Source: Bacteroidales bacterium (GTDB lineage Bacteria; Bacteroidota; Bacteroidia; Bacteroidales; UBA7960). Taken from it: a DNA stretch of 63,169 nucleotides. Of this stretch, positions 1-63,169 are shown in pieces; the stretch's first letter is position 1, and every line of letters starts with the position of its first letter. The position numbers and the translations under genes are program-made. Location: the NCBI GenBank assembly GCA_003552075.1, contig PUOJ01000123.1, positions 1 through 63,169 of the forward strand, in the 5' to 3' direction. Under the pieces are notes generated by a model. That model saw nothing but the letters and a program-made list of their open reading frames with translations. It did no database searches and was not told where the DNA came from.

Positions 1-505
1 GCTGACCAGTCCAGCCCATGCCACCTCCCCACATGCCGTATTGTGTCCGGGTGGTATCGTAATGCGTGGTATATTGCCAGATCTTCCTGATGCTTGCCGG
101 TTTCCCTGTAACCTTGCCAGCGATTGGCATGTCACGCGCAAATCCCCCCCTGAACGTCAGCACGCCTTCCACATCCCTATAATCATCAGCTATAAGACGG
201 GTCCCGGCCTTGAGCCCGTTCATGTAATGAAATACCCGGTAATGCAACGGCCGGATGCTGGGATAGCTGGTATCAGGAAGCAATGAAAAGGAAAATGCGG
301 ACAACCGCTCCAGTGACTCGCAAATGGGTCCTGAACGGAGGGCGCCCGGGTTAAGGAAGTCATGCTGATGGGAAGGCATCACCCCTTGCATCAAAATGGA
401 ATCACGCGGAACCGTTGACCTGGCACCTTCACCGCCAGCAACAGACTCCATCGCGACACAGGCAAGGAGAAGCAGGAAAATAACCAGGGAGGCTGGTCGG
501 TTCAT
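1..505 (-). CDS. hypothetical secreted protein, partial (C-terminus runs off the left edge)
   Basis: My own translation of the minus strand from the ATG at 505-503 gives MNRPASLVIFLLLLACVAMESVAGG... with no stop down to base 2. The N-terminus is hydrophobic and signal-peptide-like. It is absent from the ORF track, presumably because there is no in-window stop. No family recognised. Confidence 0.4.
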   Translation of the reverse strand, partial: MNRPASLVIFLLLLACVAMESVAGGEGARSTVPRDSILMQGVMPSHQHDFLNPGALRSGPICESLERLSAFSFSLLPDTSYPSIRPLHYRVFHYMNGLKAGTRLIADDYRDVEGVLTFRGGFARDMPIAGKVTGKPASIRKIWQYTTHYDTTRTQYGMWGGGMGWTGQ

Positions 506-728
506 TTGATTGTTTTTCGGCAGGCAGCCAAGTGCGCTCATGACCGCTGACTGTGAATAAGGAAAAGGGTGGCCAGCATGGACCGCTGCTACCCGATTCG
601 ATGGACACAAAGACAAACATCAGAAAAACAAATATAAGAAACCGGCAGGTTCCCGCGCAATGCGATGGAAGATTTTTTTCCTTTAGCGATTTCTTTTTTT
701 TATTTTTGGTCATGATTTACAGCCAAAA

Positions 729-1064
729 ATGAGCACCAAAAAGCACAATCCCGACAAAATGTATTACAGCATCGGCGAAGTGGCCCGCATGTTTGACGTC
801 AACACTTCGCTGATACGCTATTGGGAACAGCAGTTTGACATCGTCCGGCCAAAGAAGAACAAGAAAGGCAACCGGTTATTCACGCCACGGGATGTAGACC
901 ACTTCCATCTCATCTATCACCTGGTAAAGGAAAGGGGATATACCCTGAAAGGGGCCCGGGAGAAGCTCAGCAAAAACCTGGATGACCTCCAAAGGGACAT
1001 TGAAATACGCAAGACGCTCGAAAAGACGCGCGCTTTTTTGCAGGAACTGAAAAAACACCTCTGA
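729..1064 (+). CDS. MerR-family transcriptional regulator (small)
   Basis: 111-aa ORF with an ATG start. MerR-type HTH YYSIGEVARMFDVNTSLIRYWEQQFD followed by a helical tail. Confidence 0.8.
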   Translation: MSTKKHNPDKMYYSIGEVARMFDVNTSLIRYWEQQFDIVRPKKNKKGNRLFTPRDVDHFHLIYHLVKERGYTLKGAREKLSKNLDDLQRDIEIRKTLEKTRAFLQELKKHL

Positions 1065-1089
1065 ATAAACCAAACTTAAACCCTGACAA

Positions 1090-3051
1090 ATGGTAGCAAA
1101 GATCAAGAAAAAGCTTCACGAATCGAAAACGGCCAGGTGGATCGTACTCACCCTAAGCAGTTTTGCCATGGCCACCAACTACTATTTTTATGATGCCCTG
1201 GCACCGCTGGCCGACTTGATTCGAATGAATCTGGGTTTTACCTCTACTGAATACGGCTTTTTCATATCCGCCTATTCCATCCCCAACGTCTTCCTGGCAA
1301 TGGCCGTGCTGGGAGGGATTATCCTGGATAAGATCGGCATCAGGATCACCGGCTTTTCCTTTATCTTCCTGATGGCTCTTGGTGGCACGATTACAGCCTA
1401 TGGTGCTTCGGACATCTTCCTGGATGGAGGCTTTGGCTACCAGTTCATGGACTCCTTCATGACCTCCTGGTCACCAGCACTCAAAATGATGTCGCTGGGC
1501 TTCTTTGTGTTCGGACTGGGAGCCGAAACAGGCATCGTGGTGCTTTCCAAGGTGATTGTCAAGTGGTTTACCGGCAAGGAGCTGGCGCTTGCACTGGGAC
1601 TGAACCTGGCCGTCGGCCGGCTTGGCGCAGCACTCGCCTTCACCATGTCGCCCCGGCTGATCTACCCCGAGTGGACCACGGCCATCTGGGTCGGCGTCGT
1701 CATCCTGTGGGCCGGGCTGCTTGCCTTTATGATCTATATGGTCATGGACTATAAAGTGGACCGCGAAGTGGATATCGACATCAAGGATCCGGAAGACGAG
1801 TTCAAGTGGAAGGATTTGAAGTTCCTGGTGACCAACCGCTCGGTGATCTATATCACCATCCTATGCGTCACGTTCTATTCTGCCGTCTTCCCCTTCCTGA
1901 AGTTTGCGCCCGACTTGCTGATGAACAAGTTCGCCATGCCCCGTGCGCTTGCCGGGGATGTGACCTCATACCTGATGTACGGAACCATCCTCCTGACACC
2001 GCTCTTTGGATGGATCACCGACAACAAAGGGAAAAGTGCCACACTCATGTATCTCGGATCAGGCCTGCTGATCATCGCCCACCTGATGTTTGCCAAAACC
2101 TACATTGAGCCGCGCATACCCATCGTGCTGCTCGGTATTGCCTTCTCACTGGTTCCTGCAGCCATGTGGCCGGCCGTGACCAAAATCGTCAGGCAAAGCA
2201 AGCTGGGTACCGCTTACGGCTTCATGTTCTCAGTGCAAAACATCGGACTGTGGATATTTCCCATCGTCATCGGTGCGGTCATCGACTCTTCGAACCCTTT
2301 TTACCGGACCGAGGTCGACAGCATGGCCTTTGCCCGGGTACAACAGGCAGACATGCGCTATACCGGCAGTTACATGGACCGCCATGAGGACCCGGTAACC
2401 GACAGGGAGATCCACATCAACACCTCTGTGTTCAAGGACAGCATCAGCGGGGATGTGGTATGGCGTGAGGTTCATCATCAGCAAACCGATGACCAGGGAC
2501 AGTTTGAACTGCATGTCGGCCAGGGGGATGTGATCTCGATGGCCGACTTCAACTACCTTGTGGAAGGACCGGATTACCAGGCTGAGATACTGGTCGCCCG
2601 GCGGTCTGAGGATATCCTGCTCTACGATGGTGACTTTTCCGTAGATGCGGAAGGTTACTTCCCGAGCCAGGTGGACACACGTCACGATGCCCTCTTTGGC
2701 CGCACCCTGCGCGGCATGCTCACCCTCTACGATGCAGATGCCAGCTCCGGCGACATGGCTCAGGATGGCAGAGACGGCATGGTATGGCAGGAAAGGGTGC
2801 GTTTCTACCTGGAAGATGATGGCCGTTTTGAGATCCTGATGGGCTACGGCCGCCTGGTATATGCCGATGCAGACTATTTTGGCCTCAGGGAAGGAAGCTT
2901 TGAAATGGAGGTGATCAAGCCGCTGGATTACACCAATGCCATGCTGGTATTTTCTTTGCTTGGCTTCGTAGGATTTGTGTTCGCCTTCCTGCTGAAGCGC
3001 GAAGACAAGACCTCAGGCTACGGCCTGGAAAAGCCGAACAAGGACAGTTGA
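1090..3051 (+). CDS. MFS transporter with a ~215-aa soluble insertion before the last TM helix
   Basis: 653-aa ORF with many hydrophobic helices and an MFS-like N-terminal half (GFFISAYSIPNVF...GGIILDKIG). A hydrophilic block spans about 2287-2933, followed by the final TM NAMLVFSLLGFVGFVFAFLL. Confidence 0.8.
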   Translation: MVAKIKKKLHESKTARWIVLTLSSFAMATNYYFYDALAPLADLIRMNLGFTSTEYGFFISAYSIPNVFLAMAVLGGIILDKIGIRITGFSFIFLMALGGTITAYGASDIFLDGGFGYQFMDSFMTSWSPALKMMSLGFFVFGLGAETGIVVLSKVIVKWFTGKELALALGLNLAVGRLGAALAFTMSPRLIYPEWTTAIWVGVVILWAGLLAFMIYMVMDYKVDREVDIDIKDPEDEFKWKDLKFLVTNRSVIYITILCVTFYSAVFPFLKFAPDLLMNKFAMPRALAGDVTSYLMYGTILLTPLFGWITDNKGKSATLMYLGSGLLIIAHLMFAKTYIEPRIPIVLLGIAFSLVPAAMWPAVTKIVRQSKLGTAYGFMFSVQNIGLWIFPIVIGAVIDSSNPFYRTEVDSMAFARVQQADMRYTGSYMDRHEDPVTDREIHINTSVFKDSISGDVVWREVHHQQTDDQGQFELHVGQGDVISMADFNYLVEGPDYQAEILVARRSEDILLYDGDFSVDAEGYFPSQVDTRHDALFGRTLRGMLTLYDADASSGDMAQDGRDGMVWQERVRFYLEDDGRFEILMGYGRLVYADADYFGLREGSFEMEVIKPLDYTNAMLVFSLLGFVGFVFAFLLKREDKTSGYGLEKPNKDS

Positions 3052-3218
3052 TCTTAGCCTCTGGCAGCCTGGTAAAACAGGCATTCATCGGGGCAACAGG
3101 ATGCTCGCCACACGACGTCCTGTCAGGCAGCAATGCCATAGGCAAGAAAGGACCGCACTGCATCATGACCCATGCAGTCACCCATAATGCGCGGCATTGT
3201 CCTTTCAGGCAAATACTT

Positions 3219-3851
3219 TTATGTATAAGGCAGGTCCGGACTGCTTTTGGCAATGCGTTGGTGGTGTTCAAGGTGAACGCCCAGCGCTTTCACGTATCCG
3301 ACGAGCTCCGGAAAAAAGAGAAAAAACTCGGCTTCAAACTTCGCATAGTGCTTTCTGAGATCATCCACGGCATGTTCCATTCCTGACTCATAGGGGGTGC
3401 GGCGTGCCATGCCACCAAAGTTCTTTTTCAGGCTGTCGAGATCTGCATAATTGACAAGCCAGTTGTGCGAAATCATATAAGGCAGGACAAAGCGGGCGCG
3501 CCCGGGAAGGATGGCCCGTCTGTCTTCGAGGATGGCGTAAGCGCTGTCTACAAAATCACCAAGGCGCAATGCAGAAAATCTTTCCCAGTTTTTTGCCAGA
3601 AAGTGATCGTAGTACATGTCAACCACCACACCGGCATACAAACGATAGTTTTTGCGCAAACGCTCCTTGCTCTGTAAAAACACCGGATGCGCATCCGTGA
3701 AACCATCGATTTGCCTGTGTAACTGAATGCCCTGCACAACAGCAGGATCAAAGCCATTGATTTGTTGGCCTTTGACCATGTCAGCAATGAAGTTGCCCAC
3801 GATCATGTCGGGATCCTGTCCGGACAGGTAAAGATGCGCAAGGAAGTTCAT
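3219..3851 (-). CDS. acpH: acyl carrier protein phosphodiesterase
   Basis: MNFLAHLYLSG...GNFIADMVKG...HRQIDGFTDAHP is the typical AcpH N-terminus. I start at the internal ATG (3851), not the TTG at 3860 used by the track. Confidence 0.8.
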   Translation of the reverse strand: MNFLAHLYLSGQDPDMIVGNFIADMVKGQQINGFDPAVVQGIQLHRQIDGFTDAHPVFLQSKERLRKNYRLYAGVVVDMYYDHFLAKNWERFSALRLGDFVDSAYAILEDRRAILPGRARFVLPYMISHNWLVNYADLDSLKKNFGGMARRTPYESGMEHAVDDLRKHYAKFEAEFFLFFPELVGYVKALGVHLEHHQRIAKSSPDLPYT

Positions 3852-4065
3852 GCCAGCCAAATTGTTGTTTTATCCATGACAATAATACAAAGAAAATCAG
3901 ATAATGTTCGGGCAGCACAGGTATGAGTTTGGCGCCGGGAACACATTTGCTCCGAATAGTAAAATTTATCCCTGGTGCAGATGGGTTTCGCTGGGAAAAT
4001 ACCATGTTTTTTATAGCTTTGTAGCCTATATCCGTTATTTGTAAATCTTTATAAAACATAATCCC

Positions 4066-5688
4066 ATGAATAAATTGTTGCTTCTGGGTGATGAAGCGAT
4101 AGCCCAGGCAGGAATAGATGCAGGCATGTCCGGAGTATTTGCATACCCTGGGACGCCTTCCACTGAAATTACCCAATATGTACGGAGTTCCCCTGAGACC
4201 AAAAAGAAGGGCATCGTAGCCACCTGGGCTGCGAATGAGAAAACTGCCGCAGAGCAAGCCCTGGGCATGTCGTATGCCGGCAAACGGGCCATGACCTGCA
4301 TGAAGCACGTCGGACTCAACGTGGCTGCCGATGTCTTTATGAATGCAGCCATCACGGGTGCGAACGGCGGATTGCTTTTTGTCGTGGCCGATGACCCCTC
4401 CATGCACTCCTCCCAAAACGAACAGGACTCGCGGGTCTATGGCAAGTTTGCCATGATTCCCATCCTGGAGCCTTCCAACCAACAGGAGGCCTACGACATG
4501 GTGCACATTGGCTTCGACATCTCGGAAAAGCTGCAGGTGCCGGTACTGATGCGCATCACCACCCGGCTGGCCCACTCCCGGGCTGGCGTGGCCAGGAAGG
4601 ATACGCGCGAACAGAATCAGTTCAAGCTGCCGGAAGACCTGAAACAGTTTATCCTGCTACCCGCCATCGCCCGCAAGCGCTACCAGATGCTTCTCGACAA
4701 CCAGGAAGCGTTTCAGCAACTCGCGGATGAATCGCAGTACAACCAGTTCTATCCGGCTGAAGATACCACGCTGGGCATCATCGCCTGCGGACTGGCATAC
4801 AACTACCTGATGGAGAACTATCCGGACCGGAAGGTGCCGCACCCGGTGGTGAAGGTGACCCAATACCCGCTTCCCCAAAAGCATATCCGGGAGCTGTATG
4901 ACCAATGTGACGAGATCCTTGTAATTGAAGACGGCTACCCGGTGGTGGAAGAGATGCTCAAGGGTTTCATGGACAGAGGTAAGAAGATCAAAGGGCGGCT
5001 GGACGGTTCCCTGCCGCGCACAGGCGAGCTAAACCCGACCATCGTGGGCAAGGCGCTGGGCATCCCGGTTCCCGAAACCCTCCCGGTGCCCGACCTGCTG
5101 GCCAACAGGCCACCATCGCTGTGCAAAGGCTGTCCGCATATCGACAGCTTCCTCGGGCTGAATGAAGCCATTGAACAGTATGGCAAGGGCCGTGTGTTCT
5201 CAGACATCGGATGCTATACGCTCAGCGCATTGCCTCCCTATCACTCAATCAACACCTGCGTAGACATGGGCGCATCCATCACCATGGCCAAAGGTGCCGC
5301 AGATGCAGGCATGCGTCCTGCCGTTGCGGTGATCGGCGACAGCACCTTCACCCACTCAGGGATCACCGGACTGCTTGACGCAGTAAATGACAAAAGCAAC
5401 ATCACGGTGGTGATCCTCGACAATGCCACCACGGCCATGACCGGCGGACAACCATCATCGGCATTTGAGCGCCTTGAGGACATCTGCAAGGGAGTAGGTG
5501 TGGAAGAAGACCACATCCGGGTGATCAAACCGCTGAACAAACGCCATGAAGAAAATACCCAGGTGTTTAAAGAGGAGCTTGCCTATGACGGTGTCTCTGT
5601 CATCATCCCGCGCCGGGAATGCATCGTAACACTCAATAAACGGATGCGGCAAAAGTTCAAGGACAAAGAGAAGGCAGAGAAGAAGTAA
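4066..5688 (+). CDS. iorA: indolepyruvate:ferredoxin oxidoreductase, alpha subunit
   Basis: 540 aa. The N-terminus LLLGDEAIAQAGIDAGMSGVFAYPGTPSTEI, the TPP region GDSTFTHSGITGLLDAV and the motif LCKGCPH are all present. An iorB-like gene follows. Confidence 0.9.
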   Translation: MNKLLLLGDEAIAQAGIDAGMSGVFAYPGTPSTEITQYVRSSPETKKKGIVATWAANEKTAAEQALGMSYAGKRAMTCMKHVGLNVAADVFMNAAITGANGGLLFVVADDPSMHSSQNEQDSRVYGKFAMIPILEPSNQQEAYDMVHIGFDISEKLQVPVLMRITTRLAHSRAGVARKDTREQNQFKLPEDLKQFILLPAIARKRYQMLLDNQEAFQQLADESQYNQFYPAEDTTLGIIACGLAYNYLMENYPDRKVPHPVVKVTQYPLPQKHIRELYDQCDEILVIEDGYPVVEEMLKGFMDRGKKIKGRLDGSLPRTGELNPTIVGKALGIPVPETLPVPDLLANRPPSLCKGCPHIDSFLGLNEAIEQYGKGRVFSDIGCYTLSALPPYHSINTCVDMGASITMAKGAADAGMRPAVAVIGDSTFTHSGITGLLDAVNDKSNITVVILDNATTAMTGGQPSSAFERLEDICKGVGVEEDHIRVIKPLNKRHEENTQVFKEELAYDGVSVIIPRRECIVTLNKRMRQKFKDKEKAEKK

Positions 5689-5691
5689 GTA

Positions 5692-5827
5692 GGCTCTTGG
5701 CTATTAGCTATTGGCTGTTGGCTGTTGGCAAGAAAGCCAAAAGCTAAAAGCCAATAGCCAATAGCAAACAGCATTCCGCTTGAAAACACAAACACCAAAT
5801 AACCATGCAGTTAAAAACATACACACG
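5692..5827 (+). repeat. heptamer-built hairpin element, copy A (hairpin plus conserved leader tail)
   Basis: Tandem 7-mers GGCTCTT GGCTATT AGCTATT GGCTGTT GGCTGTT GGC, then loop AAGAAA (5730-5735), then the complementary 7-mer run. Arms 5700-5729 and 5736-5765 pair at 26 of 30 positions. The tail 5766-5827 is conserved with the copies at 24988-25055 and 57847-57909. Confidence 0.9.
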
Positions 5828-6409
5828 ATGAAAAACGACATCATATTAGCAGGAGTCGGCGGCCAGGGCATCCTGTCCATTGCAGCGATCATTGGCTATG
5901 CCGCCGTACAGTCAAACCTTTATCTCAAACAGGCAGAGGTGCACGGCATGAGCCAGCGTGGCGGCGACGTGCAGTCGCATCTGCGGTTGTCGTCGGATGA
6001 GATTGCCTCCGACCTCATCCCGGAAGGCAAGGCCGACATGATCATCTCGGTGGAGCCGATGGAGTCGCTCCGGTACCTCCCCTACCTTTATAAGGAGGGC
6101 TGGCTGATCACCAACACCCAGCCCTTTGTCAACATCCCCAACTATCCGGCCATCGAAGAGGTGATGGCCGAGATCCACAAACTGCCCAGGTACGTAGCAC
6201 TGGATGCGGAGAAAATGGCTGACGAGGCAGGCAGCAAGAAAGCCGCCAACGTAGTCATACTGGGGGCTGCCTCGCCATTTATAGATATCCCCGTCGAAAA
6301 ATTGGAGGAGGCGATCCGCTTCCTCTTTGGCAAGAAAGGAGAAGACCTCGTGGAAATCAACCTGAAGGCGCTGCGTGCCGGCCGCGAATTCGCCAAAGAA
6401 AATATGTAG
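5828..6409 (+). CDS. iorB: indolepyruvate:ferredoxin oxidoreductase, beta subunit
   Basis: MKNDIILAGVGGQGILS...HGMSQRGG is the pyruvate/2-ketoacid oxidoreductase gamma-type domain. I use the ATG at 5828; the track start at 5780 is a TTG inside the repeat tail. Confidence 0.85.
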   Translation: MKNDIILAGVGGQGILSIAAIIGYAAVQSNLYLKQAEVHGMSQRGGDVQSHLRLSSDEIASDLIPEGKADMIISVEPMESLRYLPYLYKEGWLITNTQPFVNIPNYPAIEEVMAEIHKLPRYVALDAEKMADEAGSKKAANVVILGAASPFIDIPVEKLEEAIRFLFGKKGEDLVEINLKALRAGREFAKENM

Positions 6410-6536
6410 ATCGGGCTTTCCGGATTAAACAAAAAATCCGGTCAATCAGTTACTATTAGTAAGTTTTGACATGCCGGTGAACGGGAAAATTTGCCCCGGA
6501 GAGCCTTTTTGCTATAAACAATATAATGCCAGTATT

Positions 6537-9422
<2,886 letters not shown>

Positions 9423-9543
9423 TCACGCCCGGAGCAGTGCACGTGCCTTTATCCCGCCAAAGACATGGGATAACAGGGATTACTGCCCCCATGATTGCCC
9501 GGAAAGGATTCAATGACCGGACCAATGGTCTGGAGTCAAAAAA

Positions 9544-9582
9544 GCGGGTCTGCAACAATGAAGTTGCAGACCCGCTTTTTTT
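9544..9582. terminator. bidirectional intrinsic terminator between convergent gcvP and the acyl-CoA ligase gene
   Basis: 13-bp perfect stem GCGGGTCTGCAAC / GTTGCAGACCCGC with a 6-nt loop, flanked by an A-run upstream and TTTTTTT downstream. Confidence 0.85.
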
Positions 9583-9635
9583 ATGACGATTGATCAGCTT
9601 ACTGACCTTTGACCAGCATTCCTCATGGTCCCTGG

Positions 9636-11369
9636 TCAGCTCTCGTCCTGCTGCTTTTTAGAATACAGGAAGCGCTTGATCTTCTTTGTAGGCGTTTTTT
9701 CAAAGGGCTCCACCTGTTCTTCCAGGAGCGTTAGCCTGGAAAACCGGTTTAACCGCGAGTTTACGCGCCTTTGCACCTCTTCCAGGTGTTGCTTCACTTT
9801 ATCCTGCACCTGGCCGTACAGCTGATTGGCTGAAGCTTTCAGGTCCTGGTAGCTTTGGCCGGCGGATTCCCTGAGCTCGTGATAGCGCTTGTCAATCTCC
9901 TCGTAGTTAAGGTGCACCTTGGCCACAAGTTTGCCTTTCAACTCATAAACAAGCGACTCCTGCACGTGCTGCTGGTTGTTGATCACTGCCTCAATGTCTT
10001 CAGGGTAAATGTTTTCACCTGTCGAACTGATGATCACATTCTTCAACCTGCCCTTGATAAACAGGTAACCATCCTCATCGATGACACCAAGGTCTCCGGT
10101 CTTGAACCAGCCATCGGAGGTGAATACCTCACGTGTCAGCTCAGGCTCTTTGTAATAGCCCTGCATGATGTGGTCACCCTTTGCGAGGATCTCTCCTTCG
10201 CCGGTATGCGGATTCGGATCCAGGATGCGCATCTCCTGGCCAGGAATGACGGGACCCGTAGATTGGAATTTTGTACTGGACGGTCCGCATCCTGCCACCA
10301 GGGGCGAGGTCTCTGTCAAGCCATAGCCAATGGCATAAGGGAAGCCGGCATTGCGCAGGAACTGTTCTGTTTCTGCGTTCAGCTTGGCCCCACCGATTCC
10401 AAAGAAGTGAAGATGACCTCCGAAGGCCTTGTTGATCTTTTTGATGGCCAGCTTATGGAAAAGCTTTTTGATGTGCTTTTGCCGTGTGAGGGTGCGCATG
10501 ACTTTGCTGCCAGTCAGCTTAGGCAATACCCTGTTCTGATACACTTTCTCAATGATCAAGGGGACCGTCAGAATCATGGTGGGCTTCACCTGCTGCATGG
10601 CAGGCAAGAGCACTGCCGGTGTGGGCAGCTTCTCCAGGTAGGATACGGATGCACCTGACATGAATGGAATAATGAACCCGATGGTGCATTCATAAGTATG
10701 AGGCAGCGGCAGTACGGACAACAGACGGTCTTCGTGCGTCACAGCCTGCATTCTGAGCGTATTTTCTGCATTGGCAAGAATGTTCTTATGGCTCAGCATG
10801 ACCCCCTTGGGTTTGCCTGTGGTTCCCGAAGTATACAGGATGGCTGCGAGGTCATCCTCTTCGGGCTCCTCCTTTATAGGGGCTGCAATCATCTGCGTTT
10901 CCTCTTCTGACTCGACGATGGTGCCGTTCAGCTCCAGGTTGCCTAGGCTCAGGCTCGCAAAATTATCCATCAAAATGGCAAATTGCAGCCGGTCAGGAAG
11001 CCCGCCACACAATTTATAGGCCTGTTTTTCGGAGACAATGATGCCTTTGGCTTCACTGTGCTCCAGGATCTTGGCAATTTCTTCCTCGGTAAAGTCAATC
11101 AGCACGGGAACTACCACAGCTCCCAGGGAGGTGACTGCCAGGTAGGATATGCCCCAATTGGGCATATTCTGGGCCAGCAGCACGACCTTGTCGCCTTTTT
11201 GGATCCCATTTTTCATCAGCTGATCACGCAATTGCGCAACCTGTTTGCCCACCTGCGCATAAGTCAGGGCTTCCTGTCCTACAAAACCCAGTGCCGGACG
11301 CTCAGCATACGATGTGGTGCTATGATGGAGCAGGGAGAGAAATGTCTTTTTTGAGATTTTGGTCATCAT
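9636..11369 (-). CDS. long-chain fatty acid--CoA ligase (AMP-dependent synthetase)
   Basis: AMP-binding signature ILYTSGTTGKPKGVMLSHKN, plus GYGLTETSP and a C-terminal ...KIKRFLY. The start is set at MMTKISKK (11369); the longer track ORF has an implausible Cys-rich extension. Confidence 0.9.
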   Translation of the reverse strand: MMTKISKKTFLSLLHHSTTSYAERPALGFVGQEALTYAQVGKQVAQLRDQLMKNGIQKGDKVVLLAQNMPNWGISYLAVTSLGAVVVPVLIDFTEEEIAKILEHSEAKGIIVSEKQAYKLCGGLPDRLQFAILMDNFASLSLGNLELNGTIVESEEETQMIAAPIKEEPEEDDLAAILYTSGTTGKPKGVMLSHKNILANAENTLRMQAVTHEDRLLSVLPLPHTYECTIGFIIPFMSGASVSYLEKLPTPAVLLPAMQQVKPTMILTVPLIIEKVYQNRVLPKLTGSKVMRTLTRQKHIKKLFHKLAIKKINKAFGGHLHFFGIGGAKLNAETEQFLRNAGFPYAIGYGLTETSPLVAGCGPSSTKFQSTGPVIPGQEMRILDPNPHTGEGEILAKGDHIMQGYYKEPELTREVFTSDGWFKTGDLGVIDEDGYLFIKGRLKNVIISSTGENIYPEDIEAVINNQQHVQESLVYELKGKLVAKVHLNYEEIDKRYHELRESAGQSYQDLKASANQLYGQVQDKVKQHLEEVQRRVNSRLNRFSRLTLLEEQVEPFEKTPTKKIKRFLYSKKQQDES

Positions 11370-11637
11370 GTATTGCAAACGATAGTTTAAAACGCAAAAG
11401 TACGCATAAAATACAGGGCAATTACATAAAAAAACACAAATACAGTTGTGGCCATGTGAATACTTGCATTTTTGCTCCTTTTGGCAAAGCTGCACTGCAT
11501 GACATATGGGCTACGGGAGCAGGAAAATGCATCTATGGCTTCCGGTGTGTCAGATAACACCCCGCATTGCTTTACTGCGCGCTCCTTCAACATGTTTAGG
11601 AAGGCGAGCCAACAAGACATGGCCTTGCCGGTCAAGG

Positions 11638-13833
11638 TTACAGGATGGAGTATGCAACCGCCACACCCACGGTCACCACGGAAGCCATCACCATCAACTT
11701 AATGAGGATGTTCAGGCTGGGGCCGGAAGTATCTTTAAAGGGGTCACCCACGGTATCTCCTGTGATGGCAGCTTTGTGGCTCTCTGAGCCTTTGCCGCCA
11801 TAATGTCCTTCTTCGATGTATTTTTTGGCGTTATCCCAGGCACCACCGGCGTTGGCCATAAAGATGGCGAGGGCGAAGCCGCTGGAGATCGTTCCGAGCA
11901 GGAGGCCCGACACGCCAGGCACGCCAAACACCAGTCCGACGACCACCGGGATCATCAGGGCGATCAAGGAGGGCAACAACATTTCCCTTTGCGCACCTTT
12001 GGTGGAAATATGCACACAGCGGGCATAATCCGGTTCGGTTTTTCCTTCCATGATTCCTGGCATGGTGGCGAACTGCCTGCGCACTTCGTCGACCATTTTC
12101 TGGGCTGCCCGTCCCACGGCATTCATGGTGAGCCCGCTGAACAGGAACACGGCCATCACACCCAGCAGGATGCCGACAATTACCTTCGGGTTCATCAGGT
12201 TCACTTGGTAGTGGTGTACAAAGTCCATGAATTCTGCTTCCATGGCAGGAATGTTATTAATCAGCGCATCGGGCATGTCGAGGAACTTGACAAACATCAT
12301 GCGCACCTCCTCGAAATAGGAGGCGAGCAGGGCGAGGGCGGTAAGGGCGGCAGAACCGATGGCGAAGCCTTTTCCGGTAGCGGCCGTGGTGTTACCAAGG
12401 GCATCCAGGGCGTCGGTACGGCTTCTGACCTCTTCACCCAGCCCGCACATTTCGGCGTTGCCACCGGCATTATCGGCAATGGGGCCATAGGCATCCGTGG
12501 CCAGGGTGATGCCAAGCGTGGATAGCAGGCCAACGGCTGAGATGCCAATCCCATAAAGTCCGACATTGAGGCTGCCCAGGTCGAAGGTAAAACCGGTAGC
12601 AAAAAGGAATGCCAGTGTAATGGCGATTACAATGATAAACAGGGGTACTGCGGCCGAGATCAACCCGGTGCCCACCCCGCTAATGATCAGCGTGGCGTTG
12701 CCTGTCTGTGCAGATTCAGCAATTTTGCGGGTAGGCCTGTAGGCAGATGCAGTAAAATATTCTGTCGACTGGCCGATACCGATACCGGCAAGCAGTCCCA
12801 CCACGATGGAACCCCAGATGCCGAGATAGTTGGGCAAATCCAGGAAGTATAATATGAAGAATGAGGCAATGACTATGAGAATGGCGCTCATGTTGACCCC
12901 AAAACCCAGGGAGCGCAACAGTTGTTTTTGTGTGGCGCCCTCGCGTGTGCGCACCAGGAACACGCCCAGGATGGAAAGCAAGGTGCCTGTGGCAGCAATG
13001 AGCATGGGTGCAATCACGGCATTGAATTGCATATGCAGAAGATCCTCGCCCATGAAGGCAGCGGCACCCAACAGTGCGGTGGCCAGGATGGAAGCGGCAA
13101 AAGACTCAAAAAGGTCGGCACCCATTCCGGCCACATCGCCCACATTGTCGCCTACGTTGTCGGCGATGGTCGCAGGGTTGCGCGGGTCATCCTCGGGGAT
13201 GCCGGCCTCCACCTTTCCGACAAGGTCGGCACCGACGTCGGCAGCCTTGGTGTAAATACCCCCACCCACACGGGCAAAAAGTGCCTGCGTAGAAGCACCC
13301 ATCCCAAAAGTCAGCATGATGGCGGTGATGGTCATCAATTTAAAACCGGGTTCCATCTCCGGGATAAAGCTGTTCAGAATGATGAACCAGGCCGAGACAT
13401 CAAGCAGCACCAGGCCAACCACCACGAGGCCCATGACGGCACCACTCCGGAAAGCCAGCCGCAGTCCACCATCAAGAGAGGTGCGGCAGGCATTGGCCAC
13501 ACGGCCTGAGGCATAAGTGGCCGCTTTCATGCCAAAAAAACCGGCTAAGCCTGAGAAAAAGCCGCCGGTTATAAAGGCAAAAGGCACCCAGTGATTCTGG
13601 ACGCCTAAACCGTAGGCCAGAAAAGAAAAAATCACCGTGATGACCAAAAACACGATGATTACTACCTTGTACTGCTGGCGCAAATAGGCTGATGCACCTT
13701 TTCGCACATGCGCAGCAATCTTTTTCATCATGTCGGTGCCCTCATCGGCACGCATCATGTTCCTGAAGAAATACCAGGCAAAGCCCAGCGCCAATAAGGA
13801 ACTAATAGGAACTAACCAAAAAACGGAAGGCAT
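11638..13833 (-). CDS. hppA: membrane-bound H+/Na+-translocating pyrophosphatase
   Basis: 731-aa polytopic protein with [29 protein letters not shown] and [17 protein letters not shown]. Confidence 0.95.
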
Positions 13834-14111
13834 TTTTCTTTGTTTTATAGATTATGTGTAATAGAGTGAATTACAACGTACAGCGGCAAAAATAAGTATT
13901 AATCTATTGCCAAAAGCAAGCAAAAGGGCAATTTTTTTAAAAATGCGTATAACCCGCTGCCATCAGGGCCTGGCGACAAACTATACACAGACTATACCCG
14001 CAACAAAACACGGGCATTCAGTCAAAAAGCCTGCAGGGTGTTCGATAAAAATACGTATTTTTGTTATTTACAGAAGCTGTTGATGAAATCATTTTTTGAA
14101 GGAAGCTGCTT

Positions 14112-14732
14112 ATGAAGAAAATTAAACTGGAGATTCTCGGGATATCATACAGCCAGTCACAATCCGGTGCTTATGCGCTTATATTCGGCGAAGAAGGTAA
14201 AAAGCGGCGGTTGCCTATCATCATAGGCAGTTTTGAAGCGCAGGCCATCGCCATTGAACTGGAAAAAATGAAGCCCAGCAGGCCCCTCACCCATGACCTT
14301 TTCAAAAATTTTGCAAGCACTTTCAACATCAGTGTCACCGAAGTCATCATCTATAAATTCAGTGAAGGCATCTTTTATGCCAAGCTGATCTGTTTTGATG
14401 GCATCAAAGAAGTGGAGATAGATTCACGTACTTCCGATGCAGTAGCCATTGCTGTCCGGTTTAAATGCCCCATATACACGTATAAAAACATCCTTGATGC
14501 TGCAGGCATTGTCATGCAGGAGGGTGATGAGTCACTGGAAGGCCAGCCCGGCAAAGCCGCCACGGAGAAGCCAGAAGCAAAGGCCCCCGGCGCTGCAGGC
14601 GATGACCAGTACAACCAGATGACCCTCAAGGAGCTTGAGAAAAAGTTAATGGAGGCAATCGATGCGGAAGCCTATGAAAAAGCATCTGTGATCCGCGACG
14701 AGATCAACAAGAGAAAAAGCAGCAATAAATAA
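14112..14732 (+). CDS. bifunctional nuclease (BFN/DUF151) domain protein with C-terminal UVR motif
   Basis: LPIIIGSFEAQAIAIELEK...RPLTHDLF is the BFN-domain pattern. The C-terminus LKELEKKLMEAIDAEAYEKASVIRDEINKRK resembles a UvrB/C-type UVR helix. Confidence 0.75.
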   Translation: MKKIKLEILGISYSQSQSGAYALIFGEEGKKRRLPIIIGSFEAQAIAIELEKMKPSRPLTHDLFKNFASTFNISVTEVIIYKFSEGIFYAKLICFDGIKEVEIDSRTSDAVAIAVRFKCPIYTYKNILDAAGIVMQEGDESLEGQPGKAATEKPEAKAPGAAGDDQYNQMTLKELEKKLMEAIDAEAYEKASVIRDEINKRKSSNK

Positions 14733-14780
14733 CCCATATTCTTTTCCCAACTTCATCCATCTTTCAATTTGCTACTGCCA

Positions 14781-16613
14781 ATGAAGAAGAAAACTACGCT
14801 TTTCAGGTTTGCATTGTTGATTCTCGTGCCGCTCATGGCTTTGAGCGCCTGCAACAACGACACGGCCCAGGAAGGGCTCGCCGACATATCCCGCGTCTGG
14901 TCTTTTGAAGTGATCGAGGACAAGGAGACCAGAGAAGAGATCACCACCACACCAGGAGACACCCTTTCGATTGTGGAAACCGATGAAGAGCAAACCTTCA
15001 CGGTGGATTCAGACTTCTGGGAGCTAGACACCCGCGGAAGCTGGACCCGGTATGCCGACACATTGCGTCTGCTCCCTGAGCTCCCCGAGCTCACCAAAGA
15101 AGTAGACTCCATCGTATACCAGGTGGAAAATGGCACGCCGCTGCTCCATTACTACCACGATGGTGAAATGGTTGCCAGGCATACCGAGGAAAGCCTCAGG
15201 GGTGATGAGCAACCCCTGGTGTTCGTCATCGAGAAGCTTACGGAAAATGAGCTCGTCATGACAGATGAAGATTACCGCTATACCTTGAAATACACCCCCG
15301 TGGATGTCCATGAGTATGCGTTTGGCATCACCTCCATCCTGAGGGGCCTGCTGGGAATGTTTGTCCTGATCGGCATTGCCTATGTGTTCAGCGCAAACAG
15401 GAAGGCGATTTCCTGGCGCGTGGTGGGGATCGGCCTATCCGTCCAGGTCCTCCTGGCCTTTGGCGTTTTGCAGGTTCCAGCCGTCCAGTTCTTCTTTGAG
15501 ACCATCGGATCCTTTTTCGTGATCATCCTGGACTTCACAAAGGCCGGTACGGACTTCCTGTTTGAAGGCTTTCTCGACACGGAAAGGTTTGGATATATCT
15601 TTGCCTTCCAGGTTCTTCCCACCATCATCTTTTTCTCCGCCCTGACCAGCTTGTTGTTCTATCTCGGCATCATTCAAAAAATCGTGTTTGGCATGGCCTG
15701 GCTGATGACAAAGATCATGCGGCTCTCAGGGGCAGAAAGCCTATCTGTGGCAGGCAACATCTTCCTGGGGCAAACGGAGTCGCCACTGATGATCAAGGCC
15801 TATCTGCCCAACATGACCAAATCGGAGATTTTACTTGTGATGACCGGTGGCATGGCGACCCTTGCCGGTGGTGTGCTGGCAGCCTATATCAGCTTCCTGG
15901 GTGGCGATGACCCCGTACAGCGCCTGATGTTTGCACAACACCTGCTGGCAGCTTCCATCATGGCCGCTCCCGGAGCCGTGGTGCTGTCAAAGATCCTCTA
16001 TCCGCAAACCGAAGAGATCGACAAGACCATGGAGATATCCAAAGACCGCATCGGTGACAACATCCTGGACTCCATCACCAACGGAGCGGGCGAAGGCCTT
16101 CGCCTGGCTGCCAACGTGGCTGCCATGCTCCTGGTGTTCATTGCCTTCATTGCCATGTTCAACCACATCGTGGGATATGTCGGCGACATGGCCAACCTGA
16201 ATCCCTGGATCGCAGAAGTGACTGACGGACGGTATGACAGCCTTTCCCTGCAGTTTATCCTGGGATACACCTTTGCCCCGATCATGTGGCTCATCGGGGT
16301 CAGCCTGCCTGACATCACACTTGTGGGCAGACTGCTTGGCGAAAAAATCATTATGACGGAGTTCATTGGTTATCTGAGCCTTGCTGAGCTCCAGGAAGCA
16401 GACGCCTTTGCTGACCCAAAATCCATCATCATGGCCACCTACCTCTTATGTGGTTTCGCAAACTTTGCCAGCATCGGCATCCAGATCGGTGGGATCGGCT
16501 CCCTGGCACCCTCACGCAAAGTGCTTTTGTCGCGCTTCGGTATGCGGGCACTTTTGGGAGGTACACTTGCCGGGCTGATGAGCGCCACGATCGTGGGTAT
16601 GATCATGGGTTAA
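14781..16613 (+). CDS. NupC/CNT-family nucleoside transporter with an extra ~175-aa N-terminal domain
   Basis: The C-terminal ~430 aa are polytopic with a CNT-like [13 protein letters not shown] and [13 protein letters not shown]. The N-terminus has a lipobox-like LMALSAC. ATG at 14781 (the track start 14769 is a TTG). Confidence 0.85.
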
Positions 16614-16776
16614 GCCCAGGTGTCTCCGGCGCCGTCGCAAGACATGCGCAGCCTGCACAACGTATCCGGAAAAACTGAACACACTTCCGGAAGAACAGAA
16701 AATCCTCCCGCACCTCATGGTGATGAAGGGACATCTACGATCGAAGTACCGCTTTGAACCTTTAATGAACGCAAGC

Positions 16777-17568
16777 ATGCAACAGTATCTCCATCTGCTG
16801 GACCACATATTGCAAAACGGTGTCAGGAAAAGCGACCGCACGGGCACCGGTACCCTGAGTGTTTTCGGTCACCAGATGCGCTTTGACCTGGCTCAGGGCT
16901 TTCCCCTGGTGACCACCAAAAAGCTGCATCTCCGTTCCATCATCCATGAATTGCTTTGGTTTTTGCAGGGAGATACTAACATCCGGTACCTGAACGACCG
17001 GGGCGTATCTATATGGGATGAATGGGCTGACGCAGAAGGCAACCTGGGCCCGGTTTACGGCGCGCAGTGGCGAAGCTGGCCCGCAGACGGCGGACATGTT
17101 GACCAGGTCGCTGAGGTGATTGAACAAATCAAAAATAACCCGGACTCCAGGCGGCTAATGGTCAGCGCATGGAATGTGGGCGAACTGGCACGCATGGCCT
17201 TGCCCCCATGCCACGTCCTGTTCCAGTTCTATGTGGCCAACGGAAAACTGTCACTGCAACTCTATCAACGCAGTGCCGACATATTCCTGGGTGTGCCTTT
17301 CAACATCGCCTCCTATGCACTGCTCACCATGATGGTGGCACAAGCATGCAAACTGGAACCCGGAGAATTTATCCACAGCTTCGGAGATGCACACCTCTAC
17401 CTGAACCACCTGGATCAGGCCAGGCTTCAACTCAGCCGCGAGCCAAGACCCCTTCCTGCCATGACAATGAACCCGGATATTTTGGATATCTTTGCCTTCC
17501 GGTATGATGACTTTGAGCTCACGGGCTACGACCCCCATCCACACATAAAAGCACCTGTTGCCGTATGA
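16777..17568 (+). CDS. thyA: thymidylate synthase
   Basis: [38 protein letters not shown], the active-site motif [12 protein letters not shown], and a C-terminal ...IKAPVAV. Confidence 0.97.
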
Positions 17569-17619
17569 TGCGCAACATCCACCAGCTCTCAGAATCTACT
17601 AACCAAAGCCGCTTGTCTT

Positions 17620-18123
17620 ATGAAGATGTACATCATTGCTGCCATTGCCAACAACAATGTGATTGGCAGCGAAAACCGGCTGATATGGCACCTGCCGGCA
17701 GACCTGAAGCACTTCAGGGAGCTCACTATGGGACACACCCTGATCATGGGAAGAAAAACCTTTGAGTCGATAGGAAAACCCCTTAAAGGTAGGAAAACCA
17801 TCGTGGTGACCTCCAGAAAGGATTACGATGCCCAAGGTGAACAAGTAGCCCACGACATCAAAGAGGCCATCAGGATGGTCAAAGATGAAAAAGAAGTGTT
17901 TGTGGCAGGCGGATCGGATATCTATGAACAGACGATAGCCCTTTATCACACCCGACGCATGTATATTACCAGGGTGTATGCCAACTTCGAGGGCGATGCA
18001 TTTTTTCCTGATATTGACCTGGATCAATGGGAGCTCATCGACATGGAAGAATATGAGCCGGACGATAAAAACAAATACCCTTACGCCTTCATGACGTACA
18101 AGAAGAAGGCCAGGTGCCGTTAA
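17620..18123 (+). CDS. folA: dihydrofolate reductase
   Basis: IAAIANNNVIGSENRLIWHLPADLKHFRELTMGHTLIMGRKTFESIG. It lies directly downstream of thyA. Confidence 0.95.
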   Translation: MKMYIIAAIANNNVIGSENRLIWHLPADLKHFRELTMGHTLIMGRKTFESIGKPLKGRKTIVVTSRKDYDAQGEQVAHDIKEAIRMVKDEKEVFVAGGSDIYEQTIALYHTRRMYITRVYANFEGDAFFPDIDLDQWELIDMEEYEPDDKNKYPYAFMTYKKKARCR

Positions 18124-18133
18124 ATCACTTCCC

Positions 18134-19396
18134 TTATTCCCCCATGAAAGTTTTCAGCGGTTCCTGCCGGGCAGCCGGGAAAAGCACATTGTTGAGGATC
18201 AGCCGGTATCCCGGAGAATTCGGAAACAGGTCGAGGTCCGTGGGTGGATCGCCTACGTGATGCCGGTAGTCTTCCGGGTCATGACCGCCCAGAAAGGTAA
18301 AGGTGCCATCTCCCCGTGCGCCGTGGATATAGCGGGCTTCATCCTTGGACCGGTTTTCTCCCAGGATGGTCACGGTCGGCTTGATGACTTTGTTCCGGAA
18401 TGCGGTGGTCTGTCCCATAAAGCCCTTGACTACCATCTCATGGTTCTGGGTCAGCATCGTGGGAACGGGGTCCCATTTTGCAGAAAACTCAAAGAGGGTA
18501 AAAAAGTCGGTTTGCTCATTGCGGCCGGTTTTCGGCACGTCGATATTGGACTTCTCATATATCGCCGGATCAGGTACGATGGTAAAGTTTTCGAAGGCAA
18601 ATGTCTTTGAGAAATCAAGTCTTTCCTGGGCGTCGGGGTCGGGTGGCCTGTCGTTGTACACCTCATGCAGGATGTCTACGCCTTCGGCCGCCAGGGCGAT
18701 GTCGATGCTTTCAGGTGCAGAACACATGGCAAACATATATCCGCCACCCTCCACAAAGTCACGGATCTTTTTTGCCACGGCGAGTTTCAGTTCGGCCACC
18801 TCATCAAAGCCCAGACGCCTTGCTGTTTCTTCGGCAAGCCGGACATCCTCCTGGTACCAGTCGGCATTGCGAAAAGCCAGCCAGAATTTGCCAAACTGGC
18901 CGGTAAAGTCTTCATGGTGCAGGTGCAGCCAGTCGTAGAGCGGCAGCACGCCTGAGAGGACCTCTTCGTCGTAGACCTCATCATAAGGGATTTCAGCGTA
19001 TGTCAGGGCAAGCGTCACCGCATCATCCCAGGGAAGGCTGTTTGGCGGCGTGTACACAGCAATTTCAGGCACTTTGTGCAATCGGATCTCGTCCTTGTTG
19101 ACTTCCGGATCAGCAATTTCACGCAGGATGCCAGCTGCCTGTACATCAGCGATCACCTCATAGCTGACACCACGCACGGTAAGCTCTTCCTCAAATTCCC
19201 GGTGGTGATCAAACATGAAGCTGCCCCCGCGGTAGTTCAGCAACCAGCTCACCTCCACGTCATAGGTAAGTACATGGTAAGCGATGCCGTAGGCTTTCAG
19301 GTGGTTTCTCTGGCTGTCATCCATCGGCACAAGGATCTGTGCACCCTGGACGGACAATGTGAACAATAAAAACAGGCTAACGAAAAGATACTTCAT
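18134..19396 (-). CDS. conserved-looking secreted protein, family not recognised
   Basis: Signal peptide MKYLFVSLFLLFTLSVQGAQ, then a ~400-aa soluble protein (…HHEDFTGQFGKFW…GGYMFAMCSAPESID…FLGGHDPEDY…). The start is set at the ATG at 19396. Confidence 0.7.
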   Translation of the reverse strand: MKYLFVSLFLLFTLSVQGAQILVPMDDSQRNHLKAYGIAYHVLTYDVEVSWLLNYRGGSFMFDHHREFEEELTVRGVSYEVIADVQAAGILREIADPEVNKDEIRLHKVPEIAVYTPPNSLPWDDAVTLALTYAEIPYDEVYDEEVLSGVLPLYDWLHLHHEDFTGQFGKFWLAFRNADWYQEDVRLAEETARRLGFDEVAELKLAVAKKIRDFVEGGGYMFAMCSAPESIDIALAAEGVDILHEVYNDRPPDPDAQERLDFSKTFAFENFTIVPDPAIYEKSNIDVPKTGRNEQTDFFTLFEFSAKWDPVPTMLTQNHEMVVKGFMGQTTAFRNKVIKPTVTILGENRSKDEARYIHGARGDGTFTFLGGHDPEDYRHHVGDPPTDLDLFPNSPGYRLILNNVLFPAARQEPLKTFMGE

Positions 19397-19666
19397 AGTA
19401 GTCATTATTTTTTTTGTTTGCAACGCATACACCGTGTCTGCTTCAGTAGAAGCCGGCTTTCAAACACACTTCAGCCCGAACCATTCTGTCTCAACTGCTT
19501 GCATGGCTTGCTTGCTGCCATTTTCCAGCCATTTTATTCTTACAAGTAACACATCATGCAGCTTACAACCGGCTGCTATCTGAAGACAGCCTGGTGAGAT
19601 GTGTCATGCCCTTGAGTATAAGCAAAAAGCATGCAAAATGTTCAGTAAAATGCAAAGAGATCCGGA

Positions 19667-21202
19667 TCAGAAGGGCACATCATCGTCATCCAGGTCGTCA
19701 TTCATTTTGGATGGGATGGTATAGGTGTTGGCGTCATCGTCGAAGGCATCGGACGGTTTCAAGTCAGCACCCATGCCATAATCTCCTGATTCGTATTCAG
19801 TAAACTTTGCGAAGTTTTGAATAAAACGCAGGCTGATGTCTTTTAGTGCACCGTTACGGTGTTTGGCGATGATGAGTTGTGCAAGGCCTTCGGTGGAGTT
19901 GCCTTGCTCGTCTTCGGTGATCTGGTAGTATTCGGGGCGATACAGGAACAGCACCATGTCTGCGTCCTGCTCGATGGCTCCTGACTCCCGGAGGTCAGAA
20001 AGGATGGGTCTTTTGGATCCACCTCGTGTTTCTACGGCACGGCTGAGCTGGCTGATGGCCACCACAGGGATATCCAGCTCTTTGGCCAGGCTTTTCATGG
20101 AGCGGGAGATGTTGCTGATCTCCTGCTCCCTGTTGCCCCGGTGGTTATCTGAGCCTGAGGTCATCAGCTGGAGGTAATCGACCACCACAAGCTGGATGTC
20201 GTGCTGTGCTTTGAGTCTCCGGCATTTGGCGCGGAGTTCAAAGATGGAGAGTGCGGGGGTGTCATCGATAAACAGGGGGGCGTCGGTAAGGGACCCTAGC
20301 CGGGCATTGAGTTGTTCCCACTCATATTGCTCGAGTTGACCCCGCCGGAGTTTGTCCGCTGCCAGCTCGGATTCACTGGCGATCAAACGGGTGACGAGTT
20401 GAACGCCGGACATCTCCAGGGAAAACACCGCAATGGGTTTCTTGAAGTCGACGGCCATATTCCTTGCCATGGAGAGGATAAAAGCGGTTTTACCCATGCC
20501 GGGGCGTGCCGCAAGGATGACCAGGTCAGACTTTTGCCATCCGGCCGTCACCCTGTCGAGGTCAGAAAAGCCGCTGGGAATACCAGTGATATGCCCCTCC
20601 TGGTCTTTGGCTCCTTCAATCTGTTTCACAGCCTCCTTGACAAGGGAGTGCATGTCATCATAACTTCGGCGCAAATTGGTTTCACTGACAGCAAAGAGTT
20701 CTTTTTCTGCCTTATCCAGGATGTCAAACACATCCGTGCTGTCCTCGTAGGAGTCTTTGATGATCTCGGAACTGATCCTGATGAGCTCCCTTTGCAGGTG
20801 TTTCTGCAGCAGGATGCGGGCATGGTATTCCACATTGGCGGAGCTGGCCACGCGATTGGTCAGCATGGAAATGGTATAGGCGCCACCAACCATGTCGAGC
20901 TCGCCTTTTTTCTTCAGGGCTTCGGTGACCGTCAGGATGTCTACTGGTTGGGCGGTGGAAAACAATTCATGGATGACGGCAAATATCTTTTGGTGTCCTT
21001 CCTTATAGAACACCTCCGGCTTGAGGATGTCTACCACATTGGTCAGCGCATTCTGCTCGAGCATGATGGCGCCCAGCACCGCCTCTTCCAGGTCAATGGC
21101 CTGTGGAGGAACCCTGCCGTGATCCGAATAGTCGAGCGAAAAAAAGACCTTTTTGTTCTTGCCACGCGTGCTTTCGCGCACTTTTTGCTCCTTGTTTTCC
21201 AT
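19667..21202 (-). CDS. dnaB: replicative DNA helicase
   Basis: 511 aa with the full N-terminal domain. Has Walker A ARPGMGKTAF, FSLEMS, Walker B LVVVDYLQLM, ISQLSR, and the arginine-finger region LSDLRESGAIEQDAD. Confidence 0.97.
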   Translation of the reverse strand: MENKEQKVRESTRGKNKKVFFSLDYSDHGRVPPQAIDLEEAVLGAIMLEQNALTNVVDILKPEVFYKEGHQKIFAVIHELFSTAQPVDILTVTEALKKKGELDMVGGAYTISMLTNRVASSANVEYHARILLQKHLQRELIRISSEIIKDSYEDSTDVFDILDKAEKELFAVSETNLRRSYDDMHSLVKEAVKQIEGAKDQEGHITGIPSGFSDLDRVTAGWQKSDLVILAARPGMGKTAFILSMARNMAVDFKKPIAVFSLEMSGVQLVTRLIASESELAADKLRRGQLEQYEWEQLNARLGSLTDAPLFIDDTPALSIFELRAKCRRLKAQHDIQLVVVDYLQLMTSGSDNHRGNREQEISNISRSMKSLAKELDIPVVAISQLSRAVETRGGSKRPILSDLRESGAIEQDADMVLFLYRPEYYQITEDEQGNSTEGLAQLIIAKHRNGALKDISLRFIQNFAKFTEYESGDYGMGADLKPSDAFDDDANTYTIPSKMNDDLDDDDVPF

Positions 21203-21322
21203 ACCTCAAAAGTAAGCATTACCCCTCATGAGGACAACTAAAATGGAAGAAATAATTATTAACAATGGACGGGAGGATGTACTACCTGATAAGTGCAGCC
21301 TGCATGAGGCACCTTGTCTTGA

Positions 21323-23290
21323 TCAGTGGTCTTCCGGCTTAATAATTTGAAACTCCGTACGCCGGTTCATCGCTCTCCCCTCTGGTGTTTCATTGGTGTC
21401 GACCGGTTTTGTGTCGGCATATCCTTCATAGGTCAGCCGGGATGCCGGGATGCCTTGATCAATGAGATAGTCACGCACACTTCGGGCACGGTTTTCAGAC
21501 AGCGTCAGGTTATGCGCATAAGTCCCCCTGCTGTCGGTATGGCCACTAATCTCCACATGCACCTCGGGGTTCTGGCGCATAAAGCGGTATAGCTTTTGGA
21601 GTTCCCCTTTGGAGGTCTCTTTGAGGGCATGGCTGTCGGTTTCAAAAAAGATGTTGCGCAGCACCACTGCTTCTCCCTCCCGGATGGGATGCAGCTCAAT
21701 ATCGCGGATGTATGGGTCGATGGCTTTTCGTATCCCATCATAGGAAAAATGATCGGAGAAAAACAGGTAGCCGGGGGTTGATATGTTGAGTGCCAGGTCC
21801 TGACCTGTGGGAACGGCCACCAGGAAGGATCCGTCTTCAGGATCGGATGCAGCCTCCATGACCACCTGTCCGTCTGACACACGAATCAGTTCAAACGAGG
21901 CGTGCAGGGGCTGATCAGTTTCGGCATCCGATACAACTCCGCGCATATAGGTTACCGGTTGCGGGCTCACTGCGTCATACAACGCAAAGGTATATATGTC
22001 TGACCGTCCATTGCCCCCTTCCATGTCTGAGGCAAACCAGGCCTGTTGGCCGGAAGCTCCTACGACAAAAGCAAACTCATCGCGATGCGTGTTGATGGGA
22101 TAGCCCAGGTTCATGGGCTCAGTCCAGCCCCCGGTGTCCGGGTCACGCCTGCTCACAAAGATGTCCAGGCCTCCCATGCCGGGATGACCGTCTGATGCAA
22201 AGTACAGTGTTTCATTGTCGTGGTGGATAAACGGAGAGAGTTCCTTGCCGCTGGTGTTGATGGGCTCTCCAAGGTTTTCAGGTTCTCCCCACTGGCCATC
22301 TTCCTTTTTCCGGGCTTTCCAGATATCCATGGAGCCGATGCTGCCCTCTCGGCTGCTGGTAAAATACAGGGTTTTTCCGTCGGCCGACACGGCGGGTTGT
22401 GAATCCCAAGAAGATGAGTTGAGCGGCCGTCCTGCATTCTGCGGCATACTCCACTCCTGGCCAATCCTCCAGGCATGATAAATGTCGCAGCGTCCAATGC
22501 CATCGGGCCTGTTGCATGCCGTGAAATACATGTGCCGGCCGTCTGCCGTGATGGTTTGTGCACCCTCATTGCCAGGGGTATTCAAAGGTGGACCCATGTT
22601 TTGTGCCTTCGTCCATTCACCTTCTTTCAGGTGACTCACATAAAAATCTTCGAAAAAAAAATCGCGCGGCAGGTCCTCGCGCAGTTCATAGCCCTCAAGC
22701 GGCTTTTTGCGCGTGAAGATCAGGGTTTGCTCGTCAGCCGTGAGGGTCGGACTGTATTCGGCATACCTGGTGTTAATGGCCGGACCCATGTGCTGTGGCT
22801 CAAAGGGCACAGGGTCTTTTATGGCTTCATCGGCAAAACGGGCATGTGCAAGGGCGTGCTGCGCCCTTGAAAGGAAGGATTCACTGATTTCCTCCATGCC
22901 TTTAAAGGATTCCAGCCAATATACGGCGTCACCATAGGCTGCAGTGCGGAATAAGGCCTGTCCTTTATAATATTTTGCAGCCGGAAAAAAGGATGCATCC
23001 AGCAAAATGGCCCTGGCATAATGCCTTATTGCTTGTTCGTAAGCCTCACCCAGGTAGAGGATCTCTGCCTTCAGCACATGGGCTTCAATAAAGGAATCAT
23101 CGATCCGTATGGCGCGCTCCAACCTTTCGATGGCCTGATCATGGTCATAGAGCCGATAGGCTTGCACTGCCTCCTGATAGGCCCGACGGGCTCTGCGGCT
23201 TCCTGTGCTAAGTTCCTCAGGAGCTTGTGCAACAAGCCCTTCGGCACAGAAGCACAGAAGCAACAAAAAAAGCATGAAAATGCGTGTCAT
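21323..23290 (-). CDS. OmpA-family protein with TPR and TolB-like beta-propeller repeats
   Basis: Signal peptide MTRIFMLFLLLLCFCAEGLVAQ, a TPR-like N-terminus, repeated ...YFTS/YFAS... PD40-type repeats, and a C-terminal OmpA domain (ISGHTDSRGTYAHNLTLSENRA...NRRTEFQI). Confidence 0.85.
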   Translation of the reverse strand: MTRIFMLFLLLLCFCAEGLVAQAPEELSTGSRRARRAYQEAVQAYRLYDHDQAIERLERAIRIDDSFIEAHVLKAEILYLGEAYEQAIRHYARAILLDASFFPAAKYYKGQALFRTAAYGDAVYWLESFKGMEEISESFLSRAQHALAHARFADEAIKDPVPFEPQHMGPAINTRYAEYSPTLTADEQTLIFTRKKPLEGYELREDLPRDFFFEDFYVSHLKEGEWTKAQNMGPPLNTPGNEGAQTITADGRHMYFTACNRPDGIGRCDIYHAWRIGQEWSMPQNAGRPLNSSSWDSQPAVSADGKTLYFTSSREGSIGSMDIWKARKKEDGQWGEPENLGEPINTSGKELSPFIHHDNETLYFASDGHPGMGGLDIFVSRRDPDTGGWTEPMNLGYPINTHRDEFAFVVGASGQQAWFASDMEGGNGRSDIYTFALYDAVSPQPVTYMRGVVSDAETDQPLHASFELIRVSDGQVVMEAASDPEDGSFLVAVPTGQDLALNISTPGYLFFSDHFSYDGIRKAIDPYIRDIELHPIREGEAVVLRNIFFETDSHALKETSKGELQKLYRFMRQNPEVHVEISGHTDSRGTYAHNLTLSENRARSVRDYLIDQGIPASRLTYEGYADTKPVDTNETPEGRAMNRRTEFQIIKPEDH

Positions 23291-23446
23291 CTGACTGGAA
23301 TTTGGCATACAGGCCACATCAAACTATTTGGCCCTGTAATAATAAAACAATGGGCAGCATCATTTTTGTCGGGCACACATCCTGGCGCCAGGCAGGCGAC
23401 ACAATAAACATCCCCCTAAGCCAGCTTGAATGAAACAAAAAGTGTT

Positions 23447-24100
23447 TCAGGGGATCTGCATGTACTTATGTGCCTGCAAAGAAACCATCCATTTGGGGTT
23501 TTCCTTTACATAAGAAACGATGCGGGGCAGAATTTTATGATGCTGGCTCCATTCGGGCTGCAAAAACAGCTTACACTTGTCTTTCACCAGGGAGGCATTC
23601 TTTTCGGCCCAACTGAAATCACTGGGGTCACGAATGATCACCTTTAGCTCATCTGCCGCGTGCAGCATGTCGCGACGGGGCTCCATATTGATTTTCGGCG
23701 ACAGGCATATCCAGTCGTATTGACCACTAAGCGGATAAGCCCCACAGGTTTCCAGAAAGATCGTCACCTGCTTCTCTTTGAGTGCCGCACACAGCTTATC
23801 CAGGTTATAGCTCAGCGGCTCGCCTCCTGTGATCACCAAGGCTTTTGCTGGCTGCGTCAAAACAAATTGAATGATGTCTTCAATCGGGGTGAGCGGATGT
23901 ACCGAAGCATCCCAGGCCTCTTTGACGTCACACCAGTAACAGCCGACGTCACAACCGCCAATGCGCAGGAAAGAGGCAGGCTTGCCGGTGTGAAACCCCT
24001 CACCCTGCAAGGAATAGAAGCGTTCCATGACCGGCAGAAGCTCCCCTGCAAGCAGGCGGGACTGTTGCGCAGGTGGCAGGTTTATGGGTTGATGGTTCAC
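23447..24100 (-). CDS. queE: 7-carboxy-7-deazaguanine synthase (radical SAM)
   Basis: FYSLQGEGFHTGKPASFLRIGGCDVGCYWCD carries the CxxxCxxC cluster. GTG start 5 nt after the folD stop. Confidence 0.85.
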   Translation of the reverse strand: MNHQPINLPPAQQSRLLAGELLPVMERFYSLQGEGFHTGKPASFLRIGGCDVGCYWCDVKEAWDASVHPLTPIEDIIQFVLTQPAKALVITGGEPLSYNLDKLCAALKEKQVTIFLETCGAYPLSGQYDWICLSPKINMEPRRDMLHAADELKVIIRDPSDFSWAEKNASLVKDKCKLFLQPEWSQHHKILPRIVSYVKENPKWMVSLQAHKYMQIP

Positions 24101-24105
24101 CTGGT

Positions 24106-24987
24106 TTATCCGTAGATTTCTCTTTTTGCAGCCTTCAGGGTGTTCATCAGCAAGGAGACAATGGTCATGGGCCCTACACCCCCTGGAACGGGCGTGATGT
24201 GGGAGGCTTTCTCCGAAACTTCGTCAAAGCGCACGTCGCCGATCAGCCTGAACCCCGACTTGGTCTTATCTGAAGGCACCCGGTGGATGCCCACATCGAT
24301 CACGACCGCACCTTCCTTCACCATGTCGGCAGTAACAAATTCGGGCCTGCCAATGGCCACGATCAGTATATCGGCCTTGGAGGTGATCTCCGCAAGGTTT
24401 TGTGTTTTGCTGTGACACACCGTCACCGTGGCATTGCCGGGCTCCTCATTACGGGCCATAAGCAAACTCATCGGCTTGCCTACGATATTGCTTCTGCCCA
24501 GGACTACGCAATTTTTTCCGCGGGTATCAATGCGGCTTCGCATCAGCAGCTCCATGATCCCATGGGGCGTAGCCGACACATACGAAGGCAGTCCAATGGT
24601 CATGCGGCCCACGTTTACCGGATGGAAGCCATCCACATCCTTCTCAGGGGCAATGTGCTGGATCACCTTTTGGTTGTCGATATGATCCGGCAGGGGCAAC
24701 TGCACAATGAGCCCATCGATTTCATGGTCATTGTTAATGAAGTCGACCGCCTCCAGCAATTCCTCCTCAGTGACATCTGTGGGGAAGCGATAGGTAGACG
24801 AATCAAACCCAACCTTCTTGCAGGCTTTCGCCTTGTTGTTGACATAGGTTTCACTGGCCGGATCCTCTCCCACCAGGATGGCTGCCAGGTGAGGCACTTT
24901 TTCGCCCTGGTCCTTCATCTTTTGTACTTCACCCGCAATCTCTTCCTTGATGGCTGCAGATATTTGTTTCCCGTCAATAAGCTTCAT
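24106..24987 (-). CDS. folD: bifunctional methylenetetrahydrofolate dehydrogenase/cyclohydrolase
   Basis: [17 protein letters not shown]..., ...LPLPDHID..., ...GRSNIVGKP..., ...[11 protein letters not shown]. Confidence 0.97.
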
Positions 24988-25129
24988 ATAAATGTGTTTG
25001 TGTTTTTCAACTAATTGGTTGTCTGGTGTTTGTATTTTTAAGCGGAATGCTGTTTGCTATTGGCTCGTGGCTATTAGCTTTTGGCTTTCTTGCCAATAGC
25101 CAATAGCTAATAGCTAATAGCCAAAAGCC
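24988..25129 (-). repeat. heptamer-built hairpin element, copy B (hairpin plus conserved leader tail)
   Basis: On the minus strand it starts 3 nt after the ffh stop. Arms 25056-25085 and 25092-25121(-25129) pair at 24 of 30 positions around a loop that reads AAGAAA on the minus strand. The tail 25055-24988 ends at the folD ATG. Confidence 0.9.
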
Positions 25130-25132
25130 GGC

Positions 25133-26476
25133 TTACCGCGGACGCATGCCTTGCATGTTTTGCATCATGCTGGACATTTTTCCCTTGCCGCCTTTCGACA
25201 TCATACGCATCATTTTGCGGGTATCCTCAAACTGCTTGACAAGCTTGTTCACCTCCGTGATATCCGTGCCTGCACCCCTGGCGATGCGCTTTCGGCGACT
25301 GCCGTTCAGAACAGCCGGATTTTCGCGTTCTTCCGGTGTCATGCTGTAAATAATAGCCTCAATGCCCTTGAACGCATCATCATCCAGGTCTACATCCTTT
25401 ATGGCTTTACCCATGCCCGGGATCATCCCCATCAGGTCCTTCACATTACCCATCTTTTTGATCTGCTGCAACTGCGAAAGGAAATCATTGAAGTTAAACT
25501 GGTTTTTGGCGATCTTTTTCTGGAGCTTCCTGGCTTCATCCTCATCATACTGCTCCTGGGCCTTTTCAACAAGTGACACGATGTCACCCATGCCCAGTAT
25601 CCTGTCTGCCATCCGGCGTGGATGAAACACATCGAGGGCATCTGGCTTCTCCCCGATACCCACGAACTTGATGGGCTTGTCTACCACAGACCGGATGGTC
25701 AATGCCGCACCGCCCCTTGTGTCGCCATCAAGCTTTGTAAGCACCACACCGTCGTAGTCCAGACGCTCATTAAAAGCCTTCGCAGTATTCACGGCATCCT
25801 GACCGGTCATGGCATCCACCACGAAAAGCGTTTCATGTGGATTTAAGGCCTCCTTCAGTGAAGAGATCTCATTCATCATCTCCTGGTCGATGGCCAAACG
25901 ACCGGCAGTATCCACCACAACCACCTGGTGACCCATGTTCTTGGCATGCTTCACGGCACGTTTGGCGATGCCCACGGGGTCTTTCTTGTCTTCTTCGGTA
26001 TACACCTCGACCGCTATCTGGCTGCCAAGCACCTTCAACTGATCGATCGCAGCAGGACGGTAAACGTCACCGGCAACCAGCAACACTTTCTTGCTCTTCT
26101 TGTCCTTCAGATAATTTGCCAGCTTGGCAGAAAAGGTCGTCTTACCACTACCTTGCAAACCGGCTACCAGGATGATGGAGGGATTGCCCTTGAGGTTTAT
26201 TTCCTCGTGTGTCGAGCCCATCAGCTCAGCAAGCTCCTCGTGCACCACTTTCACCATCAGCTGACCTGGCGAAACAGCGGTGAGCACATCGCGCCCAAGG
26301 GCCTTTTCCTTCACTTTCTCGGTGAAGGACTTGGCAATCTTGTAGTTTACATCCGCATCCACAAGCGCACGACGCACATCCTTCAGCGACTCAGCAATGT
26401 TTACTTCGGAGATATGGCCCTGTCCCTTGATGACCTTAAAGGCCTTGTCCAATCTATCACTTAAATTGTCAAACAT
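25133..26476 (-). CDS. ffh: signal recognition particle protein
   Basis: P-loop [21 protein letters not shown], and a Met-rich C-terminal M domain. Confidence 0.97.
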
Positions 26477-26667
26477 AAATGCAATAATTTTTTTTGCAAA
26501 ATTACCATTTATTCTTTGATTTCATATCATCGGCTTGGCATTGGCATGATGCGTGCGGCGGTTGACAAATTGTTTTTTGCTTACCTTTGTGGTATGCATT
26601 GGTGTGCCCCGGGCCACCCAAAACGTGCTGTAAGGCATGAACCGCTTACTTTTGAGATTAAACAAAG

Positions 26668-28053
26668 ATGCAAAATAATCCCCATACACCCTGGCAGGTA
26701 GCCCGATATGAAAGGCTCATGCAGGATAACCAGACTGCATATTTTGATGTGGATGACTTTGTGGAGATCATTGATCATTATCTCTTCCAGGCTTCCTACA
26801 AAAAATCATTGCGTGCTGCCAATGATGCCTGCGAGTTGCATCCATCCTCCATTGAACTGATGTTGAAGAAAGCCCAGCTACTGGCTACTTTCAACCGGGA
26901 AGAGCGTGCACTTGAGTTGTTGTCGACAGTTGAGAACCTCGACCCCAGCAATCAGGATGTCTTCCTTACCAAAGGGGCCATCTTTTCACAGTTGCGCAAC
27001 TATGAACAAGCCATTATAGAGTATAACAAGGCGGTATTTGATGCGGATGAGCCGGACTATGTGTACTGCAGCATTGCCATAGAATATGAGAACCTGGGCA
27101 ATTTCGACAAGACACTCGAATACCTTGGCAAGGCCCTGGAGGTAAATCCCAACAATGACCTGGCCATCTACGAGGCAGCATACTGTTTCGACCTGTTATC
27201 CCTTACGGAAGAGGGAATCAACTTCTTCAAGCGACTGATCGACAAAAACCCATACAGCACAGAAGCCTGGTTTAACCTGGGAGTATCCTATATCAATGCC
27301 GGCTTGTACGAAAAAGCCCTGGAGGCCCTGGAATATTCGCTGGCCATTGACCAGGAGCATGAGCATTCGTTGTTCCATAAAGGATATGCCCTCAGTTTGC
27401 TGGGACGCCATCCTGAGGCGATCGGGGCTTACAAGGCATCCATTGACATTGACGGGTCTGATGCCATGAAACATTATTACATCGGTGAATGTCATGAAAA
27501 GATGGATGATTACGAACTGGCCAGACAGTGGTACCTGAAGAGTCTGCAGATCGACCCTGACCTGGCTGATGCCTGGGTGGGCATGGCTGTTTGTGAAAAC
27601 GAGCAGGACAAAGCAAAAGATGCCATCAAATACCTGGAAAAGGCACTCAGCATAGACCCCGGCAACGTCAATTACCTTTGCCTGCTGGGAAACACCTGCT
27701 TCGCTGCGGGAGACGAGCAAATGGCCATCGACACTTATGAAAAGGCCATTGAAGCCGATCATGAGGACGAGGAAACCTGGTTTGAATATGTGGAAGCCCT
27801 TGTCAAGGCAGACAGACTGAAGCAGGCCGCTGACGTGATGAATCGTGGCATGGATACCCTGCCCAACAACCCACAGATGCTCTATGTGATGGCCGCCATC
27901 CTCTTTCTGACCGGCAAAAGCCAGGATGGCACCTTCTGCCTCGAAGAAGCCTACCAAAAAGAGCCTGGCGGAATACGCCAAATCATGACAAGATTTTCCA
28001 GGCTATCCGACAACAGCGCCTTTATGGAGGTTGTCGACAGACTCATCAGGTAA
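26668..28053 (+). CDS. tetratricopeptide-repeat protein
   Basis: 461 aa of repeated 34-aa A/Y/L-patterned TPR units (e.g. AWFNLGVSYINAGLYEKALEALEYSLAID). Confidence 0.8.
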   Translation: MQNNPHTPWQVARYERLMQDNQTAYFDVDDFVEIIDHYLFQASYKKSLRAANDACELHPSSIELMLKKAQLLATFNREERALELLSTVENLDPSNQDVFLTKGAIFSQLRNYEQAIIEYNKAVFDADEPDYVYCSIAIEYENLGNFDKTLEYLGKALEVNPNNDLAIYEAAYCFDLLSLTEEGINFFKRLIDKNPYSTEAWFNLGVSYINAGLYEKALEALEYSLAIDQEHEHSLFHKGYALSLLGRHPEAIGAYKASIDIDGSDAMKHYYIGECHEKMDDYELARQWYLKSLQIDPDLADAWVGMAVCENEQDKAKDAIKYLEKALSIDPGNVNYLCLLGNTCFAAGDEQMAIDTYEKAIEADHEDEETWFEYVEALVKADRLKQAADVMNRGMDTLPNNPQMLYVMAAILFLTGKSQDGTFCLEEAYQKEPGGIRQIMTRFSRLSDNSAFMEVVDRLIR

Positions 28054-28083
28054 TGTTTGTTATATTATTCTATCACGTACGTC

Positions 28084-28857
28084 ATGCTTGATTTTCTTCC
28101 CGACCGAGAGACAAAACCACGACATCAAGGGGTTAGCATGGTCATGGACAAGGGCCTTGGCATGCGGCAGGCAGAAGACCTGGCTGAGACTGCCGGCCAC
28201 CTCATCGACTTTCTGAAGCTGGGTTTTGGCACCGCTTATGTGAGTAAAAAAGCAGCTGAAAAAGTAAAGCTGTACCAGGAACACCACATGCGCGTATTTG
28301 TGGGAGGCACCCTTTTGGAAGCCTTCTTGCTGCGTGACCAGCTCGATGATTACCTGCGGTTTGTCAACAAACTGGGCTGCGACACCGTAGAGGTGTCGGA
28401 CGGGTCCATCAAGCTCCCCCATGACGAGAAGTGCAGGCTGATCAAACGCCTGTCAGGAGAATTTACCGTGCTCTCTGAAGTGGGTGCCAAGGATTGTGAT
28501 GTTTCGATGGATGCGGACGCCTGGACGGCCTGCATGCAAAAGGAGCTGGATGCGGGCAGCAGTTTCGTGATCGCCGAAGCCCGGGAGAGTGGCACCGTGG
28601 GCATCTATGGCAAGGAGGGAGCTGCAGATCAGGACCTCATTCAACGCATCATCCATGAAGTGGGCCCTGAAAAGGTGATCTGGGAAGCCCCGCTTAAGCA
28701 GCAACAGGTATGGTTCATTAAAGCCTTTGGTGCCCACGTGAACCTCGGCAACATTGCTCCTGCTGAGATTGTGGCATTGGAAACCCTCAGAGTGGGGCTT
28801 CGTGGAGATACTTTTTTCGATTTTCTGCCGGAAGAACTGAAGAAGCACAAACTATGA
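28084..28857 (+). CDS. comA: (2R)-phospho-3-sulfolactate synthase (ComA family)
   Basis: MLDFLPDRETKPRHQGVSMVMDKGLG...DFLKLGFGTAYV...VEVSDGSI... matches my memory of the ComA/YitD family. ATG at 28084. Confidence 0.7.
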   Translation: MLDFLPDRETKPRHQGVSMVMDKGLGMRQAEDLAETAGHLIDFLKLGFGTAYVSKKAAEKVKLYQEHHMRVFVGGTLLEAFLLRDQLDDYLRFVNKLGCDTVEVSDGSIKLPHDEKCRLIKRLSGEFTVLSEVGAKDCDVSMDADAWTACMQKELDAGSSFVIAEARESGTVGIYGKEGAADQDLIQRIIHEVGPEKVIWEAPLKQQQVWFIKAFGAHVNLGNIAPAEIVALETLRVGLRGDTFFDFLPEELKKHKL

Positions 28858-28930
28858 AGCACATCCGTTGAGGATAAAACACCTCGGGCCGGATGGGTGT
28901 ACCGGCCGCTTTTTGAATCTTGTCAGACTT

Positions 28931-29896
28931 ATGAAGGAGAGAAACTGGGTTGGTCAATTGTTTTTGTTATTCCGGGGTATGGCGATGGGGGCCGTGGATG
29001 TGGTTCCCGGCGTGTCGGGTGGAACCATCGCCCTGATTACTGGCATCTATGAAGAGCTCATCCTGAGCATCAGGTCCATCCATGCAGGCTTACTCAACAC
29101 ACTTTTTCGCAAAGGGCTGGCCGCAGCCTGGAAGCAAGCCAACGGCAACTTCCTGGTCACCGTGGTCGGCGGCATCCTGATCAGTATCTTTTCCCTGGCA
29201 CGACTGCTATCATGGCTTTTTGAGCACCACGCCATGCTGGTTTGGGCTTTCTTCTTCGGCCTGATAGCCGGAAGCGCCTTGTTCGTAGGCAAAAAAGTGG
29301 AAAAGTGGCACGCCTCTCCACTGATATCCTTGCTTACAGGCACAGTGCTGGCTTACTACATCACCCTGGCCACCCCATCCACAGGTCCGGAATACCTGTG
29401 GTATGTCTTTCTTTCTGGAAGCATCGCCTTTTGTGCCCTTATCCTGCCCGGCATATCCGGCGCTTTCCTGCTGATCCTGCTAGGCAAATATGAATACATG
29501 CTTCAGGCGGTCAATGAGCTGAACCTGTCGGTGCTCTTCACATTTGGTATCGGTGGCATAGCGGGTGTCATTGCCTTTTCACATGTGATCGCATGGCTGC
29601 TGAAGAAACATCCCCAAACGACGCTTGCCATGCTCACCGGCTTCATGATCGGGTCACTCAACAAGCTCTGGCCCTGGAAAGAAGTACTTGAAACCAGGAT
29701 CAACAGCGCAGGGGATATCGTTCCCCTGGTGGAAAAAAACATCCTGCCCTCAACATATGCCGGGATGTATGATAAAGACCCCTTGCTGGGCGCTGTGCTT
29801 TTATGCATGGTCGCCGGCTTTGGAATCATTGCCGTGTTCATGTATTTCAGCAGAAAGAAAAGGCAGCAAATGTCTAATCACGGTCCGTCTGTTTAA
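28931..29896 (+). CDS. DUF368-family integral membrane protein
   Basis: Duplicated signature VPGVSGGTIALITG and LPGISGAFLLILLG in a polytopic protein. Confidence 0.75.
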   Translation: MKERNWVGQLFLLFRGMAMGAVDVVPGVSGGTIALITGIYEELILSIRSIHAGLLNTLFRKGLAAAWKQANGNFLVTVVGGILISIFSLARLLSWLFEHHAMLVWAFFFGLIAGSALFVGKKVEKWHASPLISLLTGTVLAYYITLATPSTGPEYLWYVFLSGSIAFCALILPGISGAFLLILLGKYEYMLQAVNELNLSVLFTFGIGGIAGVIAFSHVIAWLLKKHPQTTLAMLTGFMIGSLNKLWPWKEVLETRINSAGDIVPLVEKNILPSTYAGMYDKDPLLGAVLLCMVAGFGIIAVFMYFSRKKRQQMSNHGPSV

Positions 29897-30404
29897 CATG
29901 CCATCCTATCAGGAAGAGGACGGTGAAAAATACCCCAAAGGTGATGGCCAGGTAAGGGTTAAACTCCTCATCAGGCTCTACAAAAGCCTTGTATAAGCCA
30001 TAAAAGAGGGCAGTAAGACCGGCCAGCAGCATGAAGAGGAACAATATCCGGTCTACGACTTTTTCTGCCCAGGCTGGTTGCCTGCTGCCTGCTGCCTGGT
30101 GATAGCGGTACACCCGGGTGCGATAAGCAGCGTAACCATGGCCCCTTTGTGCAGCAGCACTTCCGGGTCTGTAATACACCCGCTGGCCATGGGTGCCCCG
30201 GGCAAGCCGCATGTCGTAAACACGTCTTTTGTTGGCATCACGCAGCACCTGATAAGCCTCGTTCACCAGCTGAAAGTCCTTCTTGGCCCGCTCCGCACGG
30301 TTCACATCAGGATGCAGCTGCTTGGCGCGCAAACGAAAAGCACGTTTGATGCGTGCATCATCCGCATGTTTATCCACACCCAGAATGTCATAATAGTTTA
30401 TCAT
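29874..30404 (-). CDS. J-domain protein with C-terminal membrane anchor
   Basis: YYDILGV...LHPDVN carries the HPD motif. Two C-terminal hydrophobic helices. The 3' end overlaps the DUF368 gene by 23 nt. Confidence 0.8.
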   Translation of the reverse strand: MINYYDILGVDKHADDARIKRAFRLRAKQLHPDVNRAERAKKDFQLVNEAYQVLRDANKRRVYDMRLARGTHGQRVYYRPGSAAAQRGHGYAAYRTRVYRYHQAAGSRQPAWAEKVVDRILFLFMLLAGLTALFYGLYKAFVEPDEEFNPYLAITFGVFFTVLFLIGWHVKQTDRD

Positions 30405-30663
30405 GCATCAGATCACAAGCGTCTCCTGCAAACCGCTTTATCCGGCAAAGAGCTTTTCCCTTTTTACTGCGAATCAACCACTTATCACAGACAAAACAGC
30501 AGGTATCGACTTTTTATAAAACCGAATATACACAAAAGCGCCATGAAAATCAAATTCATGTCCGGTTTAATTGAAAAAAGACTTGCGTATAAGAAAAAAA
30601 ATGCCGTAATTTGCACTCCTTTTAAGAAAAGACCAATTCCATAATCGCAAAAACATATATACC

Positions 30664-30900
30664 ATGTCACGTATTTGCCAGATCACAGGGAAACGACCGA
30701 TTACAGGACATCGCGTGTCGCATTCAAACATCAAAACCAACCGCTGGTTTTACCCCAATATACAGACAAAGAAGTTTTTCGTACCCGAAGAGAACCGCTG
30801 GATCACGTTAAAGGTTTCGACAAAGGGGATACGGAACATCAACAAGAAAGGCATTTATGCTTGCTTAAAGGAAGCCCGCCAAAAGGGATACATCAAATAA
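30664..30900 (+). CDS. rpmB: 50S ribosomal protein L28
   Basis: [34 protein letters not shown].... Confidence 0.95.
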
Positions 30901-30923
30901 TTTTTACTGGTTTTGGGAACGAG

Positions 30924-30955
30924 AGCTGTTGCATGCATTTGCAACAGCTTTTTTT
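30924..30955 (+). terminator. intrinsic terminator of rpmB
   Basis: 10-bp perfect stem AGCTGTTGCA / TGCAACAGCT with a 6-nt loop, followed by a T-run. Confidence 0.85.
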
Positions 30956-30974
30956 ATTTCTGCTTGCCTTTTAA

Positions 30975-31098
30975 ATGAAACGGGCCATGCCAATATATTG
31001 ACACACACGAGAATGATTATTGTCGCGGGGACTTTTGGACTAAGTTGGCTTTTGGCTTTCTTGCCAATAGCTAATAGCCAAAAGCCAAAAGCCAAAAC
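30975..31098 (+). repeat. composite repeat, copy C (M module plus heptamer hairpin with inverted loop)
   Basis: The M module ATGAAACGGGCCATGCCAATATATTGACACACACGAGAATGATTAT (30975-31020) is homologous to 52076 and 52271. A spacer follows, then the hairpin GGCTTTTGGC-TTTCTT-GCCAATAGC... (31029-31098). Confidence 0.85.
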
Positions 31099-31211
31099 AC
31101 AAGCAGATGTTAAAGAATAATAAGATGGGCCACCAAGGCCATGGATATTTTCCAGTTTCACTGATTATTTTTACCTTTATACCTTATACTGTAAAATTCA
31201 GAAGTTAAAGC

Positions 31212-31871
31212 ATGAGAAAAGGTTTTTACCGGCTGTTTATCCTGGGATCCGCTGTGTTCATGCTGGCACTGCTGATGGCTGAGACCGGCCTCGGAGAGGA
31301 ACGCCAGCGGCGCCGGGTGGTACAGTTTACCGGTCTGCTGCTTACCAGTGACAGTCTGAAGCCCTTGCCGCATGCATCGGTGTGGGTGAAGCACACGGCC
31401 CGGGGAACAACAACCGATCATTATGGATTCTTCTCCATCCCGGTCTTTCAGGACGACACCCTGCGTTTTTCTTCTGTAGGCTATCTGGATACGTACTATA
31501 CCGTTCCCGACACCCTGACCAAATCACGGTATTCTGCTGTGCAGATGATGACCAGGGACACCATACACCTGGCAGAAACCGTTATATACCCCTGGCCGAC
31601 AAGGCAGCAGTTCAGACATGCCTTCATTCATGCGGATGTGCCTTCCGACGACTATGACAGGGCGATGCGAAACCTGGCACATGCAGAGATGCGCGAAAGA
31701 TTTGAAAACATGCCCATGGACGGCTCCATGAACTTCAGGGCGCACGTGCAGCAACAAGCCGACAGGATGTATTATGCCGGACAGTCGCCACCCATCCGGT
31801 TATTCAATCCCTTTGCCTGGGCTGAATTCATTCAGGCCTGGAGAGAAGGAAGATTCCGACGGGATGATTGA
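31212..31871 (+). CDS. CarboxypepD_reg-like domain protein
   Basis: N-terminal signal/TM, then VVQFTGLLLTSDSLKPLPHASVWVKHTARGTTTDHYGFFSIPV, a beta-sandwich pattern. Confidence 0.65.
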   Translation: MRKGFYRLFILGSAVFMLALLMAETGLGEERQRRRVVQFTGLLLTSDSLKPLPHASVWVKHTARGTTTDHYGFFSIPVFQDDTLRFSSVGYLDTYYTVPDTLTKSRYSAVQMMTRDTIHLAETVIYPWPTRQQFRHAFIHADVPSDDYDRAMRNLAHAEMRERFENMPMDGSMNFRAHVQQQADRMYYAGQSPPIRLFNPFAWAEFIQAWREGRFRRDD

Positions 31872-31983
31872 GTTCCGGGCAATATTTTTCCCTTCCTTTT
31901 GTTATTTTATATAGGCCATTTTAATTATTATTCCGCATCTTTGCCGGAATATTACACGTACATATAAAGATTATTGACGCCCC

Positions 31984-34428
31984 GTGAAGCGCATATACTT
32001 CTTAGCAACCATCCCTTTCCTGTTTCTTGCCATGCAGTCCTGGGGGCAGGCGGCTCTCATTAAAGGCCACCTTAAAGACAGCCAGGACGAGCCGATGCAG
32101 TTTGTAAATATTGCGGTGCGTGAAATACCTGCAGGCACTACGACCGATGAGAAAGGCTTTTTTGAATTGCGCATTCCGGCCGGGGAAGAGCTTACCATCG
32201 TGGTTTCACACCTCGGGTTCAAGCCTGAAGAGCTTCCTGTCAGGCTCGAACCGGGACAAGAGAAGGAGGTCACCATCATCCTGGAACCCCTGGTCACTGC
32301 GCTGCCCGATGTGGAAGTCAGAGACCGGCAAGTGCTCAGCACCGACGTAACCAGGATCGACCCCAGCCTCACTGCTGCCCTGCCGGGACCAAGCGCCAGC
32401 ATAGAACGCCTGATCCAGACCCTCCCGGGTGTAGCCACCGCATCAGAACTTTCTGCACAATATTCTGTAAGAGGCGGCAGCTACGACGAAAATCTCATCT
32501 ATGTAAATGGCATAGAGATTTACAGGCCTTTCCTTGTAAGGGCTGGCCAGCAGGAGGGCCTGAGTTTTCTTAACCCCGACATGGTTTCAGAGATCAGTTT
32601 CTCTGCTGGTGGCTTCAATGCACAATACGGCGACAAAATGGCATCCGTACTTGACATCAGCTACAAGGAGCCAGACGCATTTGGCGGGTCCTTCTCTCTG
32701 AGCCTGCTTGAAGGATCCCTTCACCTGGAAGGCATATCTGAAAACAACCGCTTCTCTTACCTGGTGGGGCTGCGCTACAAGTCCAATCAATATCTTCTTG
32801 GCACGCTGGATACGCAAGGAGACTATAGTCCATCCTTCTCCGACATCCAGGCCCTGCTGCGCTATCGTTTATCCGACGACCTCATGCTCAGCTTCCTGGG
32901 CAATTTTAACGACAACCACTATCAGTTTGAGCCGGAAGTGCAGCGCACAAGGTTTGGCACCATCATGGACGTGCGTGAATTTACAGTATATTTTGACGGC
33001 CGCGAAACCAACCGTTTTACTACCAGCACCGCCGCCCTTTCGCTGGATTTTCAGCCCCATGATGACTTCTCAATGCAGCTTACCAGCAGCATTTTCCAGT
33101 CGGATGAACGGGAAAACTTTGACGTGTTGGGCCAATATTTGCTGCAAAGGGTCGAAACAGACCTGGGCGAGGATGACTTTGGGCAGCCTACCGGAGAGCC
33201 CCTGGGAGTTGGCAGCTTTTTGAACCATGCCCGCAACTACCTCAATGCCATTGTGTGGAATGCAGAAACCAAAGGACGATGGAATATCGACAAGCATGAA
33301 TTACGCTGGGGCCTGAAATTTCAGCATGAGGATATCTATGACAGGCTGAATGAATGGAACCTGATCGATTCCGCCGGTTACTCCCTGCCCCGGCAACCAA
33401 ACCATACCATTCTCCTTCAGGACACCCTGAATACACAGATCAACATGCAATCGAATCGCCTCACAGGATTTCTGCAAAACACCTGGGAGTTTACAAGGCC
33501 GCATGGCAGGTTCGCACTCACTGCAGGCGTAAGGGCCAATTACTGGGATTTCAATGAACAATTGGTGGTCAGCCCCCGGTCTACCATGCTATACAAGCCC
33601 GGGTGGGCCGAAAGATGGACTTTCCGTGCTTCAGCAGGATATTTTCATCAGCCACCTTTCTACAGGGAGCTCAGAGACATGCAGGGACAACTTAACCAGG
33701 AAATCCGTGCACAGGAGTCCATTCACCTGGTCCTGGGATCCTCTTACCATTTTACCGCCTGGGAGCGTCCCTTTAAATACACCACCGAGATATACTACAA
33801 ATACCTCAACGAGCTCATCCCTTATCAGCTTGATAACGTGCGCATCAGGTATTATGCCGACAACATCGCTGACGGGTATGCTGCAGGGCTGGACATGAAA
33901 ATCCATGGAGAATTCGTACCTGGTGTAGACTCCTGGGCCTCCCTGTCCGTGATGCAGGCCCGTGAAAATATTGAAGGCGCATACATCATCAACAGGGATG
34001 GCGAGGAAGAACCTGCCGGACATATCCCCCGGCCTACCGATCAACGCTTCAACTTCAGCATGTTCTTCCAGGACTTCCTGCCCAGGAACCCCAGCTACCA
34101 GGTACAACTGGGCTTCTTTTACAGCTCCGGAATGCCCTTCTGGCCGCCCAGGGAAGACCTGAATGTCACCTACGGACGAATGCCTTCTTACCAAAGGGTT
34201 GATATTGGCTTCTCCAAACAATTGATCGGAGAGGAAAGCCGGTTTGCCGCAGACAACCCGCTTCGGCATGTTGACAGCATGTGGCTTACCGCCGAGATTT
34301 TTAACCTGCTCGAAATCAACAACACCATTTCCTATTCATGGGTAAAGGACGTGGAGAACCAAATGTTTGCCATACCCAATTACCTGACTTCCCGGCTACT
34401 CAACCTAAAACTGATTGCCCGGTTCTAG
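31984..34428 (+). CDS. TonB-dependent receptor
   Basis: Signal peptide on a GTG start (MKRIYFLATIPFLFLAMQSWGQA), a CarboxypepD_reg-like N-domain, a plug (VRGGSYDENLIYVNGIEIYRP), and a long beta-barrel ending ...LKLIARF. Confidence 0.85.
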   Translation: MKRIYFLATIPFLFLAMQSWGQAALIKGHLKDSQDEPMQFVNIAVREIPAGTTTDEKGFFELRIPAGEELTIVVSHLGFKPEELPVRLEPGQEKEVTIILEPLVTALPDVEVRDRQVLSTDVTRIDPSLTAALPGPSASIERLIQTLPGVATASELSAQYSVRGGSYDENLIYVNGIEIYRPFLVRAGQQEGLSFLNPDMVSEISFSAGGFNAQYGDKMASVLDISYKEPDAFGGSFSLSLLEGSLHLEGISENNRFSYLVGLRYKSNQYLLGTLDTQGDYSPSFSDIQALLRYRLSDDLMLSFLGNFNDNHYQFEPEVQRTRFGTIMDVREFTVYFDGRETNRFTTSTAALSLDFQPHDDFSMQLTSSIFQSDERENFDVLGQYLLQRVETDLGEDDFGQPTGEPLGVGSFLNHARNYLNAIVWNAETKGRWNIDKHELRWGLKFQHEDIYDRLNEWNLIDSAGYSLPRQPNHTILLQDTLNTQINMQSNRLTGFLQNTWEFTRPHGRFALTAGVRANYWDFNEQLVVSPRSTMLYKPGWAERWTFRASAGYFHQPPFYRELRDMQGQLNQEIRAQESIHLVLGSSYHFTAWERPFKYTTEIYYKYLNELIPYQLDNVRIRYYADNIADGYAAGLDMKIHGEFVPGVDSWASLSVMQARENIEGAYIINRDGEEEPAGHIPRPTDQRFNFSMFFQDFLPRNPSYQVQLGFFYSSGMPFWPPREDLNVTYGRMPSYQRVDIGFSKQLIGEESRFAADNPLRHVDSMWLTAEIFNLLEINNTISYSWVKDVENQMFAIPNYLTSRLLNLKLIARF

Positions 34429-34616
34429 CCTGCATCATGAATCATACAGGTTCGCATCCTGCCTTTTTGTCATTTATCTGACACAATCAAGCTTTTTCCA
34501 CCCCCAAACAGGTGCCATAATTTCAAAAAATGGGCGTGAAGTTGTATTGGCATAATCATTGACACCTCTTTAGCCAGAAAATTAATCAGAAACTGCACAT
34601 CAAAAAAACATACACA

Positions 34617-36551
34617 ATGGGTAAAATTATTGGTATTGACTTAGGTACGACCAACTCCTGCGTTTCGGTGATGGAAGGAAACGAACCCGTGGTGATCCCT
34701 AACAGTGAAGGGCGTCGCACCACTCCATCGATTGTAGCTTTCACCGAAAACGGAGAACGAAAGGTTGGTGACCCTGCCAAACGCCAGGCGATCATCAACC
34801 CGGAAAAAACAATTTACTCGATCAAGCGTCTGATGGGGATGCCCTATGATGCCGCTTCCAACGAGCGCGACAGGGTAACCTACAACATAGAAAAAGGCGA
34901 TAACAACACCACACGTGTCAAGATCGACGACAGAATGTATACACCACAGGAGATCTCTGCCATGGTGCTTCAGAAAATGAAGAAGACGGCGGAAGATCAT
35001 CTCGGACAGGAAGTCAGCGATGCGGTGATCACCGTGCCTGCCTATTTTAACGATTCGCAGCGCCAGGCCACAAAAGAGGCCGGCGAGGTTGCCGGACTGA
35101 ATGTGCGCCGCATCATCAATGAGCCAACAGCAGCCTCCCTCGCCTATGGCCTCGACAAAAAAGACAAAGACCTGCGCATCGCCGTCTTTGACCTTGGTGG
35201 TGGTACATTCGACATTTCCATCCTTGAGCTGGGCGATGGGGTCTTTGAGGTCAAGTCGACCAACGGTGATACGCACCTTGGCGGTGATGACTTCGACGAC
35301 GTCATCATCAACTGGCTGGCAGAGGAGTTTAAGAAGGATGAAGGCATCGACCTCCGTAAAGATCCGATGGCATTGCAAAGGCTGAAGGAAGGAGCTGAAA
35401 AAGCCAAGATTGAGCTTTCCAGTGCCACCTCCACGGAGATCAACCTGCCTTACATCATGCCGGTCGACGGCGTGCCGAAACACCTCGTGCGCACCCTCAC
35501 CCGCAGCAAATTTGAACAGCTTAGCGACCACCTGATCCAGGCAACCCTGGAGCCCTGCAAGGTGGCTCTGAAAGAGGCTGGGATGCAGCCATCAGAGATC
35601 GACGAGGTGATCCTGGTCGGTGGTTCCACACGTATTCCTGCAATCCAGGATGTAGTCGAAAAATATTTCGGCCGCAAGCCTTCCAAAGGCGTAAACCCGG
35701 ATGAAGTGGTGGCCATCGGTGCAGCAATCCAGGGTGGAGTCCTCACCGGCGAGGTGAAAGACGTGCTGCTGCTGGATGTCACCCCGCTGTCGCTCGGCAT
35801 TGAAACCCTTGGTGGCGTGATGACCAAACTGATCGAAGCCAACACGACCATCCCTACCAAGAAGCAGGAGACTTTCTCTACTGCCGCTGACAACCAGACT
35901 TCGGTTGAGATCCACGTGCTACAGGGTGAAAGACCGATGGCCAACGATAACCGTACGATCGGGCGTTTCCATCTGGATGGAATTCCTCCAGCTCCCCGTG
36001 GCATGCCTCAGATTGAGGTGACCTTTGACATCGATGCCAACGGCATCCTGAACGTGTCGGCCAAGGACAAGGCTTCCGGCAAGGAGCAAAAAATCCGCAT
36101 TGAAGCGTCTTCCGGCTTAAGTGAAAACGAGATCAAGAAGATGAAGGAAGAAGCCGAAGCACATGCAGAAAGTGACCAGAAGATGAAAGAAGAGATCGAC
36201 AAGCTGAATTCGGCAGATAGCCTGATCTTCCAGACTGAGAAGCAGCTGAAGGAATTTGGCGAAAAGCTGCCCGCAGAGAAGAAAGAGCCGATTGAAAAGG
36301 CACTTGCAGACCTGAAAGAAGCACACAAGAACAAAGACCTTGCAGCGATTGATTCGAATATGGAAAAACTCAACAACGCCTGGCAGGCTGCCAGCGCGGA
36401 GATGTACCAAAATGCGCAACAGGATGCAGGTCAGCAGGCCGGTGGCCAGCAACAGGCCGGACCGGATCAAACGCAAGAGCAGGACCCGTCATCAGGGAAA
36501 AAAGATGATGACGATGACGTAACCGATGTGGATTTTGAAGAAGTGAAATAA
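34617..36551 (+). CDS. dnaK: molecular chaperone DnaK
   Basis: [29 protein letters not shown], and a C-terminal ...VDFEEVK. Confidence 0.98.
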
Positions 36552-36574
36552 TCAAAGCCACATGTTGACAATAC

Positions 36575-36609
36575 AAAAGCGAGCGGCGCATGGATGCCCG
36601 CTCGCTTTT
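36575..36609 (+). terminator. intrinsic terminator of dnaK
   Basis: AAAAGCGAGCGG ... CCGCTCGCTTTT stem with a loop of about 11 nt, 24 nt after the stop. Confidence 0.75.
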
Positions 36610-36812
36610 GCATTCTTATGCCTGTAATGGATTGGCTACCCTCGATTCCCTCGCCTGACCCATTATCCTGGGTTATATAATATGGACGGCCTGGAACAAA
36701 AATTTTCACAATATACCCCATCCCCCAGAAGATAGATCAACGCTTTGCGGGCACTGCAAGGGAAGCAGCACCACGCATACATCATTCGCCCATATCGGTC
36801 CAATAAACCATC

Positions 36813-36908
36813 GCGGAGAGGGATTGCCTCGACTTTTGACTGGCAGCGCGAATTTATTCAGCGGAGAGGGGTTGCCTCGACTTTTGACTGGCAGCGCGAA
36901 TTTATTCT
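36813..36908. repeat. 48-bp tandem direct repeat, 2 copies
   Basis: GCGGAGAGGGATTGCCTCGACTTTTGACTGGCAGCGCGAATTTATTCA (36813-36860) is repeated at 36861-36908 with 2 mismatches. It lies in the dnaK/tpx convergent spacer. Confidence 0.9.
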
Positions 36909-36980
36909 GCCGCACAGGCCTGCGAACAAAGCCCTGCCATAAACGCACCGTGCCCAAAGGAAACGGGGTTTCAAGTTAAA

Positions 36981-37493
36981 CTAAACCAGTTCTTTGGCTG
37001 CTTCAAGCGCGCTGTCATAGTCGGGGTGCTCAGAAGTTTCGTTTACAACTTCCACATATTTGACCCTGTCCTCCTTGTCGATGACCACGATGGCACGCGC
37101 CAGAATGCCATATTCCTCAATCAGCAGGCCATACTTGATCCCATAATCCCTGTCCTTTTGATCGGAAACCATCACCAGGTTGTCGATGCCTTCTGCCGCA
37201 CAAAAACGCTTTAGGGCAAAAGGCAGGTCACAGGAAATGGCAATGATCTGTACATCCTCCAACCTGGAGGCCTCAAGGTTGAATCTGCGGGTCTGCTGGG
37301 CACAGAGATCTGTATCCACACTGGGCACCGAGGAGATGACACGTACTTTTCCCTGGTAATCACTCAGGTTAAATTGTTTCAGGTCAGGGGTAAATGCCAT
37401 GAAATTTTTGGCCGGATAATCTGCCTGGATGAGTTTTCCCATCAGCGTAACCGGCTTGCCGGCAAAGCTTACTAAGCCACTATTTCTTTTCAT
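36981..37493 (-). CDS. tpx: thiol peroxidase
   Basis: ...VISSVPSVDTDLCAQQTRRFN...IIAISCDLPFALKRFCAAEGI... is the Tpx pattern with peroxidatic and resolving Cys. The start is set at MKRNSGL (37493). Confidence 0.9.
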   Translation of the reverse strand: MKRNSGLVSFAGKPVTLMGKLIQADYPAKNFMAFTPDLKQFNLSDYQGKVRVISSVPSVDTDLCAQQTRRFNLEASRLEDVQIIAISCDLPFALKRFCAAEGIDNLVMVSDQKDRDYGIKYGLLIEEYGILARAIVVIDKEDRVKYVEVVNETSEHPDYDSALEAAKELV

Positions 37494-37707
37494 TGTTTGC
37501 GCTTTTCGGTGGTTCACACTTTGAGGGCTCCTCAGCGGGCAGGCATGCAAGAGAGGGCACAAGGAGCCCCAAGAGCCTTTTGATAAAGGCTTTTTGTTTT
37601 ATCATGAAAAGAAACAAGTTCAGTCAGTCAATTGTTTAGCGGGGAGCTGTCGCTTGAAAGTCAATACCTGCATGCACAGCATATCATGGCCATGTCTGTT
37701 CAACAAG

Positions 37708-38256
37708 TCATTTTTTCCTGTCGAAGAAAGGGTTTTTTGAGGATGCGCTCAGTGGAAATCCATATATAATCTTCACATCCTTGCCCAGTATGGCCATTTG
37801 TTGTGCTGCCACGCCAATGGTATACATGATGCGATTGTCGATGCGCCCATCCATGGCCACTGCGGCGGCCGAGCCGATGGCAATTCCCAGGTCACCGGTG
37901 TTAAAGGCACAGGGGATCTCTGGTTCCTGATCCTTGGCTTCGCAATCTGAAAACCCGCATAAGCCACACGTTTTCAGCCCGAGCGACCTGATTCGCGTAC
38001 CCATAAGGACAACCACCCGGGCAGCATGCATGACGTTATCCGCATCACGCAGAAAGATGGGGTTGTCTTCTTTCTTACCTATTTGTTCCATGGTCTTAGC
38101 CAATGCCTGAATATCAGAACCGGTGAGTATCGACATGGAAAGCGTATTGACTCCCCTGGCCTTGGGGGCGGTTCTTGCAGCAATGATCATTCTTTTGGCC
38201 ACATTGAGCACGGCATCCTGGCGCAATTCATTTTCATTGATAATAGCCATAATCAC
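37708..38256 (-). CDS. DUF2148-like (ferredoxin-domain) protein
   Basis: 182 aa, ...AARTAPKARGV...CGLCGFSDC...; assigned from memory of the DUF2148 pattern. Confidence 0.6.
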   Translation of the reverse strand: MIMAIINENELRQDAVLNVAKRMIIAARTAPKARGVNTLSMSILTGSDIQALAKTMEQIGKKEDNPIFLRDADNVMHAARVVVLMGTRIRSLGLKTCGLCGFSDCEAKDQEPEIPCAFNTGDLGIAIGSAAAVAMDGRIDNRIMYTIGVAAQQMAILGKDVKIIYGFPLSASSKNPFFDRKK

Positions 38257-38294
38257 AGATTTAAAATCGTCTGAAAAAATTATCCGAAAAATAC

Positions 38295-38318
38295 AAAAAA
38301 ACCCGGCAGATTGCCGGG
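38295..38318 (-). terminator. intrinsic terminator of the DnaB_C-only gene
   Basis: On the minus strand: CCCGGCA-ATC-TGCCGGG followed by TTTTTTT. It begins 6 nt after the stop at 38325. Confidence 0.85.
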
Positions 38319-38324
38319 TTTGAT

Positions 38325-39224
38325 TTACACAGGGTCGGCAAATTTTGCCGTGCTTTCAATAAACTGCAAGGAGACAGCCTTTTCATCACCTGGTGTTTGC
38401 ATATCTGAAACAAACAGGTCGATCAGGTTGCTTCCGGATTTCTTTTTCTCGCCGGGCAACATATACTTCCGGTGCAAGAACATCAATACATCGGTATGCT
38501 CCTTTAGAAATGCAGGAAGCATTTGCATGGGTGCACTTTCTCCGTTCAGGTTGCCATTGATGTGTCCTGCAGACTGCGAAAAAAGCAATACCGGGACCTG
38601 CAGCTTGGCTGCAATGGCCCTGATGTTTTCCATGATTTGCGCGTAGTGGGCAGGGAGGTCCTCCTGATTTTGCTGGCTGTTATTCAGCAGCTCCAGGTAG
38701 TCGATGATCACCAGGTCAGGTTGCTCTAAATTGCATAGATGCTGCAAACTTTTGGCAAAAGTGCCGATGCTCAGTCCACGTGTGTCATCAATGAAGATCC
38801 GGGCTTTGGCAATATTGCTCAGGAGAGATAACATATGGTCCTTCTCGCTGGGCTTCAAATCACCGGATTGTAGCTTATGCACCGACATCCCCGTTTCACT
38901 TTCAATAAGGCGCCTGGTCATCTTCACATCTGAACGCTCGGAAGAGAAAATTGCTACAGTGTGGTCATTTTTGACGGCCATGTTATTGGCAAGGGACAAT
39001 AGAAAAGCGGTTTTACCCATGCCTGGTTTAACCGCTAAAGTATACATCCTGCCTTTCTGAAATCCGCCCAAAACCTCATCCAGTTTTTTAAACCCAGATG
39101 GGATGCCCGTTGTCGTTCCGGAGGGCTCCAATTTTTCGTTCAGGGTTTGGTTTACCAGCTCACGAATACTGGTAAACCGAAAACCCTCTGGCTGCTCTGT
39201 GACTTCCAATGTGTTAAGTTCCAT
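38325..39224 (-). CDS. DnaB-like helicase, C-terminal (RecA-fold) domain only
   Basis: 299 aa that align by eye to aa ~180-480 of the window's own DnaB: GIPSGF, Walker A VKPGMGKTAF, FSSERS, Walker B LVIIDYLELL. The ~165-aa N-terminal domain and the RESG arginine-finger region are missing. Confidence 0.8.
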   Translation of the reverse strand: MELNTLEVTEQPEGFRFTSIRELVNQTLNEKLEPSGTTTGIPSGFKKLDEVLGGFQKGRMYTLAVKPGMGKTAFLLSLANNMAVKNDHTVAIFSSERSDVKMTRRLIESETGMSVHKLQSGDLKPSEKDHMLSLLSNIAKARIFIDDTRGLSIGTFAKSLQHLCNLEQPDLVIIDYLELLNNSQQNQEDLPAHYAQIMENIRAIAAKLQVPVLLFSQSAGHINGNLNGESAPMQMLPAFLKEHTDVLMFLHRKYMLPGEKKKSGSNLIDLFVSDMQTPGDEKAVSLQFIESTAKFADPV

Positions 39225-39413
39225 ATAGCATGCATTTTATGATTGAACCATTTATTTTCAACATGACCATGCACTGATATTCCACCGGGGATATACCAAT
39301 GCTTAGCAAGCCCCATTTAAGGCATGACAATATAAGGAATTTTTTTAAATCTGCCAAAGGGTGAACTTTTTATGAAAACGAATGTTAGAACGATGTATTA
39401 AAACATATTTTAT

Positions 39414-40295
39414 ATGACACGCTACTCCATCAACGACCTTGAAAAGCTCAGCGGCATCAAGGCCCATACCATCAGGATGTGGGAGAAGCGTTACCATATT
39501 ATTGAGCCCAAAAGAACGGATACCAACATCAGGTACTATCATGATTGTGACCTGAAAAAGCTGCTGAACATCAGCACCCTCAACCGGCATGGTTTTAAAA
39601 TATCCACCATTGCCGGCATGGATGAAGCTGAAATCCATGATAAAGTCATGGAAATAACCGGCACCAACGGGGATCATGAAACCACAATCAACAACCTGGT
39701 GGTTGCGATGATCGAGTTCGATGAAGATGCATTTGAGAAGATATTGAACACCGCCATCCTGCAGCTTGGATTCGAGCATTGCGTGACCCATATCCTCTAT
39801 CCTTTCCTGGAAAAAGTGGGGATTTTGTGGCTCATTGGTACGATAAACCCTGCCCAGGAACATTTTATCACTTACCTGATCAGGCAAAAGCTCATTATTG
39901 CCATCGACGGGCAGCCTAAACCATCCTCACCTGATGCACGCACTTTTCTGCTGTATCTGCCGGAAAATGAGCTCCACGAACTTGGATTGCTTTTTTACAG
40001 CTTCCTGTTGAAGAAAAACGGATTCAAGATCATCTATCTTGGCCAGTCCGTACCCTTCGACGACCTCCTCAAGGTGGTCAATGTACGCAACACCGACTAT
40101 CTCTTCACATATCTCATAGCCGCCATCAGCCAACGCGATCTCCCGGATTACCTCCAAAAGCTCGGAGAAACCTTCCCGGACAAGAAAATTTTTGTCACAG
40201 GCAACCAGGCCCACACCAACGAGGTCCCCTTTCCCAAAAATGTCATCCCGGTACAAGACGCTGAGCAGTTTAAAAATATGCTGCAGGACCTGTAA
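39414..40295 (+). CDS. MerR-family regulator with cobalamin-binding domain (CarH/LitR-like)
   Basis: N-terminal MerR HTH YSINDLEKLSGIKAHTIRMWEKRY, a middle helical domain (ILWLIGTINPAQEHF), and a C-terminal B12-binding Rossmann motif ELHELG (ExHxxG) ...TYL...VTG. Confidence 0.8.
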   Translation: MTRYSINDLEKLSGIKAHTIRMWEKRYHIIEPKRTDTNIRYYHDCDLKKLLNISTLNRHGFKISTIAGMDEAEIHDKVMEITGTNGDHETTINNLVVAMIEFDEDAFEKILNTAILQLGFEHCVTHILYPFLEKVGILWLIGTINPAQEHFITYLIRQKLIIAIDGQPKPSSPDARTFLLYLPENELHELGLLFYSFLLKKNGFKIIYLGQSVPFDDLLKVVNVRNTDYLFTYLIAAISQRDLPDYLQKLGETFPDKKIFVTGNQAHTNEVPFPKNVIPVQDAEQFKNMLQDL

Positions 40296-40413
40296 AGGCC
40301 AGGTGCGGACAGCCCAAGTGCTGCCCCAGCTGGTTTCATACACCCCATGAAGGGCTGCCAGGCCCATCAGGCAATTTTTGTTCCTTACCCGATCGATCAT
40401 CGGCGCAAGTTTC

Positions 40414-40497
40414 TTCTTACTTCTTACTTCCTGCTTCCTACTTCTTACTTCCTACTTCCTACTTCCTACTTCCTACTTCCTACTTCTTACTTCCTTC
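40414..40497. repeat. heptanucleotide tandem array (TTCYTAC) x12
   Basis: Twelve contiguous 7-mers: TTCTTAC x2, TTCCTGC, TTCCTAC, TTCTTAC, TTCCTAC x5, TTCTTAC, TTCCTTC. There is no complementary arm nearby. Confidence 0.95.
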
Positions 40498-40718
40498 TTG
40501 CCTCCGTGGGAATTTTCTCCGCCTTCGGGGAAAGTCTTTTTTTGTTTATTTAAAAAAACCAACTTGACAAACAATGATTCTTATGTTTTAACAATAATTA
40601 AACACACAACATATTGATTTTTGCATTTTATTGCTTAATTTTATGTCGCAAATGAGGATTTAAACCCAACGAAACGCGCTTTTTGCTCAACCTATTTTGT
40701 TAAAAAAATTTAAAGCGC

Positions 40719-40748
40719 TTGCACACTAAAAATTTTTGTTTAATTTTG
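40719..40748 (+). promoter_or_regulatory. candidate Bacteroidota-type promoter of the sigma factor gene
   Basis: TTG (40719-40721), a 19-nt spacer, then TAATTTTG (40741-40748), which matches TAnnTTTG. It ends 37 nt before the ATG. Confidence 0.35.
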
Positions 40749-40784
40749 CTTATAGATTATTAAACACAAAAAACCACAACCGTC

Positions 40785-41288
40785 ATGACAGCATTAGAAT
40801 TTAACCACAAACTCATGGGACTGCAAAACAACCTGAAGTACTTTGCATATACCCTTACATCCAACTATGAAGACGCCCAGGACCTGGTGCAGGAAACCTA
40901 CCTGAAGGCGCTTACAAACCGCGAAAAGTTCACCGACAACACCAATTTAAAGGCCTGGACTTTCACGATCATGAAAAACACCTTTATCAATAACTACAGG
41001 CAGAATGTGCGCAGCAATACCATTTTGGACAAAACAGATGACTTGTACTATCTTAACCTCTCCAAAGAGAGTGGCATTGGCCTGCCTGACTCAGATTATT
41101 CGGTAAAGGAAATAAACAAAGCAATTGGCGCGATCAGTGAAGAACAGCGCACCCCATTTGAAATGTACAACCAGGGGTATAAATACAAAGAGATTGCTGA
41201 GAAGCTGAACCTTTCCATTGGCACTGTAAAGAGCAGGATATTCTTTACGCGCAAGAAACTGATGGAGTCCATGAAAGACAATCAGTAA
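40785..41288 (+). CDS. RNA polymerase sigma-70 family (ECF-type) sigma factor
   Basis: Region 2 DAQDLVQETYLKAL...AWTFTIMKNTFINNYR and region 4 YKYKEIAEKLNLSIGTVKSRIFFTRKKL. Confidence 0.85.
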   Translation: MTALEFNHKLMGLQNNLKYFAYTLTSNYEDAQDLVQETYLKALTNREKFTDNTNLKAWTFTIMKNTFINNYRQNVRSNTILDKTDDLYYLNLSKESGIGLPDSDYSVKEINKAIGAISEEQRTPFEMYNQGYKYKEIAEKLNLSIGTVKSRIFFTRKKLMESMKDNQ

Positions 41289-41330
41289 GCTGTTCATATT
41301 ATAACCCATCATATACTCCGCTTATTTTAC

Positions 41331-41362
41331 CCCGGCAAAACCAATTTTGCCGGGTTTTTTTT
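41331..41362 (+). terminator. intrinsic terminator of the sigma factor gene
   Basis: 10-bp perfect stem CCCGGCAAAA / TTTTGCCGGG, a 4-nt loop, then T8. Confidence 0.9.
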
Positions 41363-41490
41363 GCGCTCCCCAGCCACCTGATGAGGCCTGGAAGGCATGA
41401 TCAGGAGAAAGCTGTATTTGTGCCGGGAATAATTGTTTACGCACAAATTGACTAAATTTGCGTATGCAAGTCGCTCAAAAAACCGGAAAC

Positions 41491-42786
41491 ATGCGGGTAT
41501 TTAAGTTTGGTGGGGCATCGGTACGTAATCCGGAATCGGTAAGGAATGTAGCACGCATCATCAGGGACCATCACGGCACCTCACCACTGGTGGTCGTACT
41601 CTCTGCGATGGGAAAGACCACGAATGCCCTGGAAGAATTGTGCGCGTTGTTCATGTCTGGTGACACACCAAATATGGAAAAAAAATATGAAGAGATCCGG
41701 TCCTTCCACATGCACATTGCCCGTGGCTTATTTTCCGACCCTGGTCATCCGGTGTTTCAGGTGTTGGAACAAACTTTCTACCAGCTCTATTATTATATCA
41801 CCGCACCACCCGGCGACAATTACAATTATGAATATGACCGCATTGTTTCTTCGGGCGAGATGGTATCTACGCGGATCCTGAGCATGTACCTGAACGAGGT
41901 GGGCATGCCTAATCGTCTGTTTCCTGCGCAAAAGCTGATCATTACCGATGCCAGTTTCAGGGATGCCCGTGTCGACTGGGTCATGAGCAGCCGTGCCATC
42001 CAGGAACAGCTGGCCTGGGCTTTCAGGGAGGATCCCGGTGAGGATCTGCCGCCGCTTGTGATCACCCAGGGCTTCATTGGGGGCACGCCCCAGGGATTTA
42101 CCACGACGCTGGGCCGGGAAGGGTCTGACTTCACTGCGGCCATCATTGCCTGGGCCATGCAGGCACGGGAGGTTGTCATCTGGAAGGATGTCCCGGGATT
42201 GCTCAATGCGGATCCTAAGATCATGGAACAGGCCGTTTTGTTGCCCAACATCAGCTACCAGGAGGCCATCGAGCTGGCCTACTACGGTGCCACGGTGATC
42301 CACCCCAAAACCCTGAAGCCGCTTCTCAACAAGAAAATTCCCTTGAAAGTAAAATCCTTTCACGATCCGGAAATGCCAGGATCGCTGATTGACCATCAAG
42401 AGGCACATGATAACCAGATCCCATCCTATATATTCAAAGACAACCAGGTACTGGTCTCGATATTTCCCAAGGACTTCAGCTTCATCGCTGAGGAAAACCT
42501 GGCTCGCTTATTTGCAGATTTTGCCCGACACGGGGTAAAGATGAACCTGATGCAGAATTCCGCCATCAGCTTCAGCGCCTGTTTTGATTATGACCGCATC
42601 AAAACGCCGGCGCTTTTGCGTGACCTGCGGAAAATGTTCAGCGTCAAATACAACAAGAACCTGGAGCTCATCACTGTCAGACACTACCAACGGGCCTGCA
42701 TGGAAAAGCTTACAAAGGACAAGGAGGTGGTGATGGAGCAGAAAAACCGTACCACCCTGCAGGTAATTGTGAGGGGAAACAGATAA
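41491..42786 (+). CDS. lysC: aspartate kinase
   Basis: MRVFKFGGASV...VVVLSAMGKTTNAL...TLGREGSDFTAA..., with C-terminal ACT-like repeats. ATG at 41491. Confidence 0.85.
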   Translation: MRVFKFGGASVRNPESVRNVARIIRDHHGTSPLVVVLSAMGKTTNALEELCALFMSGDTPNMEKKYEEIRSFHMHIARGLFSDPGHPVFQVLEQTFYQLYYYITAPPGDNYNYEYDRIVSSGEMVSTRILSMYLNEVGMPNRLFPAQKLIITDASFRDARVDWVMSSRAIQEQLAWAFREDPGEDLPPLVITQGFIGGTPQGFTTTLGREGSDFTAAIIAWAMQAREVVIWKDVPGLLNADPKIMEQAVLLPNISYQEAIELAYYGATVIHPKTLKPLLNKKIPLKVKSFHDPEMPGSLIDHQEAHDNQIPSYIFKDNQVLVSIFPKDFSFIAEENLARLFADFARHGVKMNLMQNSAISFSACFDYDRIKTPALLRDLRKMFSVKYNKNLELITVRHYQRACMEKLTKDKEVVMEQKNRTTLQVIVRGNR

Positions 42787-42821
42787 AACTGCTGATAAAG
42801 GAATGCACGGCCCTCCTCTTG

Positions 42822-43760
42822 TCAACGGGTGATCTTGCGAATTTTATCAGAGAGCACGCTGGCCATTTTAATTTTTGATTCTGCGGTCCACCCGGCCACG
42901 TGCGGGGTAAGCACCACCTTGCCATCCATTTCACATAGCTTGCTGAAGTTATCCGGTAGTGGGGATGCCCCAAGTGCATCAGCGGAAAGCTCTTCATATT
43001 CCAGCACATCCAACGCAGCGCCCCTGACCTGATCCTGCGCAAGGGCTGCAATCAGGTCGGCCGTATGAACCACATTTCCGCGCGAGGTGTTGATGAGAAT
43101 GATCTTTTTCCTAAACCGGGCCAGGTAGGCCTGGTTTACCAGGTATGAGGTCTCCTCGGTCAGGGGCACATGCAGGCTCAGTATGTCTGCCTCATGAAAG
43201 ATCTCATCCATATCTGTCTCTCTGACAATAACATTTCCAAAACCTTCTTTGTATTTGTCATAGGCAAGCAATGTACATCCAAAGCCACTGAGGCAGCGGG
43301 CAAATGCGCTGCCTGTATTGCCGAATCCCACAAGACCCACCGTTTGCCCGCTTAGCTCCATGCCGCGGTTGGCTTCGCGGCGCCAATGACCACTCCTGAC
43401 CTGCCGGTCAGCCACGCATATGTTGTTCAGGAGCGCCAGGAGCATCCCGGCAGCGTGTTCACCAACTGCCTGGCGATTCCCTTCCGGTGAGCTCAGACAC
43501 ACAACCCCACGGCTTTTGGCAAAGCTGACATCGATATTTTCCAGCCCACTGCCGATTCGACCGATAAAACGAAGGTTTTTCCCGGCAGCGATCAACTCCT
43601 TGTCCAGTTTCATGCGGCTTCGCACAATGATGCCTGTAAACTCATGCATGCGGGACTTCAATTGCTCACGGCCAATGTCAGGATCATATATGCAACGGTA
43701 ACCCATCCCCTCAAGGTCATCCAGCAGAACCGGGTGCGTTTCATCAAGAAATAATATCAT
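42822..43760 (-). CDS. D-isomer-specific 2-hydroxyacid dehydrogenase (phosphoglycerate dehydrogenase-like)
   Basis: NAD-binding VGLVGFGNTGSAFA and the catalytic region ...LTPHVAGWT. The start could be 43760 (MILFLDE) or 43775. Confidence 0.8.
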   Translation of the reverse strand: MILFLDETHPVLLDDLEGMGYRCIYDPDIGREQLKSRMHEFTGIIVRSRMKLDKELIAAGKNLRFIGRIGSGLENIDVSFAKSRGVVCLSSPEGNRQAVGEHAAGMLLALLNNICVADRQVRSGHWRREANRGMELSGQTVGLVGFGNTGSAFARCLSGFGCTLLAYDKYKEGFGNVIVRETDMDEIFHEADILSLHVPLTEETSYLVNQAYLARFRKKIILINTSRGNVVHTADLIAALAQDQVRGAALDVLEYEELSADALGASPLPDNFSKLCEMDGKVVLTPHVAGWTAESKIKMASVLSDKIRKITR

Positions 43761-43784
43761 GCCGGGGTGGTCCATCAATGCGAG

Positions 43785-45113
43785 TTATTGGGGTTCATAT
43801 TGTTCATGGAAAGCATCCAGGAACTCCTGATCCACGTTTTCACAGCCAGATCCAACCTCAGCGATTGTGAACTCCTGGTAATAATAGGGGTTCAGTTCCG
43901 GGTCACCACTGTATCTGACCGGTATGCGCAACTGCTGACCAGCGATCAGGCTGCCTTCCCGCCCAAAGCTTCCGGTGTTGCGTGGATGATTGATAATAAA
44001 CCAGGAGCACACCTGGTATTGCCTGTATATTCTGCTCCAGGTGTCTCCTCCTCTTACTGTATATAGCTCATCTTCAGGGAAGGGAGGGGGCACATCCAGC
44101 TCTTCCAAAGCCTCTTCGGAAGCATCCACAATCGTGTCTGATGTTTCTGCCGGGCTTGGTGCCGGAAGCCGCACCGGAGGTTTGGGATCAAAAATAAACA
44201 GGTCATAGACCATATAACCCACCAGGACACCTGCCAGCACGATCATCGCATATTTCAGCAGATGCGACCGCACCGGGTGGATAAGCCCCTTTTTTCTTTG
44301 TGTCGGTTTTCCTGCGGATGATGATACATCACGGGGAGTACCGCCTTTATTTTTCTCTTTTCCGGGCATAAAAACTCTTCTGGCATGATTGAGTTGATAA
44401 AATGAGATCATCATCAGCGATGCAGACGCTTGCGACGCTTGCTTTTCACACAGCCCCATGATCCGCAACAATTTTGTCTGCAGCGGCATGGAATCCTGCA
44501 TCACTTTCCTGACATCTTTACCGGAAAGGTATTGACATATGGAGCCCGTTCCAAGCAATAAACTGTCACCGGAAAGGGGTTTAAGCGGGATTTCAGCACT
44601 TTGGGGACTCAACCTGGGATCCTGTCCGAGGAAGGCCAGGGGTTGGGCTGCCTCTGGCTTTTCCGGCAATGCCCGTGCGGCATCACTGCCATACGTCAAC
44701 AAATGATGGATCTTTTTGCCATCCCACAAAGCCATGCACACCTGATCACCCACCCATGCATAATAAAGGGTGTTTTCATGGTTAAGCAAGCAAAGGCAAC
44801 TGATCCTGGACGGAGCATAGGACAGGTCCTTTTTTGCCAGCTGACACAGGTATCCGTTGCTGTATTTCAAGGCACTGGTGGGAATGTCTTCCACCTGTTC
44901 ATCATCGGCATGATCCATATAATAGCGCATGCGTTCTGCCACAATGCCGGCCAGCTCCTCCTGCTTTTCATCCCTGCCTTCGGTGGCAACAACTACCATC
45001 ACATGGCCAAAAGAGGCATTAAAAATTTCCTGCCGATGCAGCCCTTTCAGTTCATCGCCAGCTGAATGCACCTTGCCCGCATATTCAAATGATTTCAGCT
45101 TTTTTGTGTTCAT
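43785..45113 (-). CDS. degenerate PP2C-like domain - TM - LysM domain protein
   Basis: The N-terminal ~230 aa follow the PP2C block order but lack most metal-binding Asp residues (VVVATEGRD, WVGDQV, LLLGTGS). TM helix YAMIVLAGVLVGYMVYDLFIF. C-terminal LysM YTVRGGDTWSRIY...GQQLRIP. Confidence 0.6.
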   Translation of the reverse strand: MNTKKLKSFEYAGKVHSAGDELKGLHRQEIFNASFGHVMVVVATEGRDEKQEELAGIVAERMRYYMDHADDEQVEDIPTSALKYSNGYLCQLAKKDLSYAPSRISCLCLLNHENTLYYAWVGDQVCMALWDGKKIHHLLTYGSDAARALPEKPEAAQPLAFLGQDPRLSPQSAEIPLKPLSGDSLLLGTGSICQYLSGKDVRKVMQDSMPLQTKLLRIMGLCEKQASQASASLMMISFYQLNHARRVFMPGKEKNKGGTPRDVSSSAGKPTQRKKGLIHPVRSHLLKYAMIVLAGVLVGYMVYDLFIFDPKPPVRLPAPSPAETSDTIVDASEEALEELDVPPPFPEDELYTVRGGDTWSRIYRQYQVCSWFIINHPRNTGSFGREGSLIAGQQLRIPVRYSGDPELNPYYYQEFTIAEVGSGCENVDQEFLDAFHEQYEPQ

Positions 45114-45242
45114 AGTCAGATCGGCTTTTCATACAGAAAACAAAAATACATCCTTTATTGAGAAAAAAAGTGAAAAAATAAATCGCCACCTGTGACGGCC
45201 TGCCCGAGATTTGATTGAAAACGGATTTCGGCAGGAGGACAA

Positions 45243-46046
45243 TTAACCACTGATGGCCTGCGTGATGGACACAAAATCCTTCACGCTTAACTGCTCCGGG
45301 CGCTCGCCTGCGTACTGTGGTGGCAATTTACCCCCGTCAACGATAAAGGATCTCAATGAATTCCGGAGTGTTTTACGCCGCTGATTGAACGCTGTCTTCA
45401 CCACGGAAAAAAACAATTTTTCATTGCAAGGCAGCAAGAAGTCTTTTTTGCGGTGCATGTGCAGCACCGACGACATCACCTTGGGTGGAGGGACAAACAC
45501 GCCAGGGGGGATATGGAAGCGGACCCGGACATCATAGAATGCCTGTGAGAGCACACTCAATATGCCATAGACCTTGTTGCCGGGTGGCGAAGCGATCCGC
45601 TGTGCCACCTCTTTCTGAAACATGCCGGTCAGTTCAGGGACCTGCGCACGGAAGGCAAGCACCCGGAAGATGATCTGGCTTGAAATGTTGTAGGGGAAAT
45701 TGCCAATCACAGCAAATTGGTCCGGACCAAAAAGCCTTTGCAAGTCGTAGCGTAAAAAATCGCCCTGGATGATCCTGTCATCCTGTTTCGGGTAAGCTGC
45801 ACGCAGATAATCCACAGACTCCCTGTCTATCTCCATGCCGTACCATGCATCGGGGTGGCTGTCGATGAGAAAATGAGACAGCACGCCGGTACCTGGGCCG
45901 ATTTCCAGGATATGCCGGTATGCAGAAAGGTTTTCCAGGCAGGAAGCTACCTTCATTGCCACGCGCTTGTCGGCCAGAAAGTGCTGGCCCAGGGATTTTT
46001 TGGGCCGTACGGGTGATGACACGGATATGGTCTTTTCAGTTAACAA
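45243..46046 (-). CDS. rsmA: 16S rRNA (adenine1518/1519-N6)-dimethyltransferase
   Basis: KKSLGQHFL, the SAM site LEIGPGTGVLS, and GNFPYNISS. TTG start overlapping the upstream TPR gene by 11 nt (an alternative GTG lies at 46022). Confidence 0.9.
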   Translation of the reverse strand: MLTEKTISVSSPVRPKKSLGQHFLADKRVAMKVASCLENLSAYRHILEIGPGTGVLSHFLIDSHPDAWYGMEIDRESVDYLRAAYPKQDDRIIQGDFLRYDLQRLFGPDQFAVIGNFPYNISSQIIFRVLAFRAQVPELTGMFQKEVAQRIASPPGNKVYGILSVLSQAFYDVRVRFHIPPGVFVPPPKVMSSVLHMHRKKDFLLPCNEKLFFSVVKTAFNQRRKTLRNSLRSFIVDGGKLPPQYAGERPEQLSVKDFVSITQAISG

Positions 46047-47868
46047 CGTCGCCCCGCAATTGCCTAAAGCGGTTGCGTGCGGTTATGGTATGCAGGCTGC
46101 CCGGGTAGTCAATCATGATCTGCTGATAGAGGGCCATCGCCTTGTCGTCTCTTTCAAAAAGGTATTGTTGAAGTTCAGCCCGCTGAAACAGGGCTTCATC
46201 TGCGAGCAGGCCCATGGGATATTGTTCCGTAATGAGTGTCAGCAGGCTGTCTGCAGCTTCATAGTCACCTCTTTCACGCATGATGTCAGCGCGGGCAAAA
46301 AGCACATCATCCTGGATCTGGTGGTTTGGAAATGCTTCCTGGATGGAATCCAGGGTGTGCAAAGCCCTGTCGTAATGATTCATAAAGATGTGTTGTTCTG
46401 CCCGGGCATACATAAGCAGGGGCTGTGGATCTCCGTTCACGCCGAGGTTATCCTGTATCCTCAGCGACAGCTTCATCGCATCATTGGCAATCAACCTGGA
46501 GGTCCCGGCCTTCAGGATGTCAAGCTGGGCTTTTGCCCAGTCAAATTCGCCAATGAAATAGGTCAGCCGGGCATTTTTGTATTTGGCTTCATGGGCAAGG
46601 GGGTCGTCGCGAAACATACGGTCGACCTGCGAATATAAAAGCGTCGCATCCCACACCTGGCCGGTATGCAGCAGGATGTCGGCCAGCTCGATACGGCATT
46701 CCGCTTTCACCCGGTTGGAGATCCGGGGAAGGTCGAGTGTAGCCTCCAGCAATTCGATCGCTTCTGCCGTGTTCTCCAGATAAAACGCCTGCAAGTTAGC
46801 CAGGTTGCGGACAAGGCTCACGGTGCGGGAATTGATGCCCAGGTCATTAATGGCTTCCTTGTATTCCTGCTCAATCTCAAGCAGGTCATCCGGATCATAG
46901 GTGTAATCATCGGTCACAGCCAGAAAGCGGACATTCAGATAGCCAACCAGCGCCTCCAGGTAAAAGGGTGCTTCTTCTCCCTGGTCAAGCAGGTATTGAT
47001 AGGCTTCGGCAGCCACCTCGAAATGCGCGTTGTTCTTGCTCAACTCCGCAACCTCCAGCACCGGCCCCCCTTCCTGCTGCAGGCGCCTGTCAAGGGCCCT
47101 GGCCTGCCGGAAGGCAAGCCGGAAGTCCTGCTGCTGAATGGAAAGCCACAGCAGCATCTCCGAGTAATGCGCGTGCTCAGGGTCACGTTGCGTGCGGGCG
47201 AGAAGCTCTGCCCTGAGTGCATCATTCCGTTCAAAACCCGGATCATGGGCAATGGCGTCCTGTATCCTCCCCCTGACCCGGTCCATGTCATCCGGACGCG
47301 CAGTCATATAATCAAGGTACTCCTGCATCATGGCACGGTAGTCGCCTTTCCTCTCATGAAGCTCAGCGATACGAAGATGCAAGGGGTGGCTGTCGCCCAA
47401 AAGCCGGCGACCCTCCTGGAAAGTGTCCATGGCCCTGCCAAGGTATCCCCGTGCTTCAAAAGCCATGGCCAGTCCAATCACCGCATCAGGATCTGCTTTA
47501 AGGTCATCAATGAGGCCATCAAGCTGCCGGCGTGCCCTGCGCGACTGATCGGCACGGTCATAAGCCCAGCCCAGGTCTACCTGGTAACGGATGTCATCCG
47601 GATGCGCTTCGATCTGCGCTTCAACAACCTGACGCGCTGTCCTGAACTCATCCAGGGCAAACAAGCTTTCAAGGTAGTTGTTATAGATGACCGGCGTGGG
47701 GTTTTCTTCAAAAAGCTCCTCATAAAGTGCCAGGGCCTGCTCGTATTGTCCATCTCTAAAATACTGGTTTGCAAGCCTTTCGTCGGTGGCATCCTCGGCA
47801 AACAAAAGCGAAGCGGCAATCAGAAGCGCACAAAAAACGGCCATGTTTCTGAAAAGATACTGCATCAT
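46036..47868 (-). CDS. tetratricopeptide-repeat protein, secreted
   Basis: The start is set at MMQYLFRNMAVFCALLIAASLLFAED (signal peptide). Long TPR array. Confidence 0.75.
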   Translation of the reverse strand: MMQYLFRNMAVFCALLIAASLLFAEDATDERLANQYFRDGQYEQALALYEELFEENPTPVIYNNYLESLFALDEFRTARQVVEAQIEAHPDDIRYQVDLGWAYDRADQSRRARRQLDGLIDDLKADPDAVIGLAMAFEARGYLGRAMDTFQEGRRLLGDSHPLHLRIAELHERKGDYRAMMQEYLDYMTARPDDMDRVRGRIQDAIAHDPGFERNDALRAELLARTQRDPEHAHYSEMLLWLSIQQQDFRLAFRQARALDRRLQQEGGPVLEVAELSKNNAHFEVAAEAYQYLLDQGEEAPFYLEALVGYLNVRFLAVTDDYTYDPDDLLEIEQEYKEAINDLGINSRTVSLVRNLANLQAFYLENTAEAIELLEATLDLPRISNRVKAECRIELADILLHTGQVWDATLLYSQVDRMFRDDPLAHEAKYKNARLTYFIGEFDWAKAQLDILKAGTSRLIANDAMKLSLRIQDNLGVNGDPQPLLMYARAEQHIFMNHYDRALHTLDSIQEAFPNHQIQDDVLFARADIMRERGDYEAADSLLTLITEQYPMGLLADEALFQRAELQQYLFERDDKAMALYQQIMIDYPGSLHTITARNRFRQLRGDVVN

Positions 47869-48300
47869 AGAATTACTTGGGTTAAATCCATTTACGCTAT
47901 CTGGTCCCGGAAAAGAATTCCCTGCACTGACAAATGATCTGCAAGGAGTCGCAGGCAAGCAACAAACGGGTCTCAGGTTCAGGCATCTGGCTCCTATGTG
48001 ATCATCCTGGCCATGGCACCCAGGTTCCGGGACGCAAGTGTCTCCGGATGCCAATGTGTGTTACGTCCTGCACCATATGCCTAAAGGCACAACGAAAACC
48101 ATGCCGGATTTGTTTTACATCCTGCAACAATCCGGTGTGTCTTTAGGCAAATGCAAGATCAGCATTCAGCGATCTTACATGTTTTAAGAAACAGTTACAA
48201 AAAACTGTCTTTACTTCCCATGCCCATGATTGGTCAGCTGAATGCAAATGAGGTATCAGGGCGCACCTTTTGTAACAAAACCCATGATCAAAAGGGAAGA

Positions 48301-49569
48301 TTATATGTATTCAAACCCTGTATATTTATGCAACACCCTGGGAATTTTTATGCCATCCGGGGTTTGGTTGTTTTCGAGGAGTGCTGCCATCACGCGGGGC
48401 AGGGCCAGGGCACTGCCATTGAGTGTATGTGCAAGTTGGTTCTTACCTTCTGCCCGACGAAACCTCAGCTTCATGCGCTGTGCCTGGTAGGTCTCAAAAT
48501 TGGATATGGAGCTTACTTCGAGCCATCGCTTCTGGCCTGCTGAATAGACTTCCATGTCGTAGGTCAGGGCTGCGGCAAAGCCGAGGTCCCCGCCACAGAG
48601 CCGGGCCACGCGGAACGGAAGGTCCAGTTTCTGCAATAAACCCGCCACATATTCGACCATCTCATCAAGGGCGGCATAACTTTTTTCAGGATGCACCACC
48701 TGTACGATCTCGACCTTGTCGAATTGGTGCAACCTGTTGAGCCCCCTGACATCCTTCCCATAGGAGCCAGCCTCACGCCGGAAACAAACAGAATAGGCCG
48801 TGTATTTCACCGGCAGCACATCCTCCTCCAGGATGGTATCGCGAAAAATGTTGGTCACCGGCACTTCGGAGGTTGGTATAAGGTAAAGATCATCTTCGGG
48901 GATGCGGTACATCTGACCGTCTTTGTCGGGCAGCTGGCCCGTGCCATAAGCAGAGGCGGCATTGACAAGCAGGGGGGGTTGTACTTCCGTATATCCGGCC
49001 TTCCCTGCCTCATCCAGGAAAAAAGCAATGAGTGCGCGTTGCAGTGCGGCACCCTTGCCCGTGTATATTGGAAAGCCGGCACCGGTCACTTTGGTTCCGG
49101 CAGCAAAATCAATCAAGCCATGTTCAGATGCCAACTCCCAATGGGGTTTTGCGCCATCTGCCAGCCGAGGCTGCTCGCCTTCTTCCCGTACCACGAGATT
49201 GTCCGCTTCCGTGTTTCCGGCAGGCACCGACGGATGCGGTAACATTGGCAGGTTGGTCATCAGCTCCTGAAGTTCATTGGCGGCGGCATCAAGCTCCTCC
49301 TGCAACTGTTTGGATTTTTTCTTCAGCTCGGCCGATTGCGATTTTAGGGCTTGCGCCTCATTGCCCTTGCCCGTTTTAAACAATTCTCCAATCTGGCGTG
49401 CCTTGGCATTGGCTTCAGCAAGGGTGTTGTCCAGCTCCTGCTGGATCTGCCTCCGGCGGGCATCAAGTGTTTTAATCCGGTTTACCAGGTCGCTGGCATC
49501 AAAGTTCCGGATGCGGTATCGCGCAATGACTTCCTGGCTGTCTTCCCTGATTTGTTGGATGTCTATCAT
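48301..49569 (-). CDS. serS: serine--tRNA ligase
   Basis: N-terminal coiled-coil, plus the class II motifs FRREAGSYGKDVRGLNRLHQF and GSALALPRVMAALLEN. Confidence 0.97.
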   Translation of the reverse strand: MIDIQQIREDSQEVIARYRIRNFDASDLVNRIKTLDARRRQIQQELDNTLAEANAKARQIGELFKTGKGNEAQALKSQSAELKKKSKQLQEELDAAANELQELMTNLPMLPHPSVPAGNTEADNLVVREEGEQPRLADGAKPHWELASEHGLIDFAAGTKVTGAGFPIYTGKGAALQRALIAFFLDEAGKAGYTEVQPPLLVNAASAYGTGQLPDKDGQMYRIPEDDLYLIPTSEVPVTNIFRDTILEEDVLPVKYTAYSVCFRREAGSYGKDVRGLNRLHQFDKVEIVQVVHPEKSYAALDEMVEYVAGLLQKLDLPFRVARLCGGDLGFAAALTYDMEVYSAGQKRWLEVSSISNFETYQAQRMKLRFRRAEGKNQLAHTLNGSALALPRVMAALLENNQTPDGIKIPRVLHKYTGFEYI

Positions 49570-49663
49570 AACTTGTACTTGAATTTATTTGGGGTTCAGA
49601 ACCTTGCCATCATCCCTCATCCAGGGAATTATGGCGCATCAAAAGTAGTAAGAATCGAAGCAT

Positions 49664-49689
49664 AAAAAAAATCCTGCCGCAGCAGGATT
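49664..49689 (-). terminator. intrinsic terminator of the rplU-rpmA operon
   Basis: On the minus strand: ATCCTGC-TGCG-GCAGGAT followed by T8, about 120 nt after the rpmA stop. Confidence 0.8.
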
Positions 49690-49808
49690 TGTATCAGGAT
49701 ATACAAGGTGTTTTAACCCTTTGTGCGGATTTTTCACAATGCTTGCAGCAATAACTGAGGCATTTGGATCAGGCCGCATCCGGAGCAGGTTGGACCGGCA
49801 GAAACAGC

Positions 49809-50588
49809 CTATTCAGCTGGCTTGTCTTCAGCGGCATCACCCGAATCTTTCTTTGCAGGCTCGCTTGTCTTTTTAGTTTTGGAAGCGGTCGTTTTCCCGG
49901 TCTCAGCCTTGGGGTCATCCGCCTTTTTTGTGGCTGCCTTTTTGGTGCTTGCCTTTTTGGTTTCTGCTTCGGAAGCCTCCTTTTTCTTTGCAGCCTTGGC
50001 TGTAGTTTGCTTGGCTTCAGCCTTGGGCGCGTCTTTCTTTTTGGGGGCAGCCTTCTTTGCAGCCGGCTTTTTAGCTTCTGCTTCGGGAGCATCCTCTTTC
50101 TTGGCTGCCTTGGCAGTGCTCTTTTTGGCTTCTGCCATGGGGGCTTCTTCTTTTTTGGCGGCAGCTTTCTTAGCAGGCGACTTTTTCGGAGCAGCTTTTT
50201 TCGCTTCCTTTTCGTCAGCAATGCTTTCAGCCGGAGCTTCTGCCACGGCAACCTCAGCCTCCTGGGCTTTTGGCGCCGCCTTAGGTGCAGCTTTTGGCTT
50301 GCCATTGCCTGCTTTCGCATCCTTTACCGCCTCTGTCAACGGCTCCACGGATACGTGCGACTTGTTGCCGGCCTTCTTGGTGAAAACCACTTTGCCATCG
50401 ATCAGGGCAAAAAGGGTATGGTCCTTGCCCATGCCTACATTTCTGCCAGGATAGTGCTGCGTGCCACGCTGTCTGACAATAATGTTACCAGCCGTGGCAA
50501 CAGACCCACCAAAAATTTTCACGCCAAGCCGTTTGCTATGCGACTCGCGACCGTTTTTCGAGCTACCAACTCCTTTCTTATGTGCCAT
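49809..50588 (-). CDS. rpmA: 50S ribosomal protein L27 with a 175-aa Lys/Ala/Glu/Pro-rich C-terminal extension
   Basis: The first 84 aa ([24 protein letters not shown]...[20 protein letters not shown]) are canonical L27. The same frame continues without a stop through AKKAAPKK-type repeats to 49809. Confidence 0.85.
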
Positions 50589-50618
50589 AGTTGTATGATT
50601 TTGCTGTTTCCAATCGGG

Positions 50619-50930
50619 TTAAGCGGTAATGTCTTCGATCTGAATCTGGGTCATGGGCTGGCGATGGCCATTCATTTTCTGGTAACCCTTCCTGCGTTTT
50701 TTCTTAAAAACCAAGATCTTGTCGGCTTTTACGTGGTCCAGCACCTTTGCTTTGACCTTCGCGCCTTCAACGACAGGTGTCCCTACCTGGATGTTTTCAC
50801 CATCAGCAAGCAACATCACCTTGTCAATTTCCAGATCGCTTCCAGCTTCGTTTTCCAGCAGGTTCACAAAAAGTTTCTGCTCTTTTTGCACTTTAAACTG
50901 CTGGCCGCCTATTTCAACAATTGCGTACAT
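50619..50930 (-). CDS. rplU: 50S ribosomal protein L21
   Basis: MYAIVEIGGQQFKVQKEQKLFVN...VFKKKRRKGYQKMNGHRQ. Confidence 0.95.
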   Translation of the reverse strand: MYAIVEIGGQQFKVQKEQKLFVNLLENEAGSDLEIDKVMLLADGENIQVGTPVVEGAKVKAKVLDHVKADKILVFKKKRRKGYQKMNGHRQPMTQIQIEDITA

Positions 50931-50972
50931 CTCTATTATGCGTTAAATGGTTCAATCGAATAAATTGGGGTG

Positions 50973-51002
50973 CAAAGATAAACAAAAAATATCAAGCCGC
51001 AA
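50973..51002 (-). promoter_or_regulatory. candidate Bacteroidota-type promoter of rplU-rpmA
   Basis: The minus strand reads TTG, a 19-nt spacer, then TATCTTTG (matches TAnnTTTG). The -7 box ends 43 nt before the rplU ATG. Confidence 0.4.
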
Positions 51003-51026
51003 GTCCCCCAGGTAAATATTTTCCTA

Positions 51027-51935
51027 TCAGGAAGTTGTTTTTTTGCGCTTGTTCGCCAGATAGACGCCCAGCAGGATGAGGGCAATCCAGAACAAAAACA
51101 CCGCCAGGAAAACTTCTCCGTCAGCAATGCCCCATAATATGGAGACTACCGGCATCAGGTAGGTCACCGTGGAAGTAAAAAGTGCAGATGTTTGTCTGAT
51201 GAGCCAGTTATGGATGATCATGGCCAGTGCCGTGCCAATGACGGCGAGGATGGCAATGTATCCCAGGCTTTGCCACCCCTGCGGGTCGTGACTCAGGACG
51301 TGGATCAGGTCGCTGCCGCCAAGGAGGTAAATAATGGATGGAACGCCAATGAACATGAAAGCCACCGGGGTGATGGTCAGTGCGCTGAATTCATGCAGAA
51401 ATCGCTTGATCAGGTTCATGTTGGTGGCATAGCAAAGGGCTGCCGCAATGGCAAACATCCCATACCACATGTTGTTCAGTTGACCGCCATTGGCCACGGA
51501 TAACAGGCCAACAGCCCCGCCAAGACCAATAAAAACACCCACCACGTTGAGCCAGCGCGTGCGCATCCCAAAAAACAACACACCGATGACCAGGGTAAAC
51601 AACGGAGTCAGTGAATTCAAGACACCAGCCATGTAACTGTCGATCACGGTTTGTGCGATGGCAAAGAAAAACGGAGGCAGGCCGTTGCCAATGATGCCGG
51701 CGAGCAGGAAGTATTTGAGCTTGTGACGGGGCACTTTCTTCAGGTGCCAGATGAGCAAGGGAGACAGCACCAGGAAGGAGATGGCAATGCGCAGGGCCCC
51801 CACCTCAAAGCTGCTGAAAGCATCCAGGCCGCGTTTGATGAGGATGAAAGAACTCCCCCATACCAACACCAGCAATGCCAGTGCCAGCCAGTGAATGCCC
51901 CTTGGTCGGTTGTCCTGCTTCATCATTATGATCAT
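51027..51935 (-). CDS. DMT-superfamily (EamA-type) transporter
   Basis: Ten-helix hydrophobic profile with an EamA-like ALLVLVWGSSFILIKRGL. Confidence 0.8.
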   Translation of the reverse strand: MIIMMKQDNRPRGIHWLALALLVLVWGSSFILIKRGLDAFSSFEVGALRIAISFLVLSPLLIWHLKKVPRHKLKYFLLAGIIGNGLPPFFFAIAQTVIDSYMAGVLNSLTPLFTLVIGVLFFGMRTRWLNVVGVFIGLGGAVGLLSVANGGQLNNMWYGMFAIAAALCYATNMNLIKRFLHEFSALTITPVAFMFIGVPSIIYLLGGSDLIHVLSHDPQGWQSLGYIAILAVIGTALAMIIHNWLIRQTSALFTSTVTYLMPVVSILWGIADGEVFLAVFLFWIALILLGVYLANKRKKTTS

Positions 51936-52075
51936 GCGTCAAATTGTCGAAAAGTCGAAAAGTCCGGGCAAAGGTAATGGAAATCGGACTTGCCATTGCA
52001 TCAGGCATCGGTGCAAACCAAATATTTTCAAATAATGCGTATATTTGAGAAATACCTGTGGCAAAAAAAGAAACC

Positions 52076-52361
52076 ATGAAACGAGCCATGCCAATATATT
52101 GACATACACGGGGATGATTATCGTCACGGCGGCGTTCAGACTGAGTAGGCTTTTGGCTATTAGCCATTGGCTATTGGCAAGAAAGCCAACAGCTAAAAGC
52201 CAATAGCCAATAGCAGTCTTGTTGAAAACATAAACGTTAGAAAACCAACAATTTAAAAAAATATAAACACATGAAACGAGCCATGCCAATCTATTGACAC
52301 ACACGAGAATGATTATGTCATGGCGAGTTCCATGTGCCCGAAATATAAAAATTATAAACAC
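52076..52361 (+). repeat. composite repeat, copy D (M module - hairpin - tail - M module)
   Basis: M module at 52076-52128, hairpin arms at 52148-52178 and 52185-52214 around AAGAAA, tail at 52215-52270, and a second M module at 52271-52318. The 16-nt direct repeat TATAAACACATGAAAC occurs at 52262 and 52353. Confidence 0.9.
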
Positions 52362-52868
52362 ATGAAACTGGAACTAATTAGGGGCGACATTGCCAACCAA
52401 CCAGATATGGATGCCATTGTAAATGCAGCAAATGCCCAGCTGCGCACGGGTGGCGGGGTAGCTGGTGCCATCCACCGGGCTGCAGGCCCGGGCCTGGAAG
52501 AAGAATGCCGGCCTTTGGCTCCGATTCAGCCTGGACAGGCGGTGATTACAGGCGCGCATCAGCTGCCCAATAAATATGTGATCCACTGCCTGGGGCCAGT
52601 ATACGGTCGCGACAAGCCCAGCGACAAGCTTTTGGCTGCCTGTTATAAAAATGCCCTTAAGCTGGCTGAAGAACACCGGCTCAGGTCCATTGCTTTTCCT
52701 GCGATCTCCACCGGTGTCTTTGGCTACCCCCTGGATGATGCGGCGGAAGTGGCCGTCAGCACGATTCAGGAAATGACCGGCACGCTTGAACACCTTGAAA
52801 CAATTCGTATGGTGCTTTTCAGCGAGCGCGACCTTCAGGCATTTCATCGGCAAGTTGCTGGCAAATAA
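52362..52868 (+). CDS. macro domain protein (O-acetyl-ADP-ribose deacetylase-like)
   Basis: GDIANQPDMDAIVNAANAQLRTGGGVAGAIH...AFPAISTGVFGYP. ATG at 52362. Confidence 0.85.
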   Translation: MKLELIRGDIANQPDMDAIVNAANAQLRTGGGVAGAIHRAAGPGLEEECRPLAPIQPGQAVITGAHQLPNKYVIHCLGPVYGRDKPSDKLLAACYKNALKLAEEHRLRSIAFPAISTGVFGYPLDDAAEVAVSTIQEMTGTLEHLETIRMVLFSERDLQAFHRQVAGK

Positions 52869-52921
52869 GGCGCTGGGTCAAAATCGCATAACCAACCTGT
52901 TACCCAAAAAACAAACTTCTC

Positions 52922-55372
52922 ATGCCAAAACCTTTACCTTTCCGGTTTTATACCGGCATTGCCCTCATGCTCGGCATGCTTGCCGTGGTGTGGGTCTCTG
53001 GCCATATGAACAGGCCACCCGAAGTCGTTCCGGAAGATGCCCCACCAACCGCCTTTTCCGCCGAAAGGGCCTGGCAACACCTCGAAAAGATCGGGGCTGT
53101 TAAAAACCCCATTGGAAGCAAGGAAAATGCAATGGTCAGGGACTATATCCTGCATGAGATCAGGAAGCTGGGATTTGAGCCAGCGCTCGAAGAAACCACA
53201 TATTTTGATACAAGGTTGCAACGGGTGGCTGAGCTGGGAAACATCCTGGTGCGCATTCCAGGGAGTGGGAACGGAAAAGCCATCCTCTTCATGGGACATT
53301 ACGACACCGTAGCCGATGCCTATGGGGCTGCAGATAACGGTTCAGCCGTGGCGGCCATGCTTGAACTGATGCGCATGCTGCGGCACCATCCGCAATTAAA
53401 AAATGACCTCATTTTCTTTTTCCCTGATGGAGAGGAAGTCGGCCTGCTAGGTGCCAAAGCATTTCTTGAATCGCACCACTGGGCGCAGGACGTTGGCTTC
53501 GTAGTGAACCTGGAGGCACGGGGTACCACAGGACAGAGCTTCATGTTTGAAACCGGCCACCAAAACCTCAGGACCATCGCTGCCTTTGCAGATGCCGTCC
53601 CCCACCCCGCAGCCAACTCCATCAGTTACGAAGTGTATGCGCGCATGCCAAACGATACAGATTTCAGCCCTTTCAAGCAAAGGGGGTATCCTGGCCTCAA
53701 CATGGCATTCATCGAAAACGCCTTTGACTATCACACGGCCATGGACAACCTGGAAAACACCGACATCCAGGCCATACAACACCATGGATCCTATGCAGCG
53801 TCTATAGCACTTGAACTGGGCAACCAGGAACTGGATTTCGAAGCCGGGCAAAACGCCGTATATTTCAACACCATGGGCTATGGCTTTGCCTTTTATCCAT
53901 ATGGATGGGCCCTGCCGATAGCCATTGGCGTGATCATCCTTTTTGGGGTGATGCTCTGGATCGGCGTAAGGAAAAACCTTTTAAACCCCTTGCAATGGCT
54001 GAAGGGGATCGCAGCTTTTGCCCTTTACCTGTTGTTGTTGTATGCCATCCTGCATGCGTTGCATGCTTTGATCTCGGGACTTTATCCGGAAAGCAGGCAA
54101 TTGTTGCTGAGTTACCATCAACCCTTGCTCATCCCTGGATTGCTTTTGCTGGCAACATCCTTCAGCCTGATCTATTACAGGATGGTCATCCGGGGCATCT
54201 GTTTCAGGCATGCAGTGATCTTGTTCCTGTTGTTGACTGCCTTGCTGTCACTTAGCGGAGAGATCAGCCTGTTAAACGGCCTGGGCGTCCTCGCAGTGAG
54301 CGCTTTGTTGCCATGGCTCTTCAGAAAGCCCACTTCTGCCTATGACCTTGGCACAGGAGCCATGTGTTGCTTTGCTATCCTGATGGTGTATACAGCCATT
54401 GTCATTCCCGGAGCCAGTTATCTGCCAACCTGGCCCCTGGCAGCAATGGTTGTCGGATATTTGCTGATCGCATTGTTTTCGGGCATGAAGGATGAGCGCG
54501 GTTCAGCCAGGACCGGCCAGACAGTGCGCACTGCAATCATCCTTTTGCTTGCAGCCTTGCCAGCGCTCATTTGGTATCCCTGGCTTGCCGGCTTTTTTAC
54601 CGTAGCCATGGGATTGCAATACGTCGCTTTAGCATCACTGCTGATCGGCGGACTTACAGGACTGGCCATTCCACATATCGATATCATGACACGCACAAGG
54701 CCAGCATGGACTCCTGGCATCCTGTTGCTGGCAGGCATCGCTTTCCTGGCAGCCGGGACAGTAGGAAAGGATTATGACGACAGATACAAAAAACCGGTAA
54801 ATCTGCGGCTGGTGCAACACGCAGACCATCACACCTTAAAATGGATCACTGCCGACGGCCGGGTCAATGAATGGACAGCGCAATTCCTTGGCGATGAACC
54901 CGGGGAAGTGCATATTACAGATGTGGTACCCCTGGACAACCAAACCTACCACGGCCGTGCAGCAATCCTCCCAGAAGATATCCCCGCACCTGAAGCCATG
55001 CTGTTAAAAGATACGGTCACGGAAGGTGAGAGGATGCTTCTCTGGCAGGTCCATCCTGCTGCAGGTGCTGCGCGCTCAGACATTTACCTGCACGCTGAGC
55101 AGGTTCATGTGGAAGTGAGGATCGATGACCTGCAAAGAGCACCGCTAATACCACACCGGGGCTCGCAATGGCGAAGGTTGCATTATTTTGCTCCACCAGA
55201 AGAAGGCTTTATCCTAAGCATTTACACAGATCCAAATAAAGATATCAAACTGCACCTCGTCGATACCTGGCATAGCCTGCCAGGATCTATCGCATACGAA
55301 GAGATGCCAGCGCATATGATGCCCCGCGGTCACCAGACCCAGTCTGCGCGTACCTTTTTGTATTCTCCCTAA
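52922..55372 (+). CDS. M28-family metallopeptidase fused to a polytopic membrane domain
   Basis: N-terminal TM, an M28 core (LFMGHYDTV...DNGSAVAAMLE...FFFPDGEEVGLLGAKAF), about 9 TM helices, and a C-terminal soluble domain. Confidence 0.8.
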   Translation: MPKPLPFRFYTGIALMLGMLAVVWVSGHMNRPPEVVPEDAPPTAFSAERAWQHLEKIGAVKNPIGSKENAMVRDYILHEIRKLGFEPALEETTYFDTRLQRVAELGNILVRIPGSGNGKAILFMGHYDTVADAYGAADNGSAVAAMLELMRMLRHHPQLKNDLIFFFPDGEEVGLLGAKAFLESHHWAQDVGFVVNLEARGTTGQSFMFETGHQNLRTIAAFADAVPHPAANSISYEVYARMPNDTDFSPFKQRGYPGLNMAFIENAFDYHTAMDNLENTDIQAIQHHGSYAASIALELGNQELDFEAGQNAVYFNTMGYGFAFYPYGWALPIAIGVIILFGVMLWIGVRKNLLNPLQWLKGIAAFALYLLLLYAILHALHALISGLYPESRQLLLSYHQPLLIPGLLLLATSFSLIYYRMVIRGICFRHAVILFLLLTALLSLSGEISLLNGLGVLAVSALLPWLFRKPTSAYDLGTGAMCCFAILMVYTAIVIPGASYLPTWPLAAMVVGYLLIALFSGMKDERGSARTGQTVRTAIILLLAALPALIWYPWLAGFFTVAMGLQYVALASLLIGGLTGLAIPHIDIMTRTRPAWTPGILLLAGIAFLAAGTVGKDYDDRYKKPVNLRLVQHADHHTLKWITADGRVNEWTAQFLGDEPGEVHITDVVPLDNQTYHGRAAILPEDIPAPEAMLLKDTVTEGERMLLWQVHPAAGAARSDIYLHAEQVHVEVRIDDLQRAPLIPHRGSQWRRLHYFAPPEEGFILSIYTDPNKDIKLHLVDTWHSLPGSIAYEEMPAHMMPRGHQTQSARTFLYSP

Positions 55373-55404
55373 GTGGCACGATAATAATTTATATTTTTAC
55401 ATCC

Positions 55405-57756
55405 ATGACCGTAGAGGCGATTCTGGTATTTGGTATTTTGGGGGCATCGCTGCTGCTCTTCTTCACGGGGTGGGTGCGTATGGACATCGTGGCGCTGCTG
55501 GTGCTTTCCATATTGGCATTCACGGGGATCGTCACGCCCCAGGAAGCCCTGGCAGGGTTCAGCAATCCGGCTGTTGTCACGGTATGGGCGATGTTCATCC
55601 TGAGTGCGGCCTTGTACCAGACGGGGGTGGCCAGGATCATTGGCCGGCAGGTCATGCGCTTTGCCGGAGAGGGCGAAGTGCGCCTGATTGCCCTGATCAT
55701 GCTCTCTGCAGGTGCAATGTCAGCTTTTATGAACAATATCGGGGTGGTGGCCCTCATGCTTCCCGTGGTGATGGACATGGCCAGGGCCAAGGAGATCTCT
55801 CCGTCGCGATTGCTCATGCCCCTGGCTTTTGGGGCGATGCTCGGCGGCCTGACCACGCTGATCGGCACCCCGCCCAACCTGCTGATCAGCTACACGCTCG
55901 CAGATAACGACCTCCGGCCTTTCCGGCTGTTCGACTACACCCCTATCGGTTTTACAGCCCTTTTAGGGGGTACAGCATTTATGGTACTCGTGGGGAGGCA
56001 TCTGCTGCCCAAAAAGGATGCCATCACGGAAGCCAAAAAGCAGACAGGCATTCCGTCGGCCACCTATGACCTGCAGTCGCGCAGCTTCATGCTGAAAGTC
56101 AAGCCGAGCTCATCCCTGGCAGGGAAAAGTTTGGCAGAAAGCAGGTTACGTGCCGGACTGGGATTAAACGTGGTGGCCATCATCCGGCATGGCACCACCA
56201 TGCTGAGCCCGGGACCGGAGACCATTATCAACAGCAACGACAAATTGCATGTGCAGGGTAACATAGAGGCCCTCAAGGCCATGCAGCACTGGGACATCAT
56301 CCTGCCGGCGCAGGAAGGGTTTGATGCACGGGAGCTGCTAGGACAAAACCTGCAGATTTATGAAGCAACACTTACAGAGACATCTGCACTCACAGGAAGC
56401 AGGCTGCAGGAAACAGACTTCAGAAGGCGCCTGGGCATCAATGTGCTTGCCGTGCGCAGAGAAAACAAGATTGAACGGACCCTGCTGCATGAGCTGACCC
56501 TCGAGAAACAAGACATCCTGCTTTTGCAAGGCCCAAGGGACAGGATCGCCATTCTGGAAGAAGAGGGTGTCATTGGCGAGGTGCATGAACCAGGTTCCGG
56601 CGAGCTTATGGAAACCTATAGCCTGCACGAACTCATTTTCGTGATGGAGGTTGGAGATGATGCGGCACTGTTTGAAAGGGCCATTGCCGAAAGCCACATA
56701 GGCAGTGCATTTGGCCTGACGGCGATTGGTGTTTTTGACAAGGACAGCAGGCTGCTGCCCTATGCACCCGGCACCAAAGTGAAGACTGGTGACCGGATCC
56801 TGGTTAAAGGCAACATCCATGACCTGCCTTTGCTGCAAGGCCTAAAGGAGCTGGAGCTCCTTGATGAAGATGTTCCCGAAACCCAGGCCCTCGAGTCGGA
56901 TAACATCCAGTTGGCCGAAGTCATTCTTGCGCCACGCTCCCTTTTGGCGGGGAAGACGCTGCGGGAAATCAACTTCAGGAAAAAGTATGGGCTCACCGTG
57001 CTGGCCATCTGGCGAGAGGGCAAGGCATACCGGACGAACCTGCACAACATGCCCCTTGAGTTTGGAGAGGCCCTGCTGGTTTATGGGGACCGGGAAAAAC
57101 TCGAACTGATCGACAGCGAGCCTGACTTCATTCTGCTGACCGAAATGGCCGGGAGGCCGCAGCGCACGGAAAAGGCGATGACGGCAGCACTTGTGATGCT
57201 GGGCATCCTAATACCCGTGCTGTTGGATATTGTACCCCTGGCCATCGCAGCCGTGGCAGGCATCATCCTGATGGTGCTTACAGGGTGCCTCAAGATGGAA
57301 GAAGCATACCGGGCCATCGAATGGCGGGCCGTATTTCTTATTGCGGGGATGCTGCCCCTGGGAACAGCCATGCAAAGCAGCGGGGCAGCAAGCACGATGG
57401 CCTCCGGCGTGGTGCATACCTTTGGCTACTTTGGCCCCTGGGGGGTCATCGCAGGATTATACCTGCTCACCGCGGCATTGACCATTGCCATCCATCCTGC
57501 AGCCCTCGTAGTCATCATGGCACCGGTTGCCCTGGAAGCCGCCGCAGGCTTCGACATATCGCCGCAAACCGTCATGATGGCGATAGCCATCGCCGGCGCA
57601 TCTGTGTTCATGAGCCCGGTAGCTCATGCAGCCAACCTGCTGGTCATGGGACCCGGTGGGTATCGTTTCAGTGATTACCTGCGCGTAGGCATCCCCCTCA
57701 CCCTTGTGGTGATGGCCATTGCCATGCTGCTGCTGCCCGTGATCTGGCCACTCTGA
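55405..57756 (+). CDS. SLC13/DASS-type anion permease with two central TrkA-C domains
   Basis: Two permease halves (…GGLTTLIGTPPNLL… / …SPVAHAANLLVMGPGGY…) flank two RCK_C-like soluble repeats. Confidence 0.8.
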   Translation: MTVEAILVFGILGASLLLFFTGWVRMDIVALLVLSILAFTGIVTPQEALAGFSNPAVVTVWAMFILSAALYQTGVARIIGRQVMRFAGEGEVRLIALIMLSAGAMSAFMNNIGVVALMLPVVMDMARAKEISPSRLLMPLAFGAMLGGLTTLIGTPPNLLISYTLADNDLRPFRLFDYTPIGFTALLGGTAFMVLVGRHLLPKKDAITEAKKQTGIPSATYDLQSRSFMLKVKPSSSLAGKSLAESRLRAGLGLNVVAIIRHGTTMLSPGPETIINSNDKLHVQGNIEALKAMQHWDIILPAQEGFDARELLGQNLQIYEATLTETSALTGSRLQETDFRRRLGINVLAVRRENKIERTLLHELTLEKQDILLLQGPRDRIAILEEEGVIGEVHEPGSGELMETYSLHELIFVMEVGDDAALFERAIAESHIGSAFGLTAIGVFDKDSRLLPYAPGTKVKTGDRILVKGNIHDLPLLQGLKELELLDEDVPETQALESDNIQLAEVILAPRSLLAGKTLREINFRKKYGLTVLAIWREGKAYRTNLHNMPLEFGEALLVYGDREKLELIDSEPDFILLTEMAGRPQRTEKAMTAALVMLGILIPVLLDIVPLAIAAVAGIILMVLTGCLKMEEAYRAIEWRAVFLIAGMLPLGTAMQSSGAASTMASGVVHTFGYFGPWGVIAGLYLLTAALTIAIHPAALVVIMAPVALEAAAGFDISPQTVMMAIAIAGASVFMSPVAHAANLLVMGPGGYRFSDYLRVGIPLTLVVMAIAMLLLPVIWPL

Positions 57757-57823
57757 TCGCGCTTGACATGGCAAGTTTTGTGGTCAGCAAGCACAAAAAA
57801 CACAGCACACGGAAACAACCAAA

Positions 57824-57909
57824 GCCAAAAGCTAAAAGCCAATAGCAAACAGCATTCTGCCTGAAAACAGAAACGCCAGACAGCCAATAACTTGAAAAAA
57901 CATTAACAA
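57824..57909 (+). repeat. heptamer hairpin element, copy E (right arm plus conserved leader tail only)
   Basis: GCCAAAAGCTAAAAGCCAATAGC (57824-57846), then a tail that is near-identical to copies A and B and ends at the ATG at 57910. There is no complementary left arm. Confidence 0.85.
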
Positions 57910-58689
57910 ATGAAAGAATATCAACACATACAGGTTATTTTTGAGGGGAAGGTCATGGAGGTGGTGCTGAACAGGCCGGAAAAGCGCAACGCCATTGACG
58001 GGGTGATGGCCGCTGAAATCATGGATGTCATTGGCTGGGCCGCCCATAACCAGGATGTCCGGGTGGTAATCCTGCGGGGGAAGGGGCCTGTTTTCTGTGC
58101 CGGGGCCGACCTGAAGTTCATGCAAAGAACAGACCTGGAAGGGAGCGCACGCCCCTCGGCGGTGCTGGCTAAACTTTTCCAGGCCACCTATCTTTTCAGG
58201 AAACCCCTCATCGTGGTTTCACATGGCAAAGCCATGGGTGGCGCCCTTGGACTGATCGCAGCAGCAGACTTCGTGCTGGCGACCACCGATGCGGAGTTTG
58301 CCTTCAGCGAAGTGAAGCTGGGGCTGGTTCCTGCCACCATTTCTCCATATGTGACCAAGAGGATGGGGGAAAGCAAGGCACGGCAGCTTATGTTGCTGGG
58401 CGATACATTTTCAGCTGCGGATGCCTTGGCGGCAGGCCTGGTAGATAAAACCGGCGATCATGACACACTGGAATCCTATAAATCATATCTTTGCAAACAC
58501 TTTACCCAAAATGCACCCGGCGCCATGATGGCCACCAAGCGCACCATTCAGCACATATCGAATGTACCCCTGGATGAACACGCCATCACCCATACGCTGA
58601 AGGTGCTGGACGACACCCGCAAGGGAAGCGAAGCCCGGGAAGGCATGCAGGCATTCCTGGAAAAACGGAAGGCCTGGTGGCAACAATAG
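57910..58689 (+). CDS. enoyl-CoA hydratase/isomerase family protein (possibly methylglutaconyl-CoA hydratase)
   Basis: Crotonase pattern LNRPEKRNA...VVILRGKGPVFCAGADLK. Specificity is inferred only from context. Confidence 0.8.
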   Translation: MKEYQHIQVIFEGKVMEVVLNRPEKRNAIDGVMAAEIMDVIGWAAHNQDVRVVILRGKGPVFCAGADLKFMQRTDLEGSARPSAVLAKLFQATYLFRKPLIVVSHGKAMGGALGLIAAADFVLATTDAEFAFSEVKLGLVPATISPYVTKRMGESKARQLMLLGDTFSAADALAAGLVDKTGDHDTLESYKSYLCKHFTQNAPGAMMATKRTIQHISNVPLDEHAITHTLKVLDDTRKGSEAREGMQAFLEKRKAWWQQ

Positions 58690-58722
58690 CCGAATCCTAT
58701 CCATTCATTATATATTTGGCTT

Positions 58723-60717
58723 ATGAATCAGATAAACAAGGTATTGGTGGCTAACCGCGGTGAAATCGCACGGAGGATCATGAAAACCCTTCACCAGATG
58801 GGCATTTCTTCCGTGGCGATCTACCACGAGGCCGATGCCACATCGCTGCATGTGAGAGAAGCCGAGGAACGTTTCAAGCTACAGGGAAAGACCCTGACGG
58901 AAACCTACCTCGACATACAACAGGTCATTGACCTGGCCAATGAGTCAGGTGCCGATGCCATCCACCCGGGATATGGGTTTTTGTCGGAAAATCCTGCTTT
59001 TGCCACTGCCGTAGGCAATGCCGGACTGATTTTCATAGGCCCTTCAGCCGAAGCCATTCGGATCATGGGCAACAAAAAAGAGGCACGCGCGCTGGCCGCA
59101 GAGCTGGGAGTGCCCGTCATCGATGGGGCTGCGGGAGATACCGGCGAGTTGCTGCAAAAGGCCGCAGAAACAGGATTTCCTGTCCTTGTCAAGGCAGCAG
59201 CAGGCGGTGGCGGCAAGGGCATGCGCATCGCCAACAATGCCGAAGAGCTGGAAGAAGCCATTCAGCGGGCACGCCGCGAGGCACTCAGCTATTTTGGCAA
59301 CGACGAAGTCTATATCGAAAAATACCTCACCAAACCCAGGCACATTGAAGTGCAACTGCTGGCAGATCACCATGGCAATATGTGCAGTCTTTTTGAAAGA
59401 GAATGCTCCGTGCAGCGCCGGCACCAGAAGATCATTGAAGAAGCACCCGCCCCGAACCTCCAGGAGTCCGTGCGCAACAATATGATGGAGGCCGCACAAA
59501 AGCTTGCAAGGCATATCGGTTATACCAGTGCTGGCACGGTTGAATTCCTGGTAGAAAAAGATCATTTCTATTTCCTTGAGATGAATACACGCATCCAGGT
59601 GGAGCATCCGGTCACTGAGATGATCACCGGCCTCGACCTCGTCAAGGAACAAATCCACATCGCTTCTGGTAGGCCGTTACCCTATACACAGGAAAGCCTG
59701 CAATGCCAGGGCCATGCCTTAGAGGCCCGGATATATGCCGAAGACCCCGAGAACGAATTCCTGCCCTCACCGGGCAAGGTTTTGCTGCATCAAACACCCG
59801 AGGATAGCAGGCTAAGGATAGATACGGCCCTGGGCACCATGGGCGAGGTAAGCCGCATCTTTGACCCCATGATCAGCAAAGTCATATTTCATGCTTCTTC
59901 AAGGGATACTGCGAGGAAAAACATGATTCGCTACCTCAATGAATACGTCATCCTTGGCGTAAAAACCAACATCGCCTTCCTGAAAGACATCCTGGGAAGC
60001 GATGATTTTGCTGATGGCCACACCGACACCGGGCTTGCGGAACGCATCATGGCCAGTCCGCAAGCACCTAAGGATTGCCAGCAAGCTACGCTGAACCAAA
60101 ATCACTTGCTGGCGATGGCTTTCCTGTTTTCCCATGCCAGTGAACAGAATGGCCATAACATCTGGGGCGAGATCGGTTTCTGGCGACTGTTGCCCGAAGC
60201 CAGCCTGATGATCAATGACAGCACTTTAACTATCAACTATGTCTACCATGCCCCCAACCGCATCAGCATACCTGCTGAAAAAGGGCTGATCAACGTCAGC
60301 CTGCTGGATAAAAACCAGCATACCATGACCATTGAGATGGCGGGTTGTGTGCATAAGTTGTTCTATCTCGCTGACAACGGCGAAATCATCTTCCAGCACG
60401 AGGGTAAAACCGCCAGGGTCAGGCCGGTAAGGCACCTGGGCAAGGAAACACTCAAACGGATCAATGAAAATCCCGTGCTTGAAGGAGAAAGCATGATCCA
60501 CGCGCCCATGCATGGCACAGTCATCGATGTGCAGGTCAGCGCAGGCCAGGAGGTCAGCAAAGGCCAAACCCTGCTGGTGCTGGAGGCCATGAAGATGGAA
60601 AACAAGATCACGGCAACCGCCAAAGCGCGCGTGAAAAATGTGCATGTAAAACCCGGTGAAGTTGTTGCTGACAACGCCCCACTTGTACTTTTAACCGATA
60701 AAACCGCGGACAAATAG
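58723..60717 (+). CDS. acyl-CoA carboxylase alpha subunit (biotin carboxylase plus BCCP)
   Basis: ATP-grasp AAGGGGKGMR, EMNTRIQVEHPVTE, and a C-terminal biotinyl motif LEAMKMEN. Confidence 0.9.
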   Translation: MNQINKVLVANRGEIARRIMKTLHQMGISSVAIYHEADATSLHVREAEERFKLQGKTLTETYLDIQQVIDLANESGADAIHPGYGFLSENPAFATAVGNAGLIFIGPSAEAIRIMGNKKEARALAAELGVPVIDGAAGDTGELLQKAAETGFPVLVKAAAGGGGKGMRIANNAEELEEAIQRARREALSYFGNDEVYIEKYLTKPRHIEVQLLADHHGNMCSLFERECSVQRRHQKIIEEAPAPNLQESVRNNMMEAAQKLARHIGYTSAGTVEFLVEKDHFYFLEMNTRIQVEHPVTEMITGLDLVKEQIHIASGRPLPYTQESLQCQGHALEARIYAEDPENEFLPSPGKVLLHQTPEDSRLRIDTALGTMGEVSRIFDPMISKVIFHASSRDTARKNMIRYLNEYVILGVKTNIAFLKDILGSDDFADGHTDTGLAERIMASPQAPKDCQQATLNQNHLLAMAFLFSHASEQNGHNIWGEIGFWRLLPEASLMINDSTLTINYVYHAPNRISIPAEKGLINVSLLDKNQHTMTIEMAGCVHKLFYLADNGEIIFQHEGKTARVRPVRHLGKETLKRINENPVLEGESMIHAPMHGTVIDVQVSAGQEVSKGQTLLVLEAMKMENKITATAKARVKNVHVKPGEVVADNAPLVLLTDKTADK

Positions 60718-60825
60718 CTCCCCAATAAAGAAAAATTTATACTTTTACAAAACCTTAGGGCAACAATCGTTGTTATTTTTATAGCAAAATATATCCATAT
60801 TAAGTTAAGAATCAATTGATCATAC

Positions 60826-61977
60826 ATGGTGCAAAGTCTTTTTTTAACGGAGGCCCACGAGGAGTTGAGGGCGAAGGTTCGGCAATTTGCTGAGCAGGAG
60901 GTCAAGCCGGCAGCAGCTGAACTCGACGAGCAGGAGATTTTTTCTGAAGAGCTGACTGCACGGATGGGCGAGATGGGATTTTTTGGCATACAGGTACCCA
61001 AAGAATTAGGTGGACAAGGTCTGGACACCTTGTCCTACATCATCATTGTAGAGGAACTGGCCCGTGTCGACAGCTCGCAGGCAGCCACCGTAGCTGCGGT
61101 GAACTCGCTGGGCATTGCTCCCATTTTAAAATACGGCACTGAGGAACAAAAGAAGCGTTTCATCCCGCCACTATGCACCGGCAAAATGACCTGGGCCTTT
61201 GGGCTGACCGAAGAGAATGCGGGTTCTGATGCCATGGGGTCGGAAACCACAGCCATCCTGGAAGGAGATCATTGGCTCATTAATGGCAGCAAGACACACA
61301 TCACCAATTCCGCATCTCCCGTGTCAGGTGGCATCACCTTGCAGGCTGTTACCGGAGAAAATAAGGGCAAGAAGCGGCTTTCTGCCATCATTGTGGAGAA
61401 GGGAACACCCGGCTTTACTTCGGAGCCAAGCAAAGGCAAGATGATGTGGCGTGCCAGCGACACTGGCAAGCTCTACTTTGACAACTGCAGGGTGCCTGCA
61501 GAAAACCTACTGGGTGAAGAAGGCCAGGGTGGTCGCATCATGCTGAACACACTCGACTCTGGTCGCCTGTCTATAGCGGCCATCGGACTTGGTTTGTCGC
61601 GCGGCGTATTGGAAGCTTCCATTGAGCACGCCAAAACCCGCGTGCAGTTTGGAAGGCCCATCTCCAAATTTCAGGCCGTAGGTTTTAAGCTCGCCGACAT
61701 GGATGTCAAGATCGAGCTGGCCCAGAACACCCTCTATAATGCTTGCTGGCGAAAGGACAACAACATGCAGTTCGCCCGCGAGGCTGCCATTTCTAAACTG
61801 TATACCTCCGAGATCGCCAGGGAAATTGCAGACGAAGGCTTGCAGATCCACGGTGCAACAGGATTCTTCAAACCCCATCCCATGGAAAGGTTTTACCGCG
61901 ACCAGCGGCTCCTGCAAATTGGTGAGGGCACTTCCGAGATCCTGCGTTTGGTCATTTCCCGCTACCTGGGAGTATAA
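60826..61977 (+). CDS. acyl-CoA dehydrogenase
   Basis: 383 aa, ...FGLTEENAGSDA...ITNS...YRDQRLLQIGEGTSEI. Confidence 0.9.
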   Translation: MVQSLFLTEAHEELRAKVRQFAEQEVKPAAAELDEQEIFSEELTARMGEMGFFGIQVPKELGGQGLDTLSYIIIVEELARVDSSQAATVAAVNSLGIAPILKYGTEEQKKRFIPPLCTGKMTWAFGLTEENAGSDAMGSETTAILEGDHWLINGSKTHITNSASPVSGGITLQAVTGENKGKKRLSAIIVEKGTPGFTSEPSKGKMMWRASDTGKLYFDNCRVPAENLLGEEGQGGRIMLNTLDSGRLSIAAIGLGLSRGVLEASIEHAKTRVQFGRPISKFQAVGFKLADMDVKIELAQNTLYNACWRKDNNMQFAREAAISKLYTSEIAREIADEGLQIHGATGFFKPHPMERFYRDQRLLQIGEGTSEILRLVISRYLGV

Positions 61978-61991
61978 ACACCCCCATCTCT

Positions 61992-62990
61992 ATGGAAGAC
62001 CGAAAAAAAGACCATATCGACCTGGCCTTTGCTTCCCAAACACTCACATATCAGCTGGATAAGCGGTTTATGTACGAGCCGGTGCTGAGCAAGCACCCCC
62101 AGGAGGCCATTCCAGAAAGCACTTTCATTGGGAAAAAACTCAAGTTGCCCCTATGGGTCTCCAGCATGACGGGCGGAACCAAAATGGCCGGGCACATCAA
62201 CAAAAACCTGGCAAGGGCGTGCAAAGAGTTCGGCATGGGAATGGGACTGGGCTCCTGCCGTATCATTCTCGATGACGACACCTACTTTCCCGACTTTGAC
62301 GTACGCGACCTCATCGGAGACGACCTTCCGCTGTATGCCAATCTTGGCATCAACCAGCTGGAAATCCTTCAGATGGGAAAAAAGACGGAGAAAATCAACC
62401 AACTGGTTGACAAACTCCGGGCCGACGGTTTAATCATCCACATCAACCCCATGCAGGAGTGGTTTCAACCGGAAGGTGACCGCCTGCAAAGATCACCTGA
62501 AGCGTCAATCGCGCAGCTGCTTGAAGAGGTGGATTTCCCCGTGATGGCCAAGGAGGTGGGCCAGGGCATGGGCATGGAAAGCCTCCGCAGCCTCCTTAAA
62601 ATGCCGCTTGCAGCAATTGAATTCGGGGCTTTCGGGGGTACAAACTTTGCAAAAGTTGAGTTGCTGCGCGACAAAAACCAGCCTGAAGAGTTGTTTGAGC
62701 CGCTTTCGTTCATCGGCCACGATGCCGCCGAAATGCTCAATATGATTAACCAAATCGTTTACGAAGAAAAGGAAGCGATTCGCTGCAAACAGCTCATCGC
62801 ATCAGGCGGCATCAAATCATTCCTCGACGGATATTACCTCGTCAGAAAATCTGTACTTCCCGCCATCTATGGCCAGGCATCCACATTCCTTAAACATGCC
62901 CGGGGCGATTATGAAGAATTGCGTAAATTCGTACAATACCAGATCAAAGGGTTAGAGATGGCATACGCTTTCCTTCGAATCAGAGGGTAG
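61992..62990 (+). CDS. fni: type 2 (FMN-dependent) isopentenyl-diphosphate delta-isomerase
   Basis: KKDHIDLA..., ...PLWVSSMTGG..., ...GMGLGSCR..., ...AKEVGQGM..., ...ASGGI. Confidence 0.85.
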   Translation: MEDRKKDHIDLAFASQTLTYQLDKRFMYEPVLSKHPQEAIPESTFIGKKLKLPLWVSSMTGGTKMAGHINKNLARACKEFGMGMGLGSCRIILDDDTYFPDFDVRDLIGDDLPLYANLGINQLEILQMGKKTEKINQLVDKLRADGLIIHINPMQEWFQPEGDRLQRSPEASIAQLLEEVDFPVMAKEVGQGMGMESLRSLLKMPLAAIEFGAFGGTNFAKVELLRDKNQPEELFEPLSFIGHDAAEMLNMINQIVYEEKEAIRCKQLIASGGIKSFLDGYYLVRKSVLPAIYGQASTFLKHARGDYEELRKFVQYQIKGLEMAYAFLRIRG

Positions 62991-62992
62991 AA

Positions 62993-63036
62993 GGCTTCTG
63001 GCTTTTGGCTTTTAGCTGTTGGCTGTTGGCAAGAAA
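62993..63036 (+). repeat. heptamer hairpin element, copy F (left arm plus loop only)
   Basis: It begins 2 nt after the fni stop: GGCTTCT GGCTTTT GGCTTTT AGCTGTT GGCTGTT GGC AAGAAA. Other 7-mer words (TTAAGGG, GTTTGAG...) follow instead of the complementary arm. Confidence 0.8.
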
Positions 63037-63169
63037 GTTAAGGGTTAATGAGTTAAGGGGTTACTGGTTTGAGGTTTGAAGTTTTTGCATACCAGCTTGA
63101 AGCCATCGCATTCCCGGACTTTTTGACCTTTAGACATTTTGACTTTTAGACCTTTTTTACGCATGAAGA

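Follow-up and report, generated by a model that had tools for sequence, protein, structure and literature searches.

A heptamer hairpin between iorA and iorB as the probable core of a mobile mosaic repeat in soda-lake Bacteroidales

The spacer between iorA and iorB in a 63,169-nucleotide contig of a Bacteroidales bacterium (PUOJ01000123.1, analysed at its full length and called the window below) carries a hairpin built from two opposed arrays of tandem heptamers. This hairpin is probably the middle module, prone to slippage, of a mobile mosaic element that is non-autonomous and confined to an uncultured soda-lake clade of Bacteroidales. The original prediction had taken the hairpin itself as the repeat; the hairpin stands, but alone it is too short, the repeated unit continuing well beyond it on both sides. 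A full unit runs from a leader (M2, ~70 nt, beginning ATGAAAC) through a central short-tandem-repeat module, usually a GGCTNTT / AANAGCC hairpin with the loop AAGAAA, to an A-rich, unstructured tail (M4, ~60 nt, ending ...TATAAACAC (...AAACAC) and then ATGAA). Leader and tail are the constant parts of a mobile unit of roughly 190 nt (element ~110-280 nt), and they enclose the heptamer hairpin, an 8-mer array, a distinct short hairpin (M1) or no module at all.

The type copy, a partial unit without leader, fills the iorA-iorB spacer (5689..5827, plus strand), as established by direct reading, Tandem Repeats Finder and folding. The iorA stop codon TAA (5686-5688) is followed by a foot, GTA (5689-5691), which together with the stop reads TAAGTAG. 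The left arm (GGCTCTT GGCTATT AGCTATT GGCTGTT GGCTGTT GGC, 5692-5729), the loop AAGAAA (5730-5735), the right arm (GCCAAAA GCTAAAA GCCAATA GCCAATA GC, 5736-5765) and the A-rich M4 tail (5766-5827) follow in order, and the tail ends at the ATGAA of iorB. Because the iorB ATG lies at 5828, the spacer is 139 nt long. Direct reading bore out the arms and loop first proposed for this hairpin, and also their pairing at 26 of 30 positions: the inner 30-nt arms form 26 Watson-Crick pairs and one G-T pair. The RNA fold of 5686-5775 reached -43.5 kcal/mol (z -6.1), and the copy as single-stranded DNA -25.2 kcal/mol (z -5.5).

All six loci named in the original prediction exist in the window, with period-7 arrays at each by Tandem Repeats Finder, and ORF lists and Pfam place every one between genes; the three junctions at which a copy begins 2-3 nt behind a stop codon also read as quoted. 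The pattern RGCTNTTRGCTNTTGGC, allowing up to one mismatch, gave 26 matches, all within these loci, compared with 0.03 ± 0.17 expected from the shuffled window. On the minus strand, a partial unit (24988..25132) lies between ffh (stop 25133-25135) and folD (ATG 24985-24987) and consists of a left arm (25092-25129), loop (25086-25091), right arm (25056-25085) and tail (24988-25055), with an RNA fold of -39.7 kcal/mol (25045-25138, minus strand; z -5.1). The plus-strand copy at 30975..31097, which follows the rpmB terminator and precedes a CarboxypepD_reg-like gene (31212), has a leader (30975-31044) and a hairpin but no M4 tail (short arm 31045-31056, loop TTTCTT 31057-31062, long arm 31063-31097; RNA fold of 31020-31105, -30.5 kcal/mol, z -3.4). 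The earlier description of the copy at 31045-31097 needed amending in that its loop is flipped against its flanks.

A complete unit occupies the 5' UTR of a Macro-domain gene (52076..52270, plus strand), comprising an M2 that starts ATGAAAC (52076-52147), left arm (52148-52178), loop (52179-52184), right arm (52185-52214) and an M4 ending AAACAC (52215-52270); its hairpin folds at -35.9 kcal/mol (RNA, 52140-52222; z -5.2). It is followed in tandem by a second, hairpin-less partial unit (52271..52361, plus strand; ATGAAAC...TATAAACAC) that abuts the Macro start ATGAAAC at 52362. Between genes for a CitMHS transporter and an enoyl-CoA hydratase lies a plus-strand remnant (57821..57909) consisting of a right arm alone (57821-57846) and an M4 (57847-57909) that ends at ATGAA 57910; no fold was found in the region 57800-57870 (z +0.5). 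The last copy (62991..63084, plus strand) lies directly behind the stop TAG (62988-62990) of ORF 61992-62990. Its left arm (62993-63030) and loop (63031-63036) are followed by GTTAAGG/GGTTTGA heptamers (63037-63084), which stand in for the right arm and pair with the left arm only through G-U (RNA fold, z -3.2). Conserved tails run up to the next ATG in the type, ffh-folD, Macro-unit and remnant copies, and the conserved leaders in the window are those at 30975-31044 and 52076-52147.

Beyond the window, public scans returned ~100 further copies, a pattern-ascertained count from fragmented assemblies, almost all in soda-lake sediment metagenomes and in a few Bacteroidales MAGs from them. Reference genomes gave 16 exact-core matches, 15 of them from one soda-lake Bacteroidales MAG, and 86 metagenome stretches with the unit came almost all from soda-lake sediment, with 0 matches among the viral contigs scanned. 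The loop AAGAAA was present in 96 of 109 pattern matches, and there is hardly any variation in the heptamer core GCT-TT or in the loop-proximal palindrome. Among 114 hairpins, 82 carried both M2 and M4 oriented as the loop, 17 M4 only and 4 M2 only, while 8 had neither and 3 had flanks opposite to the loop; loop and flanks thus agree in orientation in 103 cases and disagree in 3. Units stack in tandem (52076-52361), lose parts and can have extra sub-modules nested in M2. Conserved end modules around an exchangeable centre, with clusters and nesting, make this a mosaic repeat, and the predicted dispersed REP/BIME- or MITE-like family holds up at this copy number. No known structured RNA was recovered: Rfam gave 0 matches at gathering score over the whole window and chance-level matches alone by E-value over one full unit (E 0.15-0.8), and a tRNA / tmRNA search found none.

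The comparison of orthologous iorA-iorB spacers in relatives without the element, which the original prediction had proposed, was carried out. The spacer is 24 nt in relatives with 82% IorB identity; in nearer relatives it contains an unrelated hairpin, other 7-mer/8-mer modules, or only a right arm and tail, the last being the half-unit form of 57821..57909, which recurs in the orthologous spacer L107. The hairpin is also found in L104 and is absent from L105-L111. At the Macro locus, window positions 52082-52364 are missing in relatives at 85-89% DNA identity, and the unit is absent from the orthologous loci L112-L114; the ATGAAA(C/T) motif flanks the filled site on both sides and occurs as a single copy in the empty one. 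The ffh-folD unit is present in L115, with 3 instead of 5 left heptamers, and absent in L116. Since close relatives have either no unit or other short-tandem-repeat modules at the orthologous loci, the unit behaves as an insertion, and because the genome holding L115 lacks the Macro insertion, insertions differ in age.

Other filled and empty sites likewise differ by one unit adjoining a start-codon ATGAAAC or ATG. A 113-nt unit distinguishes L059 from L003, with ATGAAA(C/T) once in the empty site and twice in the filled one; in the reverse comparison, L003 holds a 177-nt unit in which an 8-mer array replaces the hairpin. L008 carries a 151-nt unit at a start codon relative to L078, where filled ATGAAT replaces empty ATGGAT, and this junction is not clean. 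L013 and L036 were considered as a filled/empty pair and rejected, the empty site not being clean and the surrounding spacer not alignable. The ATGAA(AC) repeat at the boundaries could represent a duplicated target, a core for recombination or a part of the element. Since its sequence is always identical, it may be one of the latter two rather than a duplicated target.

The arms differ in length between copies. The modal hairpin has 4+4 heptamers, but arms range from 1 to 19, and the number in the left arm does not correlate with that in the right (r = -0.09), one extreme being 19 vs 3. Changes involve whole heptamers in one arm at a time, as replication slippage would be expected to produce, and orthologous copies include a 14-nt difference confined to one arm. 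In this respect the arms are STRR-like, being head-to-tail intergenic 7-nt arrays whose copy number shifts by 7-nt steps. Among 27 copies with at least 4+4 heptamers, contingency tables and structure-pair counts detected no compensatory covariation beyond shuffles: 83% of cells pair, and 463 of 500 shuffles score equally high. Mismatches are nearly balanced between G-U (66) and A-C (50), an asymmetry that is uninformative about the transcribed strand, since most of the counts come from two positions that go back to the founder copy. Substitutions are scarcer in the hairpin. Between the window and L104, divergence is 0.19-0.21 at third codon positions and 0.078 in the spacer, and 5/5 arm substitutions fall on the heptamer's unpaired N position; in other orthologous pairs, substitutions affect 0-6% of the hairpin vs 4-12% of the flanks. 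Paired heptamer positions appear to be kept, through either selection or homogenisation between copies.

Sequence similarity between copies begins at ATGAAAC and ceases after ATGAA; automated boundary logos were used qualitatively only, being noisy because the regular expression caught tails of preceding units. The tail end AAACACATG was considered as the general start context of the lineage and rejected, as it is not general at starts in the window. M4 ends are co-oriented with the next ORF in 66 cases and opposite in 22, and in 38 cases lie within 30 nt of an ORF start. Placement relative to genes is non-random, and the copies are many, rather than few and randomly placed; selection acting on randomly placed insertions, rather than targeting, could nonetheless account for the orientation bias. 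A short ORF from the left ATGAAAC is closed before the foot in 29 of 33 units, where ~67% would be expected by chance and copies are non-independent.

The unit is probably transcribed within 5' UTRs and operons. Its sense strand has the promoter box TAnnTTTG in just 6 of 79 copies, the antisense strand gave relaxed near-matches only, and a sigma-70 scan stayed at shuffle level. A Bacteroidetes-type -7 box outside the element (TATATTTG, 52040..52047, plus strand) is conserved in relatives and lies upstream of the Macro insertion, which places that unit within a transcribed leader. A terminator scan gave 0 sites, with no T run behind the stem on either strand, and M4 is predicted to be unpaired. 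As it has neither promoter box nor U-tract, we infer that the unit is carried in 5' UTRs and polycistronic mRNAs. A possible role for the hairpin in these transcripts is that of an mRNA 3'-end stabiliser, one of the functions first suggested, although covariation lends it no support. The partial terminator suggested with it is disfavoured because the hairpin lacks a U-tract and the unit brings no promoter; copies also lie inside operons (iorA|iorB, and in L008 between the flanking gene and a gene starting MNFTLKIWRQ) and in a 5' UTR. An intrinsic, rho-independent terminator or attenuator between genes is for these reasons very improbable. The strong stem right behind stop codons at three loci would suit it, but the G+C-rich stem plus U-tract is not what is found in either orientation, whereas canonical stem and T-run terminators stand elsewhere in the window (30926-30962 and ~40510-40545), so the organism does use them; moreover, copies split the subunits of one enzyme with no promoter box to restart transcription. 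A coding function fares even worse. The leader ATG opens a ~30-codon frame through the left arm, which would yield a hydrophobic peptide with a cationic end, and the frame is open as far as the loop in 28 of 39 copies. However, all 9 of 9 ATG-to-foot length variants are frameshifts, variation by codon position is flat (4.7 / 4.5 / 3.9, with no third-position excess), and every gain or loss of a heptamer shifts the frame beyond the arm. T-rich and A-rich heptamers would by themselves encode a hydrophobic stretch followed by a lysine-rich one. We rejected the leader-plus-arm ORF as coding, and a small protein gene is scarcely credible.

We considered whether the hairpin is instead a host-selected RNA element that stabilises or processes mRNA, as a 3'-end barrier or 5' protective stem-loop, with dispersal secondary. 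REPs in the malE-malF spacer of E. coli have such a stabilising or processing role. The stable folds (z -3.4 to -6.1), the three copies starting 2-3 nt behind a stop codon, the co-orientation with downstream genes, the loop conserved in sequence and orientation, and the copy at 62993, which retains its pairing through G-U alone, all agree with this reading. So does the divergence of orthologous copies, which is slower than at third codon positions, with substitutions solely at the unpaired N; together with the conserved loop, this could reflect a host function rather than a selfish element. Against it stand the absence of compensatory covariation, the near balance of G-U and A-C mismatches, arms of uncorrelated and sometimes grossly unequal length, the persistence of half copies unable to fold, and close relatives whose same spacers have no hairpin or hold unrelated 7-mer/8-mer direct-repeat modules. 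On balance we regard this explanation as unlikely. A REP/REPIN system, in which a single-copy RAYT (TnpA-REP) would recognise the hairpin, a long REP, in single-stranded DNA and copy it, is more doubtful still. The commonest foot, TAAGTAGGC, does place GTAG at the stem base and gives upstream ORFs their stop codons, as GTAG REPs do (PMC3733652); the DNA hairpin is stable, the clusters resemble BIMEs, and Bacteroidetes have RAYT subclasses 2.4 and 2.6, of which 2.4 goes with 'long' REPs (PMC6006769). But only 25 of 79 feet carry GT[AG]G, the upstream TAAG being better conserved, compared with >90% of members in most REP families (PMC3733652, PMC6006769). The element is extragenic and multi-copy like a REP, but with heptamer-array stems of 20-35 nt, whereas REPs are usually short imperfect palindromes of 20-40 nt with stems of 5-13 bp; insertion boundaries lie at ATGAA(AC), ~70 nt and ~60 nt from the hairpin, and hairpin-less units insert too. 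The nearly invariant GCT-TT core and loop-proximal palindrome might also suggest a DNA-level array (a TTGGC-N6-GCCAA palindrome with 7-bp-spaced half sites) bound by a regulator or nucleoid protein. This is highly unlikely: the flanking genes have no functional relation, the 7-bp period is out of step with the helical repeat of DNA, the number of copies in an array is not stable, and we know of no candidate protein.

Strict membership of either class first suggested is likewise not supported. The element is REP-like as a dispersed mosaic, but not a REP in the strict sense given its feet and the failure to find a RAYT: approximate IS200 TnpA and YafM queries, a weak test, found no Y1 (IS200/RAYT-type) transposase-like ORF among 3,955 ORFs in ~780 kb of flanks. 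These flanks also contained no recurrent (multi-copy) neighbouring ORF and no parent insertion sequence. It is small and non-coding and has filled and empty sites, but is not a strict MITE, as no terminal inverted repeats were found when the consensus ends (ATGAAACGCCCATGAC... and ...TATAAACAC(ATGAA)) were read by eye rather than aligned; a weak sub-terminal resemblance exists (ATTTTTGACAC vs ATTTTTCAAC).

For the mobile mosaic element that we favour, we propose that an enzyme acting in trans would copy the unit onto ATGAA(AC), a motif typical of Met-Lys/Asn gene starts. The unit would end in an ATGAA of its own, preceded by an open A-rich leader, and would usually close the frame of the displaced start before the hairpin. 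For these reasons the downstream gene would stay translatable and the insertion be tolerated. Leader-less copies would come to sit directly behind the upstream gene, with its stop codon in the foot (TAAGTAG), and in transcripts the stem (-30 to -44 kcal/mol) would serve as no more than an exonuclease barrier or processing site. More tentatively, and with considerable doubt, the element may home on start codons, its enzyme integrating the unit at the ATGAA(AC) of gene starts and each insertion regenerating an intact start codon. Such an enzyme might be an HUH/Y1-type single-strand transposase or a site-specific recombinase with a 7-nt core; the heptamer hairpin could then be the folded single-strand recognition structure, and the unit a portable 5' UTR, giving its target gene a rewired leader but leaving the gene itself unbroken. 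In a term search of a 2024 review of prokaryotic MITEs, 'start codon' was absent (PMC10969869).

The element most resembles BIME and BOX mosaics, BrickBuilt and the cyanobacterial STRR heptamers; it belongs with familiar small intergenic repeats and is not a new type of system. Correia (NEMIS) and ERIC elements are also small, are co-transcribed with their neighbours and form long RNA hairpins that can alter mRNA processing or stability. Their hairpin, however, consists of the element's terminal inverted repeats, with a TA target duplication in Correia, whereas here it is internal and the ends are not inverted. STRR1-3 have unit sequences and host groups other than RGCTNTT / AANAGCY in Bacteroidales. 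BIME/REP clusters of enterobacteria and REPINs of Pseudomonas are likewise non-autonomous, high-copy extragenic palindromes in mosaics with other short motifs, frequently directly after stop codons, which the repeats can supply, and transcribed BIME/REP hairpins can protect mRNA 3' ends (PMC3733652, PMC6006769). They differ in having a 5-13 bp stem rather than 7-nt arrays with a mismatch every 7 nt; here, in addition, the GTAG tag is weakly conserved, no RAYT is known, and the boundaries lie far from the hairpin and are strongly associated with the next gene's start codon.

BrickBuilt, a MITE of Porphyromonas gingivalis, shares the Bacteroidales host, the intergenic, multi-copy and host-restricted distribution, and the order of leader, variable-number tandem repeats and tail (PMC4596501). 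Its 'bricks' are 23-nt direct repeats instead of two opposed heptamer arrays forming a hairpin, its ends are small inverted repeats and its bidirectional promoter activity has been measured, whereas here we found neither inverted ends nor a canonical box, and a start-codon junction has not been described for it (PMC4596501). BOX of Streptococcus pneumoniae (boxA-boxB(n)-boxC) similarly combines conserved end modules with a variable-copy centre, stable RNA folds, a gene-proximal position, clusters and nested insertions (PMC10969869), but its central repeat is a 45-nt direct repeat, it comes from another phylum and is unrelated in sequence, and its insertion is not bounded by ATGAA. Cyanobacterial STRR heptamers and the TAACTGA heptamers of Beggiatoaceae, cyanobacteria and some Bacteroidetes are intergenic tandem 7-nt units whose number differs between strains in 7-nt steps; most TAACTGA arrays point toward start codons and end just short of them, and the units contain stop codons (PMC4679880). 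These are plain direct arrays, not inverted around a conserved loop or enclosed in a leader/tail unit, and the RGCTNTT and AANAGCY units of Bacteroidales match neither TAACTGA (PMC4679880) nor STRR1-3. The original statement that no equivalent was known from Bacteroidota calls for qualification: intergenic heptamer direct repeats are reported from five Bacteroidetes (PMC4679880), and BrickBuilt from Porphyromonas gingivalis (PMC4596501).

These units matter in practice, as they break metagenome assemblies and mislead gene callers through spurious ATGAAAC starts and extended N-termini, as seen for the Macro gene, while heptamer copy number is a candidate strain-typing marker. They give Bacteroidota, whose small non-autonomous repeats have been little catalogued, a repeat family with clear limits, and indicate that heptamer repeats of the cyanobacterial kind can form hairpins within a mobile unit. 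If the start-codon junction reflects a true choice of target, the insertion specificity would be unusual and the element would amount to a natural 'leader-swapping' device, whose effects on translation would be of interest in a phylum without Shine-Dalgarno initiation.

The hairpin in the iorA-iorB spacer (5692-5765, forward strand) begins 3 nt downstream of the iorA stop codon and consists of five RGCTNTT heptamers plus GGC, the loop AAGAAA, and GCC followed by complementary AANAGCY heptamers; iorB starts at 5828. Over the inner 30 nt of each arm there are 26 Watson-Crick pairs and one G-T. Tandem Repeats Finder detected period-7 arrays at all six loci of the original prediction, and a two-heptamer pattern (at most one mismatch) gave 26 matches confined to these loci, compared to 0.03 expected from shuffles. 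As RNA, the four complete copies were much more stable than shuffled controls (z between -3.4 and -6.1, energies between -30.5 and -43.5 kcal/mol) and the right-arm-only copy gave no fold; the type copy was predicted to be stable also as a single-stranded DNA hairpin. Direct reading, repeat arrays, pattern matches and folds thus bore out the hairpin first noted from the sequence. Pfam identified the flanking genes as iorA and iorB at the type locus, ffh and folD at the second, a CitMHS transporter and an enoyl-CoA hydratase, divergent EamA-family and Macro-domain genes, and rpmB followed by a CarboxypepD_reg-like gene. The remaining copy follows an ORF at 61992-62990, and the window stops short of its downstream gene. 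Here GTTAAGG/GGTTTGA heptamers (63037-63084) stand in place of the right arm and pair with the left arm through G-U only, hence as RNA on the given strand only (-34 kcal/mol, z -3.2).

Repeat finding within the window showed that similarity reaches past the hairpin on its flanks, making the element larger than first described. The stretch between the right arm and the following ATG is a conserved A-rich tail (5766-5827, 52215-52270 and 57847-57909 on the forward strand, 24988-25055 on the reverse strand). A conserved leader beginning ATGAAAC lies ahead of the hairpin at 30975 and 52076, and occurs without one at 52271. Using oriented copies and profile searches we defined three modules: a leader of about 70 nt (M2; consensus ATGAAAC.CCATGACAGGATTTTTGACACACAGGAGGATGATTATTGTCACGGGGGCGTTCAGACTAAGTA), the hairpin, and a tail of about 60 nt (M4; GTCCTGTTGAAAACATAAACACCAGATAACCAAT.AGTTGAAAAATATAAACAC, then ATGAA). 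Similarity between copies starts at ATGAAAC and stops after ATGAA. Among 114 hairpins, 82 had both flanks in the orientation of the loop, 17 had the tail only, 4 the leader only and 8 neither; the other 3, including the window copy at 31045-31097, had flanks opposite to the loop. AAGAAA was the loop in 96 of 109 pattern matches. An inverted loop (TTTCTT) relative to leader or tail was seen in 3/106 flanked hairpins (window 31057-31062 and the public stretches L096 and L103), for which flip-flop recombination between the arms would be a source. The centre of some units was exchanged for GACNTTTY 8-mer arrays, another small hairpin (M1) or nothing, and units also occurred in tandem (e.g. 52076-52361), so that the family is a mosaic whose constant parts are the unit ends and whose commonest central module is the hairpin.

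Comparison of orthologous loci with and without the unit shows that it is an insertion. In relatives whose IorB is 82% identical, the iorA-iorB spacer measures 24 nt; it contains only right arm and tail at 87%, and has the same hairpin at 95% (92% DNA identity); at 88% and 93% other 7-mer/8-mer modules are present, still ending ...TATAAACAC-ATG. At 85% the spacer spans 92 nt and carries an unrelated hairpin (CCGGAAGGTAAG...CTTATCCTTACCGG; stretches L108/L109, 1109-1200), which suggests that different small elements land there repeatedly. At the Macro locus, three relatives (85-89% DNA identity) aligned to window position 52081 and again from 52365, lacking 283 nt, or one and a half units, with a start region reading ...ATGAAAGCC/ATGAAAACC. 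A 113-nt unit in stretch L059 was missing from its counterpart L003, where ATGAAA(T/C) occurs once in the empty site compared to once on each side of the filled site. In L008, a gene whose product begins MNFTLKIWRQ has a 151-nt unit precisely at its start codon, where the sequence reads ATGAAT in this allele versus ATGGAT in the empty allele (L078); the working start codon in L008 is therefore supplied by the element. The ffh-folD copy had three left heptamers versus five in a genome with 98% FolD identity, and the spacer was unrelated in a relative with 93%. The 98% genome has no Macro insertion, and the insertions are therefore of different ages.

After de-duplication, 66 of the tails that had a callable neighbour pointed toward a co-oriented ORF and 22 toward an opposite-facing one; 38 of the 66 ended no more than 30 nt from the ORF start. 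AAACACATG was not general at gene starts across the window. Leaderless copies behind a gene had a foot, TAAG(T/A/C)(A/T)G, that supplies or abuts the stop codon, as is reported of GTAG REPs (PMC3733652). For the Macro-domain protein, gene callers lengthen the N-terminus (window 52320-52361) to 176-178 aa in P0121-P0127; the conserved domain starts MKLELIRGD at 52362 (168 aa), and the longer call for the window protein P0121 (178 aa) would need a start inside the inserted unit.

While the unit behaved as a REP/BIME/MITE-like repeat family, as originally proposed, the suggestion of a terminator did not hold. No T run follows the stem, canonical terminators are found nearby (behind rpmB at 30926-30962 and after the 40413 array), and copies lie between co-transcribed subunit genes. 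Nor did the unit carry its own promoter, the Bacteroidetes -7 box TAnnTTTG being generally absent from its sense strand (6/79 copies). A conserved TATATTTG just upstream of the Macro-locus insertion puts the entire unit within the 5' UTR, with the tail predicted to be unpaired as far as the ATG. Rfam returned no family matches. A 30-codon ORF across leader and left arm was open in 28 of 39 copies, but all nine length variants were frameshifts and variation was flat over codon positions, and a coding role was rejected.

Arms of four heptamers each were the modal form. The numbers of left and right heptamers were uncorrelated (r = -0.09; one copy had at least 19 left versus 3 right). The 14-nt differences between orthologous copies were confined to one arm, which is compatible with slipped-strand mispairing. 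Paired in register, the arms form blocks of 6 bp with an A-A mismatch between them at the N position; position 10 has a fixed G-U and position 17 often an A-C, both inherited from the founder copy. No compensatory covariation exceeded shuffles among family copies. Between the window and stretch L104, divergence was 19-21% at third codon positions compared to 7.8% in the spacer, and all five arm substitutions fell at the unpaired N position. Other orthologous pairs had hairpin substitutions of 0-6% versus 4-12% in flanks, with many indels. Orthologous copies are thus not decaying freely, and their slow divergence fits either homogenisation among copies or purifying selection acting on stem or motif.

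Other short tandem repeats were present. Twelve CTTCCTA/CTTCTTA heptamers (40413-40499), with a canonical terminator (stem plus T run) behind them at ~40510-40545, are the complement of TAGGAAG/TAAGAAG, which is also the unit of the foot (TAAGAAG/TAAGTAG) ahead of hairpin left arms; threefold expansion of the foot itself is seen in L005/L067. A second family, the 8-mer GACNTTTY (GTCGAAAA on the other strand), occurred at 51946-51964 and 63117-63156 and in L003, L004, L007, L078 and L105, immediately 5' of start codons (e.g. the EamA gene). Some relatives have it where the heptamer hairpin would otherwise lie, flanked by leader and tail, and in L105 it fills the iorA-iorB spacer. Further heptamer/octamer modules occupied the same spacers in relatives: a GAGGATG-based hairpin between iorA and iorB (L106, 1072-1200) and a long TTCCTCNN array between EamA and Macro genes (L114, ~1180-1300). 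Intergenic short-tandem-repeat turnover seems general in the clade. Longer tandem repeats lay at 36813-36907 (48 nt x 2, 97% identical) and 49953-50186 (114 nt x 2.1, 80% identical).

The window was essentially identical to one contig of MAG GCA_003555045.1. Scanning 185,579 reference genomes for an exact 22-base core gave 16 matches: 15 in Bacteroidales CSSed10_80, a MAG from soda-lake sediment, and one in another soda-lake MAG. A loop-agnostic scan found 86 metagenome stretches, nearly all from Kulunda soda-lake sediment assemblies. Viral contigs held zero matches. The uncultured Bacteroidales group ML635J-40 is abundant in these sediments (PMC6146748), and we infer that the window belongs to it. 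L021, an OCTX01 metagenome contig, has at ~11150-11230 a hairpin built from AGCTGTT/AGCAGTT heptamers around an AAAAAA loop, between what we take, from reading the sequence, to be a ribosomal protein L25 (ctc)-like gene and a pth-like gene. As neither leader nor tail accompanies it, heptamer hairpins may exist outside mosaic units, or in lineages other than this one.

Together these data define a mosaic insertion element that is non-autonomous, has ATGAA(AC) at its boundaries and contains a central hairpin prone to slippage. Integration may be aimed at ATGAA start contexts or may survive only there, and the unit could be tolerated by bringing its own start codon and open A-rich leader, with the frame of the displaced start usually closed ahead of the hairpin; closure was seen in 29 of 33 units, not far from chance. 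The unit would be co-transcribed with its neighbours, and its stem would then be at most an exonuclease barrier or processing site. No transposase-like or recurrent ORF was found in ~780 kb of flanks, both tests being weak.

In the way it works the unit resembles BIME/REP clusters, BOX elements and the BrickBuilt MITE of Porphyromonas, with its leader/tandem-repeat/tail layout (PMC4596501). Its arms are comparable in behaviour to cyanobacterial STRRs and to the TAACTGA heptamer repeats, which likewise lie immediately upstream of start codons and are present in five Bacteroidetes (PMC4679880). However, the defining GT[AG]G foot of REPs was present in only 25 of 79 copies, and the terminal inverted repeats that define MITEs were lacking; we therefore assign the unit to no named family and file it as a variant form among small mosaic intergenic repeats. 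The class is familiar; unusual are the hairpin built from heptamers and insertion bounded by start codons, a specificity that is open to testing.

Follow-up and report, generated by a model that had tools for sequence, protein, structure and literature searches.

The 63,169-nt stretch of Bacteroidales DNA analysed here (contig PUOJ01000123.1, referred to below as the window) carries copies of an intergenic repeat in which a hairpin with arms of 7-nt units is followed by an A/C-rich tail, and which, judged from the eight copies that could be read, is a real, lineage-specific and modular repeat of uncultured soda-lake Bacteroidota with a start-codon-anchored leader. The copies are homologous, they share one polarity relative to the downstream gene, they lie next to an ATG, and they are present at some orthologous loci of relatives and absent from others. 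In the reading that we prefer, and to which a probability of about one half is assigned, this lineage-specific modular intergenic repeat is transcribed within operons or 5′ UTRs, and its tail would act as a Shine-Dalgarno-independent leader. Co-transcription, the leader function and selection as the cause of the polarity are what we infer from the observations described below.

Four tails are present in the window (Table 1), and the sequences, coordinates and hairpin-to-ATG distances that the first-pass annotation had given for them (62, 68, 63 and 56 nt at iorB, folD, the enoyl-CoA hydratase gene ech and the macro locus, respectively) proved correct on re-reading. Its description of the four as homologous and G-poor is borne out by a tail profile (nhmmer), whose matches in the window at E 1.5e-16 to 6e-12 are these four and no others, the next one having E = 0.78, and by a composition of 50% A, 23% C and 10% G, compared with a G content of 25% for the window and of 17% for positions -60 to -1 of the other 44 genes. 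The hairpin of the iorB copy, which lies 3′ of the iorA stop codon (5686-5688, +), consists of a left arm (GGCTRTT)n, the loop GCAAGAAAGCC and a right arm (GCCAAWA)n. That of the folD copy measures 74 nt and has arrays of the 7-nt units (GGCTATT)n and (GCCAATA)n around the same loop; the entire interval 24988-25129 is spacer between ffh (25133-26476, -) and folD (24106-24987, -). At ech the left arm is missing, so that this copy cannot form the hairpin, and the earlier statement that a hairpin precedes each tail applies to the iorB, folD and macro copies, the ech copy having the right arm only. The ATGs at 5828, 24987 and 57910 are regarded as real starts because iorB, folD and ech have full-length homologues, with 98-100% query cover and near-identical lengths. 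At these three loci the tail therefore does end at the ATG of the next gene, as had been proposed, but at the macro locus it does not, as ATG 52271 opens a 7-codon mini-ORF (MKRAMPIY*) that belongs to another repeat, termed B, and the macro-domain gene starts at 52362.

Table 1. Members and modules of the hairpin-tail family, with associated signals, in the window
Position	Strand	Feature	Remark
5692-5765	+	Heptad-array hairpin, iorA-iorB spacer	Arms 84% complementary, period 7
5766-5827	+	A/C-rich tail, 62 nt, adjoins iorB ATG 5828	E 3e-14
25129-25056	-	Heptad-array hairpin, ffh-folD spacer	Begins 3 nt past ffh stop codon 25135-25133
25055-24988	-	A/C-rich tail, 68 nt, runs to folD ATG 24987	
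30975-31097	+	Repeat B copy 1 (30975-31044) and short heptad hairpin with reversed loop (31045-31097)	Without tail
52040-52047	+	-7 box TATATTTG, Bacteroidetes type	Conserved in relatives
52076-52145	+	Repeat B copy 2, opens with mini-ORF MKRAMPIY*	Directly 5′ of macro-locus hairpin
52148-52214	+	Heptad-array hairpin, long 5′ region of macro-domain gene	
52215-52270	+	Variant tail (AGTCTTGTTGAAAAC... type), 56 nt, ends at ATG 52271	
52271-52340	+	Repeat B copy 3, between tail and true macro start	
57821-57846	+	Right-arm heptads without left arm, 5′ of ech	
57847-57909	+	A/C-rich tail, 63 nt, ends at ech ATG 57910	E 3.6e-16
62993-63045	+	Left-arm heptads and loop GCAAGAAAG, then other heptad types	Without right arm or tail

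Repeat B (~70 nt) has three copies in the window, two of which lie at the macro locus. In the relatives L140 and L141 the -7 box of this locus is followed by ~16 nt and then by an ATG (MTKEEAMK...). In the window the box is followed by ~310 nt of repeats (the second B copy, the hairpin, the tail and the third B copy), with the second B copy beginning 29 nt 3′ of the box and the third being succeeded by a second “ATAAACAC ATGAAAC” module, and the macro protein of the window starts at an ancestral internal Met. The motif ATGAAAC stands at all three module boundaries of the locus (52076, 52271 and 52362). The first copy of B and the hairpin joined to it form a unit in the rpmB spacer, which is missing from the orthologous spacer of the relative L127. 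The hairpin and tail had been described as a joint cassette, but they are not inseparable: the left arm is missing at three of the seven loci with a tail, and two hairpins or half-hairpins of the window (31045-31097 and 62993-63045) are tail-less.

Four further copies come from outside the window. A scan of metagenome contigs with a strict pattern returned two loci, L119 and L120, both of which are true copies and sit at genes unrelated to those of the window: in L120 the stop codon of a methylmalonyl-CoA mutase gene is followed by a full hairpin, the tail and an ATG, which opens a small lipoprotein-like ORF, and in L119 the right arm and tail lead from an FtsW/RodA gene to an NAD kinase gene. 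The other two copies are at orthologous positions, one being the hairpin and tail before folD in L127 (folD 98% identical) and the other a right arm with a variant tail of the macro-locus type before iorB in L123 (iorB 87% identical). The full hairpin is thus seen at 4/7 loci and the right arm alone at 3/7 (ech, L119 and L123). These findings agree with the earlier view of the element as portable, in that it is found at six unrelated gene junctions with orthologous spacers being empty or holding other repeats, and of its downstream genes (iorB, folD, ech, NAD kinase and a lipoprotein) as functionally unrelated. Beyond the eight copies, no further tail was found in the 9.3 kb that precede the window (L142) or in ~200 kb of relatives’ loci, which puts the count for this genome at 4 copies in 72 kb. 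Viral contigs gave 0 matches to the tail pattern, and their 6 matches to the loop pattern all lie inside coding DNA and are attributed to chance.

All eight copies, including the four from outside the window, are co-oriented with the downstream ORF, which upholds the co-orientation originally described; in a small sample of 8 tail copies at 7 loci, 6 of them clearly independent, random orientation would give this with p ~0.016 (6 independent loci). The polarity tracks the gene and not the DNA strand, since the folD copy is on the minus strand and the other three copies of the window are on the plus strand. A replication-strand bias, such as would result from single-strand transposition of the IS200/IS605 type, was accordingly dismissed as a complete explanation, given that the minus-strand folD copy keeps the gene polarity. 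The two ends of the element behave differently. The 5′ junction varies, being located at stop+3, stop+6, stop+65, within the upstream ORF (L123) or after B, and the 3′ junction is constant and is the start codon, with 0-1 nt between the end of the tail and the ATG in all copies except that of folD, where 5-6 additional nt (ATTTAT) are present at the end of the tail. A stop-bearing left end (AAGTAAGTA), shared by the iorB and L120 copies, was considered as part of the element and discarded, since L122, which lacks the element, has AAGTAA in its own iorA.

The comparison with relatives, whose sequences are from soda-lake sediment assemblies that we take to be the Kulunda soda-lake sediment MAG set, indicates that modules of the family come, go and are swapped individually from genome to genome. 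In L124 (85% identical in iorB) the iorA-iorB spacer consists of 9 nt, TAAcagatatagATG, without the element; in L123 heptads overwrite the last five codons of iorA and supply its stop codon; and in L122 (93%) a different array, (GACATTTY)n, is found, which is followed by ...TATAAACAC-ATG. Between ffh and folD, the spacers of L128 (93%) and L132 (87%), which measure 96 and 202 nt, respectively, are unrelated, and the left arm of the folD hairpin in L127 is two heptads shorter than that of the window copy. Upstream of ech, the first ~65 nt past the upstream stop codon are conserved in three genomes and the remainder up to the ATG differs: L140 has a GAC-array, a B-like segment, a hairpin of other heptads (GTTTGAA/CTCAAAC) and an A/C-rich leader that ends in CCAGATAACAAAAAACAAACAG-ATG, and L141 has a TTTTGAC array with an AT-rich leader. 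Both the macro and the rpmB loci are empty in the relative MAG GCA_003557765.1. The module combinations that were seen are B with the hairpin, the hairpin with the tail, the right arm with the tail, and a hairpin of another family with a tail-like leader, so that the idea of a cassette gained or lost as a unit has to be modified, the element being not strictly one piece. At the iorA-iorB and ffh-folD junctions the native spacer is replaced by the element and not interrupted by it, and no target-site duplication is apparent against the empty iorA-iorB site of L124, whose 9 nt have been lost from the window.

Bacteroidia ribosomes initiate without Shine-Dalgarno pairing. In Flavobacterium johnsoniae, A at positions -3, -6, -12 and -13 raises initiation, as do low structure in the start region and a scarcity of nearby AUGs (PMC6847099). 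The tails have A at -12 in 7/7 cases and at -13 in 6/7, and are not consistent at -3 (1/7) or -6 (4/7). The same A peak is seen in the other 44 genes of the window, in which A makes up 45-52% and G 5-14% of positions -11 to -14. Among the 8 tails there is a single internal ATG, and stop codons occur in at least two reading frames of every copy and in all three frames of four copies. In silico folding predicts energies of -43 to -55 kcal/mol for the full-hairpin copies with their flanks (MFE -54.7 kcal/mol for that of iorB), with the tail remaining mostly single-stranded. The mean probability of being unpaired between -25 and +15, as predicted by in silico folds of 180-nt fragments, is 0.64-0.67 for three tailed genes, compared with 0.49 ± 0.11 for 45 others, which places the tailed starts at rank 41-42 of 45 and thus among the most open of the window. 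When the element is inverted in place in silico, the value for positions -20 to +3 falls from 0.67-0.80 to 0.10-0.31. The leader-like character that had been ascribed to the tail is thus supported by the A at -12/-13 and by the open predicted start region. A mini-stem within the tail (CAAC...GTTG, GC.....GC), which is formed in some folds only, is not kept in the L120 or macro copy and was not accepted as a conserved feature.

In the mechanism that we propose, the element is built from an optional B segment of ~70 nt, a hairpin with arms of 7-nt units and a tail of 56-68 nt that is non-repetitive and rich in A and C, and would sit between genes of the same direction or in a 5′ UTR, thereby becoming part of the mRNA. 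The tail would supply an unstructured, G-poor and AUG-poor leader with a run of A at about -11 to -16, of the kind favoured by Shine-Dalgarno-blind ribosomes, and would at the same time keep a very stable hairpin ~60 nt away from the start codon. Copies in the opposite orientation would be selected against, and the polarity would be maintained because such an orientation would place the hairpin over the start codon. As for the hairpin itself, by analogy it could shield the upstream cistron at its 3′ end, it could be a target or processing site of RNase III, or it could have no role.

If selection alone were at work, one would also expect insertions that lie further upstream and spare the native leader. 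No such insertion was seen, a hint that the mechanism itself may be anchored to the start codon. This is the basis of a different explanation, in which the repeat is a neutral or selfish element and its polarity and adjacency to the ATG stem from recombination or template switching at start-codon microhomology (ATGAA/ATGAAAC) and not from any benefit to translation. Although we consider it unlikely as a replacement for the leader function, start-codon-anchored copying is a live rival on account of the lack of upstream insertions, of ATGAA, with which 6/6 independent tailed starts begin as compared with 10/44 others (nominal p = 1.4e-4, obtained post hoc, after the fact, and on six loci), and of ATGAAAC, which recurs three times, once at each macro-locus boundary. 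ATGAA is, moreover, native in the element-less orthologues, the modules recombine freely, and the native spacer is wholly replaced without target-site duplication, all of which would be in line with copying of this kind. It has to be noted that no recombinase or transposase was identified, and that the explanation does not account for the combined signature of A at -12/-13 and low structure or for the conservation of the folD copy. It is also compatible with, and does not exclude, a leader function, and the two ideas might be merged into one in which leader cassettes (heptad arrays, B and tails) are copied between junctions through ATGAA(AC) microhomology and overwrite the stretch from stop codon to ATG, a combination that we consider rather improbable in its specifics.

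The conservation just mentioned was assessed between the window and L127, in which 33/136 (folD) and 48/191 (ffh) of the 4-fold sites differ, i.e. 24-25%. In the folD element 5/131 aligned positions differ (binomial p = 1e-10), apart from two indels, one of 14 nt (two heptads) in the left arm and another of 1 nt, and in the tail alone 3/68 differ (binomial p = 1e-5), which makes the copy ~6x more conserved than the 4-fold sites. Other spacers are 72-94% identical between the same two genomes, so the folD element equals or slightly exceeds the best-conserved native spacers. Its conservation could therefore reflect purifying selection or gene conversion and homogenisation among copies, and does not single the element out.

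Conservation above 4-fold sites would also be expected if the tail and/or the heptad arrays were a binding platform for a trans-acting RNA-binding or ribosomal protein and defined a post-transcriptional regulon. Consistent with that, the part of the tail that is best conserved across loci is its 5′ 38 nt (AAACAGCATTCYGCYTGAAAACACAAACACCAGAYAAC), several unrelated short-repeat arrays, e.g. GACNTTTT, abut ATGs in the sense orientation in this lineage, and such a role has been proposed for the TAACTGA heptamers of the Beggiatoaceae (PMC4679880) and for heptamers of Nostoc (bioRxiv 10.1101/2022.06.06.494920). However, the downstream genes have no common function, close relatives express the same genes while lacking the element, no candidate for the binding protein emerged, and the conservation among copies may merely reflect a recent common origin, so that a dedicated regulon appears doubtful, and distinctly so.

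Returning to the preferred reading of a transcribed repeat with a leader, the element is most likely transcribed through, since neither promoter nor terminator signals are found and iorA and iorB encode subunits of one enzyme and are separated by a 9-nt spacer in L124. The earlier view that a canonical promoter is not supported is in agreement with the absence of the Bacteroidetes -7 box TAnnTTTG from the 150 nt upstream of all four tailed starts (0/4, vs 17/44 of the other genes), with TTTG, which is also the -33 motif of this promoter type, being absent from the tails altogether. Scans of the iorB and folD loci gave no sigma-70-like promoter inside the element and, on either strand of 5550-5950 and 24800-25300, no terminator-like site, the 3′ flank of the hairpin being AAACAGCATTCC and not a T run. 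A cassette with the hairpin as terminator of the upstream transcript, and with a promoter for the downstream gene in the tail or hairpin, is thus highly improbable, for even though the element lies directly 3′ of stop codons and the replaced folD spacer of 96-202 nt may have held folD’s own promoter, there is no T run after the hairpin on either strand, no sigma-70-like hexamer in the element at iorB or folD, no box of the type used by 17/44 genes of the window, and the cassette would split iorA from iorB. With respect to known RNA families, a search of the whole window against Rfam 15 at gathering thresholds gave no match, and permissive scans returned generic hairpin matches (miRNA precursors, sok) together with Flavo-1, whose 15 bits fall short of the 42 required.

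The closest parallel among known repeats is provided by the heptamer direct repeats of Beggiatoaceae, cyanobacteria and five Bacteroidetes, which are in the forward orientation and stop ~1 nt short of start codons, and whose hosts have relatives with shorter, repeat-free spacers (PMC4679880); heptamers near start codons have also been described in Nostoc (bioRxiv 10.1101/2022.06.06.494920). The present family shares with the former the intergenic arrays of 7-nt units, the strong sense orientation towards a start codon with an end only a few nt away, the unrelated downstream genes, the lack of a Shine-Dalgarno sequence, the indel steps of 7 nt and the shorter repeat-free spacers of relatives (PMC4679880). 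It differs from them in that its heptads form an inverted repeat located 56-68 nt from the ATG, in that the ATG is abutted by a unique tail of 56-68 nt without a period-7 array, and in the heptamer itself, which is GCCAATA/TATTGGC here and TAACTGA there (PMC4679880). Among known kinds of repeat, the family stands apart in that its heptads form a hairpin and that a unique leader of ~60 nt, and not an array, touches the ATG.

Similarities also exist to pneumococcal BOX (A-Bn-C), enterobacterial ERIC/IRU and REP/BIME, and Neisseria Correia elements, which are likewise short non-coding intergenic repeats with stable RNA hairpins, are transcribed as parts of operons, and whose effects on neighbouring genes depend on orientation (PMC3049150, PMC2649163, PMC2229807, PMC3116915). 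Like these, the family described here is modular, varies in the number of units and is gained or lost between close relatives, yet none of the four is described with a start-codon-anchored leader and strict polarity (PMC3049150, PMC2649163, PMC2229807, PMC3116915). Unlike them, it has no terminal inverted repeats around the whole unit and no target duplication, and, unlike in Correia elements, its ends create no promoter. An assignment as a MITE was rejected for related reasons, the inverted repeat being internal (with a loop of 6-11 nt), the tail lying outside it, the unit ends being unrelated and a target-site duplication being absent. REP/BIME/REPIN sequences are G+C-rich imperfect palindromes of ~20-40 nt with a conserved 5′ tetranucleotide, which occur in hundreds of copies and are associated with a RAYT transposase. 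The present element is palindromic and extragenic, but its arms are heptad arrays of 25-37 nt with ~45% G+C. An integron attC site or gene cassette, for which an imperfect hairpin behind every promoterless gene of a variable array beside an integrase is typical, was also discarded, since the flanks are housekeeping genes (ffh, folD, iorAB) whose synteny is conserved across relatives. Regarding the tail, the omega leader of tobacco mosaic virus and the CA-repeat enhancers used in E. coli are G-poor and unstructured, and support initiation without Shine-Dalgarno pairing. The tail resembles these in its length of ~60-70 nt, its G-poor, A/C-rich composition and its predicted lack of structure, and by analogy it might have enhancer activity, although the omega and CA leaders are viral or synthetic and have no homology to it.

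How start sites are chosen and tuned in the Shine-Dalgarno-blind Bacteroidia is only partly understood, and the occurrence of the same 60-nt leader on unrelated genes would offer a natural comparative experiment on what constitutes a sufficient leader in this phylum, with close relatives that express the same genes without the element as the control. The family would also add a case in which RNA-level selection or start-codon-anchored copying fixes the polarity of an interspersed repeat in bacteria. Should start-codon-anchored copying be the cause, the element would be a mobile translation-initiation region and not a mobile promoter, and the stretch immediately 5′ of start codons a recombination hot spot at which initiation is rewired gene by gene; should the tail be merely tolerated, it would be an ordinary lineage-specific repeat.

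Several minor observations concern sequences that resemble parts of the family. A 16-mer match to the tail at 46691-46706 lies inside a coding region and is regarded as a chance match, and the leader of dnaK (5′ of 34617; AAAAAAACATACACA-ATG), which looks tail-like by eye, is not a family member in the tail profile search. The family also ties in with the unexplained start-codon heptamer arrays of Beggiatoaceae, cyanobacteria and Bacteroidetes, and arrays of the ATG-abutting heptamer-repeat type do occur in the window, where GACNTTTT arrays are found at 51946-51964, before an EamA gene, and at 63117-63156, before the ORF that starts at 63163.

Starts preceded by the tail, the A/C-rich leader repeat that ends at an ATG, share the sequence that follows the start codon: ATGAA, with AA immediately after the initiation triplet, was found at six of six independent tail-preceded loci versus 10 of 44 other genes, and at the macro locus ATGAAAC recurs at all three module boundaries. 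In the element-free orthologues, ATGAA is already native. The pattern may reflect copying of the element anchored by microhomology, or else a coincidence noticed post hoc.

The macro-domain gene itself (window 52040-52362) has been shortened by its first 6-8 codons relative to its counterparts in L140 and L141, two loci from relatives (MTKEEAMKTNLEL... versus MKLEL...), and its present start corresponds to an ancestral internal Met. This start is preceded by two mini-ORF copies and the hairpin, and a conserved TATATTTG -7 box, the Bacteroidetes-type promoter element, lies approximately 310 nt upstream of it. The mini-ORF, which comprises 7 codons (ATGAAACGRGCCATGCCAATMTATTGA; MKRAMPIY*), forms the 5' start of repeat B, and across the three copies in the window it shows just two differences, both synonymous. 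At two loci, heptad hairpins, with arms built of 7-nt units, directly follow B, and the orthologous rpmB spacer of a relative (L127) is without the unit of B1 and hairpin. In L140 a B-like copy is followed by a heptad hairpin of another type. Among the possible identities of repeat B are a leader peptide, an RNA motif and a repeat module.

Features and start codons considered
Feature	Locus	Position	Strand	Context
GACNTTTT-type array	window	51936-51968	-	directly before EamA transporter gene start, sense
GACNTTTT-type array	window	63117-63162	+	directly before ORF starting at 63163, sense
GACNTTTT-type array	L122 (relative)	9940-10000		directly before iorB start, sense
GACNTTTT-type array	L140	12545-12600		directly before start codon, sense
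GACNTTTT-type array	L141	15155-15190		directly before start codon, sense
Repeat B (~70 nt)	window	30975-31044; 52076-52145; 52271-52340		
B-like copy	L140	7132-7181		
Starts for ATGAA/ATGAAAC	window	5828; 24987; 52271; 52362; 57910		
Starts for ATGAA/ATGAAAC	L119, L120 (unrelated metagenome loci)	1979; 3602		

The heptad modules seem to recombine with one another. At window 62993-63090, heptads of the left arm (GGCTTTT/GGCTGTT), together with the loop GCAAGAAAG, run on into GTTAAGG and GGTTTGA heptads, which stand where the right arm would be expected; this hybrid array is conserved in L140, and L141 shows another mixture. In L123, a relative's iorA-iorB locus, the 3' end of iorA is overrun by right-arm heptads (5115-5139), which encode its last residues (KAKAKS versus KNKSEKK) as well as its stop codon (GCTAA), so that the repeat can evidently overwrite the 3' end of an upstream ORF.

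The published pattern of heptamer repeats before start codons is fitted better by the GACNTTTT-type arrays than by the element of hairpin and tail. At the EamA gene, the array is preceded by a TACCTTTG -7 box and would therefore make up the entire 5' UTR.

Other short repeats were also observed. A long (CTTCCTA) x 12.4 array with a 21-nt super-period (window 40413-40499) occupies the spacer after a gene ending at 40295; the next ATG is 285 nt away, and the array thus does not abut a start. Two tandem copies of a 48-nt unit, 97% identical and containing CGACTTTTGAC, lie at 36813-36907, in the spacer that separates the ORF 36981-37493 from a dnaK-like gene (34617-36551). Left of the window in the same genome, a G-rich spacer of short GGGGTTA/GGTTGAA-like units (L142 1203-1376), flanked by two co-directional genes, represents a further short-repeat family.
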